A stretch of DNA of 64,000 bases from Chlamydiia bacterium (lineage in GTDB: Bacteria > Chlamydiota > Chlamydiia > Chlamydiales > Rhabdochlamydiaceae), in the NCBI GenBank assembly GCA_963804085.1, contig CAWDOQ010000010.1, positions 96,001 to 160,000 of the forward strand. Reading direction: 5' to 3'. The notes beneath the pieces are model-generated. The model was not told the DNA's origin. It worked only from the letters and a program-made list of their open reading frames with translations, and ran no database searches. A program made the translations under genes and the position numbers. Below are positions 1 to 64,000 of this stretch, in pieces (positions within the stretch are counted from its first letter, which is position 1; each line of letters starts with the position of its first letter).

Positions 1-532
1 CGGTTGCAGCACGCACGCTCTTCTCTCGTCTCATCATTTCCATGAGAGAGGAGATATAACTCTTGCCCCCCTTTCCAAAGACCCACGAGGTGCGTACGAT
101 GCAAGCTGACGGCATCACCTCTAAAAGGCGCTTCTCTCCTTCCAACTTGCTACTGCCGTAGAAGTTTATAGGATTTGCAGAATCGCCTTCTGCATAAGGA
201 GATCTCTTTTTTCCATCAAAGACATAGTCTGTTGAAATGTGTAGAAGTGAAAGTCCTCGCTCCTCTGCCACTCTCCCTAAGTTCTCCGGTCCTTTGGCAT
301 TGACCTGAAAGGCGAGCTCTCTCTCTTTTTCTGCCTGATCGACCGCAGTATAGGCCGCGGCATTGATGATATGGGTGGGGCATGCATCGTCGGCAAAAGC
401 GCTTAAAGCTTCACGGTCCGTGATATCCCCCTCTCCTCGTCCTGTTGTTACACAGGCGATCTTGCGCTCTTTGCAGAGCGCGCGAAGATTTTTGCCCACA
501 AGCCCATTTGCCCCTACAATCCAAAGCTTCAT
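1..532 (-). CDS. rfbD: dTDP-4-dehydrorhamnose reductase (runs off the window's left edge)
   Basis: Manual translation from ATG 532: MKLWIVGANGLVG...IINAAAYTAVDQAE...HISTDYVFDG...YGSSKLEGE. Overlaps the rfbC stop (ATGA). Not in the ORF track. Confidence 0.93.
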   Translation of the reverse strand, partial: MKLWIVGANGLVGKNLRALCKERKIACVTTGRGEGDITDREALSAFADDACPTHIINAAAYTAVDQAEKERELAFQVNAKGPENLGRVAEERGLSLLHISTDYVFDGKKRSPYAEGDSANPINFYGSSKLEGEKRLLEVMPSACIVRTSWVFGKGGKSYISSLMEMMRREKSVRAAT

Positions 533-1053
533 CGAACTGCCTCTTTAAAAGTAGGAGCAGTCTGGTCACGCAAGGAGACGATCGGAGAGGGTTCAGGCCA
601 CTCGATTGCGACGTCAGGATCATCAAAGCGAAAGGTCATCTCCTCGTTTGTATCATAGAGGGTGCTCACTTTGTAGAAGACGTGCGCCTCATCGCTTACA
701 ACGCAAAAGCCGTGGGCAAAGCCGACCGGGATAAAGAGCTGCTCATGCTTTTCGCCATCCAAGTATACCCCTTCCCATTTGCCAAACGTAGGAGAGTTAG
801 GACGGATATCAACGACCACATCGTAGATGCGTCCTACTCCCACTCTGATCAGCTTGGCCTGACCCGGAGCTCTTTGAAAATGCATCCCTCGGATTGTCCC
901 TTTTTTAGAGTAGGAGTGGTTATCTTGCACAAATGAGCAGGTGATCCCCTGTGCCTGGTACAATGGCTCGCGGAAGCTCTCCAAGAAAAAGCCGCGCTCA
1001 TCTTCAAATACCTTGGGCCGGATCAGCCTCAAACCCTCTAATGTCAATGTCAT
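529..1053 (-). CDS. rfbC: dTDP-4-dehydrorhamnose 3,5-epimerase
   Basis: FEDERGFFLES, FVQDNHSYS, RGMHFQ, GFAHGF motifs. Start placed at MTLTLEG (1053) rather than 1107. Confidence 0.95.
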   Translation of the reverse strand: MTLTLEGLRLIRPKVFEDERGFFLESFREPLYQAQGITCSFVQDNHSYSKKGTIRGMHFQRAPGQAKLIRVGVGRIYDVVVDIRPNSPTFGKWEGVYLDGEKHEQLFIPVGFAHGFCVVSDEAHVFYKVSTLYDTNEEMTFRFDDPDVAIEWPEPSPIVSLRDQTAPTFKEAVR

Positions 1054-1140
1054 AGGCAATATCCTAACCGAATCTCGCCGAAAACGCCATATCAATACAT
1101 AACGCACTGATAATGAGTGTATTATAAAACAATAACGTTA

Positions 1141-1169
1141 TTGTAAAATAATTTATATTAATGTATAAT
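1141..1169 (+). promoter_or_regulatory. sigma66/sigma70-type promoter for the ankyrin gene
   Basis: TTGTAA-N17-TATAAT, 23 nt upstream of ATG 1193 in an AT-rich spacer. Confidence 0.5.
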
Positions 1170-1192
1170 GATTATTATAAATTAAGGTAATT

Positions 1193-3178
1193 ATGGCATT
1201 TAGCATAAAAGGCGTTTTTAACAAACTTGCAGAAGTAGGAAGCTGTATCGCCACAAAGATACGCTGCTCAAAACGGGTGGAAAAGGTGGCGAAAAAGGCG
1301 ATCGCTTCTCGGCGCGCTCTTCCTCCTCCCCTCAATACTGTCCTCCATGATGCCTGTAAGTCGGGAAGCTTGGACGATATCAAGATGCTTCTTGCAGCAC
1401 CAGACGCAGACAAGCTACTGAGATCTTTCGATAGGGAAGGATATGCTCCGATCCACTATCTTTGTCTAAGAGGAGATCTAGAGTTCTTAAAATTTTTTAA
1501 AGATTCAGGAAGGTCTGATCTTTTGCAATTCAAAACACAAGATGGCCTATCTCCTCTAGAGGTTGCTGTGAATGCAGTTCCGAGAAAAGGAAGCGAGAAG
1601 GATCAAAAAGAGAGGCTATATCTAGAGGTCGCGGCATTCCTTCTTCAAGAAGGCGCTGAGGTTAATTCCCGAGGAATAGGAGGGATGACCCCTTTTACGC
1701 TTACTTGCATCAATGGCTGCTGGAGCCTTGCACGCCTCCTACTAGCTCATCAAGCAGATATCAATGCAAAAGATCCCATGAACTTCTCTCCCCTTATGCA
1801 TGTGATTGATAATGAGGATTGGGTTGCCTTTCTCTTGGAAAATGGCGCTGAAGTGAATCTCATAGGCTCTGATGGATCTTCTCCACTCAGTATGGCTTGT
1901 GCAAGTGATAAGACCTCCATTGTTGAACTACTGCTTGAGAAAGGCGCTTATCCTAACATTGGCCTAACCAATAAGGACCAAGAGCTTCCTCCCCTCCACC
2001 TTGCTTGCAAAAATAAGAATTTAGAGATGATAAAAATGTTAGTTGTGGCCGGAGCCAACGTAAATCAAATCCAAGAGGGAAGAAGTGCCCTTGGTGTGCA
2101 CATGGAGCGCGAACCTGATGATGCTATTATTGAATTTTTGTTAGGTCATGGAGCGGAAGCTTCGAATGATTCAAAAGTTAAAATTGTTGGCCACTATCCG
2201 AAATATGAAAGGTTATTTACTGATCGAGAGGAGAGACAGCTATTTTCTGCAAAGAAATTAGCGCACGCAAACCATATCGGTAATCAAAAAAACGCTCCTT
2301 TAGAGTATGAGGGCTGGCAAAGACAGTTTTTTTATCATGATTTTGCGCAAACAGTTGAAGCGAGCACTCTCTACGAAAAAACAGAAGGCAAAGTATTAGC
2401 AAAAGCTCTGAGAGCTGCCGCAAAATTACCATTCGATATAAAGGCAGCTGTTGCTGCTATCCGCAATAGCGAACTCGTTATTATACCGAGCGGCTGGTCG
2501 GGTCATGCATTATCTCTTATTTTTTATAAAGGGCGTCTAGTCCGTTGCAACCGGGGAGAGGGAGCTCGTGATAGCAGCGTAGAAATTTCCAAGTTTGACA
2601 TCCAAAAGATAGATGAGGCTCTCATCCAAGAGATCATAAATACGCAAAAACTACCTGCCGATAAGGGAAAAACTTTTATCTATAAAACTCTTTCACAAAA
2701 ACTCTCTTGTTCTGAAGATTCCAATACCCGAGAACTAGGTAAAGCAACCGCTTCTACGATGCAAACTGTGGGAAATTGTACTTTTGCCAGCGTGGCCGGA
2801 GCTCTCTTAGCAGCTCTCGGTCTTCTTGCCTCAGAAGGCGGCAGCCTGAGACCAGAAACAATCAAAGAGATCCGACAGTGCACACGCAAGCTTACGCAAA
2901 AACAGCGGTTGGTTTATCTTGAACATTATCTAGAAGCTCATCCTACAGGAGAAGAGGAGTTTTTAGCTCAAGAGTCATGGAAAAAAATGAAAAAACACCT
3001 ATATAAACGTCCTGAGGAACTCAACTCCTTTCCGCAAGTGAAAACTCGCCTCTTTGATCCCGAAAAGCGTCCACTTACTGAGCGCGCTGTCGCCGGCGTT
3101 AAAAAGTGCGCCTCTCAAGTAAAAGAGCGCGTCCAAAGAGCCGCTACTTCTTTGCTCGTCCCTACCTTTGTCGTCTAA
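1193..3178 (+). CDS. Ankyrin repeat protein with C-terminal cysteine-protease-like domain (putative effector)
   Basis: Repeats such as TVLHDAC, APIHYLC, SPLEVAV, TPFTLTC, SPLSMAC, PPLHLAC. C-terminal GWSGHA...CNRGEG...QTVGNC. Confidence 0.85.
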   Translation: MAFSIKGVFNKLAEVGSCIATKIRCSKRVEKVAKKAIASRRALPPPLNTVLHDACKSGSLDDIKMLLAAPDADKLLRSFDREGYAPIHYLCLRGDLEFLKFFKDSGRSDLLQFKTQDGLSPLEVAVNAVPRKGSEKDQKERLYLEVAAFLLQEGAEVNSRGIGGMTPFTLTCINGCWSLARLLLAHQADINAKDPMNFSPLMHVIDNEDWVAFLLENGAEVNLIGSDGSSPLSMACASDKTSIVELLLEKGAYPNIGLTNKDQELPPLHLACKNKNLEMIKMLVVAGANVNQIQEGRSALGVHMEREPDDAIIEFLLGHGAEASNDSKVKIVGHYPKYERLFTDREERQLFSAKKLAHANHIGNQKNAPLEYEGWQRQFFYHDFAQTVEASTLYEKTEGKVLAKALRAAAKLPFDIKAAVAAIRNSELVIIPSGWSGHALSLIFYKGRLVRCNRGEGARDSSVEISKFDIQKIDEALIQEIINTQKLPADKGKTFIYKTLSQKLSCSEDSNTRELGKATASTMQTVGNCTFASVAGALLAALGLLASEGGSLRPETIKEIRQCTRKLTQKQRLVYLEHYLEAHPTGEEEFLAQESWKKMKKHLYKRPEELNSFPQVKTRLFDPEKRPLTERAVAGVKKCASQVKERVQRAATSLLVPTFVV

Positions 3179-3241
3179 TCCCTTGCTAATTTTAGGGAAA
3201 ACCTCTAACATTCCTTTCTTTTATTGTTTTAAAGCAAGGAA

Positions 3242-4456
3242 ATGACCATGCAGATCTTTCGCTCTACGGGCCACGTTTTGGGGGGCGCCCTTCTTATCGC
3301 AGGAACCACCATTGGAGTGGGCATGCTCGCCCTTCCCGTAGCGACTGGTCCCGGCGGATTTGTCCCCTCTGTTGCAATCTATCTCCTCTGCTGGCTCTAC
3401 ATGCTCTGCACAGGGCTCTTGCTGCTCGAAGTTTGCACATGGATGCCAAAGGATTCCAACCTGATCACCATGGCTCACAGGCTTTTAGGCAACGTGGGAA
3501 AGAATATTTGCTGGGTGGTCTACCTCTTTCTGTTTGTAACCGTCATGATTGCACACGTAGCAGGCGGGGGTTCTGTTTTAAACGAACTCATCGGTTGCTC
3601 TATGCCTGACTGGGCAGCGATGGTACTCTACGTTGTCATCTTCTCTCCTGTCGTCTACATGGGCGCCCATTCGGTCGACCGGTTAAACCTCTGTTTAATG
3701 GCAGGTGTTGCTGTCTCCTACCTTCTCTTCATCTACGTCTCTGTAGGCCATGTGAACATAGAGCTTTTAAAATATTCTAACTGGTCTAAAGCCTGGTTTG
3801 CTCTTCCCGTCTTATTCACCGCATTTACCTATCAGGTGATCATCCCGACGCTTATGAACTACATGGACAGGAACGTCAAAAAGGTGCGTATCGCAATCAT
3901 CTGCGGAACCACCATTCCTCTTCTGGTCTACCTCGTATGGGAGTTTCTCATTTTAGGGATTGTTCCAGTCGAAGGCCCCGGTGGGCTTATCGAAGCCGGA
4001 AAATTGGGTCAAAATGCTGTCATGCCGCTTAAGCAATTTGTCGGAAGCGCTAACCTCTTCTCTATCGGCAAATACTTCGCCTTCTTCACTTTGACCACCT
4101 CCTACATCGCGCTAGCCCTCGCATTCTTAGACTTCCTCGCCGATGGCTTGAAAGTACAAAAAAAAGGTCTTAAAAAAGTGGCTCTATGCCTCGCCATTTT
4201 TGTCCCACCGACGCTTATCGCACTCACCTATCCCGATATCTTTATCGTCGCATTAGGTTATGCGGGTGGAATCAGCTGTGCTGTTCTCTTTGGCCTCTTC
4301 CCTCCGCTTATGGCGTGGGTAGGGCGTTACAAAAAACATGTAGCGGAAAAAGGCAAAGAGCTTCTGCCTGGTGGTAAAGCCTTCCTTTCGCTGCTGATCT
4401 TGTTTGTAATTTTAGAGCTTATCATCGAAATAGCGGATCAATTTATCAAGCGGTAA
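3242..4456 (+). CDS. tyrP: Aromatic amino acid (TyrP/Mtr family) permease
   Basis: GGALLIAGTTIGVGMLALP signature and many TM segments. Confidence 0.85.
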   Translation: MTMQIFRSTGHVLGGALLIAGTTIGVGMLALPVATGPGGFVPSVAIYLLCWLYMLCTGLLLLEVCTWMPKDSNLITMAHRLLGNVGKNICWVVYLFLFVTVMIAHVAGGGSVLNELIGCSMPDWAAMVLYVVIFSPVVYMGAHSVDRLNLCLMAGVAVSYLLFIYVSVGHVNIELLKYSNWSKAWFALPVLFTAFTYQVIIPTLMNYMDRNVKKVRIAIICGTTIPLLVYLVWEFLILGIVPVEGPGGLIEAGKLGQNAVMPLKQFVGSANLFSIGKYFAFFTLTTSYIALALAFLDFLADGLKVQKKGLKKVALCLAIFVPPTLIALTYPDIFIVALGYAGGISCAVLFGLFPPLMAWVGRYKKHVAEKGKELLPGGKAFLSLLILFVILELIIEIADQFIKR

Positions 4457-4458
4457 AG

Positions 4459-5511
4459 ATGACATTTTTACGCGCGCTTATCTTTGCATTCTTGCCGGTT
4501 GCATTAGCGCACGCAAAGACAAGCCCGCCTCCAGGTAATGAAATTGAAACCCCTAAAGCTGCTGAAGAAGAGCCCTGGTTTACAGGCTCTCTTCTTTCCA
4601 TTGCACCCGATGTTGTTCCCATTGGCTACATGGACTTGGAGACCTACTTTCAGGTATTCGACTTCTTAGGAGAGTATAATAAGCACTGGCATGCGCAATC
4701 TACGCCGCGCTTACTCACTGTAAGTCCCTTAATCTTTTTTCAAACCGGCTTGTCAGAGAGCATCGAAATTGTGGCTCTGCCGCAATTATTTTACAACCAG
4801 AGCCAAGGACAGTCATTTGTGGGAATAGGCGACCTCCCTATCGGGTTAGGCTTTCAAATTCTCACTCAAAAAGAGGGTTCATGGCGTCCCTCTATCAAGC
4901 TGATTACACAAGAGATATTTCCTTTGGGAAAATACCAGCATCTCAACCCAAAAAAAATGGACACCGATAGCATCGGCCGCGGCTCTTATCAGAGCACACT
5001 CGGCCTAGCTATCGGTAGATTGTTTCACTTAAGCGGCATACACTACTTTGCCCCGCGTTTTAACTTCCTTTACACCTACCCATCTCCGGTGCATGTGAGA
5101 GGATTTAACGCGTATGGAGGCGGTTTTGGGACAAAAGGAAAGGTGCGTCCGGGTAATTCGTTTACAGCTCTTTTTGCAATGGAATGCAACCTCACTAGAA
5201 ACTGGACTTTTGCTCTAGATGTCGATTACATCCATTTCGATAAAACGCGCTTCTCAGGTAAAAAGGGGGTCGATGAATTTGGAGCAGCTGCAAGCGTAAC
5301 CATCCCCTCTTCCGAGCAGTTCAGTCTTGCCCCAGCAATCGAGTACAACTTTAGCGAGAAGTTGGGCATCATCGCCGGAAGCTGGTTCTCAATCGGCGGT
5401 CGCAACGCTGACCAGTTCGTCAGCGGCATCATCGCACTAAACTTCTACACCAATATCCGCCCCGAAAAAACCGCAATCGAACAACCTGCTGGCGGCGCCG
5501 GCGGCCGCTAG
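4459..5511 (+). CDS. Putative outer-membrane beta-barrel protein (paralog 1)
   Basis: Signal peptide (ALAHA), amphipathic beta pattern, APAIEYNF...GIIAGSWF. Clearly similar to 5621..6661. Confidence 0.6.
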   Translation: MTFLRALIFAFLPVALAHAKTSPPPGNEIETPKAAEEEPWFTGSLLSIAPDVVPIGYMDLETYFQVFDFLGEYNKHWHAQSTPRLLTVSPLIFFQTGLSESIEIVALPQLFYNQSQGQSFVGIGDLPIGLGFQILTQKEGSWRPSIKLITQEIFPLGKYQHLNPKKMDTDSIGRGSYQSTLGLAIGRLFHLSGIHYFAPRFNFLYTYPSPVHVRGFNAYGGGFGTKGKVRPGNSFTALFAMECNLTRNWTFALDVDYIHFDKTRFSGKKGVDEFGAAASVTIPSSEQFSLAPAIEYNFSEKLGIIAGSWFSIGGRNADQFVSGIIALNFYTNIRPEKTAIEQPAGGAGGR

Positions 5512-5534
5512 CGCAATCATATATTTTATCCCAT

Positions 5535-5557
5535 ACGTGCCCGTGCCTGTGCCCGTG
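5535..5557. repeat. (GTGCCY)n hexamer intergenic repeat
   Basis: acgtgcccgtgcctgtgcccgtg; same family as 6723, 14796 and 61093. Confidence 0.75.
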
Positions 5558-5620
5558 TAAAGAAAAACAATAGCAACCAGGTTGCTAGTCAAATAAATTG
5601 CTATTGACTAGTGTTGCTTT

Positions 5621-6661
5621 ATGCAAATCTTAAAATCTCTTTCGTTTGCTGCTTTAGTCATTGGCGCATTTTTTCCACTTACTCCTCTTCACTGTCGCAA
5701 GGGGGAATACACTGGAATTTCAGAAATAATAGAAGAGAACAAAGGCCCTTGGTTCACTGGACCGCTTCTCGCTCCTTCCGGTCACGTTGTCCCGGTCGGC
5801 TATATGAACTTGGAGCCCTATGTTTTTGTCTCAGACACTTTTGGCGAGTACAACAAACATTGGCATGCTGAGTCAGAGCCGACAATAATCGGAGTCAACC
5901 CTCTCGTCTTTTTACAAATTGGACTTACAGATTGGATGGATATCCAAATTGCACCACAGCTCATCTACAACCATAGCCAAGGTAGATCTTCTACCCATTT
6001 CGGAGATCTGCCAATAGGATTTGACATCCAACTATTAGAAGATAAGCCGGACAACTGGTATCCTGCCATCAAACTCACATTGCGCGAAAGCTTTCCGACT
6101 GGCAAATACCAGCATCTTAACCCTAACAAACACGGCACTGATGAGAGTGGATCGGGCTCCTACATCACAAACATCGGCCTCGTGATCGCACGCCTTTTTC
6201 ATTTGGGCGGCATCTACTACTTCAACGCTAGATTGAGCAACTTTTACAACATTGCCGCTCCCGTACACATAAAGGGATTCAACGCGTATGGCGGCGGATT
6301 TGGGACAAGTGGAAAGGCGCATCCCGGGCAGTCGCTTAACACGATCATCGGCCTCGAGATTACTTTAGCTCAGCACTGGGCCTTTGCACTAGACATCGCT
6401 AACTTATATAGCGGCAAGACAACCTTTTCGGGAAACAAGGGACGAACAGCTGCCGGCACCCCTGCAATTGTTGGCGATCCATCCTCTGATCAAGTAAGCT
6501 TGGCTCCCGCAATCGAGTACAACTTCAACTCATCCGTAGGGATCATCGCAGGCGCCTGGTTCTCAGTAGCGGGTAAAAACAGCGCCGAGTTTGCAACAGG
6601 CGTCATCGCCATCAACTGGTATACCGGCATCAAGCCCAAAAGCAGCAAATTCCCCCATTGA
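5621..6661 (+). CDS. Putative outer-membrane beta-barrel protein (paralog 2)
   Basis: Shares PWFTG.LL, GEYNKHWHA, GDLPIG, GKYQHLNP, GFNAYGGGFGT, LAPAIEYNF with 4459..5511. Confidence 0.6.
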   Translation: MQILKSLSFAALVIGAFFPLTPLHCRKGEYTGISEIIEENKGPWFTGPLLAPSGHVVPVGYMNLEPYVFVSDTFGEYNKHWHAESEPTIIGVNPLVFLQIGLTDWMDIQIAPQLIYNHSQGRSSTHFGDLPIGFDIQLLEDKPDNWYPAIKLTLRESFPTGKYQHLNPNKHGTDESGSGSYITNIGLVIARLFHLGGIYYFNARLSNFYNIAAPVHIKGFNAYGGGFGTSGKAHPGQSLNTIIGLEITLAQHWAFALDIANLYSGKTTFSGNKGRTAAGTPAIVGDPSSDQVSLAPAIEYNFNSSVGIIAGAWFSVAGKNSAEFATGVIAINWYTGIKPKSSKFPH

Positions 6662-6722
6662 GTAAGATCAACAAAGATTAAGAAAATTAAAACGCGGAGG
6701 GACTTGGTTGGATAATTTTTTT

Positions 6723-6800
6723 TTAACGTGCCTGTGCCTCTGCCAGTGCCTTTGCCCGATCTTTCTTTTCAATAATCCGGATCAGGCACAGGCACGTTAA
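6723..6800. repeat. REP-like palindrome built from GTGCCY hexamers
   Basis: Perfect 17-bp inverted repeat TTAACGTGCCTGTGCCT / AGGCACAGGCACGTTAA between convergent genes. Confidence 0.8.
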
Positions 6801-6847
6801 GTATACAAGACAGCCCCTCACATCTTTGCGTTTTGACTCTCTTATTT

Positions 6848-7840
6848 TTAAAAATCAAACCTGCCGCCGAAGGTGATCCCTTGTAGAGAGAGTGCCTCGT
6901 TGGCCTCTATGGGCGTCAGTGGCGCAGTGGATGTGAAATGGAAGAACTGGTTTTGAGCAAAGAGATAGTGCTGCTCAAAGCCGAGATGAAAACCGAGATG
7001 GTAGCGGCTCTTGCTTAGCATTCTGTCCCACCCGATCCCCAATGCAAGGTCGATGATCGGTTTTTCACTTGGAAACTTGTTCCAGATATTGAAACGCTTC
7101 TCCTCTTCGAATGAGACCTCCTCCGATTCATGCACGTAATGCTCGCCATACAAGAGGGAGAAGGCAAGCGCAGAGTAGAGACTCCAGCCCCCTTTAATTT
7201 TCCAGTCTAGATCGAGTCCTGCTCGCAGCCCGGGTGCGATGAATTTATTCTTCATGCTGATATAGGATTTTCCTCCAGGGAACAGATCTCCTCCAAAATA
7301 GTTAAGAAGATACTTCTGACGGATGATCCCATATCTTAGGCCGATATGAGGCCTGAGCGTGAGATATCTGCTCACAAAAAAGGATCTGCCTAGCTCGAGG
7401 TCGATAAAGGCAAAGTGGAGGCGCCAATGGCCATCAACGGAGTCTACAAACGGATTGGCTATATTAGGTTGAGGAAGAGTCCATGTGGGTGTGAGCAGCT
7501 TTCCATCATGCGATTGTTTGTGAATATGCGCACGGCTATGCAGATGAGTCAGATTTAAATAACAGTCCCAACCGTCGTGAGGAATCCGCCATCCTATGCC
7601 TATTTTAAAGCCTAGATCAGGGTCCACTTTGGGATTTTTAATCTTGCCTTTAGAAAACCCGCTGTTTCTTTGGATGGCATAGGGGATCCCTGCAATGTCT
7701 GTCCACCAGTAGAGGAGATCGGCCGTTACAAAAAGTCCTATTGCATTTTTTACCTGCGGCTGAGCATTCGGGTTATCGATCTTCTCGAGCGCGTCTATGC
7801 GCTGCTCTAAGTGGCTGACCGTGTTTGGGTTGTCTAGCAT
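6848..7840 (-). CDS. Lpg1974/Legionella-MOMP-like pore-forming outer membrane protein
   Basis: ADLLYW, GFKIGIG...HDGWD, DLELGRSFFVS..LTLRPHIGLR, C-terminal LSLQGITFGGRFDF. Confidence 0.75.
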   Translation of the reverse strand: MLDNPNTVSHLEQRIDALEKIDNPNAQPQVKNAIGLFVTADLLYWWTDIAGIPYAIQRNSGFSKGKIKNPKVDPDLGFKIGIGWRIPHDGWDCYLNLTHLHSRAHIHKQSHDGKLLTPTWTLPQPNIANPFVDSVDGHWRLHFAFIDLELGRSFFVSRYLTLRPHIGLRYGIIRQKYLLNYFGGDLFPGGKSYISMKNKFIAPGLRAGLDLDWKIKGGWSLYSALAFSLLYGEHYVHESEEVSFEEEKRFNIWNKFPSEKPIIDLALGIGWDRMLSKSRYHLGFHLGFEQHYLFAQNQFFHFTSTAPLTPIEANEALSLQGITFGGRFDF

Positions 7841-7917
7841 AGTTTAAAAAAAATTATACTCGATACATTTGTTTCACTCATCTGTTATAATCGCTTCACA
7901 ATTTATTTGGAGAAACT

Positions 7918-9225
7918 ATGTCAACGATAAATTTTTATTGTGGCGGCCTGGCTGCTGAGAGCCTTAAAGATTATGCGAGCGCACAAGCTTATCGATGTGA
8001 GACGCGTTTACTAAGAGGAACGCTTGATACAAATGTAATTAATCCGATTCTTTACCCGACTGACAGAATTCTTGTCATTGACGCCACCGGCAAATGGATC
8101 GTCGACAACGCGATTCAGGTAAAGGGAAGCTCCGATGCCAAACGCCAAGAAATGGTAAATTACTGGGGCGAGAATTACACGATCACTCTAGTGAGCGGTA
8201 TCGTCAGCCTCGTTGTAGGGCTTGGATGCGGCGTAGCTGCCTTTTTTGTTCCTCCCATCTGGTTGAAAGTCGTCTGTACAGTAGTAGCTGTTGTTACTCT
8301 TGTCTTTTCGATTTTAAGTTTTTATCGTTCAAGCGAAGCGAGCGGCGAAATAGAGGCATGGAATGTACATCCTGCTAAAGAGGTCGCAGAAAAAAGACTT
8401 CAGGCCTATCAACAGGGATTGTTCTTTGCAAAACGATGCGCTCTAAAAGAGAAAGAGGTGCTACACCCTGAAGAAATTCAAGTCTTATATCGCGCAAGTT
8501 GTGATGCGATGAATAGATCCATTTTCCAAGCAAACGGACAAAACGATCAAGCCCAAGTGCGCTTTGCCGAGCAGTTTCTCCATGAAAATCCGCTCGATAT
8601 AGAAGCTATAGACTACGCTTTTGGTGAGCATCCGAAGCTCACTGCATACAGCACTCAATTTGCAAGGTATAGAAGTGACATACAAAATATCCAAGGACAT
8701 ACCGAGCAGCAAAGAACGCAAGTGAATAAGGAAAGAGAGCAGCTTCTTCGAGAAGCACACATAAAAGAAACAATACAGCTCAAACCATACAAAGATGCCT
8801 TGCGCGCACGCGAAGAGACCTGCGCTGCGAACAAAAAAGCTGCGCTTGCTGCCCTTTCACTTCAAGACCAAAATAATCCAGATCATCCTGTTGTGGTCCA
8901 AGCAAATAAAGCTTACACTGCTGCAATGGCTGCCGCTCAAAAGCAGTACACGCTAGACACTGTTTTCATCACGAAAAAAGTTAAGCAAGAAAGGGAGAGA
9001 ATCGAAAAGGCGCATAGAGAGGCGATCCAGACATTAGAAACCGCCAAACATCAGAATCTGCTCCCCTTCTTTGAGCGCGCGCGCGACATTTTTGCCGGCG
9101 CCTATGCAATCTTAAAAGGCCAAAATCCTCCCAAACCTCTCTATCATGATCCGCTAGCGAGAATGAGAGAGGCGAGCGCACCGCCCGGCGGCCCTGAATT
9201 ATTAGATATAGATGCAAAAAGTTAA
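7918..9225 (+). CDS. Inc-like protein (bilobed hydrophobic segment plus coiled coil), paralog 1
   Basis: Hydrophobic hairpin ITLVSGIVSLVVGLGCGVAAFFVPPIWLKVVCTVVAVVTLVFSILSFY followed by a helical, charged region. No signal peptide. Confidence 0.6.
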   Translation: MSTINFYCGGLAAESLKDYASAQAYRCETRLLRGTLDTNVINPILYPTDRILVIDATGKWIVDNAIQVKGSSDAKRQEMVNYWGENYTITLVSGIVSLVVGLGCGVAAFFVPPIWLKVVCTVVAVVTLVFSILSFYRSSEASGEIEAWNVHPAKEVAEKRLQAYQQGLFFAKRCALKEKEVLHPEEIQVLYRASCDAMNRSIFQANGQNDQAQVRFAEQFLHENPLDIEAIDYAFGEHPKLTAYSTQFARYRSDIQNIQGHTEQQRTQVNKEREQLLREAHIKETIQLKPYKDALRAREETCAANKKAALAALSLQDQNNPDHPVVVQANKAYTAAMAAAQKQYTLDTVFITKKVKQERERIEKAHREAIQTLETAKHQNLLPFFERARDIFAGAYAILKGQNPPKPLYHDPLARMREASAPPGGPELLDIDAKS

Positions 9226-9246
9226 CATAACTCATCGGAGAAAACC

Positions 9247-10563
9247 ATGTCCCTTATAGATTTTTACTACAGCGGCTCATCAGCTGATAGCTTACAAGAG
9301 TGGAACTACTTGAAAGGCAAAGGCTATGTGGTGAAAACGCACACAAGTTTGGTGGGCAGTGAACCTAAGGCCGAAGATACTAATCCTCTCCTCCATAAGG
9401 AAAGGCCGCGTGTCCAGGAGATGGACAGCAAAAGAAAAAACAAGTGGCTGGTCGATGGCGCATTCGAGGTGATATCGACGCTTAACCTCGAGGAGCGTGC
9501 TAAAAAAGAGGATTTTTGGAATCAAAACTATTGCATCACTTTGGCAAGCGGCATTGTCGGCACGCTCTTAGGCATTGGATGCGGCGTAGCTACAGTTTTT
9601 GTTAAAGCCGCTTGGCTCAAAGTGACTTGTGTCGTAGCAGCTGTCGCTCTCGTGCTCTTTGCCGTTCTTAGCTTCTATCGCGCATCGGATGCTTCCGATC
9701 AGGCAAATGGTTGGAATATGCATCCTGCTGTAGCTTTGCAAAATCAAAGGATGCTCGCTTTTCAAAATGGCTTCGTGGATACATGGTTAAAATCACGGCA
9801 GAATTATCTGACTAAGAATGAGATGACCTATCTACTACATCAAGCATTTGAAAAGTGGAATACCCAATTAGAAAGTGCAAAAAGCACTCCCAGCAAGCGA
9901 GCAGCTTTTACCGAGGAGTTTCTTGGCTCATCACTTCTTGCAGAGCATCCCATAAAACAGGTTTTAGGAAATAACAAACTCGAGACATTTTGCGTGCAAT
10001 TTCAACAGTGTGGTTATTACGCCAAAGATCATCGTGAAAAGTATTTCTCTTGGCAACTCAAGTCTTTAGATGAGGAGAAAACCAAACTCTTGTCTGTGCA
10101 AGATCAGGAGCGTGAAAAAAGAGATGCATCTATAAATCTGACATTCGCAACAAAAAAGAACGCTTTGGAGCAAGACCGAGACAAAAAACTCAATAAACTA
10201 AAGGAAGCGGAACAAAAAAAATCTGAGCATCCACAGGTAAATCCAATCAAAGAGAGCTTCAATCTTGCCCTTCAAAAAGCAGTAAAAGAGCGCGACGAAG
10301 CACTTGCTGCAAGTCAAAAGGGTTGTTCAACCTCAAAAGGCCAAATAGAAGAGATTGACAAGGGTATAAAAGGAGGGATCGAATTGCGCAAAAAGGCCGG
10401 TTACGATGCTTTTTATCAGCAAGCTCAAGACATATTTGAAGGAGCCTATGCAGTGCTAAAGAATCAAACACCGCCTCCCTATTCTTATAAAGATCCTATA
10501 TGGCTCTTTAAAGAAGCTGTTGCTCTTGCTCAAAATGGACCGAGAGAGAGAAAAACGAGTTAA
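9247..10563 (+). CDS. Inc-like protein, paralog 2
   Basis: Same layout. Shares KW.VD.A, NY.ITL.SGIV, LSFYR.S.AS, WN.HPA, A.DIF.GAYA.LK.Q.PP with 7918..9225. Confidence 0.6.
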   Translation: MSLIDFYYSGSSADSLQEWNYLKGKGYVVKTHTSLVGSEPKAEDTNPLLHKERPRVQEMDSKRKNKWLVDGAFEVISTLNLEERAKKEDFWNQNYCITLASGIVGTLLGIGCGVATVFVKAAWLKVTCVVAAVALVLFAVLSFYRASDASDQANGWNMHPAVALQNQRMLAFQNGFVDTWLKSRQNYLTKNEMTYLLHQAFEKWNTQLESAKSTPSKRAAFTEEFLGSSLLAEHPIKQVLGNNKLETFCVQFQQCGYYAKDHREKYFSWQLKSLDEEKTKLLSVQDQEREKRDASINLTFATKKNALEQDRDKKLNKLKEAEQKKSEHPQVNPIKESFNLALQKAVKERDEALAASQKGCSTSKGQIEEIDKGIKGGIELRKKAGYDAFYQQAQDIFEGAYAVLKNQTPPPYSYKDPIWLFKEAVALAQNGPRERKTS

Positions 10564-10584
10564 TAGACCTCTTTCGAAACAGGT

Positions 10585-11334
10585 CTAATGCAAAAGGGCA
10601 ACGGTTGCATGTCTTCCGGTCACTCTCTGGTCGCGCCGGAAGGAGAAGTAGTCTTCCGGTTGCGAATAGGTGCATAGAGAAGCGATCTCGATGTGAGAGG
10701 TAACCACTCCTGCATCGAGAAGTTGCCTTCTGCTAATCTCCCACAGATTAAAATAGGTGGGCCTCTCTTGAAACTCCCGGAATGATTCGGGCAGCTCTGT
10801 TTTATAGTTTTTAAACTCTGCATGCTGAGGGCCTAAACTGGGGGAGATGCCGACTAAAAGGTTTTCCGGTCTAGACCCTATTTGCTTTTGCATCAGATCC
10901 ACGGTCTCTTTGTAGATGTTCTGCACATTGCCGCGCCAGCCGCAGTGGATATTTGCTAGAGCATGATTCTTGGGGTCGTAAAAGATAGCGGCTTGACAAT
11001 CTGCATGTTTAATCATAAGAGCGCGTCCCTTCTCTTGCGTAAGAAGGCCATCACACTCTCCTGCCTCTTCATCTCCTTTAAGGTGATGAATGGCCTTCCC
11101 ATGGCACTGCTTGCCCGAAACGAGCTCCTCTATACCCAAAATCTGGCAAATCTGCTGGCGATTCTTTTTAATGATCTCTGGATTGTCGCCCGAGCCCCCT
11201 CCGACATTTAAAGAGGAAAAAGGAGCTTGGCTGTGCCCGCCTTGGCGCAAAAAAATAGCATGGACTAGACCGGGAATCTCTTGTAAAAGCTCAAATTCGA
11301 GCCACTCTACTCCATCTCTTTTTTTACGAATCAT
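10585..11334 (-). CDS. pgeF: YfiH/PgeF family (laccase-domain, purine nucleoside phosphorylase-like) protein
   Basis: SLNVG, QCHG, ADCQ, HCGWRG, CT....YFSFRRD motifs. Confidence 0.9.
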   Translation of the reverse strand: MIRKKRDGVEWLEFELLQEIPGLVHAIFLRQGGHSQAPFSSLNVGGGSGDNPEIIKKNRQQICQILGIEELVSGKQCHGKAIHHLKGDEEAGECDGLLTQEKGRALMIKHADCQAAIFYDPKNHALANIHCGWRGNVQNIYKETVDLMQKQIGSRPENLLVGISPSLGPQHAEFKNYKTELPESFREFQERPTYFNLWEISRRQLLDAGVVTSHIEIASLCTYSQPEDYFSFRRDQRVTGRHATVALLH

Positions 11335-12524
11335 CTTTTAACCTTTAGAGAGCACGCAAAGCCGCCATCCCACCCCTCTTTGCCAGGAAGCCGTTTGAAA
11401 GGCCCTCTTTCTACAGTAAGAGATAAAGACGAACAAGCACGCTTGATCTGCTCTTCATTCTCTTCGGCGAGAATACTACAAGTCATATACCAGATATGAC
11501 CGCCTGCTTCAAGAAGCGAAACCGCCCTTTCAAGCGTCCTCCATTGAACCTCTTTTAACGCTTTTAAGTGACGGGTGTCTATCCTCCAGCGCGCCTCGGG
11601 TCTCTTGTGGAGAACACCGCTATTGCTGCAGGGCGCATCTAGCAAGATGAGATCAAACTTATCCGTCTGTGGATACTCTTCTGCGCGATGGCAAGTAATT
11701 TGGGCAGAAACTTTATATTTATCTAAATTCTCTTCCAGCCTGACAAGCCTCTTTTCCGATGCGTCATTAGCAGTCAGCTTTGCATCTGGGAAGAGTTCTT
11801 GGAATAAAATGAGCTTTCCCCCTGGCGCAGAGCAAAGATCGAGAATCTTTTTTGGTTTGCAGCCTTCTGCTAGCTCGGTCAAGAGAGTCGGCTGCGTCTT
11901 GTTCTGTATGTAATAAACTGGATCATCTTTGATCTTTTCGACGCTTTGGATGGCTACAAACGCATCCTTCTTTTCCCAGCGCTTGCGCGCCATAAGAACC
12001 GGGGGAGCATTCATCGCCTCTAACATCTCGTCCGCACTCTTTTCTCCATACTCTTCTGTCAGCTTATTAATGAAGAGAGGAGGATATGAATAGAACACAC
12101 TCTTATCCTCCTTGGATATCTCCCAACTACCTTCAACTAAACGACGGAGCGCTGCATTTAAAAAGCGGACAAAGCGGCCATCCGTATACTTTTTGGCAAG
12201 TTGGACCATTTCGGATACGAGTGCATGAGGTGGAATGCGATCTAAAAAAAGATGCTGGTAGATAGAAAGACGCAGGAGCATCTTCTCTTTCAGCTTATCC
12301 GGCAGAGCCAGGCGTGTGCTAATCTTGCGTGCAATCGCATCTAAGGTGAGAAGGCGCCTCTCTGTGCCAAAAGCCAGCTCTTGGGCCAGATGCTTGTCAC
12401 GAGAAGAGGGGGCTGTACCTTTCTGCCAATTCTTTAAAAAGTGAGAAAGGAAGAGGTCCTGGTTGCGGTGAACAGCGCACAGGGCTAAAAAGGCTGCTTC
12501 TCTGGGATTTGTGATGGGTTCCAT
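11331..12524 (-). CDS. rsmB: 16S rRNA m5C methyltransferase RsmB/Sun with NusB-like N-terminal domain
   Basis: LDLCSAPGGK, LLDAPCSNSG, YMTCS..EENE. Start placed at MEPITNPRE. Confidence 0.85.
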   Translation of the reverse strand: MEPITNPREAAFLALCAVHRNQDLFLSHFLKNWQKGTAPSSRDKHLAQELAFGTERRLLTLDAIARKISTRLALPDKLKEKMLLRLSIYQHLFLDRIPPHALVSEMVQLAKKYTDGRFVRFLNAALRRLVEGSWEISKEDKSVFYSYPPLFINKLTEEYGEKSADEMLEAMNAPPVLMARKRWEKKDAFVAIQSVEKIKDDPVYYIQNKTQPTLLTELAEGCKPKKILDLCSAPGGKLILFQELFPDAKLTANDASEKRLVRLEENLDKYKVSAQITCHRAEEYPQTDKFDLILLDAPCSNSGVLHKRPEARWRIDTRHLKALKEVQWRTLERAVSLLEAGGHIWYMTCSILAEENEEQIKRACSSLSLTVERGPFKRLPGKEGWDGGFACSLKVKR

Positions 12525-12531
12525 AAAAGAA

Positions 12532-12571
12532 AATTGCAACCGCCCTAAATTTAACAGAGAACGGTTGCAAT
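12532..12571 (-). terminator. Probable intrinsic terminator after 12584..12988
   Basis: Minus strand ATTGCAACCG...CGGTTGCAAT followed by TTTCTTTT. Confidence 0.55.
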
Positions 12572-12583
12572 AAGTAGAGAAAA

Positions 12584-12988
12584 TTACTTCACTTGAGCAG
12601 GAGTCGCATTCTTTACAGCAGGTGCTGCAGCAGAATTTGTCTCTTTTTTCTCTGCAATAGCGCCGCCAGATTTTGCAACCTTTTGTACAGCGTCATCAGC
12701 AGAAACAACTGCTACTTTTGCATCTTTTTGGCTAGATGCGCAAGCACCAGCAGCAGAACATGCAGCTTTCATTGCTTCTTCTCTTTGTTTTCCATTGAAC
12801 TGAGAAGAGAACACTTTGCGGTTCTGATCATTGAGCTTCGCAGCAAAAGCGAGTTCATCAGCAGAGAGATGGCTTACGCTTTTCTCTTGTGGTGCGCTTT
12901 GTTGTGGTGCAGCAGCTGGAGCTTGGTTAGCTTGTAGACTCGCAACCATAGCAACTGCGGCCAGTGACATTAAAAACTGTTTTTTCAT
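12584..12988 (-). CDS. Small exported hypothetical protein (paralog A)
   Basis: Signal peptide (ASLQA) and core LSADELAFAAKLNDQNRKVF..QF...QR..AM...DDAVQKVA. Confidence 0.75.
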   Translation of the reverse strand: MKKQFLMSLAAVAMVASLQANQAPAAAPQQSAPQEKSVSHLSADELAFAAKLNDQNRKVFSSQFNGKQREEAMKAACSAAGACASSQKDAKVAVVSADDAVQKVAKSGGAIAEKKETNSAAAPAVKNATPAQVK

Positions 12989-13090
12989 AAAATTTATCTC
13001 CTAAAAATCTAAGTGTTTCTTCACTTAGTTATGCGTTGAATGTAAAACCCCTCTCCATTTTTTGTCTAGAGAAAGTGGAATTAACCCCCA

Positions 13091-13501
13091 TTATTTTACT
13101 GGGCAGCTGCCGCCTGGACGTGTCGTAGAAGGCTTAGCTGGCATCATCATACTGTTATCTCTTGCGACCTTTTCGACCGCTTGGTCGTTGGTCATCAGCT
13201 TGCCGTCTTTGCCCATTGTACCGGACATATCCATAGCACTATTTCTTTGAGCGGTGCTAAATTTGTTGCAAAACATCATTTTATTATTGGAATTTAGCTC
13301 ATCCACAAAATCCTGCTCATCCGAAGAGAGATTGGAGCAGTCGGCCCTCTGATTCGCCTTGGGCTGCTGTTGTTGTTGCGGCTGTTGCTGCTGTTGCTGA
13401 GTGCTATTACCGTTGCCATAGCCGACTGTAGGGGCGGCCGTTGCAAATGAACCTGCCATGCAAAATAGAGTTAAAACCATCCACTTCTGTGCTTTTGTCA
13501 T
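13091..13501 (-). CDS. Small exported hypothetical protein with poly-Q tract (paralog B)
   Basis: Signal peptide, QQQQQQPQQQQQ, core LSSDEQDFVDELNSNNKMMF..KF...QR..AM...DQAVEKVA. Confidence 0.75.
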   Translation of the reverse strand: MTKAQKWMVLTLFCMAGSFATAAPTVGYGNGNSTQQQQQQPQQQQQPKANQRADCSNLSSDEQDFVDELNSNNKMMFCNKFSTAQRNSAMDMSGTMGKDGKLMTNDQAVEKVARDNSMMMPAKPSTTRPGGSCPVK

Positions 13502-13605
13502 CTTCCTTCTCCTGGTTATGATGCGTTAATTTGAGACCTTAAATATTTTTTTCGATTTCTGTCTATCTTTTTTTAGAGTAATATTCAGTTAAGCCACCAT
13601 TAGCC

Positions 13606-14793
13606 ATGAAAACGCCCCTACTATCCCCGGTAACTAAAAGCCTGCTTCTTCTCTGGTTAGCCCACTTCTTCATGGATTTCTTTACAGGGATTTGGCCGAT
13701 CTACAAGACACTTGCGCATATCGACATTGCAAAAGCCGGGCTGATGATCGGGATTAGCGGCTTTACAGGTGAGTTTTTACAAATCTTTTTTGGCTATTTT
13801 TGCGATAGGGGCTACCGCAAAGCTATCCTTCTCTTCGGCCTCATCTTTGCCTCTTCGATTGTCTGGATCACCTTTGTCAGCGAGCTCTTTCCCTCGTTTC
13901 TGCTCCTCTTGCTGCTTATGATAGGATCGGGCTCCTTCCACCCTGCTGCAGTGGGGCTGACCGGCAGCTTGAGTTCTGAAAAAAAGGGAGGGTATATTCT
14001 GTTTTTTGCCTCTGGCGGGGCGATCGGTCTGGGCATCTCCCAACTCGTTTTCACCAAAATTACTCACCTCTTCCAGGGTCATGCTCTCATCCTTTTTTTG
14101 CCTTTGGCAGCTACTCTTCTCCTGCTCGCCAAATTCCCCTTTCCCTACCAGACCTTTGCGAAGCCTGCGGTCTCTTTAAAAAGTTTTTTCCAGCCCATCA
14201 TGCACTGCAAAAAACCACTCTTTTTGCTCTATCTTACGCAAGTGGCCAACCAGGGACTCGTTCTCGCGTTCATCTTTCTGCTTCCCGACCTGCTCTCTGC
14301 TAGAGAATGCCACTCCTGGCTCTGTTTCGGCGGCGGCCACCTCTGCTTCGTTCTCACATCTGCCTTCACGATGGTCCCTGCGGGCTATCTTTGTGATAAG
14401 TATGGGCAAAAGAGCGTCTTGCTCTCTGTGATCTTTTGTGCGATCGCCTTATTCTACCTTTTTTTAATGATGCCCCCTCTTTCGCTTACGGGTAATATCC
14501 TCCTCCTTTCGTCTCTAGGGGCCTTTTTAGGGATTATCAATCCTATCATCGTCTCTTGGGGAAACCGTCTCGTTCCCGAAAGCCCAAGCACCGTCTCTGC
14601 CATCATGATGGGGTTTGCCTGGTGCCTCTCCAACTTAGGACCCACCTGCGTCGGCTTTATCGCCAAGCTCTACACCGTGGCCCCCTATTTAAACGCCATC
14701 GCCACAATGGGCATCCTCCTCTTCGTCATGCTCCTCCTGATTCTTTACATGCCCCATCCCCAACAGCAGGTTACTGAGCAGAGTGAAGGTTAA
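13606..14793 (+). CDS. MFS transporter (Fsr-like)
   Basis: About 12 TM segments, AHFFMD, GYFCDRG.RK, GSGSFHP, GYLCDKYG.K. Confidence 0.85.
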   Translation: MKTPLLSPVTKSLLLLWLAHFFMDFFTGIWPIYKTLAHIDIAKAGLMIGISGFTGEFLQIFFGYFCDRGYRKAILLFGLIFASSIVWITFVSELFPSFLLLLLLMIGSGSFHPAAVGLTGSLSSEKKGGYILFFASGGAIGLGISQLVFTKITHLFQGHALILFLPLAATLLLLAKFPFPYQTFAKPAVSLKSFFQPIMHCKKPLFLLYLTQVANQGLVLAFIFLLPDLLSARECHSWLCFGGGHLCFVLTSAFTMVPAGYLCDKYGQKSVLLSVIFCAIALFYLFLMMPPLSLTGNILLLSSLGAFLGIINPIIVSWGNRLVPESPSTVSAIMMGFAWCLSNLGPTCVGFIAKLYTVAPYLNAIATMGILLFVMLLLILYMPHPQQQVTEQSEG

Positions 14794-14795
14794 AT

Positions 14796-14816
14796 ACGGG
14801 CACGGGCACGGGCGCG
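14796..14816. repeat. (GGGCAC)n hexamer intergenic repeat
   Basis: acgggcacgggcacgggcgcg right after the MFS stop codon. Confidence 0.7.
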
Positions 14817-14865
14817 AATAAAAATGGCTAGAGATCTTTTAAGCAGTTTCTTATATCAGTGAAAC

Positions 14866-15390
14866 ATGGACGATAGATCTGTAGAGTGCAGCCAGTGCAA
14901 AAAGCCGGTCAAGGTGGTCTACAAAGAAATTGTGGACAAGTCGGTCATACGCACAGAGATGTGCGCAGACTGCCCTCTTTTGGAAGAGCGCTTACATGGT
15001 GCTTCGACCGCTAATGCTGAGAGCATTGAGGGTGTAAAAGCAGGGCTCTGCTGCAACAATTGCCGCACAACGCTAGAGTCGGTTAAAACGGGCAATGCCC
15101 TTGGCTGCAGCGAATGTTATGTTGTTTTTTCCGATCTGCTTGTCTCAGAGCTTATCGCATCAAATAGCTTGCCTTCTCGCATGATCAAGAGCCTGACGGT
15201 TAAGAAAAATCAGCCTTTGCATGTCGGCAAGTTTCTAGATAAGCCGCTTACCTTTGCTACCTCGGAGCGCTTAAAAGAGCTCAACGAAGCTCTGGCTGAG
15301 GCTCTTAAAAAAGAGAATTATGAACATGCAGCCTCCTTGCGCGACCAGATCAAAGCATTAAAGGAAAAGAGCGATGAAGGAAAAAGCTAA
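14866..15390 (+). CDS. mcsA: McsA, activator of protein arginine kinase
   Basis: CxxC motifs, C-terminal UVR domain (ENYEHAASLRDQIK), overlaps mcsB. Confidence 0.88.
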   Translation: MDDRSVECSQCKKPVKVVYKEIVDKSVIRTEMCADCPLLEERLHGASTANAESIEGVKAGLCCNNCRTTLESVKTGNALGCSECYVVFSDLLVSELIASNSLPSRMIKSLTVKKNQPLHVGKFLDKPLTFATSERLKELNEALAEALKKENYEHAASLRDQIKALKEKSDEGKS

Positions 15391-16432
15391 TCTACCCTCC
15401 TTCCTTCTAGAGCATACGCCCTGGCTGGAAGAGGCAAATCCGATTTGGCCTGCCACCTCCTTTGTGCTCCATCGCAACCTTGCCCGCTATAACTTTCCTC
15501 CAAAATTGACAGAGACAGACGGCTATCAGGTACTCAATCTTCTCAAAAACACACTTCTCGACTCTAAACTCTTGCAAGAATCCCTATTTCTAAAGAGCGA
15601 AGAGCTCTCGCCTCTGGATAAGGAATTTCTTTTTGAACACTTTCTCTGCTTAGAAGGGTTTCAGCAGCCCATGAAGAGCCAAGGATTTCTGGTAGCAGAG
15701 GGCGCGCATCTGTTAGGCATGATGAACGTCCAAGACCATCTGCAACTGCATATGCTGGATTGTATTGGAGGCTGGGAGAGTGCTTACGCGCGCCTCTTGG
15801 CGCTCGACACCTTTATAGGAAAACACCTCGAGTACGCCTTTTCAACTAAATTTGGCTACCTTACGGCAGATCCCAAGATCGCAGGAACAGCACTTTTAGT
15901 GCGTGTCTTTCTCCACCTTCCCGCCCTCATTCATACCGGTAAGGCTATAGAAAAAGAGGAGGAGGTTGCACTGATGAGCCTGCAAGGCTCTTTAGAAAAC
16001 AGTGTAGGAGATATTGTCGTGCTCCAAAATGCCTTCACTTTGGGCCTCTCTGAAGAGAATATCTTGCGTTCGCTCCATGCTCTCTCATCCAAGCTGATCT
16101 CCGCAGAAAGCGCATTGCGAACCGAACTTAAAACAACCAATAACGCGAATATGAAAGATCAGGTAAGTCGTGCCTTCGGCCTCCTCCTCCACTCCTATCA
16201 GCTGCAGACAAAAGAAGCGCTAGATGCGTTAAGCCTGATTAAGCTCGGCATCCATCTCGGCTGGATCAGCGGGATGAGCGATACCAAGATTAACGACATC
16301 TTCTTCAAATGCCGCCACGCCCACCTCTCTTACCTTTTACAAGAAAAAAAGATAGCCACCCCGGAGGCGCTCGCCCACAAGCGCGCCGAGTTCATCCACC
16401 AGCAGCTTGCCGGTGTTACCCTCCAGACCTGA
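15374..16432 (+). CDS. mcsB: McsB-like ATP:guanido phosphotransferase (protein arginine kinase family)
   Basis: RNL..YNFP, DHL.L, YAFS.KFGYLT, LHLPAL, N.FTLGLSEE, D.VSRAFG.L, LS..KLG. Confidence 0.88.
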   Translation: MKEKANLPSFLLEHTPWLEEANPIWPATSFVLHRNLARYNFPPKLTETDGYQVLNLLKNTLLDSKLLQESLFLKSEELSPLDKEFLFEHFLCLEGFQQPMKSQGFLVAEGAHLLGMMNVQDHLQLHMLDCIGGWESAYARLLALDTFIGKHLEYAFSTKFGYLTADPKIAGTALLVRVFLHLPALIHTGKAIEKEEEVALMSLQGSLENSVGDIVVLQNAFTLGLSEENILRSLHALSSKLISAESALRTELKTTNNANMKDQVSRAFGLLLHSYQLQTKEALDALSLIKLGIHLGWISGMSDTKINDIFFKCRHAHLSYLLQEKKIATPEALAHKRAEFIHQQLAGVTLQT

Positions 16433-16444
16433 CTGTTCAAAAAA

Positions 16445-16517
16445 TGCCTAAGGCCGGAATTGAACCGACAACCTCCGCATTACGAATGCATTGCTCTACC
16501 AGTTGAGCTACTTAGGC
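16445..16517 (-). tRNA. tRNA-Thr(CGT)
   Basis: GCCTAAGTAGCTCAACTGGTAGAGC...TTCGTAA...GGTTCAATTCC...CTTAGGCA cloverleaf. Confidence 0.93.
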
Positions 16518-16540
16518 AAATAGGCTAGTATAGCGGAAGT

Positions 16541-17926
16541 ATGGGAAAAATGCCTAATATCAAGGCTCTACTGCTCATGGCGGGTAGTGGGGCGCGTTTT
16601 AAAAGTAGCTTACCCAAGCAGTTCCACCGCATTGGCGGTAAGAAGATCTACTTGCATACGCTCGAACGTTTTTTGGCCGTCTCTCTTTTTGACGAGATTC
16701 TGTTGGTCTGCTCTGAGGAGTGGCAAAGAGAAGTGGAGGCCGACATCGCCGCCTATAAAACTGATAAGATACGTGTTGTGTGCGGCGGCAAAACGCGCCA
16801 AGAATCCTCCTACTTGGGTCTTTTGGCTTGTGGAAGTGATACGGATTATGTGGTAATCCACGATGCGGTCCGTCCCTTTGTGAGCGTTCGCATTTTGGAA
16901 GAGAATGTAGAAGCGGTGCTAGCGCACCTTGCAGTTGATACCTGCATCCCTTCGGCAGACACTCTTGTCCACTCTCCTTCAGGAAAAGAGATCGCCTCGA
17001 TCCCCACGCGCAGCCACTACTTGCGCGGACAGACGCCACAGAGCTTTTCCTATCCCCTCATTTTAGGCGCGCATCAAAATGCCCTGCAAAAAAAGATCAC
17101 AGCCTCTGACGACTGCTCTCTGGTCCTGGCCGACAATGCGCCAGTCCACATCATAGAGGGCGAAGAGGAGAACATCAAGATCACGAGCGAGCTGGATCTC
17201 TTTATCGGCGAGCAGCTCTTGCGCTCTTCTGCACACGCCTTTTCGCTCTCACAAAAGCAGGAGCCCGTCTCATTAAAAGGCAAAACGTTTGCAATAACGG
17301 GCGGTACGGGAGAGATCGGCCAGGCCATTGCGGCGCGCTTAAAAGAGGAGGGAGCGACAGCTGTTCTGCTCTCTAGGAGCGCCGAGCCTTTTTCAGTCGA
17401 TCTCACCTCCTTTTCTGAGACAGAGGCAATATTTAATAAACTCTACGCTCTATATGGTCCAATAGACGGTCTCATCAACTGCATCGGCAAACTAAAGCGC
17501 AAATCACTTGGGGATTTGACCTCTCAAGAGATCGAAGAGCTGATCAGCGTCAACTTAACAGGGGTGGTCTTCGCCTGCAAATGCGCCAAGATTAAAGAGG
17601 GAGGAGATCTCATCAATATCGCCTCTTCTGCCTATTCTCGCGGAAGAAAGGATTTTGCCCTCTACTCTGCCGCAAAAGCAGCTGTCGTGAACTTCACTCA
17701 GGCGCTCGCAGAAGAGCGATCCGATCTATGCGTCACGGCTCTTGCACCGCAACGGACAGACACACGCCTGCGAAGAGAGCAGTTCCCACAAGAGGATCCG
17801 AAGGCTCTTTTAACAACTAGTGAAGTCGCAGATGTGATTTTAAAGTTACTAAAAGAAAAGGGCCCCACAGGAGCCCTTATTGAAATTAGGAATTACTTCG
17901 TTTCTAATACCGCAGGATGGCAGTAA
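16541..17926 (+). CDS. Bifunctional IspD/TarI-type cytidylyltransferase plus SDR oxidoreductase
   Basis: LMAGSGARF..PKQF, GGKTRQES, IHDAVRP, QTPQ, NIKIT; then TGGTGEIG and YSAAK. Confidence 0.88.
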   Translation: MGKMPNIKALLLMAGSGARFKSSLPKQFHRIGGKKIYLHTLERFLAVSLFDEILLVCSEEWQREVEADIAAYKTDKIRVVCGGKTRQESSYLGLLACGSDTDYVVIHDAVRPFVSVRILEENVEAVLAHLAVDTCIPSADTLVHSPSGKEIASIPTRSHYLRGQTPQSFSYPLILGAHQNALQKKITASDDCSLVLADNAPVHIIEGEEENIKITSELDLFIGEQLLRSSAHAFSLSQKQEPVSLKGKTFAITGGTGEIGQAIAARLKEEGATAVLLSRSAEPFSVDLTSFSETEAIFNKLYALYGPIDGLINCIGKLKRKSLGDLTSQEIEELISVNLTGVVFACKCAKIKEGGDLINIASSAYSRGRKDFALYSAAKAAVVNFTQALAEERSDLCVTALAPQRTDTRLRREQFPQEDPKALLTTSEVADVILKLLKEKGPTGALIEIRNYFVSNTAGWQ

Positions 17927-18324
17927 TACTTCTCGCTTCTAATGACACGTGAACCGATGTTATAAACCAGCGCTTCAAATGAGAAAACTGCAGTCTCCAA
18001 ACAAGCGATCGAACCGAAGAACATAGTGTCTAGGCAGCTGTTCGTTCTCTTTGTATGGAAATCGCAGCACATCGCCATTTTTAAAATCGCTGCGAGCATA
18101 GCAAGAGGAAGACGCACAACGGCCTCAACGATTGCTACTAGTCCAGTGATAAGATAGATAGGCTCTGCAATGATTCTGCGGGTCCAGTTAGTGCAGCAAG
18201 CGTGGACAGGTTTTGTACCTGCTTTATTCATAGGCGCATTGCGGAAATCGTTCAAATTTTCTGCGCAAAAGGCTGTTAATGATGTCCAGATGTAGGCACA
18301 CTCGTTTGGTTTAATTTGACTCAT
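17893..18324 (-). CDS. Small hydrophobic hypothetical protein (triplet member 3)
   Basis: AEPIYLI..LVAIVEAVVR...ALVYN motif shared with the two upstream genes. Confidence 0.7.
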   Translation of the reverse strand: MSQIKPNECAYIWTSLTAFCAENLNDFRNAPMNKAGTKPVHACCTNWTRRIIAEPIYLITGLVAIVEAVVRLPLAMLAAILKMAMCCDFHTKRTNSCLDTMFFGSIACLETAVFSFEALVYNIGSRVIRSEKYYCHPAVLETK

Positions 18325-18340
18325 TTTCTTCTCCTTTTAT

Positions 18341-18805
18341 TTAAGATTTAAGTTCAACTTGTTCAGGGGGTTTAGCGGGTTCCGGACTGCAAGGCAAAAG
18401 ATCCTTGTCATAGTCCAGAGTCTCTTTGGTCAAATTCTGTACGAGTGCATACACATCGGTCAGCGTATTGCAAGCTGTTCGAAGTCCGGTATAAGCAAAG
18501 GTCCAAAATAGCATAGGAATGTCTTGCGGTATCGTCTTGGTAAATGTGACTTCAAAACCATCCTTAATGCACAAAAAAGGAGTGCAAATTAACAAGAGCG
18601 TTGCAAAAACAAGACCGAGTACGATACGCACAACAGCTTCTACCAGCGATGCGACTGCGAGCAAAAGAAAGCCAGCCTCTGCAAGAGTCCAGTGGCAGCT
18701 TCCTCTGTTTCTTGTTTCTGCCAAACAGAGCGTGGCTGATGCAGAGAGAGACTCTACGCAGCCATGTGTACCTTTTAGTTCTTTTGCAGGGATAAACATG
18801 CTCAT
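18341..18805 (-). CDS. Small hydrophobic hypothetical protein (triplet member 2)
   Basis: AEAGFLLLAVASLVEAVVR...TPFL...ALVQN. Confidence 0.7.
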   Translation of the reverse strand: MSMFIPAKELKGTHGCVESLSASATLCLAETRNRGSCHWTLAEAGFLLLAVASLVEAVVRIVLGLVFATLLLICTPFLCIKDGFEVTFTKTIPQDIPMLFWTFAYTGLRTACNTLTDVYALVQNLTKETLDYDKDLLPCSPEPAKPPEQVELKS

Positions 18806-18814
18806 TTCCTTCTT

Positions 18815-19342
18815 TTATGATCCAATTTCATCTAGCTCTGTGTCAGACGCAAGCTCAACAGGTGCTTTTTCTTCCGCTTTGGCTTCAGGTGCTGGAGCTT
18901 TATCTGAGACGCAGCAGTTGAAAAGTGCTCCAAATGTGAGATTAACTGACTTAAGCTTCTCGCCACCTTTACGTGGGTTTTGGACAAGCGCTACTAAGTT
19001 GACAAACACTTGGTTAGCATTCACTCCCGTCGTATAACCAGCTATCACCGTAAAGAGAAGCAGCTCGTTTTCATTCGTATCTAAAATATCTGTCCACTCT
19101 TCTGAGCGGCATGCGAGAAAGGGGGCGGTGACAACACAGAGAGCGGCAAGAACAACAGTGACCGCTGCGCGAAAGACTGTCTCTACAGCTGCGGCAAGGG
19201 CAAGCAGCCCATAGCCAAGCTCGGCCGTCGCCAATCTGCACCAGCCACTTCCCGATCGATTTCTATATTTTGTTACAGACTCTGTGCCAATGCCCGACAG
19301 AGATAAAACATAGTCATTATTCTTTACTGGGGGTACAGCCAT
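18815..19342 (-). CDS. Small hydrophobic hypothetical protein (triplet member 1)
   Basis: AELGYGLLALAAAVETVFR...APFL...ALVQN, preceded by a GGAG RBS. Confidence 0.7.
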   Translation of the reverse strand: MAVPPVKNNDYVLSLSGIGTESVTKYRNRSGSGWCRLATAELGYGLLALAAAVETVFRAAVTVVLAALCVVTAPFLACRSEEWTDILDTNENELLLFTVIAGYTTGVNANQVFVNLVALVQNPRKGGEKLKSVNLTFGALFNCCVSDKAPAPEAKAEEKAPVELASDTELDEIGS

Positions 19343-19463
19343 ACAATCCTCCGATCTTACAAATTTTGAATGCGATAATTCTATCAGAGGTGGCGATTAG
19401 TGCAAAAACAATAATTAAAAAATATAAGGCAATTACGGAGCAAATACTGTAATAAAATATTTA

Positions 19464-20024
19464 CTAGAATCTGCGCGAGCAGTGCAGTGCCACGCCATCT
19501 TTGGTAACAGCGGGGTAGACGTGTGTTTTGGCATGATAAGGCTTTGTGAAGATAAAGCTGTAGATGAAGCCGATGGCAGCACCTGCGATCACATCATGCA
19601 CCCAGTGCACCTTGGATTGGACACGCGAGTAGCCGACTACCACTGCACCCGCATAGGCAGGAAGCGAATACCAGCTTCCATAGCGCCACTGCACATAGCT
19701 TGCGCCGCAAAAAGCAGCTGCTGTGTGCCCAGAGGGAAAGGAGTGGTGTCCTTTTCCGGATGGGCGTTTAGAGTTGATAGAACACTTCAAGATGATGACA
19801 GTTGCAGCAGTAGCCGCCCCAGCTTCTAAGAACTGGAGCGCTCCCTTGTAATCTTTGAGTCCGAGCGTTGCGGACATGGCAGCTGCAGGGATCGCCACTT
19901 GACCGATGTCTCCCGCGATTTTTAATCCTTTGTTCGTGCCTTTATACTTACGGGACTTGGACGCATGGGCATGGCAATGCAGAAGACAAATCAAAGAGAG
20001 TGCGATCACCCAAATTTTCGGCAT
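19464..20024 (-). CDS. PAP2-family phosphatase (LpxE-like)
   Basis: K-x6-RP, SFPSGH, SRVQSKVHWVHDV catalytic motifs. Confidence 0.88.
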   Translation of the reverse strand: MPKIWVIALSLICLLHCHAHASKSRKYKGTNKGLKIAGDIGQVAIPAAAMSATLGLKDYKGALQFLEAGAATAATVIILKCSINSKRPSGKGHHSFPSGHTAAAFCGASYVQWRYGSWYSLPAYAGAVVVGYSRVQSKVHWVHDVIAGAAIGFIYSFIFTKPYHAKTHVYPAVTKDGVALHCSRRF

Positions 20025-20086
20025 AATTTAAACCGTAAAAGTAATACAATTTGCGATTGTTGCAAATCGAAGAAAACTATTCCAGT

Positions 20087-21214
20087 ATGTATATGCACCG
20101 CCTTCTCCCTCTTCTTTTCTTCTTAGCAACTCCTCTTTTTGCCACTCATGTTTTATTCGATACAGATGAACTCGATGCTGACAAAAAGGCTTTGATTTTT
20201 GATCTGATCATGGTGCATGAACCACCCCGCTCGCTGCCATGCATCGATCTTGAGCAAATGGCGCATCTCGAGTGGATCGCTCCCACTGCATGGCAAATAG
20301 GTGTCTTGCACGCCTTTTTTCATGATCCTGCGATACGAGAAACCATTTTGGCATCTGCAGAGCTCGAACCCCTGACCTATGATGCTGCAGTGCATAGATG
20401 CTTGCCTCACGCTGAAAATATTGGGGAGATCCAGAGGCTCTTCGATGCCGAGTCACAAACTCTACCCAACCTTAGCACCCTCTTTTTTCAGATCAACAAA
20501 TCGATAGCAGAATTATATGAACGAGCAGAAAGATCCGATTTGGAGATGGTGCGTCTTGCTCTTTCCGAGCTTCCTCCCTTTGTCGAATGGCGGGAAAGAG
20601 GGTTCCCATTCTGGAATTCGCCGTGGATTTACAACCAAAATTCTGCGGCGATCTTCTATAGCGCACTAATGGATGAAAAGCTATTGAGCAAAGTTATCGA
20701 AATCGAACATCTAGCCCACGAGCAAGGCGAGTGGGTGTTATACCGAGGTTATTCCGGATCAGGCTATCCCACAACACTCCAAGCGGGTGGAAACGGAAGC
20801 CACGCCCTCTCCTTTGGCTCGACATTGCTTGGCGGCACATTTTTTTCACTCGAAGCATCGGCTTTAACCTACGCCGAACCCCACACAGACCAAGGAGAGT
20901 GGAGCTTCCTCGCACTAAGAGTCACGCTTGATGAGATGCAAGAGCTCTTTCGTGTAGGTCCCCTGCACCCCTTCCTTCAACTCTTAGTCGATGGCGAGAT
21001 GTTCCACGCTCACACAAAAATCGCAGCAGTTACGTCCGCCGACTTTAGAACAAAGCCCCTCGATGGCTACTTCATGGCCTGCAACCGCCACTGCCTAGAT
21101 CCAATCGGGTACATCCTGGCATTAAAAATGACTCCGCAAGAGCTGGAAGAAAAGTTCCAGACCCTCTGCCAAAAATCCGGCACGATTTTGAAGAACCAAG
21201 ACGCTAATCTTTGA
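20087..21214 (+). CDS. Exported hypothetical protein
   Basis: Long ORF. Signal peptide M(Y)MHRLLPLLFFLATPLFA suggests a start near 20087. Confidence 0.65.
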   Translation: MYMHRLLPLLFFLATPLFATHVLFDTDELDADKKALIFDLIMVHEPPRSLPCIDLEQMAHLEWIAPTAWQIGVLHAFFHDPAIRETILASAELEPLTYDAAVHRCLPHAENIGEIQRLFDAESQTLPNLSTLFFQINKSIAELYERAERSDLEMVRLALSELPPFVEWRERGFPFWNSPWIYNQNSAAIFYSALMDEKLLSKVIEIEHLAHEQGEWVLYRGYSGSGYPTTLQAGGNGSHALSFGSTLLGGTFFSLEASALTYAEPHTDQGEWSFLALRVTLDEMQELFRVGPLHPFLQLLVDGEMFHAHTKIAAVTSADFRTKPLDGYFMACNRHCLDPIGYILALKMTPQELEEKFQTLCQKSGTILKNQDANL

Positions 21215-22331
21215 AGCCAAGCCGGTATTGAATAGCAAAAACTGCTACAAAAACCAGAACTACTCCTGACATGATTGCCATTGGGGAAAGAGGGTAGGAG
21301 TAAAATAAAGCTAATATGGCAAAGATGCCTCCCAGATATACCCCTTTTCGGATTTTCAATTTGGGTATAGCGATGTGATGGAGAAGAGCAAAGGAAGCAA
21401 GGCATAAAATGAGCGAAAAACAGAATGTGTTTTTTAGATTCTGGTCTATCTGCGTATTGGATATGAAATTTTGTGCGCAAACACCAATAATCATCAAACT
21501 GTTAATCAAGGGAATATGACTGTAGATATAGGGCTGTCCGGAACCTAGTGTGCACTTATAGTCAGATACTTGAGTAATCGCGTAATACTGCCCCCAAATT
21601 AAGATTGCTAATGCAAATGCCATGATACTGGTTACCACAGATCCGGGATGCCAACTTGCCGATTTCAGACCAAACACGACAGAAGCGATAAGTTGTCCCA
21701 AGATAATCACAGTGAACGACCCAAATCGTTCCGGGATATACGTAGTGTCAAGCGGCGCTTTCGATAGAACTCTCTTTCTGCCAACCCACGGAAAGATGAG
21801 GTAAATAGACATGCCTAAGGTCCACAAAATAAACTTGTTCGGCGGATCTAAAAATAAGGAAACGATCCAACAAATTGTTCCCAATCCAAATCCACCGATA
21901 TAAAAATGCATCATGTTTTTCGGAGCGCTCTTGTCATAAAGAGGTCTTAAATAGAGAACAAGCAGTGAAATTTGCGAAATTATAAAGCCAATGGAGAACC
22001 CGGTTCCACCGGTTTCCAGCGCTGCAGGAATGTGTATAGCCATGACTGCGCCCGAAAACATGATAACGAATGTCATCAGCCAGTGAATAGCATCGTTATT
22101 ATCAAAACGCGCTGCAAATACAGTATAACTCACCCAGCTCCACATGCAAGGGACGAGCAGAGCAGCACATTGCAAGAGTCCTATAACGGTGAAATTATTT
22201 GACAGCCTGTCTGAAAGCTGCACCACAATCACAGCAAAGATCAGATCAAAAAATATTTCCAGCCATGTCGTATGCCTCTCCCTTGATTCGTCGGGCAATC
22301 TCAGTAACGTGGGACGTATAAAGCGTGCCAT
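21204..22331 (-). CDS. ltrA: Low temperature requirement protein A family membrane protein
   Basis: TWLEIFFDLIF, RFD, ERFG.F.VI.LG, Y.HIPL. Confidence 0.88.
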   Translation of the reverse strand: MARFIRPTLLRLPDESRERHTTWLEIFFDLIFAVIVVQLSDRLSNNFTVIGLLQCAALLVPCMWSWVSYTVFAARFDNNDAIHWLMTFVIMFSGAVMAIHIPAALETGGTGFSIGFIISQISLLVLYLRPLYDKSAPKNMMHFYIGGFGLGTICWIVSLFLDPPNKFILWTLGMSIYLIFPWVGRKRVLSKAPLDTTYIPERFGSFTVIILGQLIASVVFGLKSASWHPGSVVTSIMAFALAILIWGQYYAITQVSDYKCTLGSGQPYIYSHIPLINSLMIIGVCAQNFISNTQIDQNLKNTFCFSLILCLASFALLHHIAIPKLKIRKGVYLGGIFAILALFYSYPLSPMAIMSGVVLVFVAVFAIQYRLGFKD

Positions 22332-22337
22332 GAATTC

Positions 22338-23234
22338 CTATTGTAAAAGACGCATCCCTTCACGCAGAAGAGCTGGATCTTTTGCGTGATGCCCAAATAG
22401 AGCTAAATAAGTACAGCTAGAGATCGCTCGCAATTTGGCAAGCTCCCATGTCTCATTGGAAATGTTACCATAAGCCTGTTTAAATTTTGCATGTGCAGCA
22501 GGAGGTAGAAAGCTGTGCGCAATAGCAAGATCGATCGCAGGATCTCCATAATGCACATCGCCCCAATCGATCACTCCGCACAACTTGTGGTTCACGTCGA
22601 CAAGGAGATGCCTCACGTAAAAATCCCCATGCACAATTGCTGTAGCTGCAGGAGCTCTTGTCCTCTTTATACTTGCAAGACGCTCGAGTATTTCTTGCTT
22701 CTCTACAAGGCCTAGAAGCGCAAGCTCCTCGATATTTTTCTGAATCTTACTGTGTAGCTGCGCAGGATCGATACGACTTAAGTTATCGGCAGGGATGTGA
22801 CACGTAGCAATCAAAGACGAGGGCGTAGCATGCAAAATAGCTAAGAAGCGAGCGATCGGTTCCGCAAGAGAACTTCTCTCATCTTCTGAGAGGTTCATAT
22901 GACATGCAGTGAATCCCTGAAGCATTTTGTACCCGATGAATAACCAGGGAAAATCCCCGCTTGGCACTCCTTTCCATTCCGGTATGGGAATAGGAAAAGG
23001 AAGCCGCCGTCCGATCTTGGGTAAAAAACACCACTCTGCTTCCAAAAGAGGAAGGGCGACCTTTCTCCTGGGAAAACGAAAGATCCACTCCTCATTGATT
23101 ACAAAAGCCGTATTGTCCCATCCAGCCCCAAGCAACCGAATCTTTTCAGCATGAAGGTGTGGAAACTGCTCCTGCACTAGTTGCAGCGCAAGCGAAGGCT
23201 CGATAGTCTGTTCTGCTTCCCATTGATGCGGCAT
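22338..23234 (-). CDS. Aminoglycoside phosphotransferase (APH) family kinase
   Basis: GAGWDN, FRFPRR, HGDFYVRH, GVIDWGD, GDPAIDLA. Confidence 0.88.
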   Translation of the reverse strand: MPHQWEAEQTIEPSLALQLVQEQFPHLHAEKIRLLGAGWDNTAFVINEEWIFRFPRRKVALPLLEAEWCFLPKIGRRLPFPIPIPEWKGVPSGDFPWLFIGYKMLQGFTACHMNLSEDERSSLAEPIARFLAILHATPSSLIATCHIPADNLSRIDPAQLHSKIQKNIEELALLGLVEKQEILERLASIKRTRAPAATAIVHGDFYVRHLLVDVNHKLCGVIDWGDVHYGDPAIDLAIAHSFLPPAAHAKFKQAYGNISNETWELAKLRAISSCTYLALFGHHAKDPALLREGMRLLQ

Positions 23235-23890
23235 TATTCCCTTCTCTTTTTCTCTGGCAAAGTGGTTTGGTACTTGATCTCATCAGGATTAGGAAAATGC
23301 TTTTGAGAATGTTTTAAAAGCGCCCAAATCAGAAAAATGGCAGGAATCTTTTTCTCATCAAGACGCTTGCCATCTATCAGCATCACTTCCCAATTCTGCA
23401 CATAGTAGTCGCGCCAAGAAGGCCAATAAGTTCCCGTAGGCATCCAGCTCCAGAGAGCAACAGCAAGCGGTTTTTTATTTTTCCCATCGCGGAAGACGAA
23501 ACACTTGCCATCTCCTTCTGCTTGTACAATTACAAGAAGCTCCTCATTCGCAGATAAAATCTCGACCCATGTCGAGGAATGGAAAAAACCATCCGACTCA
23601 AGTCTTACATGAGCAATGCAAGTGCCGGCACAGTCAAAAAGCGAATCAAAGCGGTTGACCCAGAGCTTCTCCCCTTGCTCGTTATAAAAATCGAATACGC
23701 CATAGTCGCTGCTTAAGATAGTGCCTAGATGCTTTCCTTCTTCAGCCACACGAAACGCACGCAGAGCACGATCTTGCGTAACATGAAAGTGATCAGGACA
23801 CTCAAGATCGACAGATGCTGCCTTTTCAGCAGACTGGAGGCTAGCAATAAGACTGCCCAGCACTAAAAGATATGCGTAAATTCTACTCAT
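23234..23890 (-). CDS. Exported hypothetical protein
   Basis: Signal peptide (ASLQSA), beta-rich body, translationally coupled to the APH gene. Confidence 0.65.
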   Translation of the reverse strand: MSRIYAYLLVLGSLIASLQSAEKAASVDLECPDHFHVTQDRALRAFRVAEEGKHLGTILSSDYGVFDFYNEQGEKLWVNRFDSLFDCAGTCIAHVRLESDGFFHSSTWVEILSANEELLVIVQAEGDGKCFVFRDGKNKKPLAVALWSWMPTGTYWPSWRDYYVQNWEVMLIDGKRLDEKKIPAIFLIWALLKHSQKHFPNPDEIKYQTTLPEKKRRE

Positions 23891-23977
23891 TCTTCTTCAA
23901 CTTCATTTTCAACCAATTCCCCAGATGCCCAATTATCATATCACTATATGGTTGAAAAAATAAGAAAAAGATGATAT

Positions 23978-24013
23978 ACAACAAATTGTTGTGACAAAAC
24001 AACAAAACGTTGT
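23978..24013. promoter_or_regulatory. Tandem palindromic operators ACAAC-N5-GTTGT
   Basis: Copies at 23978-23992 and 23999-24013, 21 bp apart, immediately before the wHTH-MNT start. Confidence 0.6.
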
Positions 24014-24019
24014 GGATAT

Positions 24020-24625
24020 ATGCCATCTATTTTGAAGCTTTTTGCTAACCCGACGCTTCCTGCCATTCTCAGCTTATTTTTGCTGAATCCGGATGAAGAA
24101 TTATACCAATCGGATATCGCCAAGAGAATTGATAAAGCGTTAATGCAAGTTCAAAGAGCGCTAAAGACTCTCGAAGAGATTGGCCTTGTTACGATCACTC
24201 GCCGGGGCAAAATGGTATATTACAAAGCAAGAAGAGATCACCCTGCTTTTGCCGATCTTAGACACCTCTTTTTGAAGACTATCGTTTTTGAGAACACCAT
24301 CCTCAAAACACTTCATCCTTATCGAGACAAAATCGACTTTGCCTTCATTTTTGGCTCCTATGCAACAGGAGAAGAGTCCTCAAGCAGTGACATCGATCTT
24401 TTCTTGGTTTGTAACATCTCTCTGCGAGAGCTGTCAAAAGTGTTAAGTCCTCTTTCAGAAAAATTACAACGAGAGCTGAACCCGGTAATCATCGGACAAA
24501 AGGAGTTTAAAAAAAGAATTTTAGGAAAAGACCATTTCGTGCTAAAAGTCATTAGCTCTCCAAAAATTTGGATCATCGGCAATGAAAGCAACTTTGAACG
24601 ACTGGTTAAAAGAGGAAAAGCTTAA
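24020..24625 (+). CDS. wHTH plus minimal nucleotidyltransferase (MNT antitoxin-like)
   Basis: N-terminal HTH (YQSDIAKR...QVQRALKTLEEIGLV); FIFGSYATG...SDIDLF; RELNP. Confidence 0.88.
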   Translation: MPSILKLFANPTLPAILSLFLLNPDEELYQSDIAKRIDKALMQVQRALKTLEEIGLVTITRRGKMVYYKARRDHPAFADLRHLFLKTIVFENTILKTLHPYRDKIDFAFIFGSYATGEESSSSDIDLFLVCNISLRELSKVLSPLSEKLQRELNPVIIGQKEFKKRILGKDHFVLKVISSPKIWIIGNESNFERLVKRGKA

Positions 24626-24695
24626 GAATATCAGCGGAGGGAACAAGCAGAGAAACAGATGCTGCAAATGCCGCTTTTTAGATAGAAATCGGTAG
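24582..24695 (+). pseudogene. Possible truncated N-terminus of the HEPN partner gene
   Basis: Short ORF MKATLNDWLKEEKLK... overlapping the MNT 3' end, cut where the opposite-strand gene begins. Confidence 0.35.
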
Positions 24696-25803
24696 CTATC
24701 TTCCAGAGCCGCGCTGCAGAGGCCGCAGGATCTATGGCAAGCGTTGCGAAATTGGGTTCGTGAATGAAGTGCTCTCCTGTCCCCGTCTTGATATAAACAA
24801 TGGCGTGACCAGCATGAGTATCTGGTGATAAACCCACATGATAAGTTCCGTGCGGTAATGTGTTTACGATCTTTTCAAATTCTAGGAACGCATCTTCATT
24901 TGGTTCTTCACAGACATAGATAGACACCATGTGTGACGTACAACCAAAAGTGTTTACCATAATCTCATCCTGCATCTCTTCCACTTGAGCTCTAATTGTA
25001 AACGTATCTCTAATAGTTTCCGTTCGGAGGTTTTGCATTTTTTTCGCCAGTTGATCTTGCAAGTTTGTCAGTTGCTCCGGCATCTCCCTGTGGCCCAATC
25101 CTTTAATCCTGTGTTGTTCAGCTTTAAGCCAACTTTGCACTTCATCATTTTTGGCATTAAAGTTTGGTTCCAAAGCAGCCTTTTCGGTTGCAAGAAGAGA
25201 AGAGGTGTCCAGAGCTGCGTAGAAGGTTTGAGCAAGCTGAGCTTCATCGGGAGCACCATCTACGTAACGACCGGCGATTGCTTTCACAGCTTGTAGCGGC
25301 GTTTTTCCAGATCGAACTTCTGTGAGATAGTGGGAGATAAAATCGAGACTCATGCCGAAGCAGCACCCATCAGACGCCATCTCTCTTCTGGAAAGACGAG
25401 CTTTATCAAGCGGTATCTTTGCTGTTCCTATCTGCGACCAGCGATCGATCGCCGCGTCTCCATAGATATTTCTGAGTGCCTCGTTTTCGGTAGTGTGATT
25501 CGGAAGAAGCTCTTTGACTCTTGTTGAGGAGTTAATACAAAAATCGACAACTTCACTTCCAAAGCTTAGATAGGCGCCCAATTGATTGACTGCTCGATTC
25601 GTTTGATAGCTTGCCCAAGAGGCGTAATGGTGAGAAACTGCAGAACTGACTACCCAGCTACAGAGTGAGAGGATTTCATAAAAAAGCGCAAGGCACAGCC
25701 TGCTTATCGAATCTGCAACCACTCGGATACACTGGAAATCCCTATCGCAAAAAGCGTTGGAACTTCTTACATCGGCTACATTTGCTACTGCACCTAAAGA
25801 CAT
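24631..25803 (-). CDS. YopT/peptidase C58-like cysteine protease (putative effector)
   Basis: DGCCFGMSLDF (Cys), AGHAIVY (His), FIHEPNF (acidic residue), in YopT order. Confidence 0.6.
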   Translation of the reverse strand: MSLGAVANVADVRSSNAFCDRDFQCIRVVADSISRLCLALFYEILSLCSWVVSSAVSHHYASWASYQTNRAVNQLGAYLSFGSEVVDFCINSSTRVKELLPNHTTENEALRNIYGDAAIDRWSQIGTAKIPLDKARLSRREMASDGCCFGMSLDFISHYLTEVRSGKTPLQAVKAIAGRYVDGAPDEAQLAQTFYAALDTSSLLATEKAALEPNFNAKNDEVQSWLKAEQHRIKGLGHREMPEQLTNLQDQLAKKMQNLRTETIRDTFTIRAQVEEMQDEIMVNTFGCTSHMVSIYVCEEPNEDAFLEFEKIVNTLPHGTYHVGLSPDTHAGHAIVYIKTGTGEHFIHEPNFATLAIDPAASAARLWKIATDFYLKSGICSICFSACSLR

Positions 25804-25921
25804 GAAAGCACTCTGTTAAATTAATATCATATAATTATACATTAATTACTAAATTGATAATAGAACTATATATGTATTATTAAAATATTTAATTGATTGA
25901 ATTGTCTCTACGAAGGGCTCA

Positions 25922-26542
25922 TTAATCACTTTCCATAGGAGAGCTTTGCGAAAAGGTGAGCCGCAATTCTTGACTATTCTGGGAAGAATCATCTGGTTTT
26001 GATCTCTTTGCATTGGAAAGCTGAGACTTTCCAATCACCCTCTCAAGATCGATTGTAGAAACTTTGTCGATTTCTGCCATTTTTTCATTTTGAGAGCAAG
26101 CAATGTGATAACAAGACACCACCCGTCTCGGCAATGCATCCATGCTAGGAAGAGTTTCATACACCAGATTCTCATATTCAGACAGTCTCGCCCGACTAAA
26201 AGTCGTGGATGGTAAAAGCAGAGATAGAATTGTAACAGAGGTCCAACTGCTTTTTGGTAAACCGCTGCTCATTTGTAAGCGCTGCGTGTGAATCACAACA
26301 GAGCAGATCTTCTGTATCGAATCTTGAAATAGACCAGGATAGCCTAACGCGGTAGAGAGCACAGCGATACCGCCCACAATTGTCTTAATATCTTTTGGAT
26401 CAAAAGTCGTTCCGTGAGAGACTTCACTCTGCCAGCCAGAAATGCTTGCCTCGACTATGCCCCTCATCTCCTCATCGGTATCATTCCAATAATATTGTTT
26501 GATGATTCCCACCCATTTTGCACCCGATGCTTCTACACTCAT
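25922..26542 (-). CDS. Hypothetical protein
   Basis: 206-aa ORF with GGAGG RBS. No recognised family. Confidence 0.6.
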   Translation of the reverse strand: MSVEASGAKWVGIIKQYYWNDTDEEMRGIVEASISGWQSEVSHGTTFDPKDIKTIVGGIAVLSTALGYPGLFQDSIQKICSVVIHTQRLQMSSGLPKSSWTSVTILSLLLPSTTFSRARLSEYENLVYETLPSMDALPRRVVSCYHIACSQNEKMAEIDKVSTIDLERVIGKSQLSNAKRSKPDDSSQNSQELRLTFSQSSPMESD

Positions 26543-26616
26543 AGCTACCTCCCAAAATGAGGTGACATGATATCAGACGCAAAAAATAAAAGGATCTTTT
26601 TCTCATCCGGCGACTA

Positions 26617-27810
26617 TTATACAGCGTAATCGGCGATGAGTAACGTACATCGCAAACAGACGTTGCTATAAGATACTAAGAGAGCTTCCTGCTCTTGTTG
26701 AGTGTGTGTTACATACTGAGTCGCGTAAATTGCGTGTGATTTACTAAACCAACCCGTTTCGTTGCTTAGATAAGAGTAGAGATGCGCCTTAAGTGTGGGA
26801 TAGAAATTTCTGAGAGTGGCTTCATAATGCATAGAGTTTTGTACTGTATTCATCTCCACAGGAATGCCGAGAGGGATAAGAGTGAGAGGAATTGCTTTGA
26901 TGTCTGTTTGTTTCCCTCGGGCGGTGAGCGTCCATTCAAAATCGTCTTCTAAGATCTTCTTGCGCCAGAAAACAACTGGGAAGATATCATTGAGGAGAGA
27001 GACCGCCTCCGGTAAAACGCGTTTTTGCAGTTTTTTTGTAAAAAACTCCTGAAGTATTTGACTTCTTGCAACCAATCCTATGTTCGGAAGAAGTTCATGC
27101 GCGACCTTTTGGATTTTTTCGGCCTCATCTACCAGTTGTCTGATGTTTTTTGCCGGGAATACGACAGCTTCATTGGGCAGCATGAAATAGACTCCTTTTG
27201 TTTGGATACAATGGAGCAGAGGAGCGATTGAAGCACTCTCAGACAAAAATGCAACCAACTTCAATGATACATCGAGAACAATTCCACTACTTGCGCATAA
27301 GGCTTTAAGCACATCCTCCGCAAAAAAATCATTCTGTTTCATAGCAGAATTGAGCTGTTCGTATGAAATGTTAAAAAGAAAAATCGTGTGGTTGCGCTCA
27401 TCGGGATCATATTCTGAAAAATTTGCATCGGCCACGTTCTTTAATCGTACCATTAAGGGGGTTCTGTCTTCCTTTATCATGCGAGTAAGAAAGGGAACAA
27501 CTTTAGAGGTTCTTCCGCCAAATTGTGTAAGAGCCACTCCTCTTGCTTCTAGCGGAAATTGCAGCTCTTCCAAAGATTCAAGCGCTCTATCACAGGCACT
27601 AGATATTTTTTCTAGTTTAATACGTTGTATGACAGATAAGAGAAAAGATGGGCCAAACTTTATGTATCCGCTTTCAAGGAGGCTCTCTTCAAGGTCGAGA
27701 CCGAGCTCGACTTGGTCTAGGATCTCATCAGGAGAAGTAAAATCTCGACCAACTTGAGCAAAAGAATCTTCTGTCTCCCATAAACGGTCCTTAACAGAGC
27801 GCACACTCAT
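26617..27810 (-). CDS. Hypothetical protein
   Basis: 397-aa ORF with GGGAGG RBS. No recognised family. Confidence 0.65.
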   Translation of the reverse strand: MSVRSVKDRLWETEDSFAQVGRDFTSPDEILDQVELGLDLEESLLESGYIKFGPSFLLSVIQRIKLEKISSACDRALESLEELQFPLEARGVALTQFGGRTSKVVPFLTRMIKEDRTPLMVRLKNVADANFSEYDPDERNHTIFLFNISYEQLNSAMKQNDFFAEDVLKALCASSGIVLDVSLKLVAFLSESASIAPLLHCIQTKGVYFMLPNEAVVFPAKNIRQLVDEAEKIQKVAHELLPNIGLVARSQILQEFFTKKLQKRVLPEAVSLLNDIFPVVFWRKKILEDDFEWTLTARGKQTDIKAIPLTLIPLGIPVEMNTVQNSMHYEATLRNFYPTLKAHLYSYLSNETGWFSKSHAIYATQYVTHTQQEQEALLVSYSNVCLRCTLLIADYAV

Positions 27811-28098
27811 TTTTGCCCTCCCTTATGTTAAAACAACTTCGGACTAGAAAGTGTAGCATGCTCATTTTTTTTAGAGATAGAGTCAATTGGCTCGGTAGTA
27901 AAACGGTTGGTCACTTTGAGATGCGGCTCGCGCGAAGCGTTTCAGACATATTCTAGTTTTCTACACCTAACTGAAAACTTGCCTCCGAAAGAAGATGTTA
28001 TGGAAGCTTGAGGGACGAGTTAAAACAGAAAAAACTGGTCAAACTATCCGGAAAGCTCCTAAGCTGATGAAAGCTAATTTCTTTAAATTCTATACTTG

Positions 28099-28791
28099 AT
28101 GTCCAAAAAGCCAGTAAGCAGACTAGAAATACTCTTTCCATCCCGAAAGCGAATATGGGTAACGGGTTTTCCTGAATGTATTCTTAAAGATGATCTATGG
28201 AAACTGTTTCGACCATTTGGTGATATTGATTCAATATCGATCGTACGCAACTGCATGAAGCAGCCAATAGCATTCATTGATATGAAAAATTCTTCGGATG
28301 CTCAGAGAGCAATTCGGGATTTGGACAAGCAGTTTTTCTTAGGTAGGAATATTACCGTACGCGAATCGCAACAAAAATTTTATGAGGAAAGGTTTATTTA
28401 CGCGTTGTTAAGTTTTGATAAACGTGAGTGTTATATTGGGGAGACATGCGATACAATAAAGCGTTTCCGCCAGCATTTAAACGGGAAAGGAGACAAATCG
28501 ACGTCTTCGTGGATTTTAACTTTAAAGGATAGCAAACCAAAGCCAATAATCCTGGAGATCGTACAGCCAGGCTATGATGCTCATTTTCAAGCAAATTTTC
28601 TAGAGACAGTGTGGCGCCTAGTGGCCAGTATATGTTGTTGGGAGGTGATCAATTTTCCTTTCCTTTCGGATATCAGAGAAGAACTTAAAGCAGCAGTCAC
28701 ACCTAGAATTAGTAAATGGTTGCAAATTCTCGACAAGGTATCCGAAATCTCGCTGCTTGAAGAACAATGCACCGCGAGGCGCCCTAACTAA
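28099..28791 (+). CDS. RNA-recognition motif (RRM) plus GIY-YIG nuclease fusion
   Basis: RNP2 IWVTGF, LF.PFG.I, RNP1 IAFIDM, DAQRAI..LD...GR.ITV; then FIYAL...CYIGET..IKRFRQH and a downstream Glu. Confidence 0.75.
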   Translation: MSKKPVSRLEILFPSRKRIWVTGFPECILKDDLWKLFRPFGDIDSISIVRNCMKQPIAFIDMKNSSDAQRAIRDLDKQFFLGRNITVRESQQKFYEERFIYALLSFDKRECYIGETCDTIKRFRQHLNGKGDKSTSSWILTLKDSKPKPIILEIVQPGYDAHFQANFLETVWRLVASICCWEVINFPFLSDIREELKAAVTPRISKWLQILDKVSEISLLEEQCTARRPN

Positions 28792-28802
28792 CTCAGCATT
28801 TG

Positions 28803-29576
28803 CTACGCAACGAGAATATCGCGAGCTTTCTCTCTTTCCGTCCAGAGAATGGGTGTCGATTCATAATTCCGAAGAGCATCTATTGTGGAACTTGAGATAG
28901 TTGTGCTTGTATCATTTAACAAAGCGAATAGCTTCGAGTCCGCAGGACGCGTTTCGCGCGTATCTAACCACTCGAACATCAATAACTCAACGGACTTTTT
29001 ATCTGGTGCATTTAAAACTTGGAGAAGCCTCTCTGGAGAATTGCGTGACTTTGGAATCACAAAATTGAACATATGATCGAACCCACTTTTCCCAGAGAAT
29101 TTGACCATCGGAACATAACGAATGTTCGCTGAATCCAGCCAACTGCCCACATCCTCGATAAAAAGACTTTTAACATTAGGCGTGGCGAGATAGAAAAGAT
29201 CGTTGATGGCCAACATTGCTTGGATCAAGCTGTGCTTTTTCAGCGCAAAATCATGCAAAGATGCATGCACAATGAGTTGATCATCTTCCAGAAGGACTCC
29301 AAACCCACTAATGCAGGTTTTGAGCATACTTTGACGCCTCGGAGTCTTCAGTTCACACCCCGAACTAATCAAATCATTGAGAATATAACCATCATCGGTA
29401 AGCAAAAAACCATCACCCTGTTTCTTTACATATATTTGAAGACAATCATTGTGACGATCAAGATGCGGGGTGGTAATTTGGACCCATTGATTATCAATCT
29501 CTTTGAGAACAGTTTTGTCTTTCAGCCAAACGAAGTAGTTCTGCATAAGGGCGTCGATGTCCCTCTTAATGCTCAT
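28803..29576 (-). CDS. DUF1828/DUF1829-type protein
   Basis: ITTPHLDRHNDCLQIYV, LTDDG, LIQAMLAINDLF, GKSG.DH.FNFVIP. Confidence 0.8.
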   Translation of the reverse strand: MSIKRDIDALMQNYFVWLKDKTVLKEIDNQWVQITTPHLDRHNDCLQIYVKKQGDGFLLTDDGYILNDLISSGCELKTPRRQSMLKTCISGFGVLLEDDQLIVHASLHDFALKKHSLIQAMLAINDLFYLATPNVKSLFIEDVGSWLDSANIRYVPMVKFSGKSGFDHMFNFVIPKSRNSPERLLQVLNAPDKKSVELLMFEWLDTRETRPADSKLFALLNDTSTTISSSTIDALRNYESTPILWTEREKARDILVA

Positions 29577-30006
29577 GTAATCCCTCGATATAAGGTTCTT
29601 CTACGATATTGCAGTATTCAAAAAATTCTTCAAGGGTTTTCCGAATATTCGTCAGGTCAGAAAATTCTTTGGGCAGCTCATAAGCCCACTTATCTCCGTA
29701 ACCCTCTCGATATAGATGGATATGCGGACACAAAATCTCAACTCCATCGGGATTTCGATGAGGGGAACCCCCAAGATCAAGGCGCACCAGTACTGTGTTT
29801 TTTCTTGCTCTTTTTTGAAATGTGTTCTTTCTCATTTCAATGCGACTACGCGAAATATCTAACCCAAAATGTTCATGGGACTCCTTGGACCTAAGCAAAA
29901 CCCGCAAACTGCCTCCCGAAATAGGAAACTGATGCCGCAGATCATCACAACGGTATTTTGCCATCTTTAGCAAAGCGTCAGCTTCACCTTGAGCCATTTC
30001 AGACAT
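29566..30006 (-). CDS. DUF6978-type protein, co-oriented with and overlapping the DUF1828/1829 gene
   Basis: Q.EADALL, LVRLD..G.PHRNPDG...PHIHLYREGYGDKWA, FFEYCNI. Confidence 0.75.
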   Translation of the reverse strand: MSEMAQGEADALLKMAKYRCDDLRHQFPISGGSLRVLLRSKESHEHFGLDISRSRIEMRKNTFQKRARKNTVLVRLDLGGSPHRNPDGVEILCPHIHLYREGYGDKWAYELPKEFSDLTNIRKTLEEFFEYCNIVEEPYIEGLHEH

Positions 30007-30160
30007 GCGAAAGCTATGCCAATTCAATTCTTAAGAAAAGAGAATTCTAAGCTATAGAATGATTGAAAACAAGATGCTCTTATTTCTCACTGTTGACTTG
30101 GAGCTTCGAAAACTAGTCCCTTTCCGCCCGCCATTTTCATCGAACAGGTTAGGAAGATAC

Positions 30161-30204
30161 GACTTGATGGACTCAAACCATCGATCCCCTTATTAAAAGT
30201 GAGG
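30161..30204 (-). repeat. Degenerate copy of the tRNA-Lys 3' portion (att-like site)
   Basis: 41 of 44 nt identical to 33367..33410, same orientation. Confidence 0.9.
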
Positions 30205-30418
30205 GCATTTCTCAACTCAACCAGCTTTATTCAACCCCTATGGGCATCACTATAAAGAATTTGAGTGTGGAATGCTACTGATTTTTCTGGGATAAAGAGG
30301 GTAAAAAATGCGGCACGGTGCACCGTTTATGCACCGTCTTTAAAACATGGTTACTTCTATTGAAGCAGCTAGTTTGAATCACTAAAAACTTAATTGGACA
30401 AATAGTCGTCTTCGCCTT

Positions 30419-32098
30419 TCACCTCTCGGATCTAGCTCCATGCTGAATTAACCAATCCAGCACATAACGAGGACATCTACCGAAATCTTTGGCCCAATCA
30501 AGAATTGTGCCACAATGAGGAGGACGGTTGCCATAATGGATTTTGGCATTGATATCAGCTCCTCGAGATAACAAAAACTCTAAGATCTCAAAGTTCTCAT
30601 CAAGCCTACGTTGATTCTCTACAGCTCCCATAAAAACTGTTGGAGCGCCATCGACTCCATCATGCCATTTACTCCAGGCGTTAACATCCATTTTTTGCTC
30701 ATCGATTAACCATTTCAGTAAATTCAAGTCACGACGAGCAGCACAATGTAATGCATTGCATCCCTGTGGAGTAAATTCATTCAAAGAAGCCCCTCTTTTT
30801 ACAAGTTCTTTTAACACGTCAATGTTGGCGGCGTGATAAGCTCGATGCAAAGGTTTCCAACCCTCATCATCAACTGCATGTAAATCAGCTCCCCTGTCAA
30901 GAAGTTCTAAAGCAATTTTTTTGTCATATATGCCCACATGTAATGGGGTTCTACCATATAAATCTTTCGCATGAACGTCAGCTCCTCCTTTTAGAAGAAT
31001 AGAAAGCGCTTCGCTGTCTTGAGATTGTACCGCATAATGCAATGGTGTTTGTCTTTGAGCTAACTTAATATCAACATCTGCGCCGGAATCGATTAGGAAT
31101 TGAAGAATTTTTGGGTGACAAAATGCTGCGGTGAGAGCACATTCCTTTGGCCTACTCCTAGATTCGCTTTGAGTTATTTCATTTATATTTACTCCGCTCG
31201 CAACCAACAATTTTACCGCATTTAGATCACCGCATTTAACTGCACAAAGAAGCGGGGGAATATTTTCTGGATTGTCGCCATACTTGATAAGGATATCGAT
31301 TAACTCTTGATTCTCGGTTTTTTGAGCATCACTTAGCATTTGAGAAAATGCGATTTTCTTATTCTCTTTTTTATGTGAGACTGTATCGACAGAAAAAGAA
31401 GTATTTAACGAACCGTTTGCTATAGCAGGTGTTCGAGCAACTTTTTCTATCTCCCACTTCAATTGCAATATCTTGACTTGTCCAGTTAATTGGTTGCCGC
31501 GAACCATCGCCATAAGCACATGTCCCGCCCCTTCCATCCATTTTCCGTTTTGGAATTGGTTTATCGAGTGATAAAGTCCAAGGAGAATTTGAATTACAAG
31601 TGAAGCGATTGCAAGTTCTAAACCACCATCCAGAAAAAGAACAAGGTAAAGAGCATTGTTGACAAGGCTCAGACAATGCTCTAGTGACTTTTGATATTCC
31701 CCGACATATAAATTCTGGACGAGGTGTGTAAGTTCGACAATAAGATCATGACCGGTTGTGATTAGCATTCCAAGTGGGTGGGCAAAAATTGTTCCAGCTA
31801 GAGCGATGATAGAGATGATGGTTTGAAGTAGCTCATACCCAATCTCCCCTGAACCACCCTTTTGAATTGCAGAAGTAAGGCAAAAGATCGAATGCACTGT
31901 CCGTACACCGCCCATAGCAAGTGAAAGCGGGAAACTAAGAGGTTTATAAAGACTAACAAAAGGTAGAGCGACCGTTCCAACTCTTTTGCATCCATCAAAC
32001 CACGAATGATCGTTTGAAGGTTCCCCTATATCATGTACATACTCACGGTGGTAGTAGGCAGGTTCGGAAACATTGAATAGATTTGTTTGAACTGACAT
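30419..32098 (-). CDS. Ankyrin repeat protein with N-terminal hydrophobic domain
   Basis: PPLLCAV, TPLHYAV, GRTPLH, KPLHRA, NALHCAA, GADIN repeats; several TM-like segments in the first ~200 aa. Confidence 0.85.
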   Translation of the reverse strand: MSVQTNLFNVSEPAYYHREYVHDIGEPSNDHSWFDGCKRVGTVALPFVSLYKPLSFPLSLAMGGVRTVHSIFCLTSAIQKGGSGEIGYELLQTIISIIALAGTIFAHPLGMLITTGHDLIVELTHLVQNLYVGEYQKSLEHCLSLVNNALYLVLFLDGGLELAIASLVIQILLGLYHSINQFQNGKWMEGAGHVLMAMVRGNQLTGQVKILQLKWEIEKVARTPAIANGSLNTSFSVDTVSHKKENKKIAFSQMLSDAQKTENQELIDILIKYGDNPENIPPLLCAVKCGDLNAVKLLVASGVNINEITQSESRSRPKECALTAAFCHPKILQFLIDSGADVDIKLAQRQTPLHYAVQSQDSEALSILLKGGADVHAKDLYGRTPLHVGIYDKKIALELLDRGADLHAVDDEGWKPLHRAYHAANIDVLKELVKRGASLNEFTPQGCNALHCAARRDLNLLKWLIDEQKMDVNAWSKWHDGVDGAPTVFMGAVENQRRLDENFEILEFLLSRGADINAKIHYGNRPPHCGTILDWAKDFGRCPRYVLDWLIQHGARSER

Positions 32099-32204
32099 AT
32101 AATCTCCTGTTAATTTCGGAAATTATACTTAGATCAAGATAATTTGTCATAAAAACAATTAGTTTGTATTACACGCAACTCCCTTTTGCTATTCTAGAAA
32201 TTAT

Positions 32205-33021
32205 TTAAGAAAAATAGGCATTTAAGTCAAATGCTCTTCCGCTTACAGAGTCTAAGTGCGCTAAAAGATAAGCAATGTATACCTTGAGAAGCCTTACCTG
32301 TCCTTCTTCGTTTTTCTCTGAAAATTCTTTAAATTCAATTTTGTCTTTAGAAGAACGTGTCGAAAAAACCCACAAGGAATCATCCTCAGTATTTTTTGGA
32401 GCTCTTAAATATCCTTGAAAACTGAAAACAGTATCTACAAACCAAGGAAGTTTGGTGCAATTATTAGGCTCTTCGTGGAGCAGCCCGATGATTCCGATTA
32501 GCGGATTTGAAAATTTTCCACCATCAATAGTTATATTATTTTTGGATTCTAACCGCATGCCGCCCGGCAAATATTTACCAGTGTTATCCTTAAGTACTGG
32601 AACTTCATAAAAAATTTTCTCCAAATGATCTGCAGCAGCTGTTAATGAAGCTGTTCGTAAAGTTCTCTTAACTTCGAAAATAGCCACCACTGCTTCAACA
32701 GGTACGATTTCTAAATTGTCAAGATAATCAAAGCGTTTTAAAGAATGCGAAACCAACTTGTCAGTGATAATAATATCTATTTGCGGCGATAGTTTTTTGT
32801 TTTTTGAAGAATAAATATATCCATGAGTGATTTGGAATCTCTCCCCAACAACTTCTCTTAAAAATTTACGAATTGCTAACTCAACTAATCCACCACAATC
32901 ATCTGGATTCTTCATCGATTGTTTTGCAAAACCAGATCGCTGAAAAAATTTGAGACTCATCCAGAAAAAGCTTATAGACAGAATCGATAATGGAGGATGT
33001 TTGTTTAACGTCTATGGTCAT
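32205..33021 (-). pseudogene. DUF6602-type (PD-(D/E)XK-like) protein, probably frameshifted near its N-terminus
   Basis: G..VE..IR.FL, SPQIDIII.D, PVEAV.A.FEVK.TL. An upstream frame MTIDVKQ...ESQIF from ATG 33021 joins the main frame if one T is removed from the T6 run near 32945. Confidence 0.6.
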
Positions 33022-33363
33022 AGAAACCTGAATTTTTTGTAAATATGGTAAGGCTTATTCCCAGTCGGACTTCCTATTCCGACGTTTCGACCTGTTCAGG
33101 CGCAAGCTTGCAGAGCAATAGCTACTGCCCTCGCTCAATCCTATATCGGGCTTGGAAAAATCTAACGGACCTCGAAGAACATTTAAAGCTTATCGGGTAA
33201 CAAGTCCGGTTAGGTCGCAAGCTCCCGGTTCGCTACTCGCTCACCTGCTCCGCACTGCGAAGGCCCACTTGGCCTTCTTCGTGTATCCGCAGCCCTCACT
33301 TCGAGTCGCATACGCATGCCCACTGGGCATGCTCAAGTCATAATTTTTTTCTGCGAAAAAATT

Positions 33364-33436
33364 TGAGACTTGATGGACTCGAACCATCGACCCCCTCATT
33401 AAAAGTGAGGTGCTCTACCAACTGAGCTAAAGTCTC
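33364..33436 (-). tRNA. tRNA-Lys(TTT)
   Basis: GAGACTTTAGCTCAGTTGGTAGAGCACCTCA-CTTTTAA-TGAGG...GGTTCGAGTCC..AAGTCTCA. Confidence 0.95.
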
Positions 33437-33444
33437 AAAAACAT

Positions 33445-33519
33445 TGACCCCAAGGGGATTCGAACCCCTGTTATCAGAATGAAAATCTGGTGTCCTAGGC
33501 CAGCCTAGACGATGGGGCC
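33445..33519 (-). tRNA. tRNA-Glu(TTC)
   Basis: GGCCCCATCGTCTAG...CCAGA-TTTTCAT-TCTGA...GGTTCGAATCCCCTTGGGGTCA. Confidence 0.95.
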
Positions 33520-33573
33520 AAAAGTGGCTATAATCTACCCTATCTACACGCTTTCTTGCAAGCCAAAGTAGAG

Positions 33574-34125
33574 CTAGACGGTCAAGATCTCCTTTTCTTT
33601 GGAGGTAAAAAGGGTATCGATCTCTTTGCAATACTGGTCAGTTAGCTCTTGGATGATCTTTTCTGACTTTTTCATAATATCTTCGGTGATCTCGCCATCG
33701 GCTTTCTGCTTTTTGACCTGTTCGTTGCCCTTACGGCGGATCTCGCGGATCACAATTTTACCGTCTTCGGCCTTCTTCTTGGCTTGCTTGACTATCTCTT
33801 TGCGCATGCTCTCATCCATGGGGGGGACGTTGATGCGGATCGCCTGGCCTTCCACAACCGGCTGGAGGTTTAAATTAGCGCGCTCGATGCCTTTGGCGAT
33901 CGCGGCAGTAGTTTGAGGATCAAAGGGAGAGACGAGGAGCTGGCGCGACTCGGGGGTTGTAATGTTAGCAAGTTCCTTGATGCGCATATGCGAACCATAT
34001 ACCTCTACCGTTACCCCTTCTAGCATGCCGGGATTGGCGCGATTGCTTCTCAGGTTCTTAAGTTCTTGTTTGAAATGGTCAACAGTTGCCACCATTTTTG
34101 CTTTGGTCTGATCGGTCACGCTCAT
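33574..34125 (-). CDS. frr: Ribosome recycling factor
   Basis: LRSNRANP..L, VEVYG, PPMDESMRKE; synteny with pyrH. Confidence 0.96.
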   Translation of the reverse strand: MSVTDQTKAKMVATVDHFKQELKNLRSNRANPGMLEGVTVEVYGSHMRIKELANITTPESRQLLVSPFDPQTTAAIAKGIERANLNLQPVVEGQAIRINVPPMDESMRKEIVKQAKKKAEDGKIVIREIRRKGNEQVKKQKADGEITEDIMKKSEKIIQELTDQYCKEIDTLFTSKEKEILTV

Positions 34126-34148
34126 GGTTTTATCCTCCTTGCACCAAA

Positions 34149-34865
34149 TTAGGTTACTAGGGTTCCACCCTTTTTTTCACACACGGCCTTTAGCATCGCC
34201 CCTTTCTCAAAAAGATTAAAGACATGAATGGGGATCTTATTCTCACGACAGAGTGCGATTGCTGTCGCATCCATCACTTTGAGATTTTTTGTCAGCACAT
34301 CCTCATAACTCAGGCTTGTGAATTTAACTGCTTTGGGATTTTTATGGGGATCATCGCTGTAGATGCCATCGACCTTTGTCGCTTTCAAAAGCACCTCGGC
34401 ATCGATCTCGCTGGCACGAAGAGCAGCAGCAGTATCTGTAGTGAAGTAGGGGTTGCCGGTGCCGCCGACAAAGATCACGACGATCTTCTCTTTGAGGCAG
34501 TGCATCGCATGGGCCCAGTTGTACTTCTCTACGATAGAATCGGTGATTAGTGCGCTCATAACCCGGCTCTCTACACCCTCTCTTGCGAGCGATTGTTGCA
34601 GCACAAGTCCGTTGATTGTAGTCGCAAGCATCCCAATGTGATCTGCAGGGGTGCGGGCAAAGCCGAACATGTCGGCTTGCGAGCCGCGAAAGATGTTGCC
34701 GCCTCCCACCACAATGCCCATCTGGACACCTTTTGCGCTCACCTCTTTTACAGCGCGCGCAATCTCCTCACAGGCGTTATGTTCTAACCCAAACTTCTGG
34801 CCGCCCATGAGAGCTTCTCCAGAAAGTTTGAGCAAGATGCGCTTGTAAGCCGGCTTCTGGCTCAT
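34149..34865 (-). CDS. pyrH: UMP kinase
   Basis: LLKLSGEAL, GGGNIFRG, GTGNPYFTTDTAA. Confidence 0.97.
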   Translation of the reverse strand: MSQKPAYKRILLKLSGEALMGGQKFGLEHNACEEIARAVKEVSAKGVQMGIVVGGGNIFRGSQADMFGFARTPADHIGMLATTINGLVLQQSLAREGVESRVMSALITDSIVEKYNWAHAMHCLKEKIVVIFVGGTGNPYFTTDTAAALRASEIDAEVLLKATKVDGIYSDDPHKNPKAVKFTSLSYEDVLTKNLKVMDATAIALCRENKIPIHVFNLFEKGAMLKAVCEKKGGTLVT

Positions 34866-35713
34866 TCTCCGACTCTCCAGCGGACAAATCTGCGGAGACC
34901 AATCTTTTTATTTAGTCTCTTAGATTCGTTTTCTAAAAGCTGGGTAATGGTAATGCTGCTGTCTTTGACAAACTTTTGCGAGAGCAGGCAGACCTGATCA
35001 TAGAAGGCTTTGAGTTTACCCTCGACGATCTTGCCGACGATATTCTCTGGCTTGCCCTTTACCTGCTCTCTTGCGATCTCCTCTTCACGTGCTTTGACGT
35101 TTTGAGGCACATCTTCCGCCTTCAGGTAATCGGGAGACTCTGCAGCGACATGTAGCGCAATATCGCGCGCAAGTGTCTCATGTCCCGCCCCACCTGTAAG
35201 CTCCACCAGTGTGACAATCTTGCCACCCATATGCGAGTAGACAGCAAACGAAGCATCCGCTGTCTTGTGTATGATGAGCAGGCGTTTAATTTTGATGTTC
35301 TCGCCCAGTCTCTGCATGACAAGCGCGCGGTACTGGTCGATGGTAACCGAAGGGTCTTTGCGGCTTTTTTCTGCTAGGAATGCTTCAAGTGTTGCAGGCT
35401 TGGTCTCGGCTGCTTGCTTGCAGATGTCGTGCAAAAACTCTTTAAATTGCTCGTTTTGCGCAACAAAGTCGGTCTCAGCGTTGAGCTCGATAAGTGCAAT
35501 TGCAGAGGAGCTCTCTCCTGAGGCGATCGCCCCCTCTTTTGTTTCCCTCGACTCTTTTTTGACAGCAGAAGCCATGCCCGCCTTGCGCAAAATATCGATG
35601 GCGCGCTCCATGTCGCCGCCGGCTGCATCAAGTGCTTCTTTGCACTTGCCCATGCCGACGCCTGTTCGTTCGCGCAGCTCTTTAATCATGTCTGATGTGA
35701 CTGCTTTGCTCAT
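34862..35713 (-). CDS. tsf: Elongation factor Ts
   Basis: IKELRERTGVGM..CK.AL, ELNAETDFVA, GENI. Confidence 0.97.
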   Translation of the reverse strand: MSKAVTSDMIKELRERTGVGMGKCKEALDAAGGDMERAIDILRKAGMASAVKKESRETKEGAIASGESSSAIALIELNAETDFVAQNEQFKEFLHDICKQAAETKPATLEAFLAEKSRKDPSVTIDQYRALVMQRLGENIKIKRLLIIHKTADASFAVYSHMGGKIVTLVELTGGAGHETLARDIALHVAAESPDYLKAEDVPQNVKAREEEIAREQVKGKPENIVGKIVEGKLKAFYDQVCLLSQKFVKDSSITITQLLENESKRLNKKIGLRRFVRWRVGE

Positions 35714-36528
35714 GGTGACTCCTCTTTGCTGTCCTCTTCGAGGATCTTGTCAGATAGAGAGTCTCCGGAGCGGCCCAGCTCTTCTCTACCTTTGTCATCA
35801 CCTTTCTCGGCTTTTGCAACATTGAGCTGCATCTCATTTTTCTGATTTACAATTGCGCGAGTGAGCTCTTGCAAAATGAGTTTGATGCTTTTGAGTGCAT
35901 CGTCGTTACAAGCGATGACATAGTCGATCGGATCGGGATCGCAATTGGTATCGACAAGTCCCATTACAGGGATGCCCAGCTTTTTAGCTTCCGCTACGGC
36001 GATATGCTCGTGGCTAGGATCGACGACCACAACAAGACCGGGAGGCTTTCTCATCGCTCTTATTCCGGACAAGTTGCGTTCCAGCTTGATCTGTTGCTTG
36101 CTGAGCTCTGAGAGCTCTTTTTTGGTAAACCCTTCGCCGCCGGCTGCGATGCGCTTTTCGATGCGCTCCATCGTTTTAACCGATTGACGAATTGTGGTGA
36201 GGTTGGTGAGCATGCCCCCGAGCCAGCGCTCGCAGACATAAAACTCGCCACACTCTTCGGCGCACTCGCGCACGACGATCTTCGCCTGCTTTTTTGTGCC
36301 CACAAAGAGAATGGATTTGCGTTTTGCTGTGACCTCTTGAATGACTTGAACCGCCTTGCGGATCTGATGCATAGTCTTTGCGAGATCGATGATATAGATG
36401 CCATTGCGCTCCTCAAAGATGAAACGTTTCATCTTTGGGTTCCAACGGTGCTTCTGGTGCCCAAAATGGGCGCCACTTTCGAGCAGTTCCTTAATGGTGA
36501 CTGCTAGGTCTTGCTGTTTTGTTGCCAA
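35710..36528 (-). CDS. rpsB: 30S ribosomal protein S2
   Basis: LLESGAHFGH..RWNPKM, RWLGGMLTN, DTNCDPD. Start (TTG 36528) uncertain. Confidence 0.96.
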   Translation of the reverse strand: MATKQQDLAVTIKELLESGAHFGHQKHRWNPKMKRFIFEERNGIYIIDLAKTMHQIRKAVQVIQEVTAKRKSILFVGTKKQAKIVVRECAEECGEFYVCERWLGGMLTNLTTIRQSVKTMERIEKRIAAGGEGFTKKELSELSKQQIKLERNLSGIRAMRKPPGLVVVVDPSHEHIAVAEAKKLGIPVMGLVDTNCDPDPIDYVIACNDDALKSIKLILQELTRAIVNQKNEMQLNVAKAEKGDDKGREELGRSGDSLSDKILEEDSKEESP

Positions 36529-36624
36529 GCCTTGTCCCTTTATTTTGACGACGGCATCCCCTCTCAAGGAGGAAGATTTCGGTCTTGGTTAATGTTCTAG
36601 TTTCACTTTTCACTACTTAATTTA

Positions 36625-36695
36625 AGCGCCTGGTCAGAATCGAACTGACACGAGTAGCTTGGAAGGCTACGGTTCTACCATTGAACTACAGGCGC
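36625..36695 (-). tRNA. tRNA-Gly(TCC)
   Basis: GCGCCTGTAGTTCAATGGTAGAACCGTAGC-CTTCCAA-GCTAC...GTTCGATTC...CAGGCGCT. Confidence 0.93.
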
Positions 36696-36752
36696 AAAAA
36701 CTGCTCCAATTTTTACTAAGAAGCGCCTTTTTATTCAATGGCAAATCGACTT

Positions 36753-38180
36753 TTAAAATAAAATGTTGCTGGAGAGGAGCCGCAAATTGTCTTCTTGGGC
36801 TGCAAAACTATTGTTGAAATTCAGGAAAATGCGCCTCTCCTTGGGGTCCAATAAAATAGTCTGAAAGGTTTCCTTGGATTGCGTATCTTGCAGCCCTTGA
36901 TGCAACCGAGCAAGGGGCTGGTCCGGATCTTTAGAGAGCATCACTTTCATAAGCCGGTCCATTCTTCCTTCGGTGTCCCAACCAAAACAGCCATCTTTTA
37001 TGGGTTTAAAATCACGATCGTGGAAATGGTTGGTCACAGCAAAAAAATTCTCGGCGTTCAGGGATCTTTCATTCACGGATGTCTCGTCTGAAAGCTGCAT
37101 CTCAAACACAGCGGCTTCGTTTGGGTCGGCCACTGTCAAGATGTGGGAGCCGGCAGGAGAAGTGGTGTGGACAAGAGCACGCACCATTTCCATCGAATCG
37201 GAGCTCTCTAGAATCTTTCTATGCCAAAGGTTGTACGGCATCCCCTTCTCTTTAAAATTCCATCCGGCTTCGTTTACGACTGTGACAACTCCTCGATCGT
37301 TCATCCCTGTCAAACAGCCGATAGCACCTGCACAACCGACGATCGCAGTCTTCTGTTTTCCAGGAAGGCTACGCAAAATAAGCAAGCTGTTTTTTCCCAC
37401 CACTCCCAAACCTTCCCAATCCAGATTGCGTCCGACATAGATATTCTCATTTTCAAGACAGGCAGCCGTGCTGCAACCGAGCACCGCATGTTTCAAGTAG
37501 CAAGGCTGAGGCGTGGCTTTGGCAATATCTAAAAATGCGTGCCAGACCATCACATCTTCTACCGTGAGCCTTTGTGAAGAGAAGTAGAGGCCCAATTCTT
37601 TCTCATGCTCCTCTAACCAGCGATTGTACCCTTCTGCGAGTCCCTCCATTTCCAAACGGTACTCTTGAGGGATGCTCACCTCATCGAGCGACTCTTTGAA
37701 ATAAGTTTCTGCACAAAGGCTTGCAGAGACTACAGGCAGGGCAACCGAGATATACTTTTTCCAAATTTCTTGAATATTTTTGCCAGCGAGATAGCCATGG
37801 ACAAAGCCCGACTTTTTCGGGTCTGTGCTGCTGATCTCCAAAATCGGCACATCGTTATGGTAGTAGAGCCTGCCCCCTTCGCACGCCTTCTCCGTAAAAA
37901 CATGCTCGCTCATCGGATGATCAGGAGGAGAGCAAAAGATATTTAAGATGTGGCTATACTCTGATACCAGAGGGGCTGCGACAAGACACATAGCGGCAAG
38001 GGAGACAACTCCTGCGAGGACGGCACCTTTTACTAAAAGCGTGATACCTAAAACAGCAAAAGCTACTGTGGCGATAGTCAAAAGAAGGGGATAGTCGAGC
38101 GCGAGTTCTTTAGCCTGATTCCATACACAGGTGATAAGATCGGGCGATGCTGCTATAACTGCTTGCGAAGAAGTGGCCAC
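36753..38180 (-). CDS. C45/NAAA-like Ntn-hydrolase (acid ceramidase/acyltransferase family) with N-terminal TM hairpin
   Basis: EMEGLAEG, G-CST autocleavage site, GRNLDW, TGMN..G, TNHF. Confidence 0.8.
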   Translation of the reverse strand: MATSSQAVIAASPDLITCVWNQAKELALDYPLLLTIATVAFAVLGITLLVKGAVLAGVVSLAAMCLVAAPLVSEYSHILNIFCSPPDHPMSEHVFTEKACEGGRLYYHNDVPILEISSTDPKKSGFVHGYLAGKNIQEIWKKYISVALPVVSASLCAETYFKESLDEVSIPQEYRLEMEGLAEGYNRWLEEHEKELGLYFSSQRLTVEDVMVWHAFLDIAKATPQPCYLKHAVLGCSTAACLENENIYVGRNLDWEGLGVVGKNSLLILRSLPGKQKTAIVGCAGAIGCLTGMNDRGVVTVVNEAGWNFKEKGMPYNLWHRKILESSDSMEMVRALVHTTSPAGSHILTVADPNEAAVFEMQLSDETSVNERSLNAENFFAVTNHFHDRDFKPIKDGCFGWDTEGRMDRLMKVMLSKDPDQPLARLHQGLQDTQSKETFQTILLDPKERRIFLNFNNSFAAQEDNLRLLSSNILF

Positions 38181-38269
38181 GGAAACCTTACGTAAAAATG
38201 AAGGAGTTCAATTTTATTAAATTCATCAAATTTTTGCAGCAAATTTAATGTTCAATTATAAGCATTGAT

Positions 38270-41200
38270 ATGGTCGATCAAAATATATCTGCGAAAACCA
38301 ATCGCGTACTAAACATTATTTTGCTCAGTCTCCTGCTCATTTTGGTCCGCGTCTGGTATCTAGGCGTGATACAACACGAAGAGCATCTCGTACTTGCAAG
38401 AAAGCCTCAAAGGCGCGTTGAGATCGAGCATGTCGATCGGGCGACGATCCGCGATAGGTTTAATATTCCGCTCGCATTAAACAAAATTCAATATAACGCT
38501 GCTGTCTGCTACGCAGAGATCCGCCAAATTCCCAGCGTGCAATGGAAAAAAGATGAAAAAGGCAAGTCGGTACGTGTGCAGGCGCGCTCCGAATATATCC
38601 GCAAACTCTCCGAAATACTGGCGCATGAACTTGCGATGGATGCCTCGCGCATCGAAGACACAATCCATGGTAAAGCCTCCCTTTTTCCTCACACACCCTT
38701 CGTGATCAAAGAGGATATCTCGGAGGAGGTCTACTACCGACTCAGGATGATGCTCAAAGATTGGGTGGGAATCGAGCCGCAGCGCACCACTAAACGCTTC
38801 TACCCGCAAGGAAAAACTGGGGCAGACATTATCGGCTACCTGGGGGCGATCAGTCAAAAAGAGTATTGGGCGATTGCGCAAGAGATGAAGGAGCTGCAAG
38901 GCTACATCGAACAGCGTGAGGCGGGCGATCTCGTTCCCCTGCCCAAAGGCTATAAAACGCCTCTGGAAGTGCGCGAGAGACTCAAGCAGCTCCAAGAAAG
39001 AGCCTACACAATCAACGACCTCGTTGGAAAAAGCGGCGTCGAAAGCATGTTCGACGAACAGCTGCGCGGCTTTTATGGCAAGAAGATGGTAGAGGTCGAC
39101 GTTAAGGGCAACTTTTTGCGCGAACTTCCAGGCTCCAGAAAATCTATGAGCGGACAGCGGATCCTGCTCACCCTCTCCTCAGAATTGCAAGAGTTTGCCG
39201 AATCCCTCCTTATTCAAAATGAGGTCTTGCGCGATAAGCACGACAGCGAAGGCAAGTTTAAATTCGACCATCCTTGGATTAAAGGAGGCGCCATCGTCGC
39301 ACTGGTCCCAAAAACAGGGGAGGTGGTGGCTCTTGCCTCCTATCCACGTATCGACAGCAACGACTTTATCCCCTCTCACGATCCTGATCTGCAAAAAAAG
39401 AAACGCTCATCCGTCATCCGTTATTTAGAAAACGAAGCCTACGTTGCAGAGCTCTGGGATGGCAAGCGCTCACTTGAGCGCGAAGTGAAGACAAAAGAGA
39501 GCGGGTATAGCGAAGAGAAGCTCCCTCTAACGTGGGAGCGTTACTTGGAGTGTATCTTACCCGCCACGGGCAGCATCAAAACCGGATTGAATCAAGTAGG
39601 AAATCTAAAGACAGCCGTCCGGCTCCAAAAAGAGGCCGAAGATCTTCTCCTATTATCCGGGCAGAGCAGCATGCGCACACTGTTCGACGTTCTTTACAGC
39701 GAACAAGAGCATGTCCTAACAGGTAATGTAAATCCTTACGAAAAAGAGGCGATGCAGCTTGCTGCGCACTCTCCTCACAAAAAATATCTGGACCGGTTTC
39801 TCTCCTCTATTCGCTATAACGATGATAAAGTTTTATTAATCGATCTATGCCAGCTGATCGCAAAAAAAGAGGATTTTTCTGATGAGCTACTAGCCGCAAT
39901 AGGCCATTTGGACTTCTCCTCCTATCGCACGCTCACTCAGGCCGCAGTCTCTTTGCAATCCATGCTGCGCCCGCACGTGCAAGAGCTCTTTCACAACCAG
40001 AACTTCGCAGAGTGGCGCAAGACCCATTTTAAAGAGTTTCTCAAAGAAAAGAGACGCGAAGAAAAAGAGAAGAAGCAGTATGCCCGCCCCTACACGGAGT
40101 ATCTGGAACTTCTAGAAAAGCAGATGTTCAAAGCCTTTTGGCAAGAAAATCGGATGGCGCTTGTCTACACCTTTATTCTAGATAAAAGCCTACCCAACAA
40201 CTCTTTACCAGAGCCCTACGTTGCTCTGCTCACTAGGTTGAAAGAGAAGTGCAAAAAAGAGCTCGCTCACTCTTTAGATAAATTAAAAAGCTCGCTCGCC
40301 CCTCTCTCTTCTGATCTTGCACTCTCTTATCTCAAGACGATGCGCTCCTTTGAAGAGCTCTCTCGCCCTCTTTATGGCAAGTACCGCTCCCTTCGTCACA
40401 CCAAAGGTGCCCACATAGAGAAGCACCTTGCATCTGCGTTCTACCCTTTGTGCGGCTTCAGTTATGGCAGGTCGCAGACCTACCGCCAATCCGCTCCTCA
40501 AGGTTCGGTATTTAAGCTTGTCACCGCTTATGCAGCTCTTCAAGAGCGCTACCATATGCTTATGGAGCAAAAGCGCTCTCTGAGTCAGCTCAATCCTCTT
40601 ACGCTTATCGATGATTTGAAAGGGGGTAAAAAAATCAATTCCAACTCTCAGATATTAGGTTACACACTCGATGGCCAGCCCCTTACACGCCTCTTCAAAG
40701 GAGGGCGCTTACCTCGTAGTAGCCACTCGAATATCGGACGCATCGACATCGTGGGCGCGCTCGAACAGTCGAGCAACCTCTACTTTGCCCTATAGCAGGC
40801 GAACACCTTGAAAAACCACAAACTTTGAGCCAAACCGCTCGACTCCTCGGCTTTGGACAGCTTACCGGCATCGACCTTCCTTTGGAGACGCGAGGAAACG
40901 TCCCCGATGACATCTCTTATAACCGGACAGGCCTCTACTCTTTTGCAATAGGCCAGCACTCCCTTATCGTCTCTCCCCTACAGACTGCGATGATGGTCTC
41001 CTCTTTAGTCAACAACGGCAAGGTACTGAAGCCACAAATTATCAAAGTGATGGCAGGAAAAGAGCTCTCGCAAGAAGAAGAGGTTCTCTTCTCCTCGCCT
41101 ATCTTCCCTTTCCAAGAAGAGCTTGCGCGCATCGGCATCTCCTATCCTCTTTTTACACAGACACTATCCGAGCATATGCAAAGCCGCGTCTTTGTCCCTC

Positions 41201-41661
41201 CCACAGAGGTCCAGCGAGAGTTCTTCTTTCCTGAGGAGATCAAGAGCATAATGATGGAAGGTATGCATAAAGTGATCGCAGGCTCCAAAGGAACAGCACG
41301 TCCTGACGCGATACGCTATCTCGTAAATAACTCTAAAGAGATGCAGGACTATAACGAGCTCCAGCATCAAGTAATCGGTAAAACCGGCACCGCCGAGATC
41401 CTCTACAAACACACGATCGACCGAGAGAGCGAAGCCAATATGACCACGCACGTCTGGTTTGCCGGCGCCTCTTTTAACTCCTCATCATTGGAAGAGCCCG
41501 AACTTGTCGTCGTAGTCTTCCTCCGCTTCGGAGAAAGAGGAGGTAAAGAGGGCGCCCCCATCGCCATGCAAATCATCAAAAAATGGCGCGAGATCTGCGC
41601 TAAATATTGTAATAACGAAGGTCAGCAGGATAACAAGCCGCCAAGCCGAGTTTCTCGATGA
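38270..41661 (+). pseudogene. pbp2: Chlamydial penicillin-binding protein 2, split by a frameshift at ~40793
   Basis: RATIRDRFN, VGKSGVE, GS.FK (SxxK), SSN, KTGTAE. The frame-2 continuation AGEHLEKP follows YFAL directly. Confidence 0.88.
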
Positions 41662-42565
41662 AGGCGACATGGTCTTGGACTTTGAGAATGCGATCTGAGG
41701 AATGCCCAACCGTCAAGTACCAAGCCCCATCCCGTGTGGGATCGCGTGTCCGTGTGAAGGTGCGGACAGGAAAGAGGAAGATCTTATGGAGTGCATAATG
41801 AGCCACTGTGCTTATCACTATCCAGAGCGCCTTTCCCAGCTTTTGAGGGTAATCTCTCTCTATTTCGGCTTGCTCCCTATTTATGCTCGCCGGCTCCAGC
41901 TCTTTTTGCATCCACACCCAGAAGGATTTCTCCACAGGTTCCGTTCCATATTTTTCTGTATCCCATCCACTAACCAAAAATCCCACGTCGACATAAAGTC
42001 TTATGCCGACCTTCTTTGCAAGCGGCGCAAAGGTGTTAAAGCAAAGAGGCGCGCCATTTACGGTTTTGGGGATGAGCGTGAGGGTATGCGTTTTGCCCAG
42101 TTTTGCAACTTGGTCTTTGATATTAGCGGGAAGGGGCGGTGTGGGGCCTGCCTTGCCAAAGTGCTTTTTCCACTCGCTTGGTCCAAAGGCCATCTCAGGA
42201 ATTTCTGTAAACAGATCTTTAAATCGGCCGCCTTCAGGCGCCACTGTCACACCATAATTGGCACATTGGGCTTGCCAGACCTTGTTTATCTTCCAAGATT
42301 TGGCGACTCTTTCGCATCTTGCTACCTCTTCCGGTTCCAGGTAGCGAATCATGTGACAGAAACAGTTTTGGTTACGAAGGGCGAGATCGCATTTGCTCTC
42401 AGCATTTGTTGTCCAAGAAAAGAGCTGGCTGGCTAAGTCACAGATCCAGGCATAGATGGTGCACCAAATGGAAGCTATGCGTTCTAATAATTTTGTGTAG
42501 CAAGGCAGCTCTTGCACAAGAGCAGGAGTGCTGCTTTTAGAATTTAAAGTTACTGCTTGCGCCAT
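41600..42565 (-). CDS. F-box-like protein (putative effector)
   Basis: HMIRYLEPEEVARCERVAKSW F-box-like motif; AFG..EW..HFG...P.PPLP...THTLTLIPKTVNG.P as seen in chlamydial F-box proteins. Confidence 0.65.
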   Translation of the reverse strand: MAQAVTLNSKSSTPALVQELPCYTKLLERIASIWCTIYAWICDLASQLFSWTTNAESKCDLALRNQNCFCHMIRYLEPEEVARCERVAKSWKINKVWQAQCANYGVTVAPEGGRFKDLFTEIPEMAFGPSEWKKHFGKAGPTPPLPANIKDQVAKLGKTHTLTLIPKTVNGAPLCFNTFAPLAKKVGIRLYVDVGFLVSGWDTEKYGTEPVEKSFWVWMQKELEPASINREQAEIERDYPQKLGKALWIVISTVAHYALHKIFLFPVRTFTRTRDPTRDGAWYLTVGHSSDRILKVQDHVAFIEKLGLAACYPADLRYYNI

Positions 42566-42634
42566 AGAGCAACGATTCTATCAGTTAAGCCAATAAAAGG
42601 TAAGGCAGATTCTGCGCCAAATATACACGTTGAT

Positions 42635-42647
42635 TATCAACGACTTG
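42635..42647 (+). promoter_or_regulatory. IHF-consensus site (WATCAANNNNTTR)
   Basis: TATCAACGACTTG is an exact match. Confidence 0.45.
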
Positions 42648-42705
42648 CATAAAATTGCCTTGTAAAATATGCGCCTGCTGCATAAAATTGCCTTGTAAAA
42701 TATGC
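42646..42705. repeat. Perfect 27-bp direct repeat, two copies
   Basis: TGCATAAAATTGCCTTGTAAAATATGC at 42646-42672 and 42679-42705. Confidence 0.9.
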
Positions 42706-42727
42706 AAACATTGAATACTTTAGGGTC

Positions 42728-44053
42728 ATGAAAAGAGATATTGAAAAGGACTTGGAACGCTGGAAAAACCAGCACGGACGCATGCCCCTTCTTTTAAGAG
42801 GGGCTAGACAAGTTGGGAAAAGCTTCATTGTAGAAAAATTTGGAAAAGAACGGTTCGAAAATTGTGTCTCCATTAATTTTGAAAAAGATCCAGAATATGC
42901 ACGCTGCTTTGACACTTTTGATCCAATAAAAATTGTCAATGCCATCGAACTACTGAAACGTGCGAGCATCCATCCAGGAAAAACGCTCCTATTTCTCGAT
43001 GAAATTCAAGAATGTCCAAGGGCCATCCAAGCGCTTCGTTATTTTAAAGAAGAGATGCCGGAGCTGCATGTCATCGGGGCCGGCTCTCTTTTAGAATTTG
43101 TTTTAAATGATGCTGAATTTCGGATGCCGGTAGGACGCATCCAATTTTTGCATTTAAGACCCCTTTCTTTTGGAGAATATCTAGATGCTTCTGGTGATGA
43201 AAAACTACGCAAGCACTTAGAGACCGTTTCTCTAAATAATCCTCTTCAAGGGGTAATCCATCAAGCTCTCTACGTAAGAATAAGAGAATATCTTGCTTTG
43301 GGGGGTATGCCGGCCGTAGTAAGAGAATATCTAGAGACAAAGAACTTCTTGCGTTGCCAAGAGATCCAAACCGCTATTTTGACTACGTTTCGCAATGACT
43401 TTGGAAAATATGCAAAGCATACGCAACATAAATACTTACAGGCGATTTTTGCAAGAGCACCAGGCTTGATTGCACAATGGTTTAAATATTCCAAACTCGA
43501 CCCAGATACCCCTGCTCGGACTTTGAAAAATGCTCTGGATAAATTACGCGATGCTGGATTGATAATCCTCGTACATGCCACTTCAGGTGTCGGATTACCA
43601 TTGAATACTCATGAGAACCCAAAAAAATTTAAACTCCTTTTTCTAGATGTAGGATTAGTCAAACGAGCATGCAATTTAGATCTCGAAGTGCTGTTTAAGA
43701 ATGATCTTATGCTCATTAATGAGGGCGCACTTGCAGAACAATTTGTGGGGCAAGAGCTGCTTGCATATCTTGGAAAAGAGGATATGAATACGCTATTTTT
43801 TTGGATACGCGAAGAAAAAAACAGCAGCGCAGAGGTAGATTATCTAGCAGCCATTGGATCGCAAGTTATTCCAATCGAAGTAAAAGCTGGAGCCATTGGC
43901 TCTCTTCGTTCTCTTAAACTCTTCATCGAAGAAAAAAAGGCGGCTTTTGGAGTGCGCATTTCGCAGCTTCCTCTCTCCTATTCCGATCAGGTTCTCTCTA
44001 TTCCTTTTTACTTAATCGAACAATTACCGCGATTAATTAAATCTCTAAAATAG
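42728..44053 (+). CDS. AAA_14 ATPase with DUF4143 C-terminal domain
   Basis: [30 protein letters not shown]...IPIEVKAG. Confidence 0.9.
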
Positions 44054-44979
44054 GCAACAGTGGCCTGCAGGCCGGTGGCGAGGTCGACTTGCGGGCGCCA
44101 GTCGAGCAGCTTGTGGGCAAGAGCAATGTCAGGCTTTCTTTGTTTAGGATCGTCGCTGGGTAAGGGCTTGAAGACGAGTTTTGAGTTGGATTTTGTCTGT
44201 TTGAGAACCTCTTGGGCAAGGTCGAGCATCGAAAACTCTACAGGGTTGCCTAAGTTAATAGGCCCTGTAATAGAGCCGCTTGTGTGCATGAGCCGCACGA
44301 TGCCATCGATCAGATCCGAGACAAAGCAAAAGGATCTGGTCTGTTTGCCATCTCCATAAATCGTGATGGGAGCATTTTGGAGCGCTTGCACGATAAAATT
44401 GGAGACGACGCGTCCGTCATTGGGATGCATGCGTGGGCCGTAGGTGTTGAATATGCGCGCCACTTTGATCGGAATGCCATACTGGCGGAAGTAGTCGAAA
44501 AAGAGGGTTTCTGCGCAACGTTTTCCCTCATCGTAGCAGGAGCGTAATCCGATCGGATTGACATTACCCCAATAGCTCTCTTTTTGAGGGTGTTCATGCG
44601 GGTCTCCATACACCTCGCTTGTAGAGGCTTGAAAGATCTTCGCTTTCATCTCTTTGGCAAGTTCAAGCATATTGATCGCGCCGTGAACATTGGTGCGAAT
44701 CGTCTTTACCGGATCGTGCTGGTAATGGATGGGAGAAGCAGGGCAGGCTAAATTATAGATCTCGCCTGCCTTCTCCTTCAAATTTAGAGGCTCGCATATG
44801 TCATGTTCGATAAATGAAAAAGAGGGGTTGTTCAGAAGCGCGCGAATGTTCTCTTCACTGCCTGTGAAAAGATTGTCAACACAGATCACCTGATTTCCAA
44901 GCTCCAGCAGCTTCTCACAGAGATGAGAGCCTAAAAAGCCTGCACCGCCTGTAACTAGAATCTTCTTCTTATTCTTCAT
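44008..44979 (-). CDS. uxs: UDP-glucuronate decarboxylase (UDP-xylose synthase)
   Basis: [43 protein letters not shown]. Confidence 0.93.
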
Positions 44980-47494
44980 ACGATACAAACAAAGCGCGCT
45001 TGCTTTCGATATAGGGTTTTAGGTCTTCTAATCGTTCATGATTTGCGGTCACAACAAGAGTGTCAGCGAGTTTTAAATAAAGATGCCCCTCGCTAAATGC
45101 AGGTCTTGCCGAACTAAATAAAAGTAGAACGTCGTAATTTTTTGTCTCTTCTTCTAGAAGTTTTGTAAATGCCGGACGAGCTAACAGCTCCGTTGCATGA
45201 CGACTTGAGCCACCCGTCGGCAAAAAGTCGTAATGTTCGCGTTTACGGATAGGAGCACTCCCTTGACTTCCTTCTAAAAAGTGGTAAAGACCGGGAACAT
45301 TTTCTTGAGTGGTTATCGCATCAAATGCGCACTGTATGAGCAGCACTTTTTTTCCTTGCAGCGCAAGAAGCTTGGCTAAATTGTGCGAGTAATCGGGAGA
45401 AGTGCCTGCCACCAGTGCTACTCTCTCTTTTTTCTTATGTTCCAGATAGGAATCTATACGCCTTAATGTCTCCAGATCTCTATCGTTTAGCTCTTTAAAA
45501 GAGACGTGTGAAAAAGAGGAGAGAGAGCCGCATACCGGCAACTTGTTCGCTTGCATGCTCTCGAGTGTTAGAGGAAGACCGCGTAAAAGACCGCGCCCCA
45601 AATGGAATGCAAAAAGTGAGCTGCCGCTGAAAAATGCTACAAGCATTGAGAAGAGGCATAAATGTGGAGGCATGGGTGCAAGTGGCGCCATGGCTTTATC
45701 CAGAGGCTTGGAGTCGACATGAAAGAGTTGGAAATGGAGATTTTTTGATTCCACTAGCTGGCTAATTCCTTCGACAATCCCCATGCAGAGCTCTTTTTTA
45801 AACTGGAGCTGATTTTCCAAACGCCACTTATCTGGAAGGTTGCCCATACGTGCGCTCAAATCTTTGAGCTTTTCTTTGATAAGCGTCTTTTCGTTTTCGA
45901 TCAGATCTACGCAGACTCTCTGCAAAGAAGCGATCTTATCGTCTATTAGTTTCTCCTTCTCTTTGTTGAGCTCCACCGTCTGATCGATATGTTGAACAAG
46001 AAAGTTCTTCTGCGTTGTAAGCCCCTCTTTTAGTCTCTCCTGCTCTCTAAGACTGTGGTTCTGTTTATCGTGCAACATGAGAGAGAGTTCAGATGCTTTC
46101 TCTACCATTTTCTGACTCACTGCATCGGTCAAAAGCGAGGAGAGTGAGCTGAGCTCAAACGTAGGTTCATGGATCTGATCGCGCAAGAAAAGCAGCTGAC
46201 GGATTTGACTCTGGATAGCGTCAAGGCTGTTGTTGTACTGGACGTAGAGGTTTTGCGCTGTCTCTAAATTGATCCCTTGCAGATCGTTTTTAAGATCGGC
46301 TCGAGCTTCACGAACCGGAGAAAAAAGGGCAGCTCTGACATCTAATGCTGTCAGCCTATTCTGCAAAAGATGCTGCTGAGCCTCAAAGGGAGATTGCTGT
46401 TCATCGAGAGACTCTTTTCTCTTTGCGAGATCTTGCGATCGGATCTCCTCTTGCTCCTTGTCATTGTCTGCAATCTTCTTCTCAAAGCGTTTGAGCTCCA
46501 GCTCCATATCGAAAAGCTTGCTCGTATAGGCCTGTTTGGGAATCGCTAGCATGTCGATCTCTTGCTTGAGGCCGACAAAGCCGCTCTCTCCTAAATTCTC
46601 TTGCAAGTAGTGGGTCTGCTCTTCGAGCGTGCGATCTAAATGTGCTGCTAGCTCCGTTTGTCTTTTTTCCAGATAGGCGAGCTGAGCATCTGCAAGCTGC
46701 TCATTCTCTTCTTTTAAATGACGCACATAGACTGTCATGAGCTGATTGAGAAAGAGTGCAGAGAGATGCCGATCCGTGTGCACAAACGTCATCTGAAGGA
46801 CATTCTTATCCTGTTTGATCGGCTTGATCTGGAGCTTACGCAAAAAAGATTGCACAAGAGGCTGCCAAGGAGAGATCTGGAGCGAGTAGAGTTTTTTATA
46901 GGAGATGTTTTTGGGTGTTTTTACAAGAGAAAAACGAAGAGCTCCCAGCACAACCTTATCGCCTATTTGTGCGCACTTTATCTCCTCTTTTTTCGCATTA
47001 AAAACCTTATAACCACGACCTTCTTCAAACTGCAGAAAAAGCTTTTCAGCACGTTCTCCATCCAAGTGAACATCCTGAAAGACAAAATGGTCGCGATCAG
47101 AGGGCGAGATACCCATCTCCATCAGAAGGTTTCTCATGATTCTGGAAAATCCGCGCACAAGTACATTTTGCTCTTTTACTTGGGCCTGCAGTCCCAAATC
47201 TTCTACGACCGCGCGCACCATTTTCTGCGAGAGCATCAGCGCAACCGCATTGGAATCCTGATCGATCAGGCCCGCAATTTTTAAAACATTATTCAAGTTG
47301 CCCGACTGGTCGATCTTGCCTGCAGATTGCTTGAAGGTAGCAGTCGCCGTATAGCGCACCTCCTTACAAATAAAAAAACAAAAGGCAAACAGCGCCGACA
47401 GCAGCGCGACCTTCACTAGCTGCGGCCGCAGCCGCCTAAAAAGCCGCACAAGATCCGAAAAAGAAAGAAAAACATCATTCTGGTTATTATTCAT
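44969..47494 (-). CDS. Wzc/GumC-like polysaccharide co-polymerase with degenerate kinase domain
   Basis: N-terminal TM, Y.A.ATF, long coiled coil, second TM, NLAKLLA..GKKVLLI...GL..FL, YD.LL. Coupled to wza by ATGA. Confidence 0.75.
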
Positions 47495-48543
47495 GGAGTG
47501 ACATTGACTCCTACGCCTTTGAGGCCTTTTGTGACTAGGTCTAGGCCGATGAATGTTGGGAGAAGCTGCGTGACAAAGCGGTTCCATTCGGTGATCGGCG
47601 TCGCTGCGACGTAGACGATATCGCCCGGGATGAGCAGCATACTATCTGACGGAAGATGGATCACCTGGCGCCAATTGAGCGTGTAGATCTTAGGATGCAA
47701 GATATTGCCGCGTATAATCTGGATGTATGACTTGTCGCCGCTGGGAGGAATACCGCCAGCTTCTGCGAGGGCTTGCCTTAGCGTCATAAAGCCGTTGGGA
47801 AGATCGACCACGCGCTCCTTTCCTACCTCGCCGAGCACCATGAGAGAGGAGGCAGACGTCTCTGCAATGTAAACCTTATCTCCGCCGCGCATCACCACAT
47901 TTTGCGACATATCTCCCTCTTTGATCAGTTTGTAGAGATCTACGGGTAAAAGTGAGTTATCGCGGATCACATAACTTTTAAAGAGGTTGGCTTGCGGCGG
48001 CACTTTTGCAACGGAGAGCGCTTCAAAAAGTCGGATTCTTCCGTCGACAGGAAGGGTAGACACCTGACATAACCCTGCAAGCTCCACCTTGCGCTGGATT
48101 CTGTCTTGATAAGCGAGGAAGATATCCACATCTTGGATCTCGTCACGGTATTTATCTCGGATCTTTTTGCGCGCCTCTTCCAACGAGAGCCCCTCCACGT
48201 TGATGGGCGCAAGATCGGGAAGATGGATCTGGCCCTGCACGACAGTGTAACCCACCATCTCTCCGATCCCTTGTACAGCTGCACCGATGTCGCTTCGCGT
48301 CGGATGGTAGACGGCAACTTTTAAAACGTCTCCTTCGTGGATCAGGTCGCTATATTCATCGAGAAGATCGGGCGAAAGAGTCCCGCTCTCCTTTCCTTCC
48401 ATCTGCAAAATGGAGAATTTACCCTCTTTAATTTTATAGGAGTCCATCACAAATTCATCTGCGCCGAGCACATCGCTTCCTCGATAGGGAGGATTAGTGC
48501 ACGCAGCAAGTGCTACGAGAAGAAACAACAGAAGAACTTTCAT
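47491..48543 (-). CDS. wza: Wza-family polysaccharide export lipoprotein
   Basis: Lipobox LAAC, GDVL.V.VY, G.I.LP, SLBB domains, PGDIVYV..PI..WNR. Confidence 0.85.
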   Translation of the reverse strand: MKVLLLFLLVALAACTNPPYRGSDVLGADEFVMDSYKIKEGKFSILQMEGKESGTLSPDLLDEYSDLIHEGDVLKVAVYHPTRSDIGAAVQGIGEMVGYTVVQGQIHLPDLAPINVEGLSLEEARKKIRDKYRDEIQDVDIFLAYQDRIQRKVELAGLCQVSTLPVDGRIRLFEALSVAKVPPQANLFKSYVIRDNSLLPVDLYKLIKEGDMSQNVVMRGGDKVYIAETSASSLMVLGEVGKERVVDLPNGFMTLRQALAEAGGIPPSGDKSYIQIIRGNILHPKIYTLNWRQVIHLPSDSMLLIPGDIVYVAATPITEWNRFVTQLLPTFIGLDLVTKGLKGVGVNVTP

Positions 48544-48582
48544 AGAATCCTTGCATCCATTAAAAAAGAAGGACCGGCACTT

Positions 48583-49540
48583 ATGAAACGAATATTTATC
48601 ACAGGAATAGCAGGATTCATCGGATACCATCTGGCCTCTTTTCTCAAGAAGAGAGGGGATTTTGTCATTGGTTGCGATAATTTTAACTCCTACTATGATC
48701 CTCGGCTCAAAAAAGAGCGCGCCCGAAGATTAGCAGAATTAGGAATTATCGTCTTCGAGAGTGACATCCGCAAGCCCATCTCTTATCGAAAAAGCTATCG
48801 TCGAACATAAGATCACACACTTTGTTCATCTCGCTGCGCAAGCAGGTGTGCGCCATTCGCTCAAGCATCCCGAAGCTTACGTTGAGACAAATCTCGATGG
48901 CTTTGTGCAAATACTAGAAGTAATTAGACGCCATCCTCACATATAACTCACCTATGCCTCCTCCTCATCGGTCTACGGACTCAACACCAAAATCCCCTTT
49001 GCTGAAGATGACCGAACAGACTCACCCGCTAACCTCTATGGCGCGACAAAAAAGTCCAATGAGCTTCTCGCACACGCCTATCATCATCTGTACGGAATTG
49101 CGACAACAGGCCTCCGCTACTTCACCGTGTATGGCCCCTGGGGCCGTCCCGACATGGCCTACTTCGCTTTCACTGATGCCATTGCAAACGGAAAACCGAT
49201 CCAGCTCTACAACGAGGGCAAGATGCGGCGCGACTTTACCTACATCGACGATATCGTCCAAGGAACAGCCGCAGCCATCGACTTAGAAGCACAAAATGAG
49301 ATCTTCAACTTAGGAAACCACCATCCCGAAGATCTCCTCACCCTCGTCTCTCTTCTCGAAAAACTCACAGGCAAAAAAGCGATCAAGCAGCTCCTGCCCC
49401 CACAACCGGGCGAAGTGCTAATCACCTACGCCGACATCACCAAAAGCAAAAAAATGCTTAACTTCTCTCCCAAAACCAGCCTCGCCGACGGCCTCTCCCA
49501 CTTCATCTCCTGGTATAATCAACATAAATGCAATATTTAA
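48583..49540 (+). pseudogene. UDP-glucuronate 4-epimerase-like NAD-dependent epimerase with a frameshift (~48777) and an in-frame TAA (48944-48946)
   Basis: [54 protein letters not shown] spread over three ORF pieces. Confidence 0.88.
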
Positions 49541-49603
49541 ATTTTTAATATTATCAAAAAACCCCTCTCGTTTTTGTTACAAATATGTTATAATAGTTGA
49601 CCT

Positions 49604-51256
49604 ATGACGCAGGGTATTTCATTCCAAGAGTTTCTAAAGACGCCCTTAGGCTCACCTACAAATACTGTGGGGAAGTATGTGCTGGATTTTTTGAAAGCAG
49701 TGCCTTTTTCTTTAGTCTCCAAAGCCTTTCACGGATTTAACCAGCAGGTGATGCTGCGTGAAGCACGTGCGTTTTTTTATGACCATCCGGACGACGCCCT
49801 CCAACACAAGAAAGAAGTCCTGCCCTTGATTCCGCAGGAGCGCTCTCTTGAAGAGATACTACATGCTCGATTGGTTAAGTTCTCTTCTCAATTTGATGCG
49901 CGAGGAATGAAATTACAGGAGCTATTTACCTCTTGTTGGAAAGAGTTTGAAAAAGAAGAGACGCTTGCTCTACAAGAGACCACCCCCCATCGTCGAGAAC
50001 ACCGTCTTCAAACGCTTTACCTTCACCTCTCTCGCCTAGAGGCTGCTTTTGCTGATTGGCAAAAAGATAAAGCAGATAATCAAAGACTGGACAAAGTATA
50101 CCATGCACTTCTTTCCATTAGCTGCATAAGACGCACTTGCAACTGCTTTAAAGAAGTGATCGCCAAAACTGGCCTTAATCCCTCTAATCCCCAACAGATC
50201 TCTCTCTGCTTTGCTGCCCTTTACAAAGCACAAAAATCTCAAGCACACGCTTTAGGGTCTGACGTCAGAGATTTCTTTAAATTTTTTGATTCACCCCGAA
50301 TCGGTTCTTTTGTTTTCTGGCGTTTTGGATCCATAGAAAAAGCCATTTGCTTTGGATGGTGCATGAACGAGAATGCTTTTGCTTTCTTTTTGAACACATT
50401 GAAAGAGAAATATCCTGCGATAGGGGGGCCCATGCCTATTGGATGGGATGGGATAAGGAGTGCGCGCTCTTGGGTGCATGACCCTGCCAACGCTACAGCC
50501 TTTCAAGGCATCACTTTGCTAACTTTGGATCAAATTCATTGGGGCCTCCCTCCAGAAATTAGCCTACTTACCAATTTGCAATGCCTATCTGTGCATGCAA
50601 CTGAAAATAAAAACGGACGCCTGACAGGACTCCCAAAAGAGATCGGCTCATTAAAAAAATTAAAAACCCTTCTTTTTACTCGAGGACACGACTTTGAAGA
50701 GATCCCACCCGTTGTCGCCGAACTCATCTCTTTGGAAACTTTATCGATTTCAGGGCCGATTCGAGAGATCCCAGAAATGCTCACCAAGCTCCCGAATCTT
50801 TCGTCGCTCCTAATCTCCTCAAGTAAAGTGCAAAAGATTCCAGATAGCATCTGGCGCCATGTCCACAAAAAACCAACTGTGCTAGAAGAATTCTCTCGAT
50901 TCCTCTTTGGCCAAGCAAAAGATTCGAGAATAACTTTTGGCGTAGAGCATGAACAGCTCCGTGAGATTCCTCTAATGCTCCACCTCAAGCAAAATTGGAC
51001 CTTTTCCTATTTCAATCTTTTAAATGCAGCCGAAACGTTTCTGAATTGCGTGCCCTTTGAGTTCTGTCTGGGAGTGCCTCGTTCATTTTTAAACCTTGTA
51101 TCGGCCCTAGTGCTTATCCCCTTACAAACCGCCATTAATTTGCCCATCTTCCTTTTTAACATGCTTGTCATGTATGGAGTTGAGCCCCTCGCCACCGCTT
51201 TTCAGGACCTCTTCGGTTTGCCCCGCGAAATTAAGATTGGTAGGGTTGACCTATGA
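49604..51256 (+). CDS. Leucine-rich repeat protein (putative effector), paralog 1
   Basis: LPPEISLLTNLQ, LPKEIGSLKKLK, IPPVVAELISLE; hydrophobic C-terminus. Confidence 0.8.
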   Translation: MTQGISFQEFLKTPLGSPTNTVGKYVLDFLKAVPFSLVSKAFHGFNQQVMLREARAFFYDHPDDALQHKKEVLPLIPQERSLEEILHARLVKFSSQFDARGMKLQELFTSCWKEFEKEETLALQETTPHRREHRLQTLYLHLSRLEAAFADWQKDKADNQRLDKVYHALLSISCIRRTCNCFKEVIAKTGLNPSNPQQISLCFAALYKAQKSQAHALGSDVRDFFKFFDSPRIGSFVFWRFGSIEKAICFGWCMNENAFAFFLNTLKEKYPAIGGPMPIGWDGIRSARSWVHDPANATAFQGITLLTLDQIHWGLPPEISLLTNLQCLSVHATENKNGRLTGLPKEIGSLKKLKTLLFTRGHDFEEIPPVVAELISLETLSISGPIREIPEMLTKLPNLSSLLISSSKVQKIPDSIWRHVHKKPTVLEEFSRFLFGQAKDSRITFGVEHEQLREIPLMLHLKQNWTFSYFNLLNAAETFLNCVPFEFCLGVPRSFLNLVSALVLIPLQTAINLPIFLFNMLVMYGVEPLATAFQDLFGLPREIKIGRVDL

Positions 51257-52899
51257 CGCAGGGTATTTCATTCCAAGAGTTTCTAAAGACGCCCTTAGGC
51301 TCACCTACAAATACTGTGGGAAAGTTCGTGCTGGATTTTTTGAAAGCAGTGCCCTTTTCTTTAGTCTCCAAAGCCTTTTACGCATTTAACCAGCAGGTGA
51401 TGTTACAAGAAGGACGCGCTTTTTTCTACGTACATCCAGAGGACATTCTAATCCATAACGTAAAGATCTCCTCCCTCCTCCCTCCTGAGAGCCACATTCA
51501 AGATGCCCTAAGTGATCGATTGGCTCACTTCTCATCCCAATTTAACATGGAGCAGTATCCACGCATAACTGCGCTACTGAAAGATTTTGAAAGAGAAAAA
51601 GAGTTGGCCTTACAAGAGACAAATCCAGACCGCCGTGACCAGTATCTTAAGTCGCTCTTTATAGATCTTTGCAAGATAGAAAGCTCCTATGCTGAATGGC
51701 AAAAAAACAAAACAGAGACAGCATCAGATAGGCTATTTAACAGACTTCTGTTAGATAGATGCAAGAGACGCGCCATCGCCCGCTTTAAAGAAGTGGTTGC
51801 AAAAACCAGCTTCGACTCTTGCAATCCCAAGGAGATCTCTCTCTGTTTTGCCGAACTCTACAAAAAGCAAAAATCTCAAGCAAATGCTTTAGGACATGTC
51901 GCAAGAAAGCAGTTTAAAGAGCATGACTTCTCCCATGTTGGCTCTTTTGCTTTTTGGCGTTTTGGAACGCTAGAGGAAGCTATTATCTTAGCATGGCATG
52001 AACGCGAGAATGCTTTTGCACAATTTTGGGTCCAGATAAAAGAACAATTTCCTGCTATTGGAGGTCCCCTTCAGATCACCAATTTGGATGAGTTTAATCA
52101 AGCACACTCATGGATGAATAATCGAGATAATGCTCCTGCCTTTCAAGCTATAACCTCTCTACCTTTAAGGAGGGTTTTATATGCCCTTCCGCCAGAAATT
52201 GGAATGCTCACCGAATTGGAAAATTTATCCGTTCATTCAAGAGAGGAAGTAAATTTCAAACTCACAGGTCTTCCAGTGGAGATAGGCTCTCTAAAAAAAT
52301 TAAAACACTTAGATCTTTTTGAGGGGCATGACTTTGAAGAGATTCCATCCGTGATCGGAGAGTTGACCTCTTTGCAAACTTTGCTAATTTCGGGGCCCAT
52401 TCAAGTGATCCCCGAAAAACCACTTGCTCAACTTCCCCATCTTCATGGTCTTTGGATCTCCAACAGCAAAGTAGATAAAATTCCGGATACCCTCTGGCGG
52501 CGCATGTATGGACGTCATACTACCCAAATAATCACTCAGACTCCCTCAGGTAAACGCCATACTTCTATTACTTTCGGCATAGATCCCAAGCAGCTTCACG
52601 AGATCCCTCTCATCCTCTATTTGAGGCAAAACTGGACCTTTTCCTATCTCAAATTATGGGGTCCGTTTAAAGAGTATTTTGAAATAGGCAAGTTACTGAG
52701 CGATTTTCCTTGCATTCCCCTCGCCTCGCTACCCCTCTGTATATTTACGTCTTTGAGCTTTTCTCTGATCTTCGTATTGGAAGTGACTCTTAATCTCCCC
52801 TTCTTCCTCTTGAACACGCTAGTCATGTATGGAGTTGAGCCACTCGCTACAACTTTTCGTGACCTGTTCGGCTATAGCCGAACAATTCGCCTAGATTGA
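51253..52899 (+). CDS. Leucine-rich repeat protein, paralog 2
   Basis: Same layout; the first ~50 aa are almost identical to paralog 1. Confidence 0.8.
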   Translation: MTQGISFQEFLKTPLGSPTNTVGKFVLDFLKAVPFSLVSKAFYAFNQQVMLQEGRAFFYVHPEDILIHNVKISSLLPPESHIQDALSDRLAHFSSQFNMEQYPRITALLKDFEREKELALQETNPDRRDQYLKSLFIDLCKIESSYAEWQKNKTETASDRLFNRLLLDRCKRRAIARFKEVVAKTSFDSCNPKEISLCFAELYKKQKSQANALGHVARKQFKEHDFSHVGSFAFWRFGTLEEAIILAWHERENAFAQFWVQIKEQFPAIGGPLQITNLDEFNQAHSWMNNRDNAPAFQAITSLPLRRVLYALPPEIGMLTELENLSVHSREEVNFKLTGLPVEIGSLKKLKHLDLFEGHDFEEIPSVIGELTSLQTLLISGPIQVIPEKPLAQLPHLHGLWISNSKVDKIPDTLWRRMYGRHTTQIITQTPSGKRHTSITFGIDPKQLHEIPLILYLRQNWTFSYLKLWGPFKEYFEIGKLLSDFPCIPLASLPLCIFTSLSFSLIFVLEVTLNLPFFLLNTLVMYGVEPLATTFRDLFGYSRTIRLD

Positions 52900-54237
52900 C
52901 TTTCTTTGCCAACTCTTCAATTGACTCGATGTCACGCCTAGACCCGCGATACGACTCTCATCTATTTCTGCTAGATCTTCCATCAGATCTTCGATAAAGG
53001 CATCTCGATCCGCCTTTTTCACAAGCTTGTCTGCCTGTATTGCGATGTATTTTTGCATAGCCTTTCCTGTAATATTCTTAACAAGAATGTCACGGATAAG
53101 AGCGCGACGTTGTTGTCGATATCGCACGCGGATCTCATCAAATCCTATGGTTTTAACTGTCGTATCATACTAGGCACACGTGCGCATATACGAGAAGACA
53201 TATAGATCAAGGATAGGATGAATATCTTGCAGTTCATAGATCGCAATCACAGCTGAGGTATAATCCTCTTTCTCTACATCATTAAATGATAACGGAACCA
53301 CATTGCTTTTGATGAGAGGGATATTTGCGCTAAGTCGAGCTGTGCGCTTGTTAACATCAGCAAATGCTTGCAAGTAGCTTATATGAATCAGCAAAAAGAG
53401 GCTCTGCTCGTAGGGATCTTTAATCCTTGCCGCCTTTGTAGTAATGCGATCTAGACGCAGCTCTAGCTGTTTAGGATTTTCGAAAGGAATATAGGAAGAT
53501 CCTCCTATGCGCACGCCATGATCTCTCACCTTTCCAGAATAGCGCGCTTCAAGTAACCCGTCTGAGAGAAGGTAGTGGAGAGTACAAATAGTCTGCTTAT
53601 TGACTTCAAGCCGCGGAGCCATATCAACTAAGTAGCGAATCGCTTCTTTGTGATTGAGAATCATGATCTTCTCTTCGTCAAGCTTTCCCTCGGCGCCTGC
53701 TCCTTCAAGAATCAGCTTCTCCGTGTCTAACAGGGAATAAGTGTTACCTTCCAATCTCGATGAGTTGTAGGAAAGGTCGATAAGAAGGCGATGAAAAATC
53801 TGATGGGCATAAGTTCCTGCTGGATCTTCTACTTTAGAGCGCTTGCCTGCTTTGTATAACTGCTCTCTTAATTCTAGCGGGATATAGAAGGTCGTATTAG
53901 GCTTGTACGCATCGAACCAATCATCTTGATAAGCAACAGGCATCCGCTCAAACATTGGGCGCCTTATCTGTTGGAGTACTTTTTCACTCCTTGATCCAAA
54001 GCAGCTGCCAGTATGACCTACATCGCGCTCTTCACGTTGAAGAACTTTATAATGAGTGCCGCGTTTCTTGCCGATCTTTTCAACTAGCCCTTCTTTCACT
54101 AACTCAGCCAGCCATCTTCTTACGCTTCTTTCTGCATAATCTGGGCCAAGTTTTTGAAGCAACATCTCTAAGCTGATGGTGTCCGCTTCTTGACTAAGTT
54201 GATGTAATACGGCCAATTTTTTAGTCCGAACTTTCAT
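52891..54237 (-). pseudogene. wHTH-Fic family protein interrupted by an in-frame TAG at 53170-53172
   Basis: SSRLEGNTYS, NHKEA, Fic-like YLQAFADVNKRTARL. The ORF 52891..53127 is in the same frame. Confidence 0.85.
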
Positions 54238-54380
54238 AAAATGCCTGCTTTTTCCCTAATACGGCCAATTTTACTCGAAATACGGCCAAATTTCCAGCAA
54301 TTTTGGCCGTATTATTTGTAAGTGGTTTAAGATTAATCGCTTAAAAAATCAGAATACGGCCAATTTTTTGGCCGTATTCT
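54206..54380. repeat. Six copies of AATACGGCCAA (four direct, two inverted)
   Basis: Direct at 54206, 54258, 54279, 54353; inverted at 54303, 54368. Confidence 0.9.
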
Positions 54381-54386
54381 TCAAAA

Positions 54387-55917
54387 TCAGATCAGGTAGT
54401 GAGAGAAGGCGTCTGGAAGAAGCTTGATTAGATCGGAGGCGATCATGCCGTAGGATGTCTTTTCGAGAGCGGCGAGCTCGCCGGCTGCGCCATGCAGAAG
54501 GGCGCCTATGCTAGCTGCGAGGCGCGGCTGGAGTCCTTGCGCGAGAAGTGCTGCGATCACTCCGCTTAGGACATCGCCTGTGCCGGCAGTTGCCATGCCC
54601 GGGTCGCCACGTGTCACAATGAGAGGAGCCTCATCGGGATGGAAGATGAAGGTGGGTCCGCCTTTGAGTACAATTGTGGCCTTTCGCTTCTCTGCAAATC
54701 TTTGGCACTCTTTGTGAAAGGCTCGCTCATCTTTTTCTTTCTTAGATTGAACAAGAAGCCGTTCCATCTCCTTGCGATGGGGCGTGAGCACCGAGTTTTT
54801 GGGGATCTTCCATTTGGGATTCTCTGCAAGGAAGTAGAGCGCATCAGCATCGACAAGTGTTGAAAGAGCGCTTTTTTCTAAAAGCTCTTTGATCTTTTTC
54901 TTTGCTATCGGGCGTGCGTCCCATCCCAGGCCCTATGAGAAGCGATTTGGCTCTTTTGCTCTCCTCGAAAATACGCGCAAGGGAGCTTCCTTTTAGCTCT
55001 TCTTTTACAAGCTCAAGAGGTGCTCGGGCAAGCTCTGCCCGAAAAGAAGCGGTATGAAAGAGTCTGACGATCCCGGCACCGGAGCGCAGCGCAGCAAGTG
55101 TGGATAAAAAAGCAGCGCCCGACATGCCGGGAGATCCGGCAACTGCGAGTAGGTAGCCTGCTTGGTATTTATGGCGATTGCGCACGACGGGAGGAAGGAG
55201 CGTAGGCACCGCCTCTTCGTTGATCAGGTAGGCTTCTGCTTTGGCCCTTTGGATGTAGCTCTCTTTTAGGCCGAAATCGACTCTGGTCAGCTCCCCCACA
55301 TGGTTCCAACCCTCTCCAATAAAAAATCCGACTTTAGGCAGCCCCAAATAGATGGTTCGCAGAGCATGAATGGCGCAGGTTTGGACCTCTCCCGTATTCC
55401 CATTGACTCCGGAGGGAATATCGACTGCCAAAATAGGCAAGTGTGATTGATTGGCCTTCTGAATGGCGCGCGCGAGTGGGGCATCGGGCTTTCCCTTAAA
55501 TCCGGTTCCTACAAGTCCATCTAAGATCACACCCTCGTGGAGCTCAGGAAATGGGGCACTCTCTTTGACAAAGTGGATCTTACCGCCCGCTTTTTTAAAA
55601 GCTTCGCCCTGTTTTTGACAAAGTAGGCTGCTTATCTCGAAAGGGTAGATCTGAATGGCGCGGACAGAAAAGCCTTTTGCTAGAAGACGCTTACCGGCAG
55701 CAAAAGCATCTCCGCCATTGTTTCCTTTACCCACAAGGAGTATCACCTCTTTGCCTAGATCGTTTGCAAAGCAGAACTCCTCTGTCTCTTCGGCAATACC
55801 CATGCCTGCATTTTCCATGAAAGCGAGCTCAGAATCCCCTTTTGCATAGGCAAGCTTTTCGATGCGCACCATCTCTTCGGCTGTGACTACTTTGTGTCCC
55901 TGAATGAGATTGCTCAT
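54387..55917 (-). pseudogene. nnr: Bifunctional NAD(P)H-hydrate epimerase/dehydratase, frameshifted at ~54900
   Basis: MENAG, GNNGGD, DIPSG, GPGMG; after the shift LVDADAL, LTPH, VLKG, GMATAGTGDVLSG. Confidence 0.88.
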
Positions 55918-56912
55918 AGATGCTCTTCCTTAACTGCGCGTTGCAAAAGCGCTTTTACAGCGTCTTTGGGATTGAGTCCTTCGTAAAGAACAGCATTTAT
56001 CGCCTCTGTAATCGGCACATCAATATGGGATTTTTTCCCAAGTTGCAAGGCTGAAACGCAGGTGTAGGCCCCTTCGACCACCATGCCGATCTTGTCTTTG
56101 GCCGCTTGCATATCCAGCCCCTGTGCAATCAGATGGCCAAAGCTGTAGTTGCGGCTAAGTTTTGAAAGGCAGGTAACGCAGAGATCTCCCATTCCCGAAA
56201 GACCGTTTAAGGTCTCGGGCTGACACTTCTTGCTGACAGCCAATTTACGCATCTCATGGAGGCCGCGTGTCATAAGTGCAGCTTTTGTGTTATCCCCAAA
56301 TCCAAGACCATCGGCAATACCGCAAGCAATCGCGATTATATTTTTCATCGCTCCGCCAAAGGCAACTCCATTGATATCCCCATTGGGATAGATGCGGAAA
56401 TAGGGGGTCGAAAAGATCTCGCGGATATCGAGCATGAGCTTGCTATTGTAGGAGGAGGAGACGATAGATGTGGGTAGCTTTTGGATGACCTCTTCTGCGT
56501 GGCTAGGCCCGCTTAAACAGCCGATCCGGTCCCGGTACTTCTCTCCCATCACTTGGAGGACCACCTCGGGAAGAAGTAGGCAGCTATTTTGCTCGATCCC
56601 TTTCGAAGTGACGACGACCGGTGCCTTCACACTGCCAAAAGCCCGTACCTGCTCAAAAACGGGCCGAATCCCCGAAGAGGTCACCGATTCGACAATGAGC
56701 TCCGCCCCATCTAAAGCCTCTTTTAAGTCGCTTGTAAAGACCACGTTTTCATGGGCTTTAAAGCGCGGAAGCTTAGGATGCTCCCTTTTCTTTGTAAGAA
56801 GCTTGACAAACTCGGGATTGGCCGACCAGAGGAGGACCCTGTTTCCCTTTGAGGCTAAAAGCGATGCGAGGCAAAAGCCCCATGTGCCTGCCCCTAAATA
56901 CCCAATATGCAT
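55914..56912 (-). CDS. gpsA: NAD(P)H-dependent glycerol-3-phosphate dehydrogenase
   Basis: GAGTWG, SKGIE, SGPSHA, GGAMKN, GMGDL..TC.S..SRN. Confidence 0.96.
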   Translation of the reverse strand: MHIGYLGAGTWGFCLASLLASKGNRVLLWSANPEFVKLLTKKREHPKLPRFKAHENVVFTSDLKEALDGAELIVESVTSSGIRPVFEQVRAFGSVKAPVVVTSKGIEQNSCLLLPEVVLQVMGEKYRDRIGCLSGPSHAEEVIQKLPTSIVSSSYNSKLMLDIREIFSTPYFRIYPNGDINGVAFGGAMKNIIAIACGIADGLGFGDNTKAALMTRGLHEMRKLAVSKKCQPETLNGLSGMGDLCVTCLSKLSRNYSFGHLIAQGLDMQAAKDKIGMVVEGAYTCVSALQLGKKSHIDVPITEAINAVLYEGLNPKDAVKALLQRAVKEEHL

Positions 56913-56967
56913 TGGACCAAATTACCACACGTTTAACTACAGGTCAAATCCTATTTAACATACTCAT

Positions 56968-57026
56968 AATCAACATGTTAAATATTAAAATAATATATTG
57001 AATTAATAAACTAATTATTATATACT
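56968..57026 (+). promoter_or_regulatory. IHF-consensus site plus sigma66-type promoter
   Basis: AATCAACATGTTA (56968-56980); TTGAAT-N17-TATACT (56998-57026); AGGAGG RBS follows. Confidence 0.5.
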
Positions 57027-57061
57027 TTAATTATAAATAGTTAAAAAAGGAGGTCAATAAT

Positions 57062-57523
57062 ATGACTCGTATTTCAACATATACCTCAACAGGCGACAAG
57101 TCTCACCGCATCAATGATAAGATGACGGCTGCCTTTGTTAACTTTGAAGAGGACCATAAAGGAACAGGCCGGGGACTTTTGGGCATAGCCCAAGTAGTCG
57201 TCGGTATTGTTTACCCTCTTTTTAAAGCACTTGGCGCATTTTGCCCTATTCTTCCAGTAGGGCTAAAGCGACGCTGCCTTTGGCTTAAAGAAGCAAAAGG
57301 TGGCCTCTCTTATATAGGTCACGGTCTTGCCAACATGGGTGTTGGTCTTGCCTCTTTCATTCCGCGCGTGAATGCGGATAGATTCGGACACATTGAATAT
57401 GCCAACGAGTATCGTAACAGAGTTCTACAAAGGGATGCCGAGCACATGCTTAACGGAAATCAAGAAAAGAGCGAAAAGCAGGAGCACTATCAATACGGAG
57501 ATGAACTCCCTACTGATCTTTAG
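57062..57523 (+). CDS. Small hypothetical membrane-associated protein
   Basis: Strong RBS; GRGLLGIAQVVVG...HGLANM..G...FIP hydrophobic segments. Confidence 0.65.
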   Translation: MTRISTYTSTGDKSHRINDKMTAAFVNFEEDHKGTGRGLLGIAQVVVGIVYPLFKALGAFCPILPVGLKRRCLWLKEAKGGLSYIGHGLANMGVGLASFIPRVNADRFGHIEYANEYRNRVLQRDAEHMLNGNQEKSEKQEHYQYGDELPTDL

Positions 57524-57706
57524 AGCCAGTTGCAAAACTCCCCGCCCCCAGAAAAATCGAAGATTTTGAGTCAGTTTGCCGGGGCTGCAGAGCAGCCCGA
57601 ACCCCGCCGCCGGGGACATACTCAAGGAGAGTAGGACCCGGCGGCGGGGCGTCAAAATGGCTCAAAAGGGCAATTTTGCTGCGGCGGGGAGTTTTGTAAT
57701 TGGCTC
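57523..57706. mobile_element. MITE (non-autonomous IS derivative), 184 bp
   Basis: 24-bp TIRs GAGCCAGTTGCAAAACTCCCCGCC (22/24 match), flanked by TTTA on both sides, with internal inverted repeats. Confidence 0.85.
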
Positions 57707-57707
57707 T

Positions 57708-59063
57708 TTAAGCCTCGATATACTCCTGGTCGGGAAGCTCTCTTCCCTTCCACTTAGCAAGAAGTGCGCTTGTGGGGTAATAAAACGCCTGGTCGAGCTC
57801 AAATTTGCGAGCGGGCGGCTCCAAGCCCGTTATCTCTTTAAAAGTTCTACGATCTTTATCTAAAAGGGCGGCTTGCACTTGTTGTAAGCTATCCTCTCCT
57901 GCCGCGTTTTTCCAAGGAGCGAACGCCTCTTCTCGCGGATAAACCATCACCTTGCAGCGCTCTGCGAAATTCAAAAGATCAAAAATGTAGGTCTCGCATT
58001 TTGCAATAATCGCCTCTTCTCTACTCATCCCTTTCAGAATGGGCGCGCTCTTCTTTGCAATATGCCAAGGCAAAAAGAATTGAGGGTCGCGCACCATTTT
58101 TTTCACAAAATCCATGCTAAAGCAAAAGAGGCTGATGTTAGCTACTTTCCAAAGGAGAGAGCCGTCTGGATTTTTGGCGCTCTTCTCTTTTTCGGGAAGC
58201 TCTGCATATTCGATTACGCGTATCTTACCTTCCGGGGTGGCGCCCACTACTCCCACCTTCTCATTTTCATCGCGCCTAAAGACGCACTTTAAGGTGACCT
58301 CCATACCCGCTTGAGCATGGTTTCCGATGAGCTCTGCATCAAAAGGGTCGGCGAGTGGATTGTCGATGAGAATCACATTCACATATTCGATCCCCTTCTC
58401 CTTCCACTTGGCCCAGAGCCCCTGATCAAAAAAGTGGGTGAAGACTCCACCATTTCCATCAGCCCCCTCTGCGAGAACACCGGGCGCCTCTAAGACCCAA
58501 TCTCCCTTATCATCGAGAAAAGGAAGAGTTCCTTGCAAAAAGAGGGTGCACTGCTCTTGCGTTAAGCCGAACCACTGGTTTTTTTCTAAAAAGGAGAGAG
58601 TGGCTGCGTGGTTTTGAGGCGAGGTCATCACAGCAAGGGGAAGCGCCTTTGCAGCAAATTGGGAAGCCGCACGTGTCTTTTCTAAAAAGAGCTGCAAAAG
58701 ACTCTTGCCTTTGATGGGCGAAAGAGGGAGCGTTCCTTTGGGCTGGCCCGCTTGTTTTAGGCGCGAACCTTGTCCGCCAGCCAAAAGCAGGCAGCCCACC
58801 TTCCCTTCGCTTATAAGTCTTTTGCCGCGCTCTTTGTTTAAAAGAGATCCTACTGTGTCGAATTGCGTAAGAGGCTGCAAGGAGGAGGGAGGAGCAACCG
58901 GACGAAAGAGCGCTTCTCTCTGTCTTTTAAGCAGATGGATATCATACTTTTTGAGCTGCGATAAAAAAGCCTCTTGCTGCGAAGGAGAGAGAGCGTCAAC
59001 ACCGAATCCTAGATCCTTTTGCCCTAAGGAGGCGAGTCTTTCTAAAATCTGCTCTTTTAGCAT
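57708..59063 (-). CDS. UDP-N-acetylglucosamine pyrophosphorylase (UAP1/UDPGP family)
   Basis: LLAGGQGSRL..PKG, MTS, GNGG, DNPL, EKVG, IEYAE, K.E.YIFD. Confidence 0.88.
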   Translation of the reverse strand: MLKEQILERLASLGQKDLGFGVDALSPSQQEAFLSQLKKYDIHLLKRQREALFRPVAPPSSLQPLTQFDTVGSLLNKERGKRLISEGKVGCLLLAGGQGSRLKQAGQPKGTLPLSPIKGKSLLQLFLEKTRAASQFAAKALPLAVMTSPQNHAATLSFLEKNQWFGLTQEQCTLFLQGTLPFLDDKGDWVLEAPGVLAEGADGNGGVFTHFFDQGLWAKWKEKGIEYVNVILIDNPLADPFDAELIGNHAQAGMEVTLKCVFRRDENEKVGVVGATPEGKIRVIEYAELPEKEKSAKNPDGSLLWKVANISLFCFSMDFVKKMVRDPQFFLPWHIAKKSAPILKGMSREEAIIAKCETYIFDLLNFAERCKVMVYPREEAFAPWKNAAGEDSLQQVQAALLDKDRRTFKEITGLEPPARKFELDQAFYYPTSALLAKWKGRELPDQEYIEA

Positions 59064-59974
59064 CCCTTCTCCCCAAAAAGAGCTGCGAGCACCTCGTCTA
59101 CAGGCAGCGTACGGATATCCTCATCTCTTGCAAGAAGTGGTGTGTGCACAAGCTGAGGATTAGGAGAGGAGACATTCTGTTTTAAAACACCTTGCCGCGG
59201 ATCGGCCCACATAGAGACAACTTTGATAGGAAAGGAAGCATCGAGATAATAGGTCATCGAAAGCACGCCCGAGTCGGGCACGAGAAGATAGGAGCAGCGA
59301 TTTTTAATAATCGAGAGCATCTCTAAAAAACTGGTCCTCCCACGTAAGTCGATCAAGTTGGGCAGAGCAAGCGAGGGGCTCTGTCCATGCCCAAACAAGA
59401 TAATACGGACCTTTTCTTTTTGTGAAAGATCTTTGAAGAGCGCCTCCCAATTTGAAAAGGGCCAATTTTTTTCGTAGCCATATGCAGTCTCTGTGTGAAC
59501 ATGCGCTCCCAGATAGGTAACATCGGGATCTAGTTCGGGAAAGCGGCTGCAAAGATCATCCCATTTTTTTTGCCACTTGAGTTTTGGCGTCAAAATGCCT
59601 ATCTCTTTTTTCAGCCAATGCGTGGGGTCGGGATTTGCTATCAGAAAATCGAACGATGCAGGATCGATCGAGAGATTTTTTAATGTGTTAGAAAGATCAA
59701 ATGGTGTCTTGCGCTTCCAATCTTTTGCGATCAGAAGATCGATATTTTCTAAAAGCTCGAACCCTTCTTGTAGATCCGGACGGGTGATAAAGGTGATCCT
59801 AGCTTCGGGGAGCTCTTTTCGGATGCGTTCGACAACCCCATAAAGTCCAAGCGCGATATCGCCCAAGCCGCGGTTCCAAGCGATTAAAAAGCGGGTCTTG
59901 CCATTTTTTTGGGCGCGCTTAAGAAGTAGGTCGAGGGGATTGGGTCCCCATTTTTTCCAGAGTTGCTTGATCAT
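59057..59974 (-). CDS. Glycosyltransferase family 9-like protein
   Basis: RGLGDIAL, KNWP..W, DLRGRTS, DSG. Confidence 0.75.
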   Translation of the reverse strand: MIKQLWKKWGPNPLDLLLKRAQKNGKTRFLIAWNRGLGDIALGLYGVVERIRKELPEARITFITRPDLQEGFELLENIDLLIAKDWKRKTPFDLSNTLKNLSIDPASFDFLIANPDPTHWLKKEIGILTPKLKWQKKWDDLCSRFPELDPDVTYLGAHVHTETAYGYEKNWPFSNWEALFKDLSQKEKVRIILFGHGQSPSLALPNLIDLRGRTSFLEMLSIIKNRCSYLLVPDSGVLSMTYYLDASFPIKVVSMWADPRQGVLKQNVSSPNPQLVHTPLLARDEDIRTLPVDEVLAALFGEKGC

Positions 59975-59975
59975 T

Positions 59976-61031
59976 TTAGCGAAGGGTCAACTTAGATTTG
60001 TTCAATACGCGCATAATTTCTTGATAGACCTCGTCCGCCTCGATCCTCTTCATGCAGCGAAAATCGATCGGGCAGGTGCGCTCATAGCAGGGCGAGCAGC
60101 TCACATGCTTGTGTATCACAGTTCCTTCGCGATAAGGCCCTGTCACCACTTCACTCGTCGATCCAAAAAGAGCAACGACTGGTGTGCCGAGTGCATCGGC
60201 GATATGCATAGGCCCGCTATCATTGGTGAGAAGTACGGAGCAAAGAGAGATGAGCGCAGTGAGCTCTCTTAGAGAGGTCAGCCCTGCCAAGTTGATTACA
60301 CGGGGAGGAAGTCCCTGGCAGATCTCTTTCACCAGAGCTGCTGTCGACTGGTCTCCAAAATAGACGATGAAGAGCTTTTCATCCTGAAGTAGCCGCTCAG
60401 TCACCTGGCGAAAACGAGCAGGCAGCCAGCATTTGGCCGAGCCGTAAGTTGCGCCTGGATTGATGCCGACGATCGTACTATCTTTTGTGATCCCATGCTG
60501 CCTTAAAAGCTCTTGTGCTTCTACTACCTCTTTGTCTTTTAAAAAGAGGCGCGGCGCAGTATCAGAAACTGGAACCCCCAGTGGGGCAAGTAGCATTTTA
60601 TAGGTGGTGACCAGATGCTGTGCGCCCACAGTTTCAGGCAAACGAACGCTATCGGTCAAAAGAAGGCCTCTACCCTTGCACTGGTATCCCAAACGGTTTT
60701 TCACTTTTCCTTGCCAGAACCACCAAGCCGAAGAAAAAGAGTGGGTTAAAAGAATCCCTAGATCATATTTTCCCGTCCGCAGCTTTTCTACAATATCGCG
60801 CTTCTCATTGTGCCTGCCGAAGTGGCCAGCTTTACGAAAGCAAAAGAGCTCGTTGATGTCAGGATCTTCCTGTAAAAGCTCGCAGACAGGGTACCTGCAC
60901 ATCGCCGTGAGATAAGCGTCGGGAAAGGCTCTCCTCAAATCGGTCAAAACAGGCGTCGCCATCACCAGATCGCCGATCCAGTTGGGCATACGCACAATGA
61001 TATTTTTGGGCTTAAACTGACCGAGTGCCAT
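59976..61031 (-). CDS. waaF: ADP-heptose:LPS heptosyltransferase II-like (GT9)
   Basis: PNWIGDLVM, NPGATYGSAKCW, NLAG.T.L, TNDSGPMHIA, FGST. Confidence 0.88.
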   Translation of the reverse strand: MALGQFKPKNIIVRMPNWIGDLVMATPVLTDLRRAFPDAYLTAMCRYPVCELLQEDPDINELFCFRKAGHFGRHNEKRDIVEKLRTGKYDLGILLTHSFSSAWWFWQGKVKNRLGYQCKGRGLLLTDSVRLPETVGAQHLVTTYKMLLAPLGVPVSDTAPRLFLKDKEVVEAQELLRQHGITKDSTIVGINPGATYGSAKCWLPARFRQVTERLLQDEKLFIVYFGDQSTAALVKEICQGLPPRVINLAGLTSLRELTALISLCSVLLTNDSGPMHIADALGTPVVALFGSTSEVVTGPYREGTVIHKHVSCSPCYERTCPIDFRCMKRIEADEVYQEIMRVLNKSKLTLR

Positions 61032-61092
61032 GCTCTAAAAAATACCAAGCATTGCGGATTTTGTACATCTAGAAGATGTATACACTCTTAAT

Positions 61093-61152
61093 ACGTGCCC
61101 GTGCCCGTGCCCGCGTGCGTGCCCGATCCGGATTAATTCGGGCACGGGCACG
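61093..61152. repeat. REP-like palindrome built from GTGCCC hexamers
   Basis: (gtgccc)n...gatccggattaattc(gggcac)2 between divergent waaF and ruvC. Confidence 0.8.
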
Positions 61153-61198
61153 GTAGAGAATTTTTGCTATGTAAAGCTATAAAAGTTATTATGCGGCC

Positions 61199-61696
61199 AT
61201 GAACGATGAGATTATTCTTGGAATTGATCCGGGCACGCGGATTACCGGTTATGGGGTGATCCAGCGGGAGGGCAGTGGGTATAAGCTGCTCGATTTTGGG
61301 TGTATCCGGCCGCCGGTGGATCTTCCTATCGCAGAGCGTTATCTTGCGATCTTCGATGGAGTTGAGCATCTGATCCAGCGCTTTGGGCCTCAGGCGATCT
61401 CGGTCGAGACGCAATTTATGTATAAAAATGCGCAGAGTGCGATGAAGATCGGTATGGCAAGAGGTGCCGTTTTGCTTGCGGGCGCGCGGCGCAAAATTCC
61501 GATCTTTGAATATGCGCCAAAAAAAGCTAAGATGGCAGTCGTTGGAAATGGAGGAGCGAGTAAAATGCAGGTGCAGCGCATGATCCAAGTGCTTCTCAAG
61601 CTCTCCTCCTTACCCGAGCCCGAAGATGCGGCAGATGCGCTTGCGCTCGCTCTTTGCCATGCGCACGCAAACCCTATTTTTCAGAAAAGGAGATAA
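61199..61696 (+). CDS. ruvC: Holliday junction resolvase RuvC
   Basis: ILGIDPG...GYG, ARG, GNG.ASK.QV, DAADALALA.CH. Confidence 0.96.
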   Translation: MNDEIILGIDPGTRITGYGVIQREGSGYKLLDFGCIRPPVDLPIAERYLAIFDGVEHLIQRFGPQAISVETQFMYKNAQSAMKIGMARGAVLLAGARRKIPIFEYAPKKAKMAVVGNGGASKMQVQRMIQVLLKLSSLPEPEDAADALALALCHAHANPIFQKRR

Positions 61697-61699
61697 CCG

Positions 61700-62281
61700 A
61701 TGTGGGAATATATCAAAGGGATTTTAACCGAAGCCTCCCCTGCAAAAGCAGTCGTTGAGATTCAGGGAATCGGCTACCAGCTGCACATCCCTCTTAGCAC
61801 TTATGGCAAGCTGCCCCAGATAGGGAAAGAGGTCCTCTTTTATATCGCCTCCGTGATCCGCGAAGATTCGCATCGCAACTACGGCTTTCTTGTACGCCAA
61901 GAGCGGGATCTTTTTGAAAAGTTTTGCGAGATATCGGGCATCGGACCTAAAACCTCTTTAGGACTTGTCGGTCATATGGAAGTGGGAGATCTACAGCGCT
62001 GCATCGCGCAAGGCAACGTCGCACTCCTTTGCAAAGTCCCCGGCATTGGCAAAAAGACGGCTGAGAGGCTGATGATCGAGTTGAAAGACAAGATCAAAAT
62101 AACAACCGGCAGCTCTTCCACTTTTGGTGAAGGGGGCAAAATCTCCGATGCGATCTCAGCACTCATCAACCTAGGCTATCCCGCAGCACGCGCAGACAAA
62201 GCGATTCAGACGGCTCTTAGCAAGAGTCAAACAGAACCCCCACTCGCAGAACTCATCACACAAGCTTTAAGGCATATATGA
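61700..62281 (+). CDS. ruvA: Holliday junction branch migration protein RuvA
   Basis: YIKG, GIGY, RED..YGF, SGIGPK, PGIGKKTAER, SAL.NLGY. Confidence 0.96.
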   Translation: MWEYIKGILTEASPAKAVVEIQGIGYQLHIPLSTYGKLPQIGKEVLFYIASVIREDSHRNYGFLVRQERDLFEKFCEISGIGPKTSLGLVGHMEVGDLQRCIAQGNVALLCKVPGIGKKTAERLMIELKDKIKITTGSSSTFGEGGKISDAISALINLGYPAARADKAIQTALSKSQTEPPLAELITQALRHI

Positions 62282-62751
62282 AACTATTTACTTTTCTCGT
62301 CGCTCTTTTATTTGCCGTTCAACTGCATGCAGAGGAGTCGGACACGCTCGTCTTTTTAAAGCCCGATGCTTATGAAAAACACATCTGGGGACCTGTCCTC
62401 TCTGAATTTGAAAAGAAGGGGATAAAGATCGTCGCCCTTCAGATGACGCAGCTTACTCAAGAGCAAGCTGAGACTTTTTATGCCGCCCACAAAGGGAAAA
62501 AATTTTTTAACGATCTTGTTTCCTATATAACACGCGCTCCTATTTTGGCCGTTGTCTTAAGAACGGAGAACGCAGTGCCACGTGTACGAGCTATTTTGGG
62601 TGCAACCAACCCCAAAGAGGCCGCGAAAGACACCATTAGGGCTAAATATGGCCAGTCGCTCGATGCCAACGTGATCCATGGCTCCGATAGCCCCGAGGCT
62701 GCTGCAAGAGAGATCAGCTTCTTTTTTGCTAAGATGAATCTGTTAGGTTAA
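62278..62751 (+). CDS. ndk: Nucleoside diphosphate kinase with N-terminal signal peptide
   Basis: KPDA, FY..H.GK.FF, GATNP, TIRA.YG, N.IHGSDS. Confidence 0.93.
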   Translation: MKLFTFLVALLFAVQLHAEESDTLVFLKPDAYEKHIWGPVLSEFEKKGIKIVALQMTQLTQEQAETFYAAHKGKKFFNDLVSYITRAPILAVVLRTENAVPRVRAILGATNPKEAAKDTIRAKYGQSLDANVIHGSDSPEAAAREISFFFAKMNLLG

Positions 62752-62777
62752 CGCTTTTTCGGGTATGCTATTTCCCT

Positions 62778-64000
62778 ATGGAATTTGTGCATCGCCCCTA
62801 CCAGCACGGTGAGACTATCGCAGCAGTAGCGACCCCTCCAGGTGAAGGAGGGGTGGCAGTCGTTCGCATCTCTGGCATTGAGGCGCTCTCAATCGCCGAA
62901 AAGGTCTTTTCTGGACCGGTGAAAAGCTACAAAACCCACACCGCCCATTTTGGCAAAGTCCTCTCTGAAAAGGGAGAGTCGATCGACGAGGTTCTTCTGC
63001 TCGTATTGCTGGGCCCTCGCTCCTACACAGGAGAGGACACAGTCGAAATCCAGTGCCACGGCGGAAGCCTCATCACACGCAAAGTACTCCAAAGAGTCCT
63101 ACAAGCGGGCGCGCGTGCAGCAAATCCTGGAGAGTTTACCCTGCGCGCCTTCTTAAATGGCAAACTAGACCTTGCTCAAGCAGAAGCCGTCCAGACGCTG
63201 ATCTCCGCGCAAAATGATCTTGCTCTCTCCTTTGCAGAGCAGCAGCTACAAGGAGCCCTTTCCAAGAAAATTAGAGAGTTTCAAAAAGAGCTGGTCGATA
63301 CCGCTGCCATTTTGGAAGCTTGGGTAGACTTTCCTGAAGAGGGACTTGAGTTTGCGACCAAAGAGGAGATCTTAGCTGCTCTCGGCGCAACTTTAGATAA
63401 AATGCAAAAACTCTCCTCCACTTTTCATGAAGGCAAGAAGATACAAGAGGGACTCTCTCTTTGTCTGGTAGGCGCTCCCAATGCAGGAAAATCCTCTCTT
63501 CTAAATGCGCTCTTGGGAAAAGAGCGTGCGATCGTGACAGACATTCCAGGAACTACACGCGATCTTTTGGAGGAAGAGGTGAGGCTCGGCCCCTTTCACT
63601 TGCGACTCATCGACACGGCAGGCATACGCAAAACAGAAGAGGTAATCGAAAAAGAGGGGATCCGCCGTTCTAAAGAGGCGATGCAAAATGCAGATCTCAT
63701 TCTCGTTGTCCTCGACGCCTCACGTCCGATACAGGAAGAGGAGGAGCAGCTTATTCAAACAGCTGCAAATAAAAAAGCGCTGCTAGTCTGGAACAAGATC
63801 GATCTTCCCCAAGCTCCCCTGCCCTCTTTTTCTCTTCCTTCTGTCCGAGTTTCTGCCAAAGAAGCACAAGGCTTAAACATCCTACGTCAAGAGATCGACA
63901 AACTTATCTGGGAGAAGGGCGTTCCCTCCAAAGAGGAGCTTCTTCTATCCAATGCGCGCCACAAACAGGCGCTCGACAATGCGATCGCAGCCTGCATGCG
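62778..64000 (+). CDS. mnmE: tRNA modification GTPase MnmE (runs off the window's right edge)
   Basis: Manual translation: TIAAVATPPGEGGVAVVRISG, SYTGED.VEI.CHGG, PGEFTLRAFLNGK.DL.QAEA, GAPNAGKSSLLN, GTTRD, DTAG, NKID. Confidence 0.96.
   Translation, partial: MEFVHRPYQHGETIAAVATPPGEGGVAVVRISGIEALSIAEKVFSGPVKSYKTHTAHFGKVLSEKGESIDEVLLLVLLGPRSYTGEDTVEIQCHGGSLITRKVLQRVLQAGARAANPGEFTLRAFLNGKLDLAQAEAVQTLISAQNDLALSFAEQQLQGALSKKIREFQKELVDTAAILEAWVDFPEEGLEFATKEEILAALGATLDKMQKLSSTFHEGKKIQEGLSLCLVGAPNAGKSSLLNALLGKERAIVTDIPGTTRDLLEEEVRLGPFHLRLIDTAGIRKTEEVIEKEGIRRSKEAMQNADLILVVLDASRPIQEEEEQLIQTAANKKALLVWNKIDLPQAPLPSFSLPSVRVSAKEAQGLNILRQEIDKLIWEKGVPSKEELLLSNARHKQALDNAIAACM

Follow-up and report, generated by a model that had tools for sequence, protein, structure and literature searches.

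What does a gene that joins a classical RRM to a GIY-YIG nuclease domain do for a chlamydial bacterium? The classical RRM is the commonest RNA-binding domain of eukaryotes, its bacterial representatives being almost only small stand-alone binders, and GIY-YIG nucleases usually owe their specificity to an attached domain, as in homing enzymes, UvrC, Slx1-Slx4 and CMoRE. An RRM attached to such a nuclease would predict an enzyme directed to single strands of RNA or DNA, or to adjacent junctions. We know of no conflict system in which an RRM has been demonstrated to serve as the sensor of a nuclease. One ORF of this kind lies in the window, i.e. the whole 64,000-nucleotide stretch of DNA analyzed here, and the original prediction had read it as a nuclease gated by RNA or ssDNA, plausibly anti-phage, of an architecture not yet characterized. 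On this last point, literature searches likewise found no description of the architecture.

The gene and its parts were delimited as follows (positions in the window, with the basis in brackets):

28099 to 28791, plus strand: RRM-GIY-YIG gene, 230 aa plus stop, ATG start (ORF list, sequence, homologues)
28147 to 28368, plus strand: RRM domain, residues 17-90 (Pfam RRM_1, AF2 model, VIA, Foldseek)
28153 to 28170, plus strand: RNP2, I19-F24 (sequence)
28261 to 28284, plus strand: RNP1, Q55-M62 (sequence)
28369 to 28389, plus strand: linker, residues 91-97 (alignment A2, full AF2 model)
28390 to 28668, plus strand: GIY-YIG domain, residues 98-190 (Pfam, conserved residues, profile and fold matches)
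28678 to 28776, plus strand: long C-terminal helix, residues 194-226 (AF2 model)

A TTG was present at 28096, one codon 5' of the ATG start, and the N-terminal 'MSKK' of the ORF was common to the homologues P0003 and L009:10001-10660. The full-length AF2 model (pLDDT 86.9, pTM 0.71) was disordered at residues 1-13 (pLDDT below 50) and reached pLDDT 89-94 across the domain junction (residues 81-100), where E89 and S90, directly before the linker, were invariant in alignment A2. Within the C-terminal helix, A199, R203 and W207 were near-invariant (alignments A1, A2 and A4). This helix was also found in P0020, a homologue with the nuclease domain alone, and a fold search with it returned generic long helices only, with no specific match. 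Upstream of the gene, the leader (27811-28110) matched no Rfam family, its fold was not unusual (z -0.14) and its small ORFs were not conserved in L009; promoter and terminator scans for the gene remained at chance level.

The motifs from which an RRM had been proposed were all found, namely IWVTGF (19-24), IAFIDM (57-62) and DAQRAI..LD...GRNITV (67-87), and the domain was recognized by Pfam RRM_1 (PF00076) at 51.8 bits vs. a cut-off of 20.7 (E 7.6e-14), with residues 19-85 spanning positions 1-69 of the 70 in the profile. Four of four scanned fused homologues also matched RRM_1 (41.5-48.9 bits). The model displayed a beta-alpha-beta-beta-alpha-beta fold (strands 17-22, 43-49, 57-62 and 86-89; helices 30-40 and 65-75; pLDDT 85-97 in AF2), and structural comparison bore out the assignment (VIA Z 14.7, rmsd 2.0, 79 aligned, with 5d78_A; Foldseek against Fox1, E 4.2e-7, TMt 0.86-0.89). 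The RRM consensus places aromatic residues on the sheet face at three sites, the second of RNP2 and the third and fifth of RNP1. Here, W20 (RNP2 position 2) and F59 (RNP1 position 5) were kept by every homologue covering those positions, and RNP1 position 3 was the non-aromatic I57. The domain is predicted to bind nucleic acid, either RNA or ssDNA. Its best sequence matches outside the family were long multi-RRM proteins as well as eukaryotic RRMs of solved structure (RBM45, PES4, PABP, Sxl and HuR), and a genome scan identified this gene as the sole carrier of RRM_1.

The nuclease domain had been proposed from FIY, YIG, a catalytic Arg within KRFRQH and a candidate Glu within FLETVW. These were located at residues 99-101, 112-114, 121-126 and 167-172, respectively, and Pfam PF01541 scored 26.3 bits, a modest margin above its cut-off of 22.6 (E 9.1e-6; residues 99-155, profile positions 3-55 of 78). 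Among five scanned homologues, three were above this cut-off (37.3, 33.6 and 25.2) and two below (19.8 and 19.7); in a six-frame genome scan, the gene itself scored 28 bits for GIY-YIG. Residues Y101, Y112, G114, R122, H126, E169 and N185 were invariant in seven of seven aligned homologues (alignment A2). The invariant Arg of KRFRQH is R122, not R124, and the candidate Glu, E169, corresponded in the alignment to the Glu in the 'FEHAW' motif of SLX1. Further, the Y, Y, G and R of the set aligned with the UvrC and YhbQ-like proteins of the same genome. The catalytic residue set is intact, and the domain is predicted to cleave DNA.

In the full AF2 model, the domain adopted a beta-beta-alpha-alpha-beta-alpha fold (strands 98-105, 110-116 and 148-155; helices 119-127, 133-141 and 161-178; pLDDT ~88-96). 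When the C-domain was modelled alone, confidence was low (pLDDT 66), and a search of 48,161 chains with this model returned five at Z >= 5, all of them GIY-YIG or GIY-YIG-like: the I-TevI catalytic domain was the best (Z 7.9, rmsd 3.0, 84 aligned) and PD-T4-3 the second-best (Z 7.7, rmsd 2.9, 82 aligned), followed by the N-domain of a plant Grx (Z 6.2), T4 EndoII (5.8) and UvrC (5.5). In line with this, the 10 best rows of a Foldseek search of the PDB with the C-domain were all GIY-YIG, with I-TevI on top, at weak E values of 0.16-0.63 and with no row at E <= 0.001. The full-length model was matched by viral GIY-YIG proteins at E 2e-4 to 1e-2. Profile A4 retrieved from the PDB an SLX1 homologue (7wme, E 9.6e-4), yeast SLX1 (7cq2, E 0.008) and 1zg2 (E 0.26).

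The fusion is real, since both domains are kept together in independent metagenome assemblies (45-71% identity) and dN/dS is about 0.17. The latter value (0.17 over 218 codons) was obtained against L009, the one homologue with DNA compared, and shows that the gene is under purifying selection; the two domains were similarly conserved (RRM 49-74%, GIY-YIG 52-76%). Three DNA runs of soil metagenomes, from two studies, also contained small parts of the gene. The search of sequencing runs listed no RNA run and no contig piece covering the whole gene, and at the domain junction read support consisted of one 151-nt piece (28347-28497) with only ~29 nt on one side.

The distribution of the architecture was rare and patchy. 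About 10 sequences were found in 5.8 billion protein clusters, and only four matches among 1.84 billion representatives reached E <= 1e-30. Within the chlamydial family, the gene was present in two of 129 genomes, belonging to different genera, and in the order sample in one of 401. A phylum sample, again of 401 genomes, gave a real match in G000 only, which is the sole member of its genus among the genomes compared; a second match was at chance level (E 0.009, 16 bits). Each genome carried one copy. A housekeeping role was rejected on account of this patchiness. No tblastn match to the C-domain or P0020 was obtained in phage and plasmid collections, PHROGs contained no match of the protein, and viral contigs yielded, with alignment A2, only a generic 27-residue GIY-YIG motif match and no P0020 locus. 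Among the best 150 whole-protein matches, none of the 144 from outside the family fitted GIY-YIG profiles (best E 0.38). Nor did any of 7,999 candidates that were scored show the nuclease domain in a longer fusion at E <= 0.001, which is weak evidence, and a 'Rosetta-stone' origin found no trace in seven relatives, whose stand-alone RRM genes had no GIY-YIG ORF within 1.5 kb (best E 0.48).

The gene had been assigned to a tRNA-linked island beside other nuclease-like genes. Its surroundings in the window bear out both statements:

24020 to 24625, plus strand: HTH plus Pol-beta-type nucleotidyltransferase, PDC-M05A-like (Polbeta 43 bits; PADLOC PDC-M05A E 5e-53)
28803 to 29576, minus strand: PDC-M24B, DUF1828+DUF1829 (Pfam; PADLOC E 1.3e-105)
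29566 to 30027, minus strand: PDC-M24A, DUF6978 (Pfam; PADLOC E 6.8e-55)
30161 to 30217, no strand given: partial tRNA-Lys copy of 57 nt (direct repeat D1, 84% identical to 33367-33423)
32205 to 32960, minus strand: DUF6602 protein, PD-DExK / NucC-like nuclease (DUF6602 69.7 bits; PADLOC PD_DExK E 7e-20, NucC E 1e-11)
33363 to 33437, minus strand: tRNA-Lys(ttt) (ARAGORN)
33444 to 33520, minus strand: tRNA-Glu(ttc) (ARAGORN)

The gene is accessory and lies within an acquired segment of low GC content (0.41 vs. 0.48-0.50 in the flanks), which contains the partial tRNA-Lys copy and adjoins the tRNA-Lys/tRNA-Glu pair. The two tRNAs (33363 to 33520; Rfam tRNA scores of 75.6 and 52.8 bits) form its right border, and in the GC profile the PDC-M05A-like gene marks its left end. 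The PDC-M24A/B pair (28803 to 30027, minus strand) is convergent with the RRM-GIY-YIG gene and lies 11 bp downstream. Effector-like genes were also present in the segment, namely a gene for a protein with ankyrin repeats, along with three orphan ORFs without a family. At the L009 locus, a PDC-S13/Bro-N gene (E 1.2e-115) ends 33 bp upstream of the fusion on the same strand, AbiEi (3e-63) and AbiEii (6e-78) lie within 4 kb and a phage-type RNA ligase within 2 kb, and the repair genes Tag and Ada are found within 4 kb on the opposite strand. In the homologue P0007, the fusion is preceded by an AbiEi-like region (PADLOC AbiEi E 1.1e-13, residues 12-148); P0007 is known from its protein sequence alone, and this junction may be a gene-calling artefact. 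Both loci read carry defence-type genes; they differ in their neighbours, most of which are 'PDC' candidates, and since the association is built on these two contexts plus one AbiEi-like fusion, the enrichment is anecdotal. As for the protein itself, PADLOC-DB 2.0 gave no convincing model match, the sole one being PDC-S14 (E 0.0014, 15.7 bits, residues 100-131), which P0007 matched at E 2e-4.

As regards I-TevI, whose catalytic residues are Y6, Y17, R27, H31, E75 and N90, the spacing in RRM-GIY-YIG (Tyr-11-Tyr-10-Arg-4-His...Glu-16-Asn) was close. It differs from I-TevI in its reversed domain order, in lacking a linker with a module that binds duplex DNA, and in a gene without intron or phage context. 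Homing endonucleases of the I-TevI type carry GIY-YIG at the N-terminus, ahead of such a module, and are borne by introns or stand free in phage genomes; with GIY-YIG C-terminal to the RRM, no NUMOD or IENR1 in Pfam and no phage match, the protein does not fit this type. With SLX1/URI-type proteins, including UPF0213 (YhbQ-like), it shares the motifs 'YIG.T.....R...H.NG' and 'FE..W', and the 87-aa YhbQ-like protein of the genome, a UPF0213 type, aligned across the YIG-Arg-His stretch. In contrast to SLX1, it has an added RRM and C-terminal helix, no RING finger or zinc-finger family in Pfam and no Slx4-type partner. Further, N185, 16 residues past the Glu, is invariant, whereas the Slx1 lineage is without an Asn after the Glu in the passages concerned of Dunin-Horkawicz et al. 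(2006, PMC1564403). The missing C-terminal RING finger and the invariant N185 do not fit an orthodox Slx1. With small stand-alone bacterial RRM proteins (cyanobacterial, Bacteroides Rbp type), the common element is the RRM_1 domain. NCBIfam NF058537 'Rbp_regulator' matched residues 19-93 at 39.7 bits, far under its cut-off of 100 bits, and stand-alone RRM genes occurred in 27 of 36 family genomes (24-33% identity to the RRM of the fusion). Unlike the fusion, stand-alone Rbp-type proteins are without a catalytic domain or a GIY-YIG neighbour.

A precedent is CMoRE/PD-T4-3 (PDB 9u75), a characterized single-component defence protein of E. coli in which, according to PMC12923530, a GIY-YIG nuclease at the N-terminus, with a 'GIYxY-YIG' motif plus an inhibitory loop, is combined with a sensor for 5hmC/5ghmC in duplex DNA. 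Both are single polypeptides with a GIY-YIG and a separate sensing domain, encoded by an accessory gene, and the CMoRE nuclease domain is the second-best fold match given above. The two differ in that the nuclease of CMoRE is N-terminal, whereas here the sensor is N-terminal and a classical RRM, and the PADLOC scan gave no PD-T4-3 model match.

The explanation that we favour, at somewhat short of even confidence, is that RRM-GIY-YIG is a single-chain nuclease of a conflict system, encoded by an accessory gene that moves horizontally, and that it acts in anti-phage or anti-mobile-element defence or in abortive infection. The beta-sheet face of the N-terminal RRM would bind single-stranded nucleic acid, RNA or ssDNA, and the seven-residue linker would keep the RRM next to a GIY-YIG domain that is catalytically complete; we therefore propose that DNA would be cut where the single strand is bound or adjacent to it. 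Its substrates could be ss/ds junctions, flaps, R-loops, replication intermediates and ssDNA genomes, and the C-terminal helix may serve in oligomerization or autoinhibition. A defence role is suggested by the accessory location among defence-type genes, the catalytic set, the selection and the rarity of the gene, and both gating of the nuclease by RNA and anti-phage activity may be part of it.

Three other explanations compete with this one. The protein might be secreted into a eukaryotic host (e.g. an amoeba), where its eukaryote-like RRM would target host RNA or RNA-associated DNA for the nuclease to damage or remodel. We consider such an effector unlikely, even though its bearer is a chlamydia, its N-terminal residues 1-13 are disordered, an ankyrin-repeat protein and three family-less ORFs share the low-GC segment, no other RRM_1 occurs in the genome and the RRM's best matches outside the family are multi-RRM proteins and eukaryotic RRMs of solved structure. 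However, the stand-alone bacterial-type RRMs of the 27 family genomes scored up to 38.9 bits, equal to eukaryotic ones, so the RRM need not derive from a host. Further, the adjacent genes in both loci read are of defence or TA type and not effectors, an AbiEi-like region is joined to one homologue, and P0020 has the nuclease domain alone in a sequence of different composition. The original prediction had not considered a host-directed effector, a serious rival given the chlamydial host.

It is also quite improbable that the gene encodes a free-standing, selfish endonuclease of homing type, or is non-beneficial mobile cargo, whose cut at a specific site promotes its own spread, with the RRM as a substitute for a DNA-binding module. 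The I-TevI domain as best fold match and top Foldseek hit, a weak NCBIfam match, present in P0007 alone, to group I intron endonucleases (grpIintron_endo, E 3e-4, 20.9 bits vs. a cut-off of 56), and a patchy distribution with different neighbours at the two loci would all agree with this, as would the Asn 16 residues past the Glu, a feature of the UvrC/homing-endonuclease lineage in the passages concerned of PMC1564403. Yet the domain order is opposite to the I-TevI type, no NUMOD, IENR1 or HTH DNA-binding module was detected by Pfam, the gene lies outside any intron, intein or other gene, it is single-copy in each genome, and it is absent from phage and plasmid collections, viral contigs having given only the 27-residue motif match. 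Moreover, the best solved relatives at the profile level are of SLX1 type, and a single-strand-binding RRM is ill-suited to a duplex homing site. Those SLX1-type relatives, along with the UPF0213/YhbQ-like protein BH0048, would instead suit a maintenance enzyme, i.e. a Slx1/YhbQ-like structure-specific nuclease that the RRM would bring to R-loops and flaps, or to transcription-replication intermediates that have stalled, in the cell's own genome; so would Tag and Ada (opposite strand) and the RNA ligase near the fusion in L009, and the lack of a visible partner or immunity gene. We give this little credence. Since only two of 129 family genomes, and none of the others sampled in the order and the phylum, have the gene, its function is not a core one; it also lies in an acquired low-GC segment of a genome that already encodes UvrC and the 87-aa YhbQ-like GIY-YIG protein, and the stand-alone RRM genes of seven relatives had no GIY-YIG neighbour inside 1.5 kb.

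Against the preferred defence reading, we weighed the lack of a convincing PADLOC match and of any PHROGs match, the anecdotal character of an enrichment read from two contexts, the effector-like genes of the segment, the non-aromatic Ile at RNP1 position 3 and the possible artefact behind the P0007 fusion. Phage and plasmid collections gave no homologue, and hence no direct link to mobile elements. Further, a nuclease without a visible immunity partner needs self-control, and none was identified. The known phages of chlamydiae are ssDNA Microviridae. In a more specific form of the defence reading, which is unlikely to be correct, the protein would be a novel type of single-protein restriction factor whose classical RRM senses single-stranded phage nucleic acid (ssDNA or replication intermediates of Microviridae, phage transcripts or R-loops) and whose GIY-YIG domain cuts there.

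With so small a family, either outcome, defence or attack on a host, would be of limited generality. A translocated effector would represent a new route by which an intracellular bacterium attacks host nucleic acids. If the defence reading holds, the RRM would be a new type of sensor in prokaryotic immunity, contributed by the chlamydiae, a phylum with a little-studied defence repertoire whose known phages are ssDNA phages. Single-strand sensing, if true, would make the protein a compact single-strand-directed nuclease, and in the case of defence its 230 aa would offer a scaffold for single-strand-directed cleavage.

The RRM-GIY-YIG gene is a single open reading frame (28099-28791, + strand; 230 codons plus stop), and all the motifs quoted in the original prediction were found in it, each where that prediction had placed it. 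The N-terminal MSKK is common to the window protein and homologues in other assemblies. A whole-protein AlphaFold2 model, built with a 10-row alignment as input, reached a mean pLDDT of 86.9 and a pTM of 0.71. The following parts were recognized:

Residues 17-89: RRM, canonical beta-alpha-beta-beta-alpha-beta (AlphaFold2 model)
Residues 19-85: RRM_1 match (Pfam; 51.8 bits vs. a cut-off of 20.7, E 7.6e-14)
Between RRM and nuclease domain: short linker, placed with confidence (AlphaFold2 model)
Residues 98-178: nuclease domain, beta-beta-alpha-alpha-beta-alpha (AlphaFold2 model)
Residues 99-155: GIY-YIG match (Pfam; 26.3 bits vs. a cut-off of 22.6, E 9.1e-6, profile 3-55 of 78)
Residues 194-226: long C-terminal helix (AlphaFold2 model)

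The fusion is real and intact, and its architecture is consistent across the family members checked. Besides the window protein, a search of 5.8 billion clusters returned five sequences at 52-71% identity, of which one is a 100%-identical variant; all carry the RRM and most also carry GIY-YIG, according to precomputed Pfam assignments. In an exhaustive search of 1.84 billion representatives, 817 proteins were retrieved at E <= 0.001 and only 4 at E <= 1e-30, the matches outside the family being RRM-only throughout. A nuclease-domain profile gained a single further sequence, P0156. Among the metagenome homologues, P0020 (128 aa) consists of the nuclease domain and helix without an RRM, and the N-termini of P0008 and P0156 fall within the RRM, which may reflect truncation or gene calling. 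The family is tiny, which limits the interest of the fusion.

Compared with its homologue on contig L009, from a different genus of the same family (68-70% identity), the gene gave a pN of 0.168 and a pS of 0.575. The dN/dS was approximately 0.17, with dS close to saturation and this homologue the sole one compared as DNA. Conservation was similar in the RRM and nuclease parts, and the fused gene is under selection. Separately, the metagenome protein P0002 (5.5-kb contig) is 100% identical across 78% of the query, starts with MGFPEC and departs at its C-terminus past AAVTP in a pattern consistent with a frameshift. In an independent soil run, X1, contig pieces match the window frame with no indel where P0002 is frameshifted, at thin cover and with none spanning the gene.

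The RRM model superimposed on solved RRMs with a VIA Z of 14.7 (rmsd 2.0 over 79 residues, 5d78_A), and Foldseek matched it to the Fox1 RRM (E 4.2e-7, TM 0.86-0.89). RNP2 reads I-W-V-T-G-F and RNP1 Q-P-I-A-F-I-D-M; the aromatics W20 (RNP2 position 2) and F59 (RNP1 position 5) are kept in all homologues covering them, and RNP1 position 3 is Ile in the window protein, these being positions of the RRM consensus. Scores were about 32-33 bits against solved eukaryotic RRMs, up to 38.9 bits (24-33% identity) against stand-alone RRM genes of related chlamydiae and 39.7 bits against the NCBIfam bacterial 'Rbp_regulator' model; by these scores, the RRM is no nearer to eukaryotic than to bacterial RRMs. 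The fused gene is the only RRM_1 in its genome (91% complete), which lacks a stand-alone RRM gene; such genes occur in 27 of the 36 other genomes of the family. RRMs are able to bind ssDNA besides RNA; the matches include 2qfj, an RRM with bound ssDNA, and 2ki2 ('Ss-DNA binding protein 12RNP2').

In an alignment of the seven longest family members, Y101, Y112, G114, R122, H126, E169, W172, N185 and P187 are invariant (7/7). The original prediction had placed the catalytic Arg within KRFRQH, where R122 qualifies and R124 is not invariant. The two Tyr, the Gly and the Arg of this set line up as well with the UvrC and an 87-aa YhbQ-like protein of the same genome. With a profile of the C-terminal domains alone, the solved structures that came closest were of SLX1 type (7wme at E 9.6e-4, 7cq2 at E 0.008), followed by the UPF0213 protein 1zg2 at E 0.26; E169 fell on the Glu of the SLX1 'FE.AW' motif. 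Modelled in isolation, the domain kept its topology at low confidence (pLDDT 66), and with this model only 5 of 48,161 chains reached Z >= 5: the I-TevI catalytic domain (7.9), PD-T4-3/CMoRE (7.7), a plant Grx N-domain (6.2), T4 EndoII (5.8) and UvrC (5.5). The best ten Foldseek rows for the domain were GIY-YIG enzymes without exception, at weak E values of 0.16-0.63, and the full model matched GIY-YIG nucleases among viral models at E 2e-4 to 1e-2.

The invariant N185 lies 16 residues past E169. According to Dunin-Horkawicz et al. 2006 (PMC1564403), a paper with 0 occurrences of RRM, an Asn after the Glu marks the UvrC/homing-endonuclease lineage, which shares it with the window domain, and is missing from Slx1. 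The domain is therefore a complete GIY-YIG core with no clean fit to either subgroup. The original prediction knew of no characterised protein with this fusion, and full-text literature searches, in a coverage outside which most subscription journals fall, turned up no account of the RRM-GIY-YIG architecture.

The anatomy of the protein points to a predicted nuclease that would draw its specificity from a single-strand-binding module. Such an enzyme would cut DNA at or near the single strand held by the RRM, candidates for this strand being ssDNA as such, flaps and R-loop DNA. We favour DNA cutting near the bound strand because, to our knowledge, characterised GIY-YIG enzymes are DNA cutters and RRMs bind ssDNA or RNA.

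The gene lies in a low-GC stretch (24.0-33.4 kb; GC 0.35-0.43 vs. 0.48-0.51 in the flanks) adjoining tRNA-Lys and tRNA-Glu, which bears out the proposed tRNA-linked island. Nuclease-like neighbours had also been proposed, and a DUF6602 protein of this kind is encoded within the same stretch:

24020-24625 (+): HTH-nucleotidyltransferase, Pol-beta-type (PDC-M05A-like, E 5e-53)
28803-30027 (-): DUF6978 and DUF1828/DUF1829 pair, convergent to the RRM-GIY-YIG gene (PADLOC PDC-M24A/B, E 7e-55 and 1e-105)
30419-32098 (-): ankyrin-repeat protein, 559 aa, five or more repeats in the C-terminal half
DUF6602 protein, PD-DExK/NucC-like
Three further ORFs without a family

With PDC-M24A (DUF6978) and PDC-M24B (DUF1828+DUF1829), both genes of a candidate two-gene defence system are present; they overlap, and their PHROG matches are families without assigned function. 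DUF1829 has recently been linked to defence in another architecture (PMC13092281). The PDC-M05A-like gene has no same-strand partner and may be the orphan half of an MNT/HEPN-type pair. The ankyrin-repeat protein, whose N-terminal half is hydrophobic by eye, resembles chlamydial effector or membrane proteins. Upstream of the RRM-GIY-YIG gene, neither a small conserved ORF nor a structured leader was found.

At 30161-30217, 3.2 kb away from the intact tRNA-Lys, is a 57-nt partial copy of it (84% identical to 33367-33423), and the two flank the ankyrin-repeat and DUF6602 genes, apparently as an att-type scar left by a nested insertion. The copy indicates repeated insertions at the same tRNA; no integrase families were found among the ORFs scanned at 16.5-35.7 kb. 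Two copies of a 16-nt direct repeat (family D11) match exactly; one is at the DUF6602 gene start (32942-32957), the other overlaps the tRNA-Lys 3' end (33355-33370), and they may mark a second integration scar.

On L009, a Bro-N/PDC-S13 gene (1e-115) precedes the homologue by 33 bp, an ABC-F ATPase follows it, Tag and Ada lie downstream, and AbiEi/AbiEii with a phage-type RNA ligase lie <=4 kb upstream. No partner gene is common to the two loci compared. Next to AbiEi/AbiEii lie the ligase (7835-8872, -), which combines RNA_ligase with a PHA02142 OB domain, and a sequence (5193-5732, +) that weakly matches a metallophosphoesterase (E 7e-4, under the Pfam cut-off). Together they could act in RNA repair, as a module of the accessory region that also holds the homologue. 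In the metagenome protein P0007 (352 aa), residues 12-148 match AbiEi models (E 1e-13, profile 48-189 of 192) without the N-terminal winged helix, with RRM-GIY-YIG directly after; this fusion may be a gene-calling artefact.

With the nuclease domain as query, matches were found in 2 of 129 genomes of the same family, 2 of 401 in a phylum sample (one of them no better than chance, E 0.009) and 1 of 401 in an order sample, while phage and plasmid collections gave no match to the gene. This makes it an accessory gene of patchy distribution.

Its rarity, the acquired island, the defence-type neighbours at both loci read and the AbiEi-like fusion lead us to infer, tentatively and from two contexts, a role in a conflict system as the best single reading, although PADLOC gave no convincing defence-model match for the protein itself. 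A precedent is CMoRE/PD-T4-3, a characterised single-component defence nuclease that joins GIY-YIG and a sensor in one polypeptide (PMC12923530). The chlamydial bearer, the disordered N-terminus and the effector-like genes of the island would also suit an effector translocated and aimed at the host, which we consider unlikely. The I-TevI-like fold and patchy distribution recall a selfish homing-type nuclease, for which architecture and context are unsuited, and the profile likeness to SLX1 recalls an accessory structure-specific repair nuclease, to which the distribution runs contrary; each of these two is rather improbable.

Elsewhere in the window, a 461-aa protein (16541-17926, +) fuses an IspD-type cytidylyltransferase to a short-chain dehydrogenase and resembles ribitol-phosphate TarI/TarJ-type fusions.
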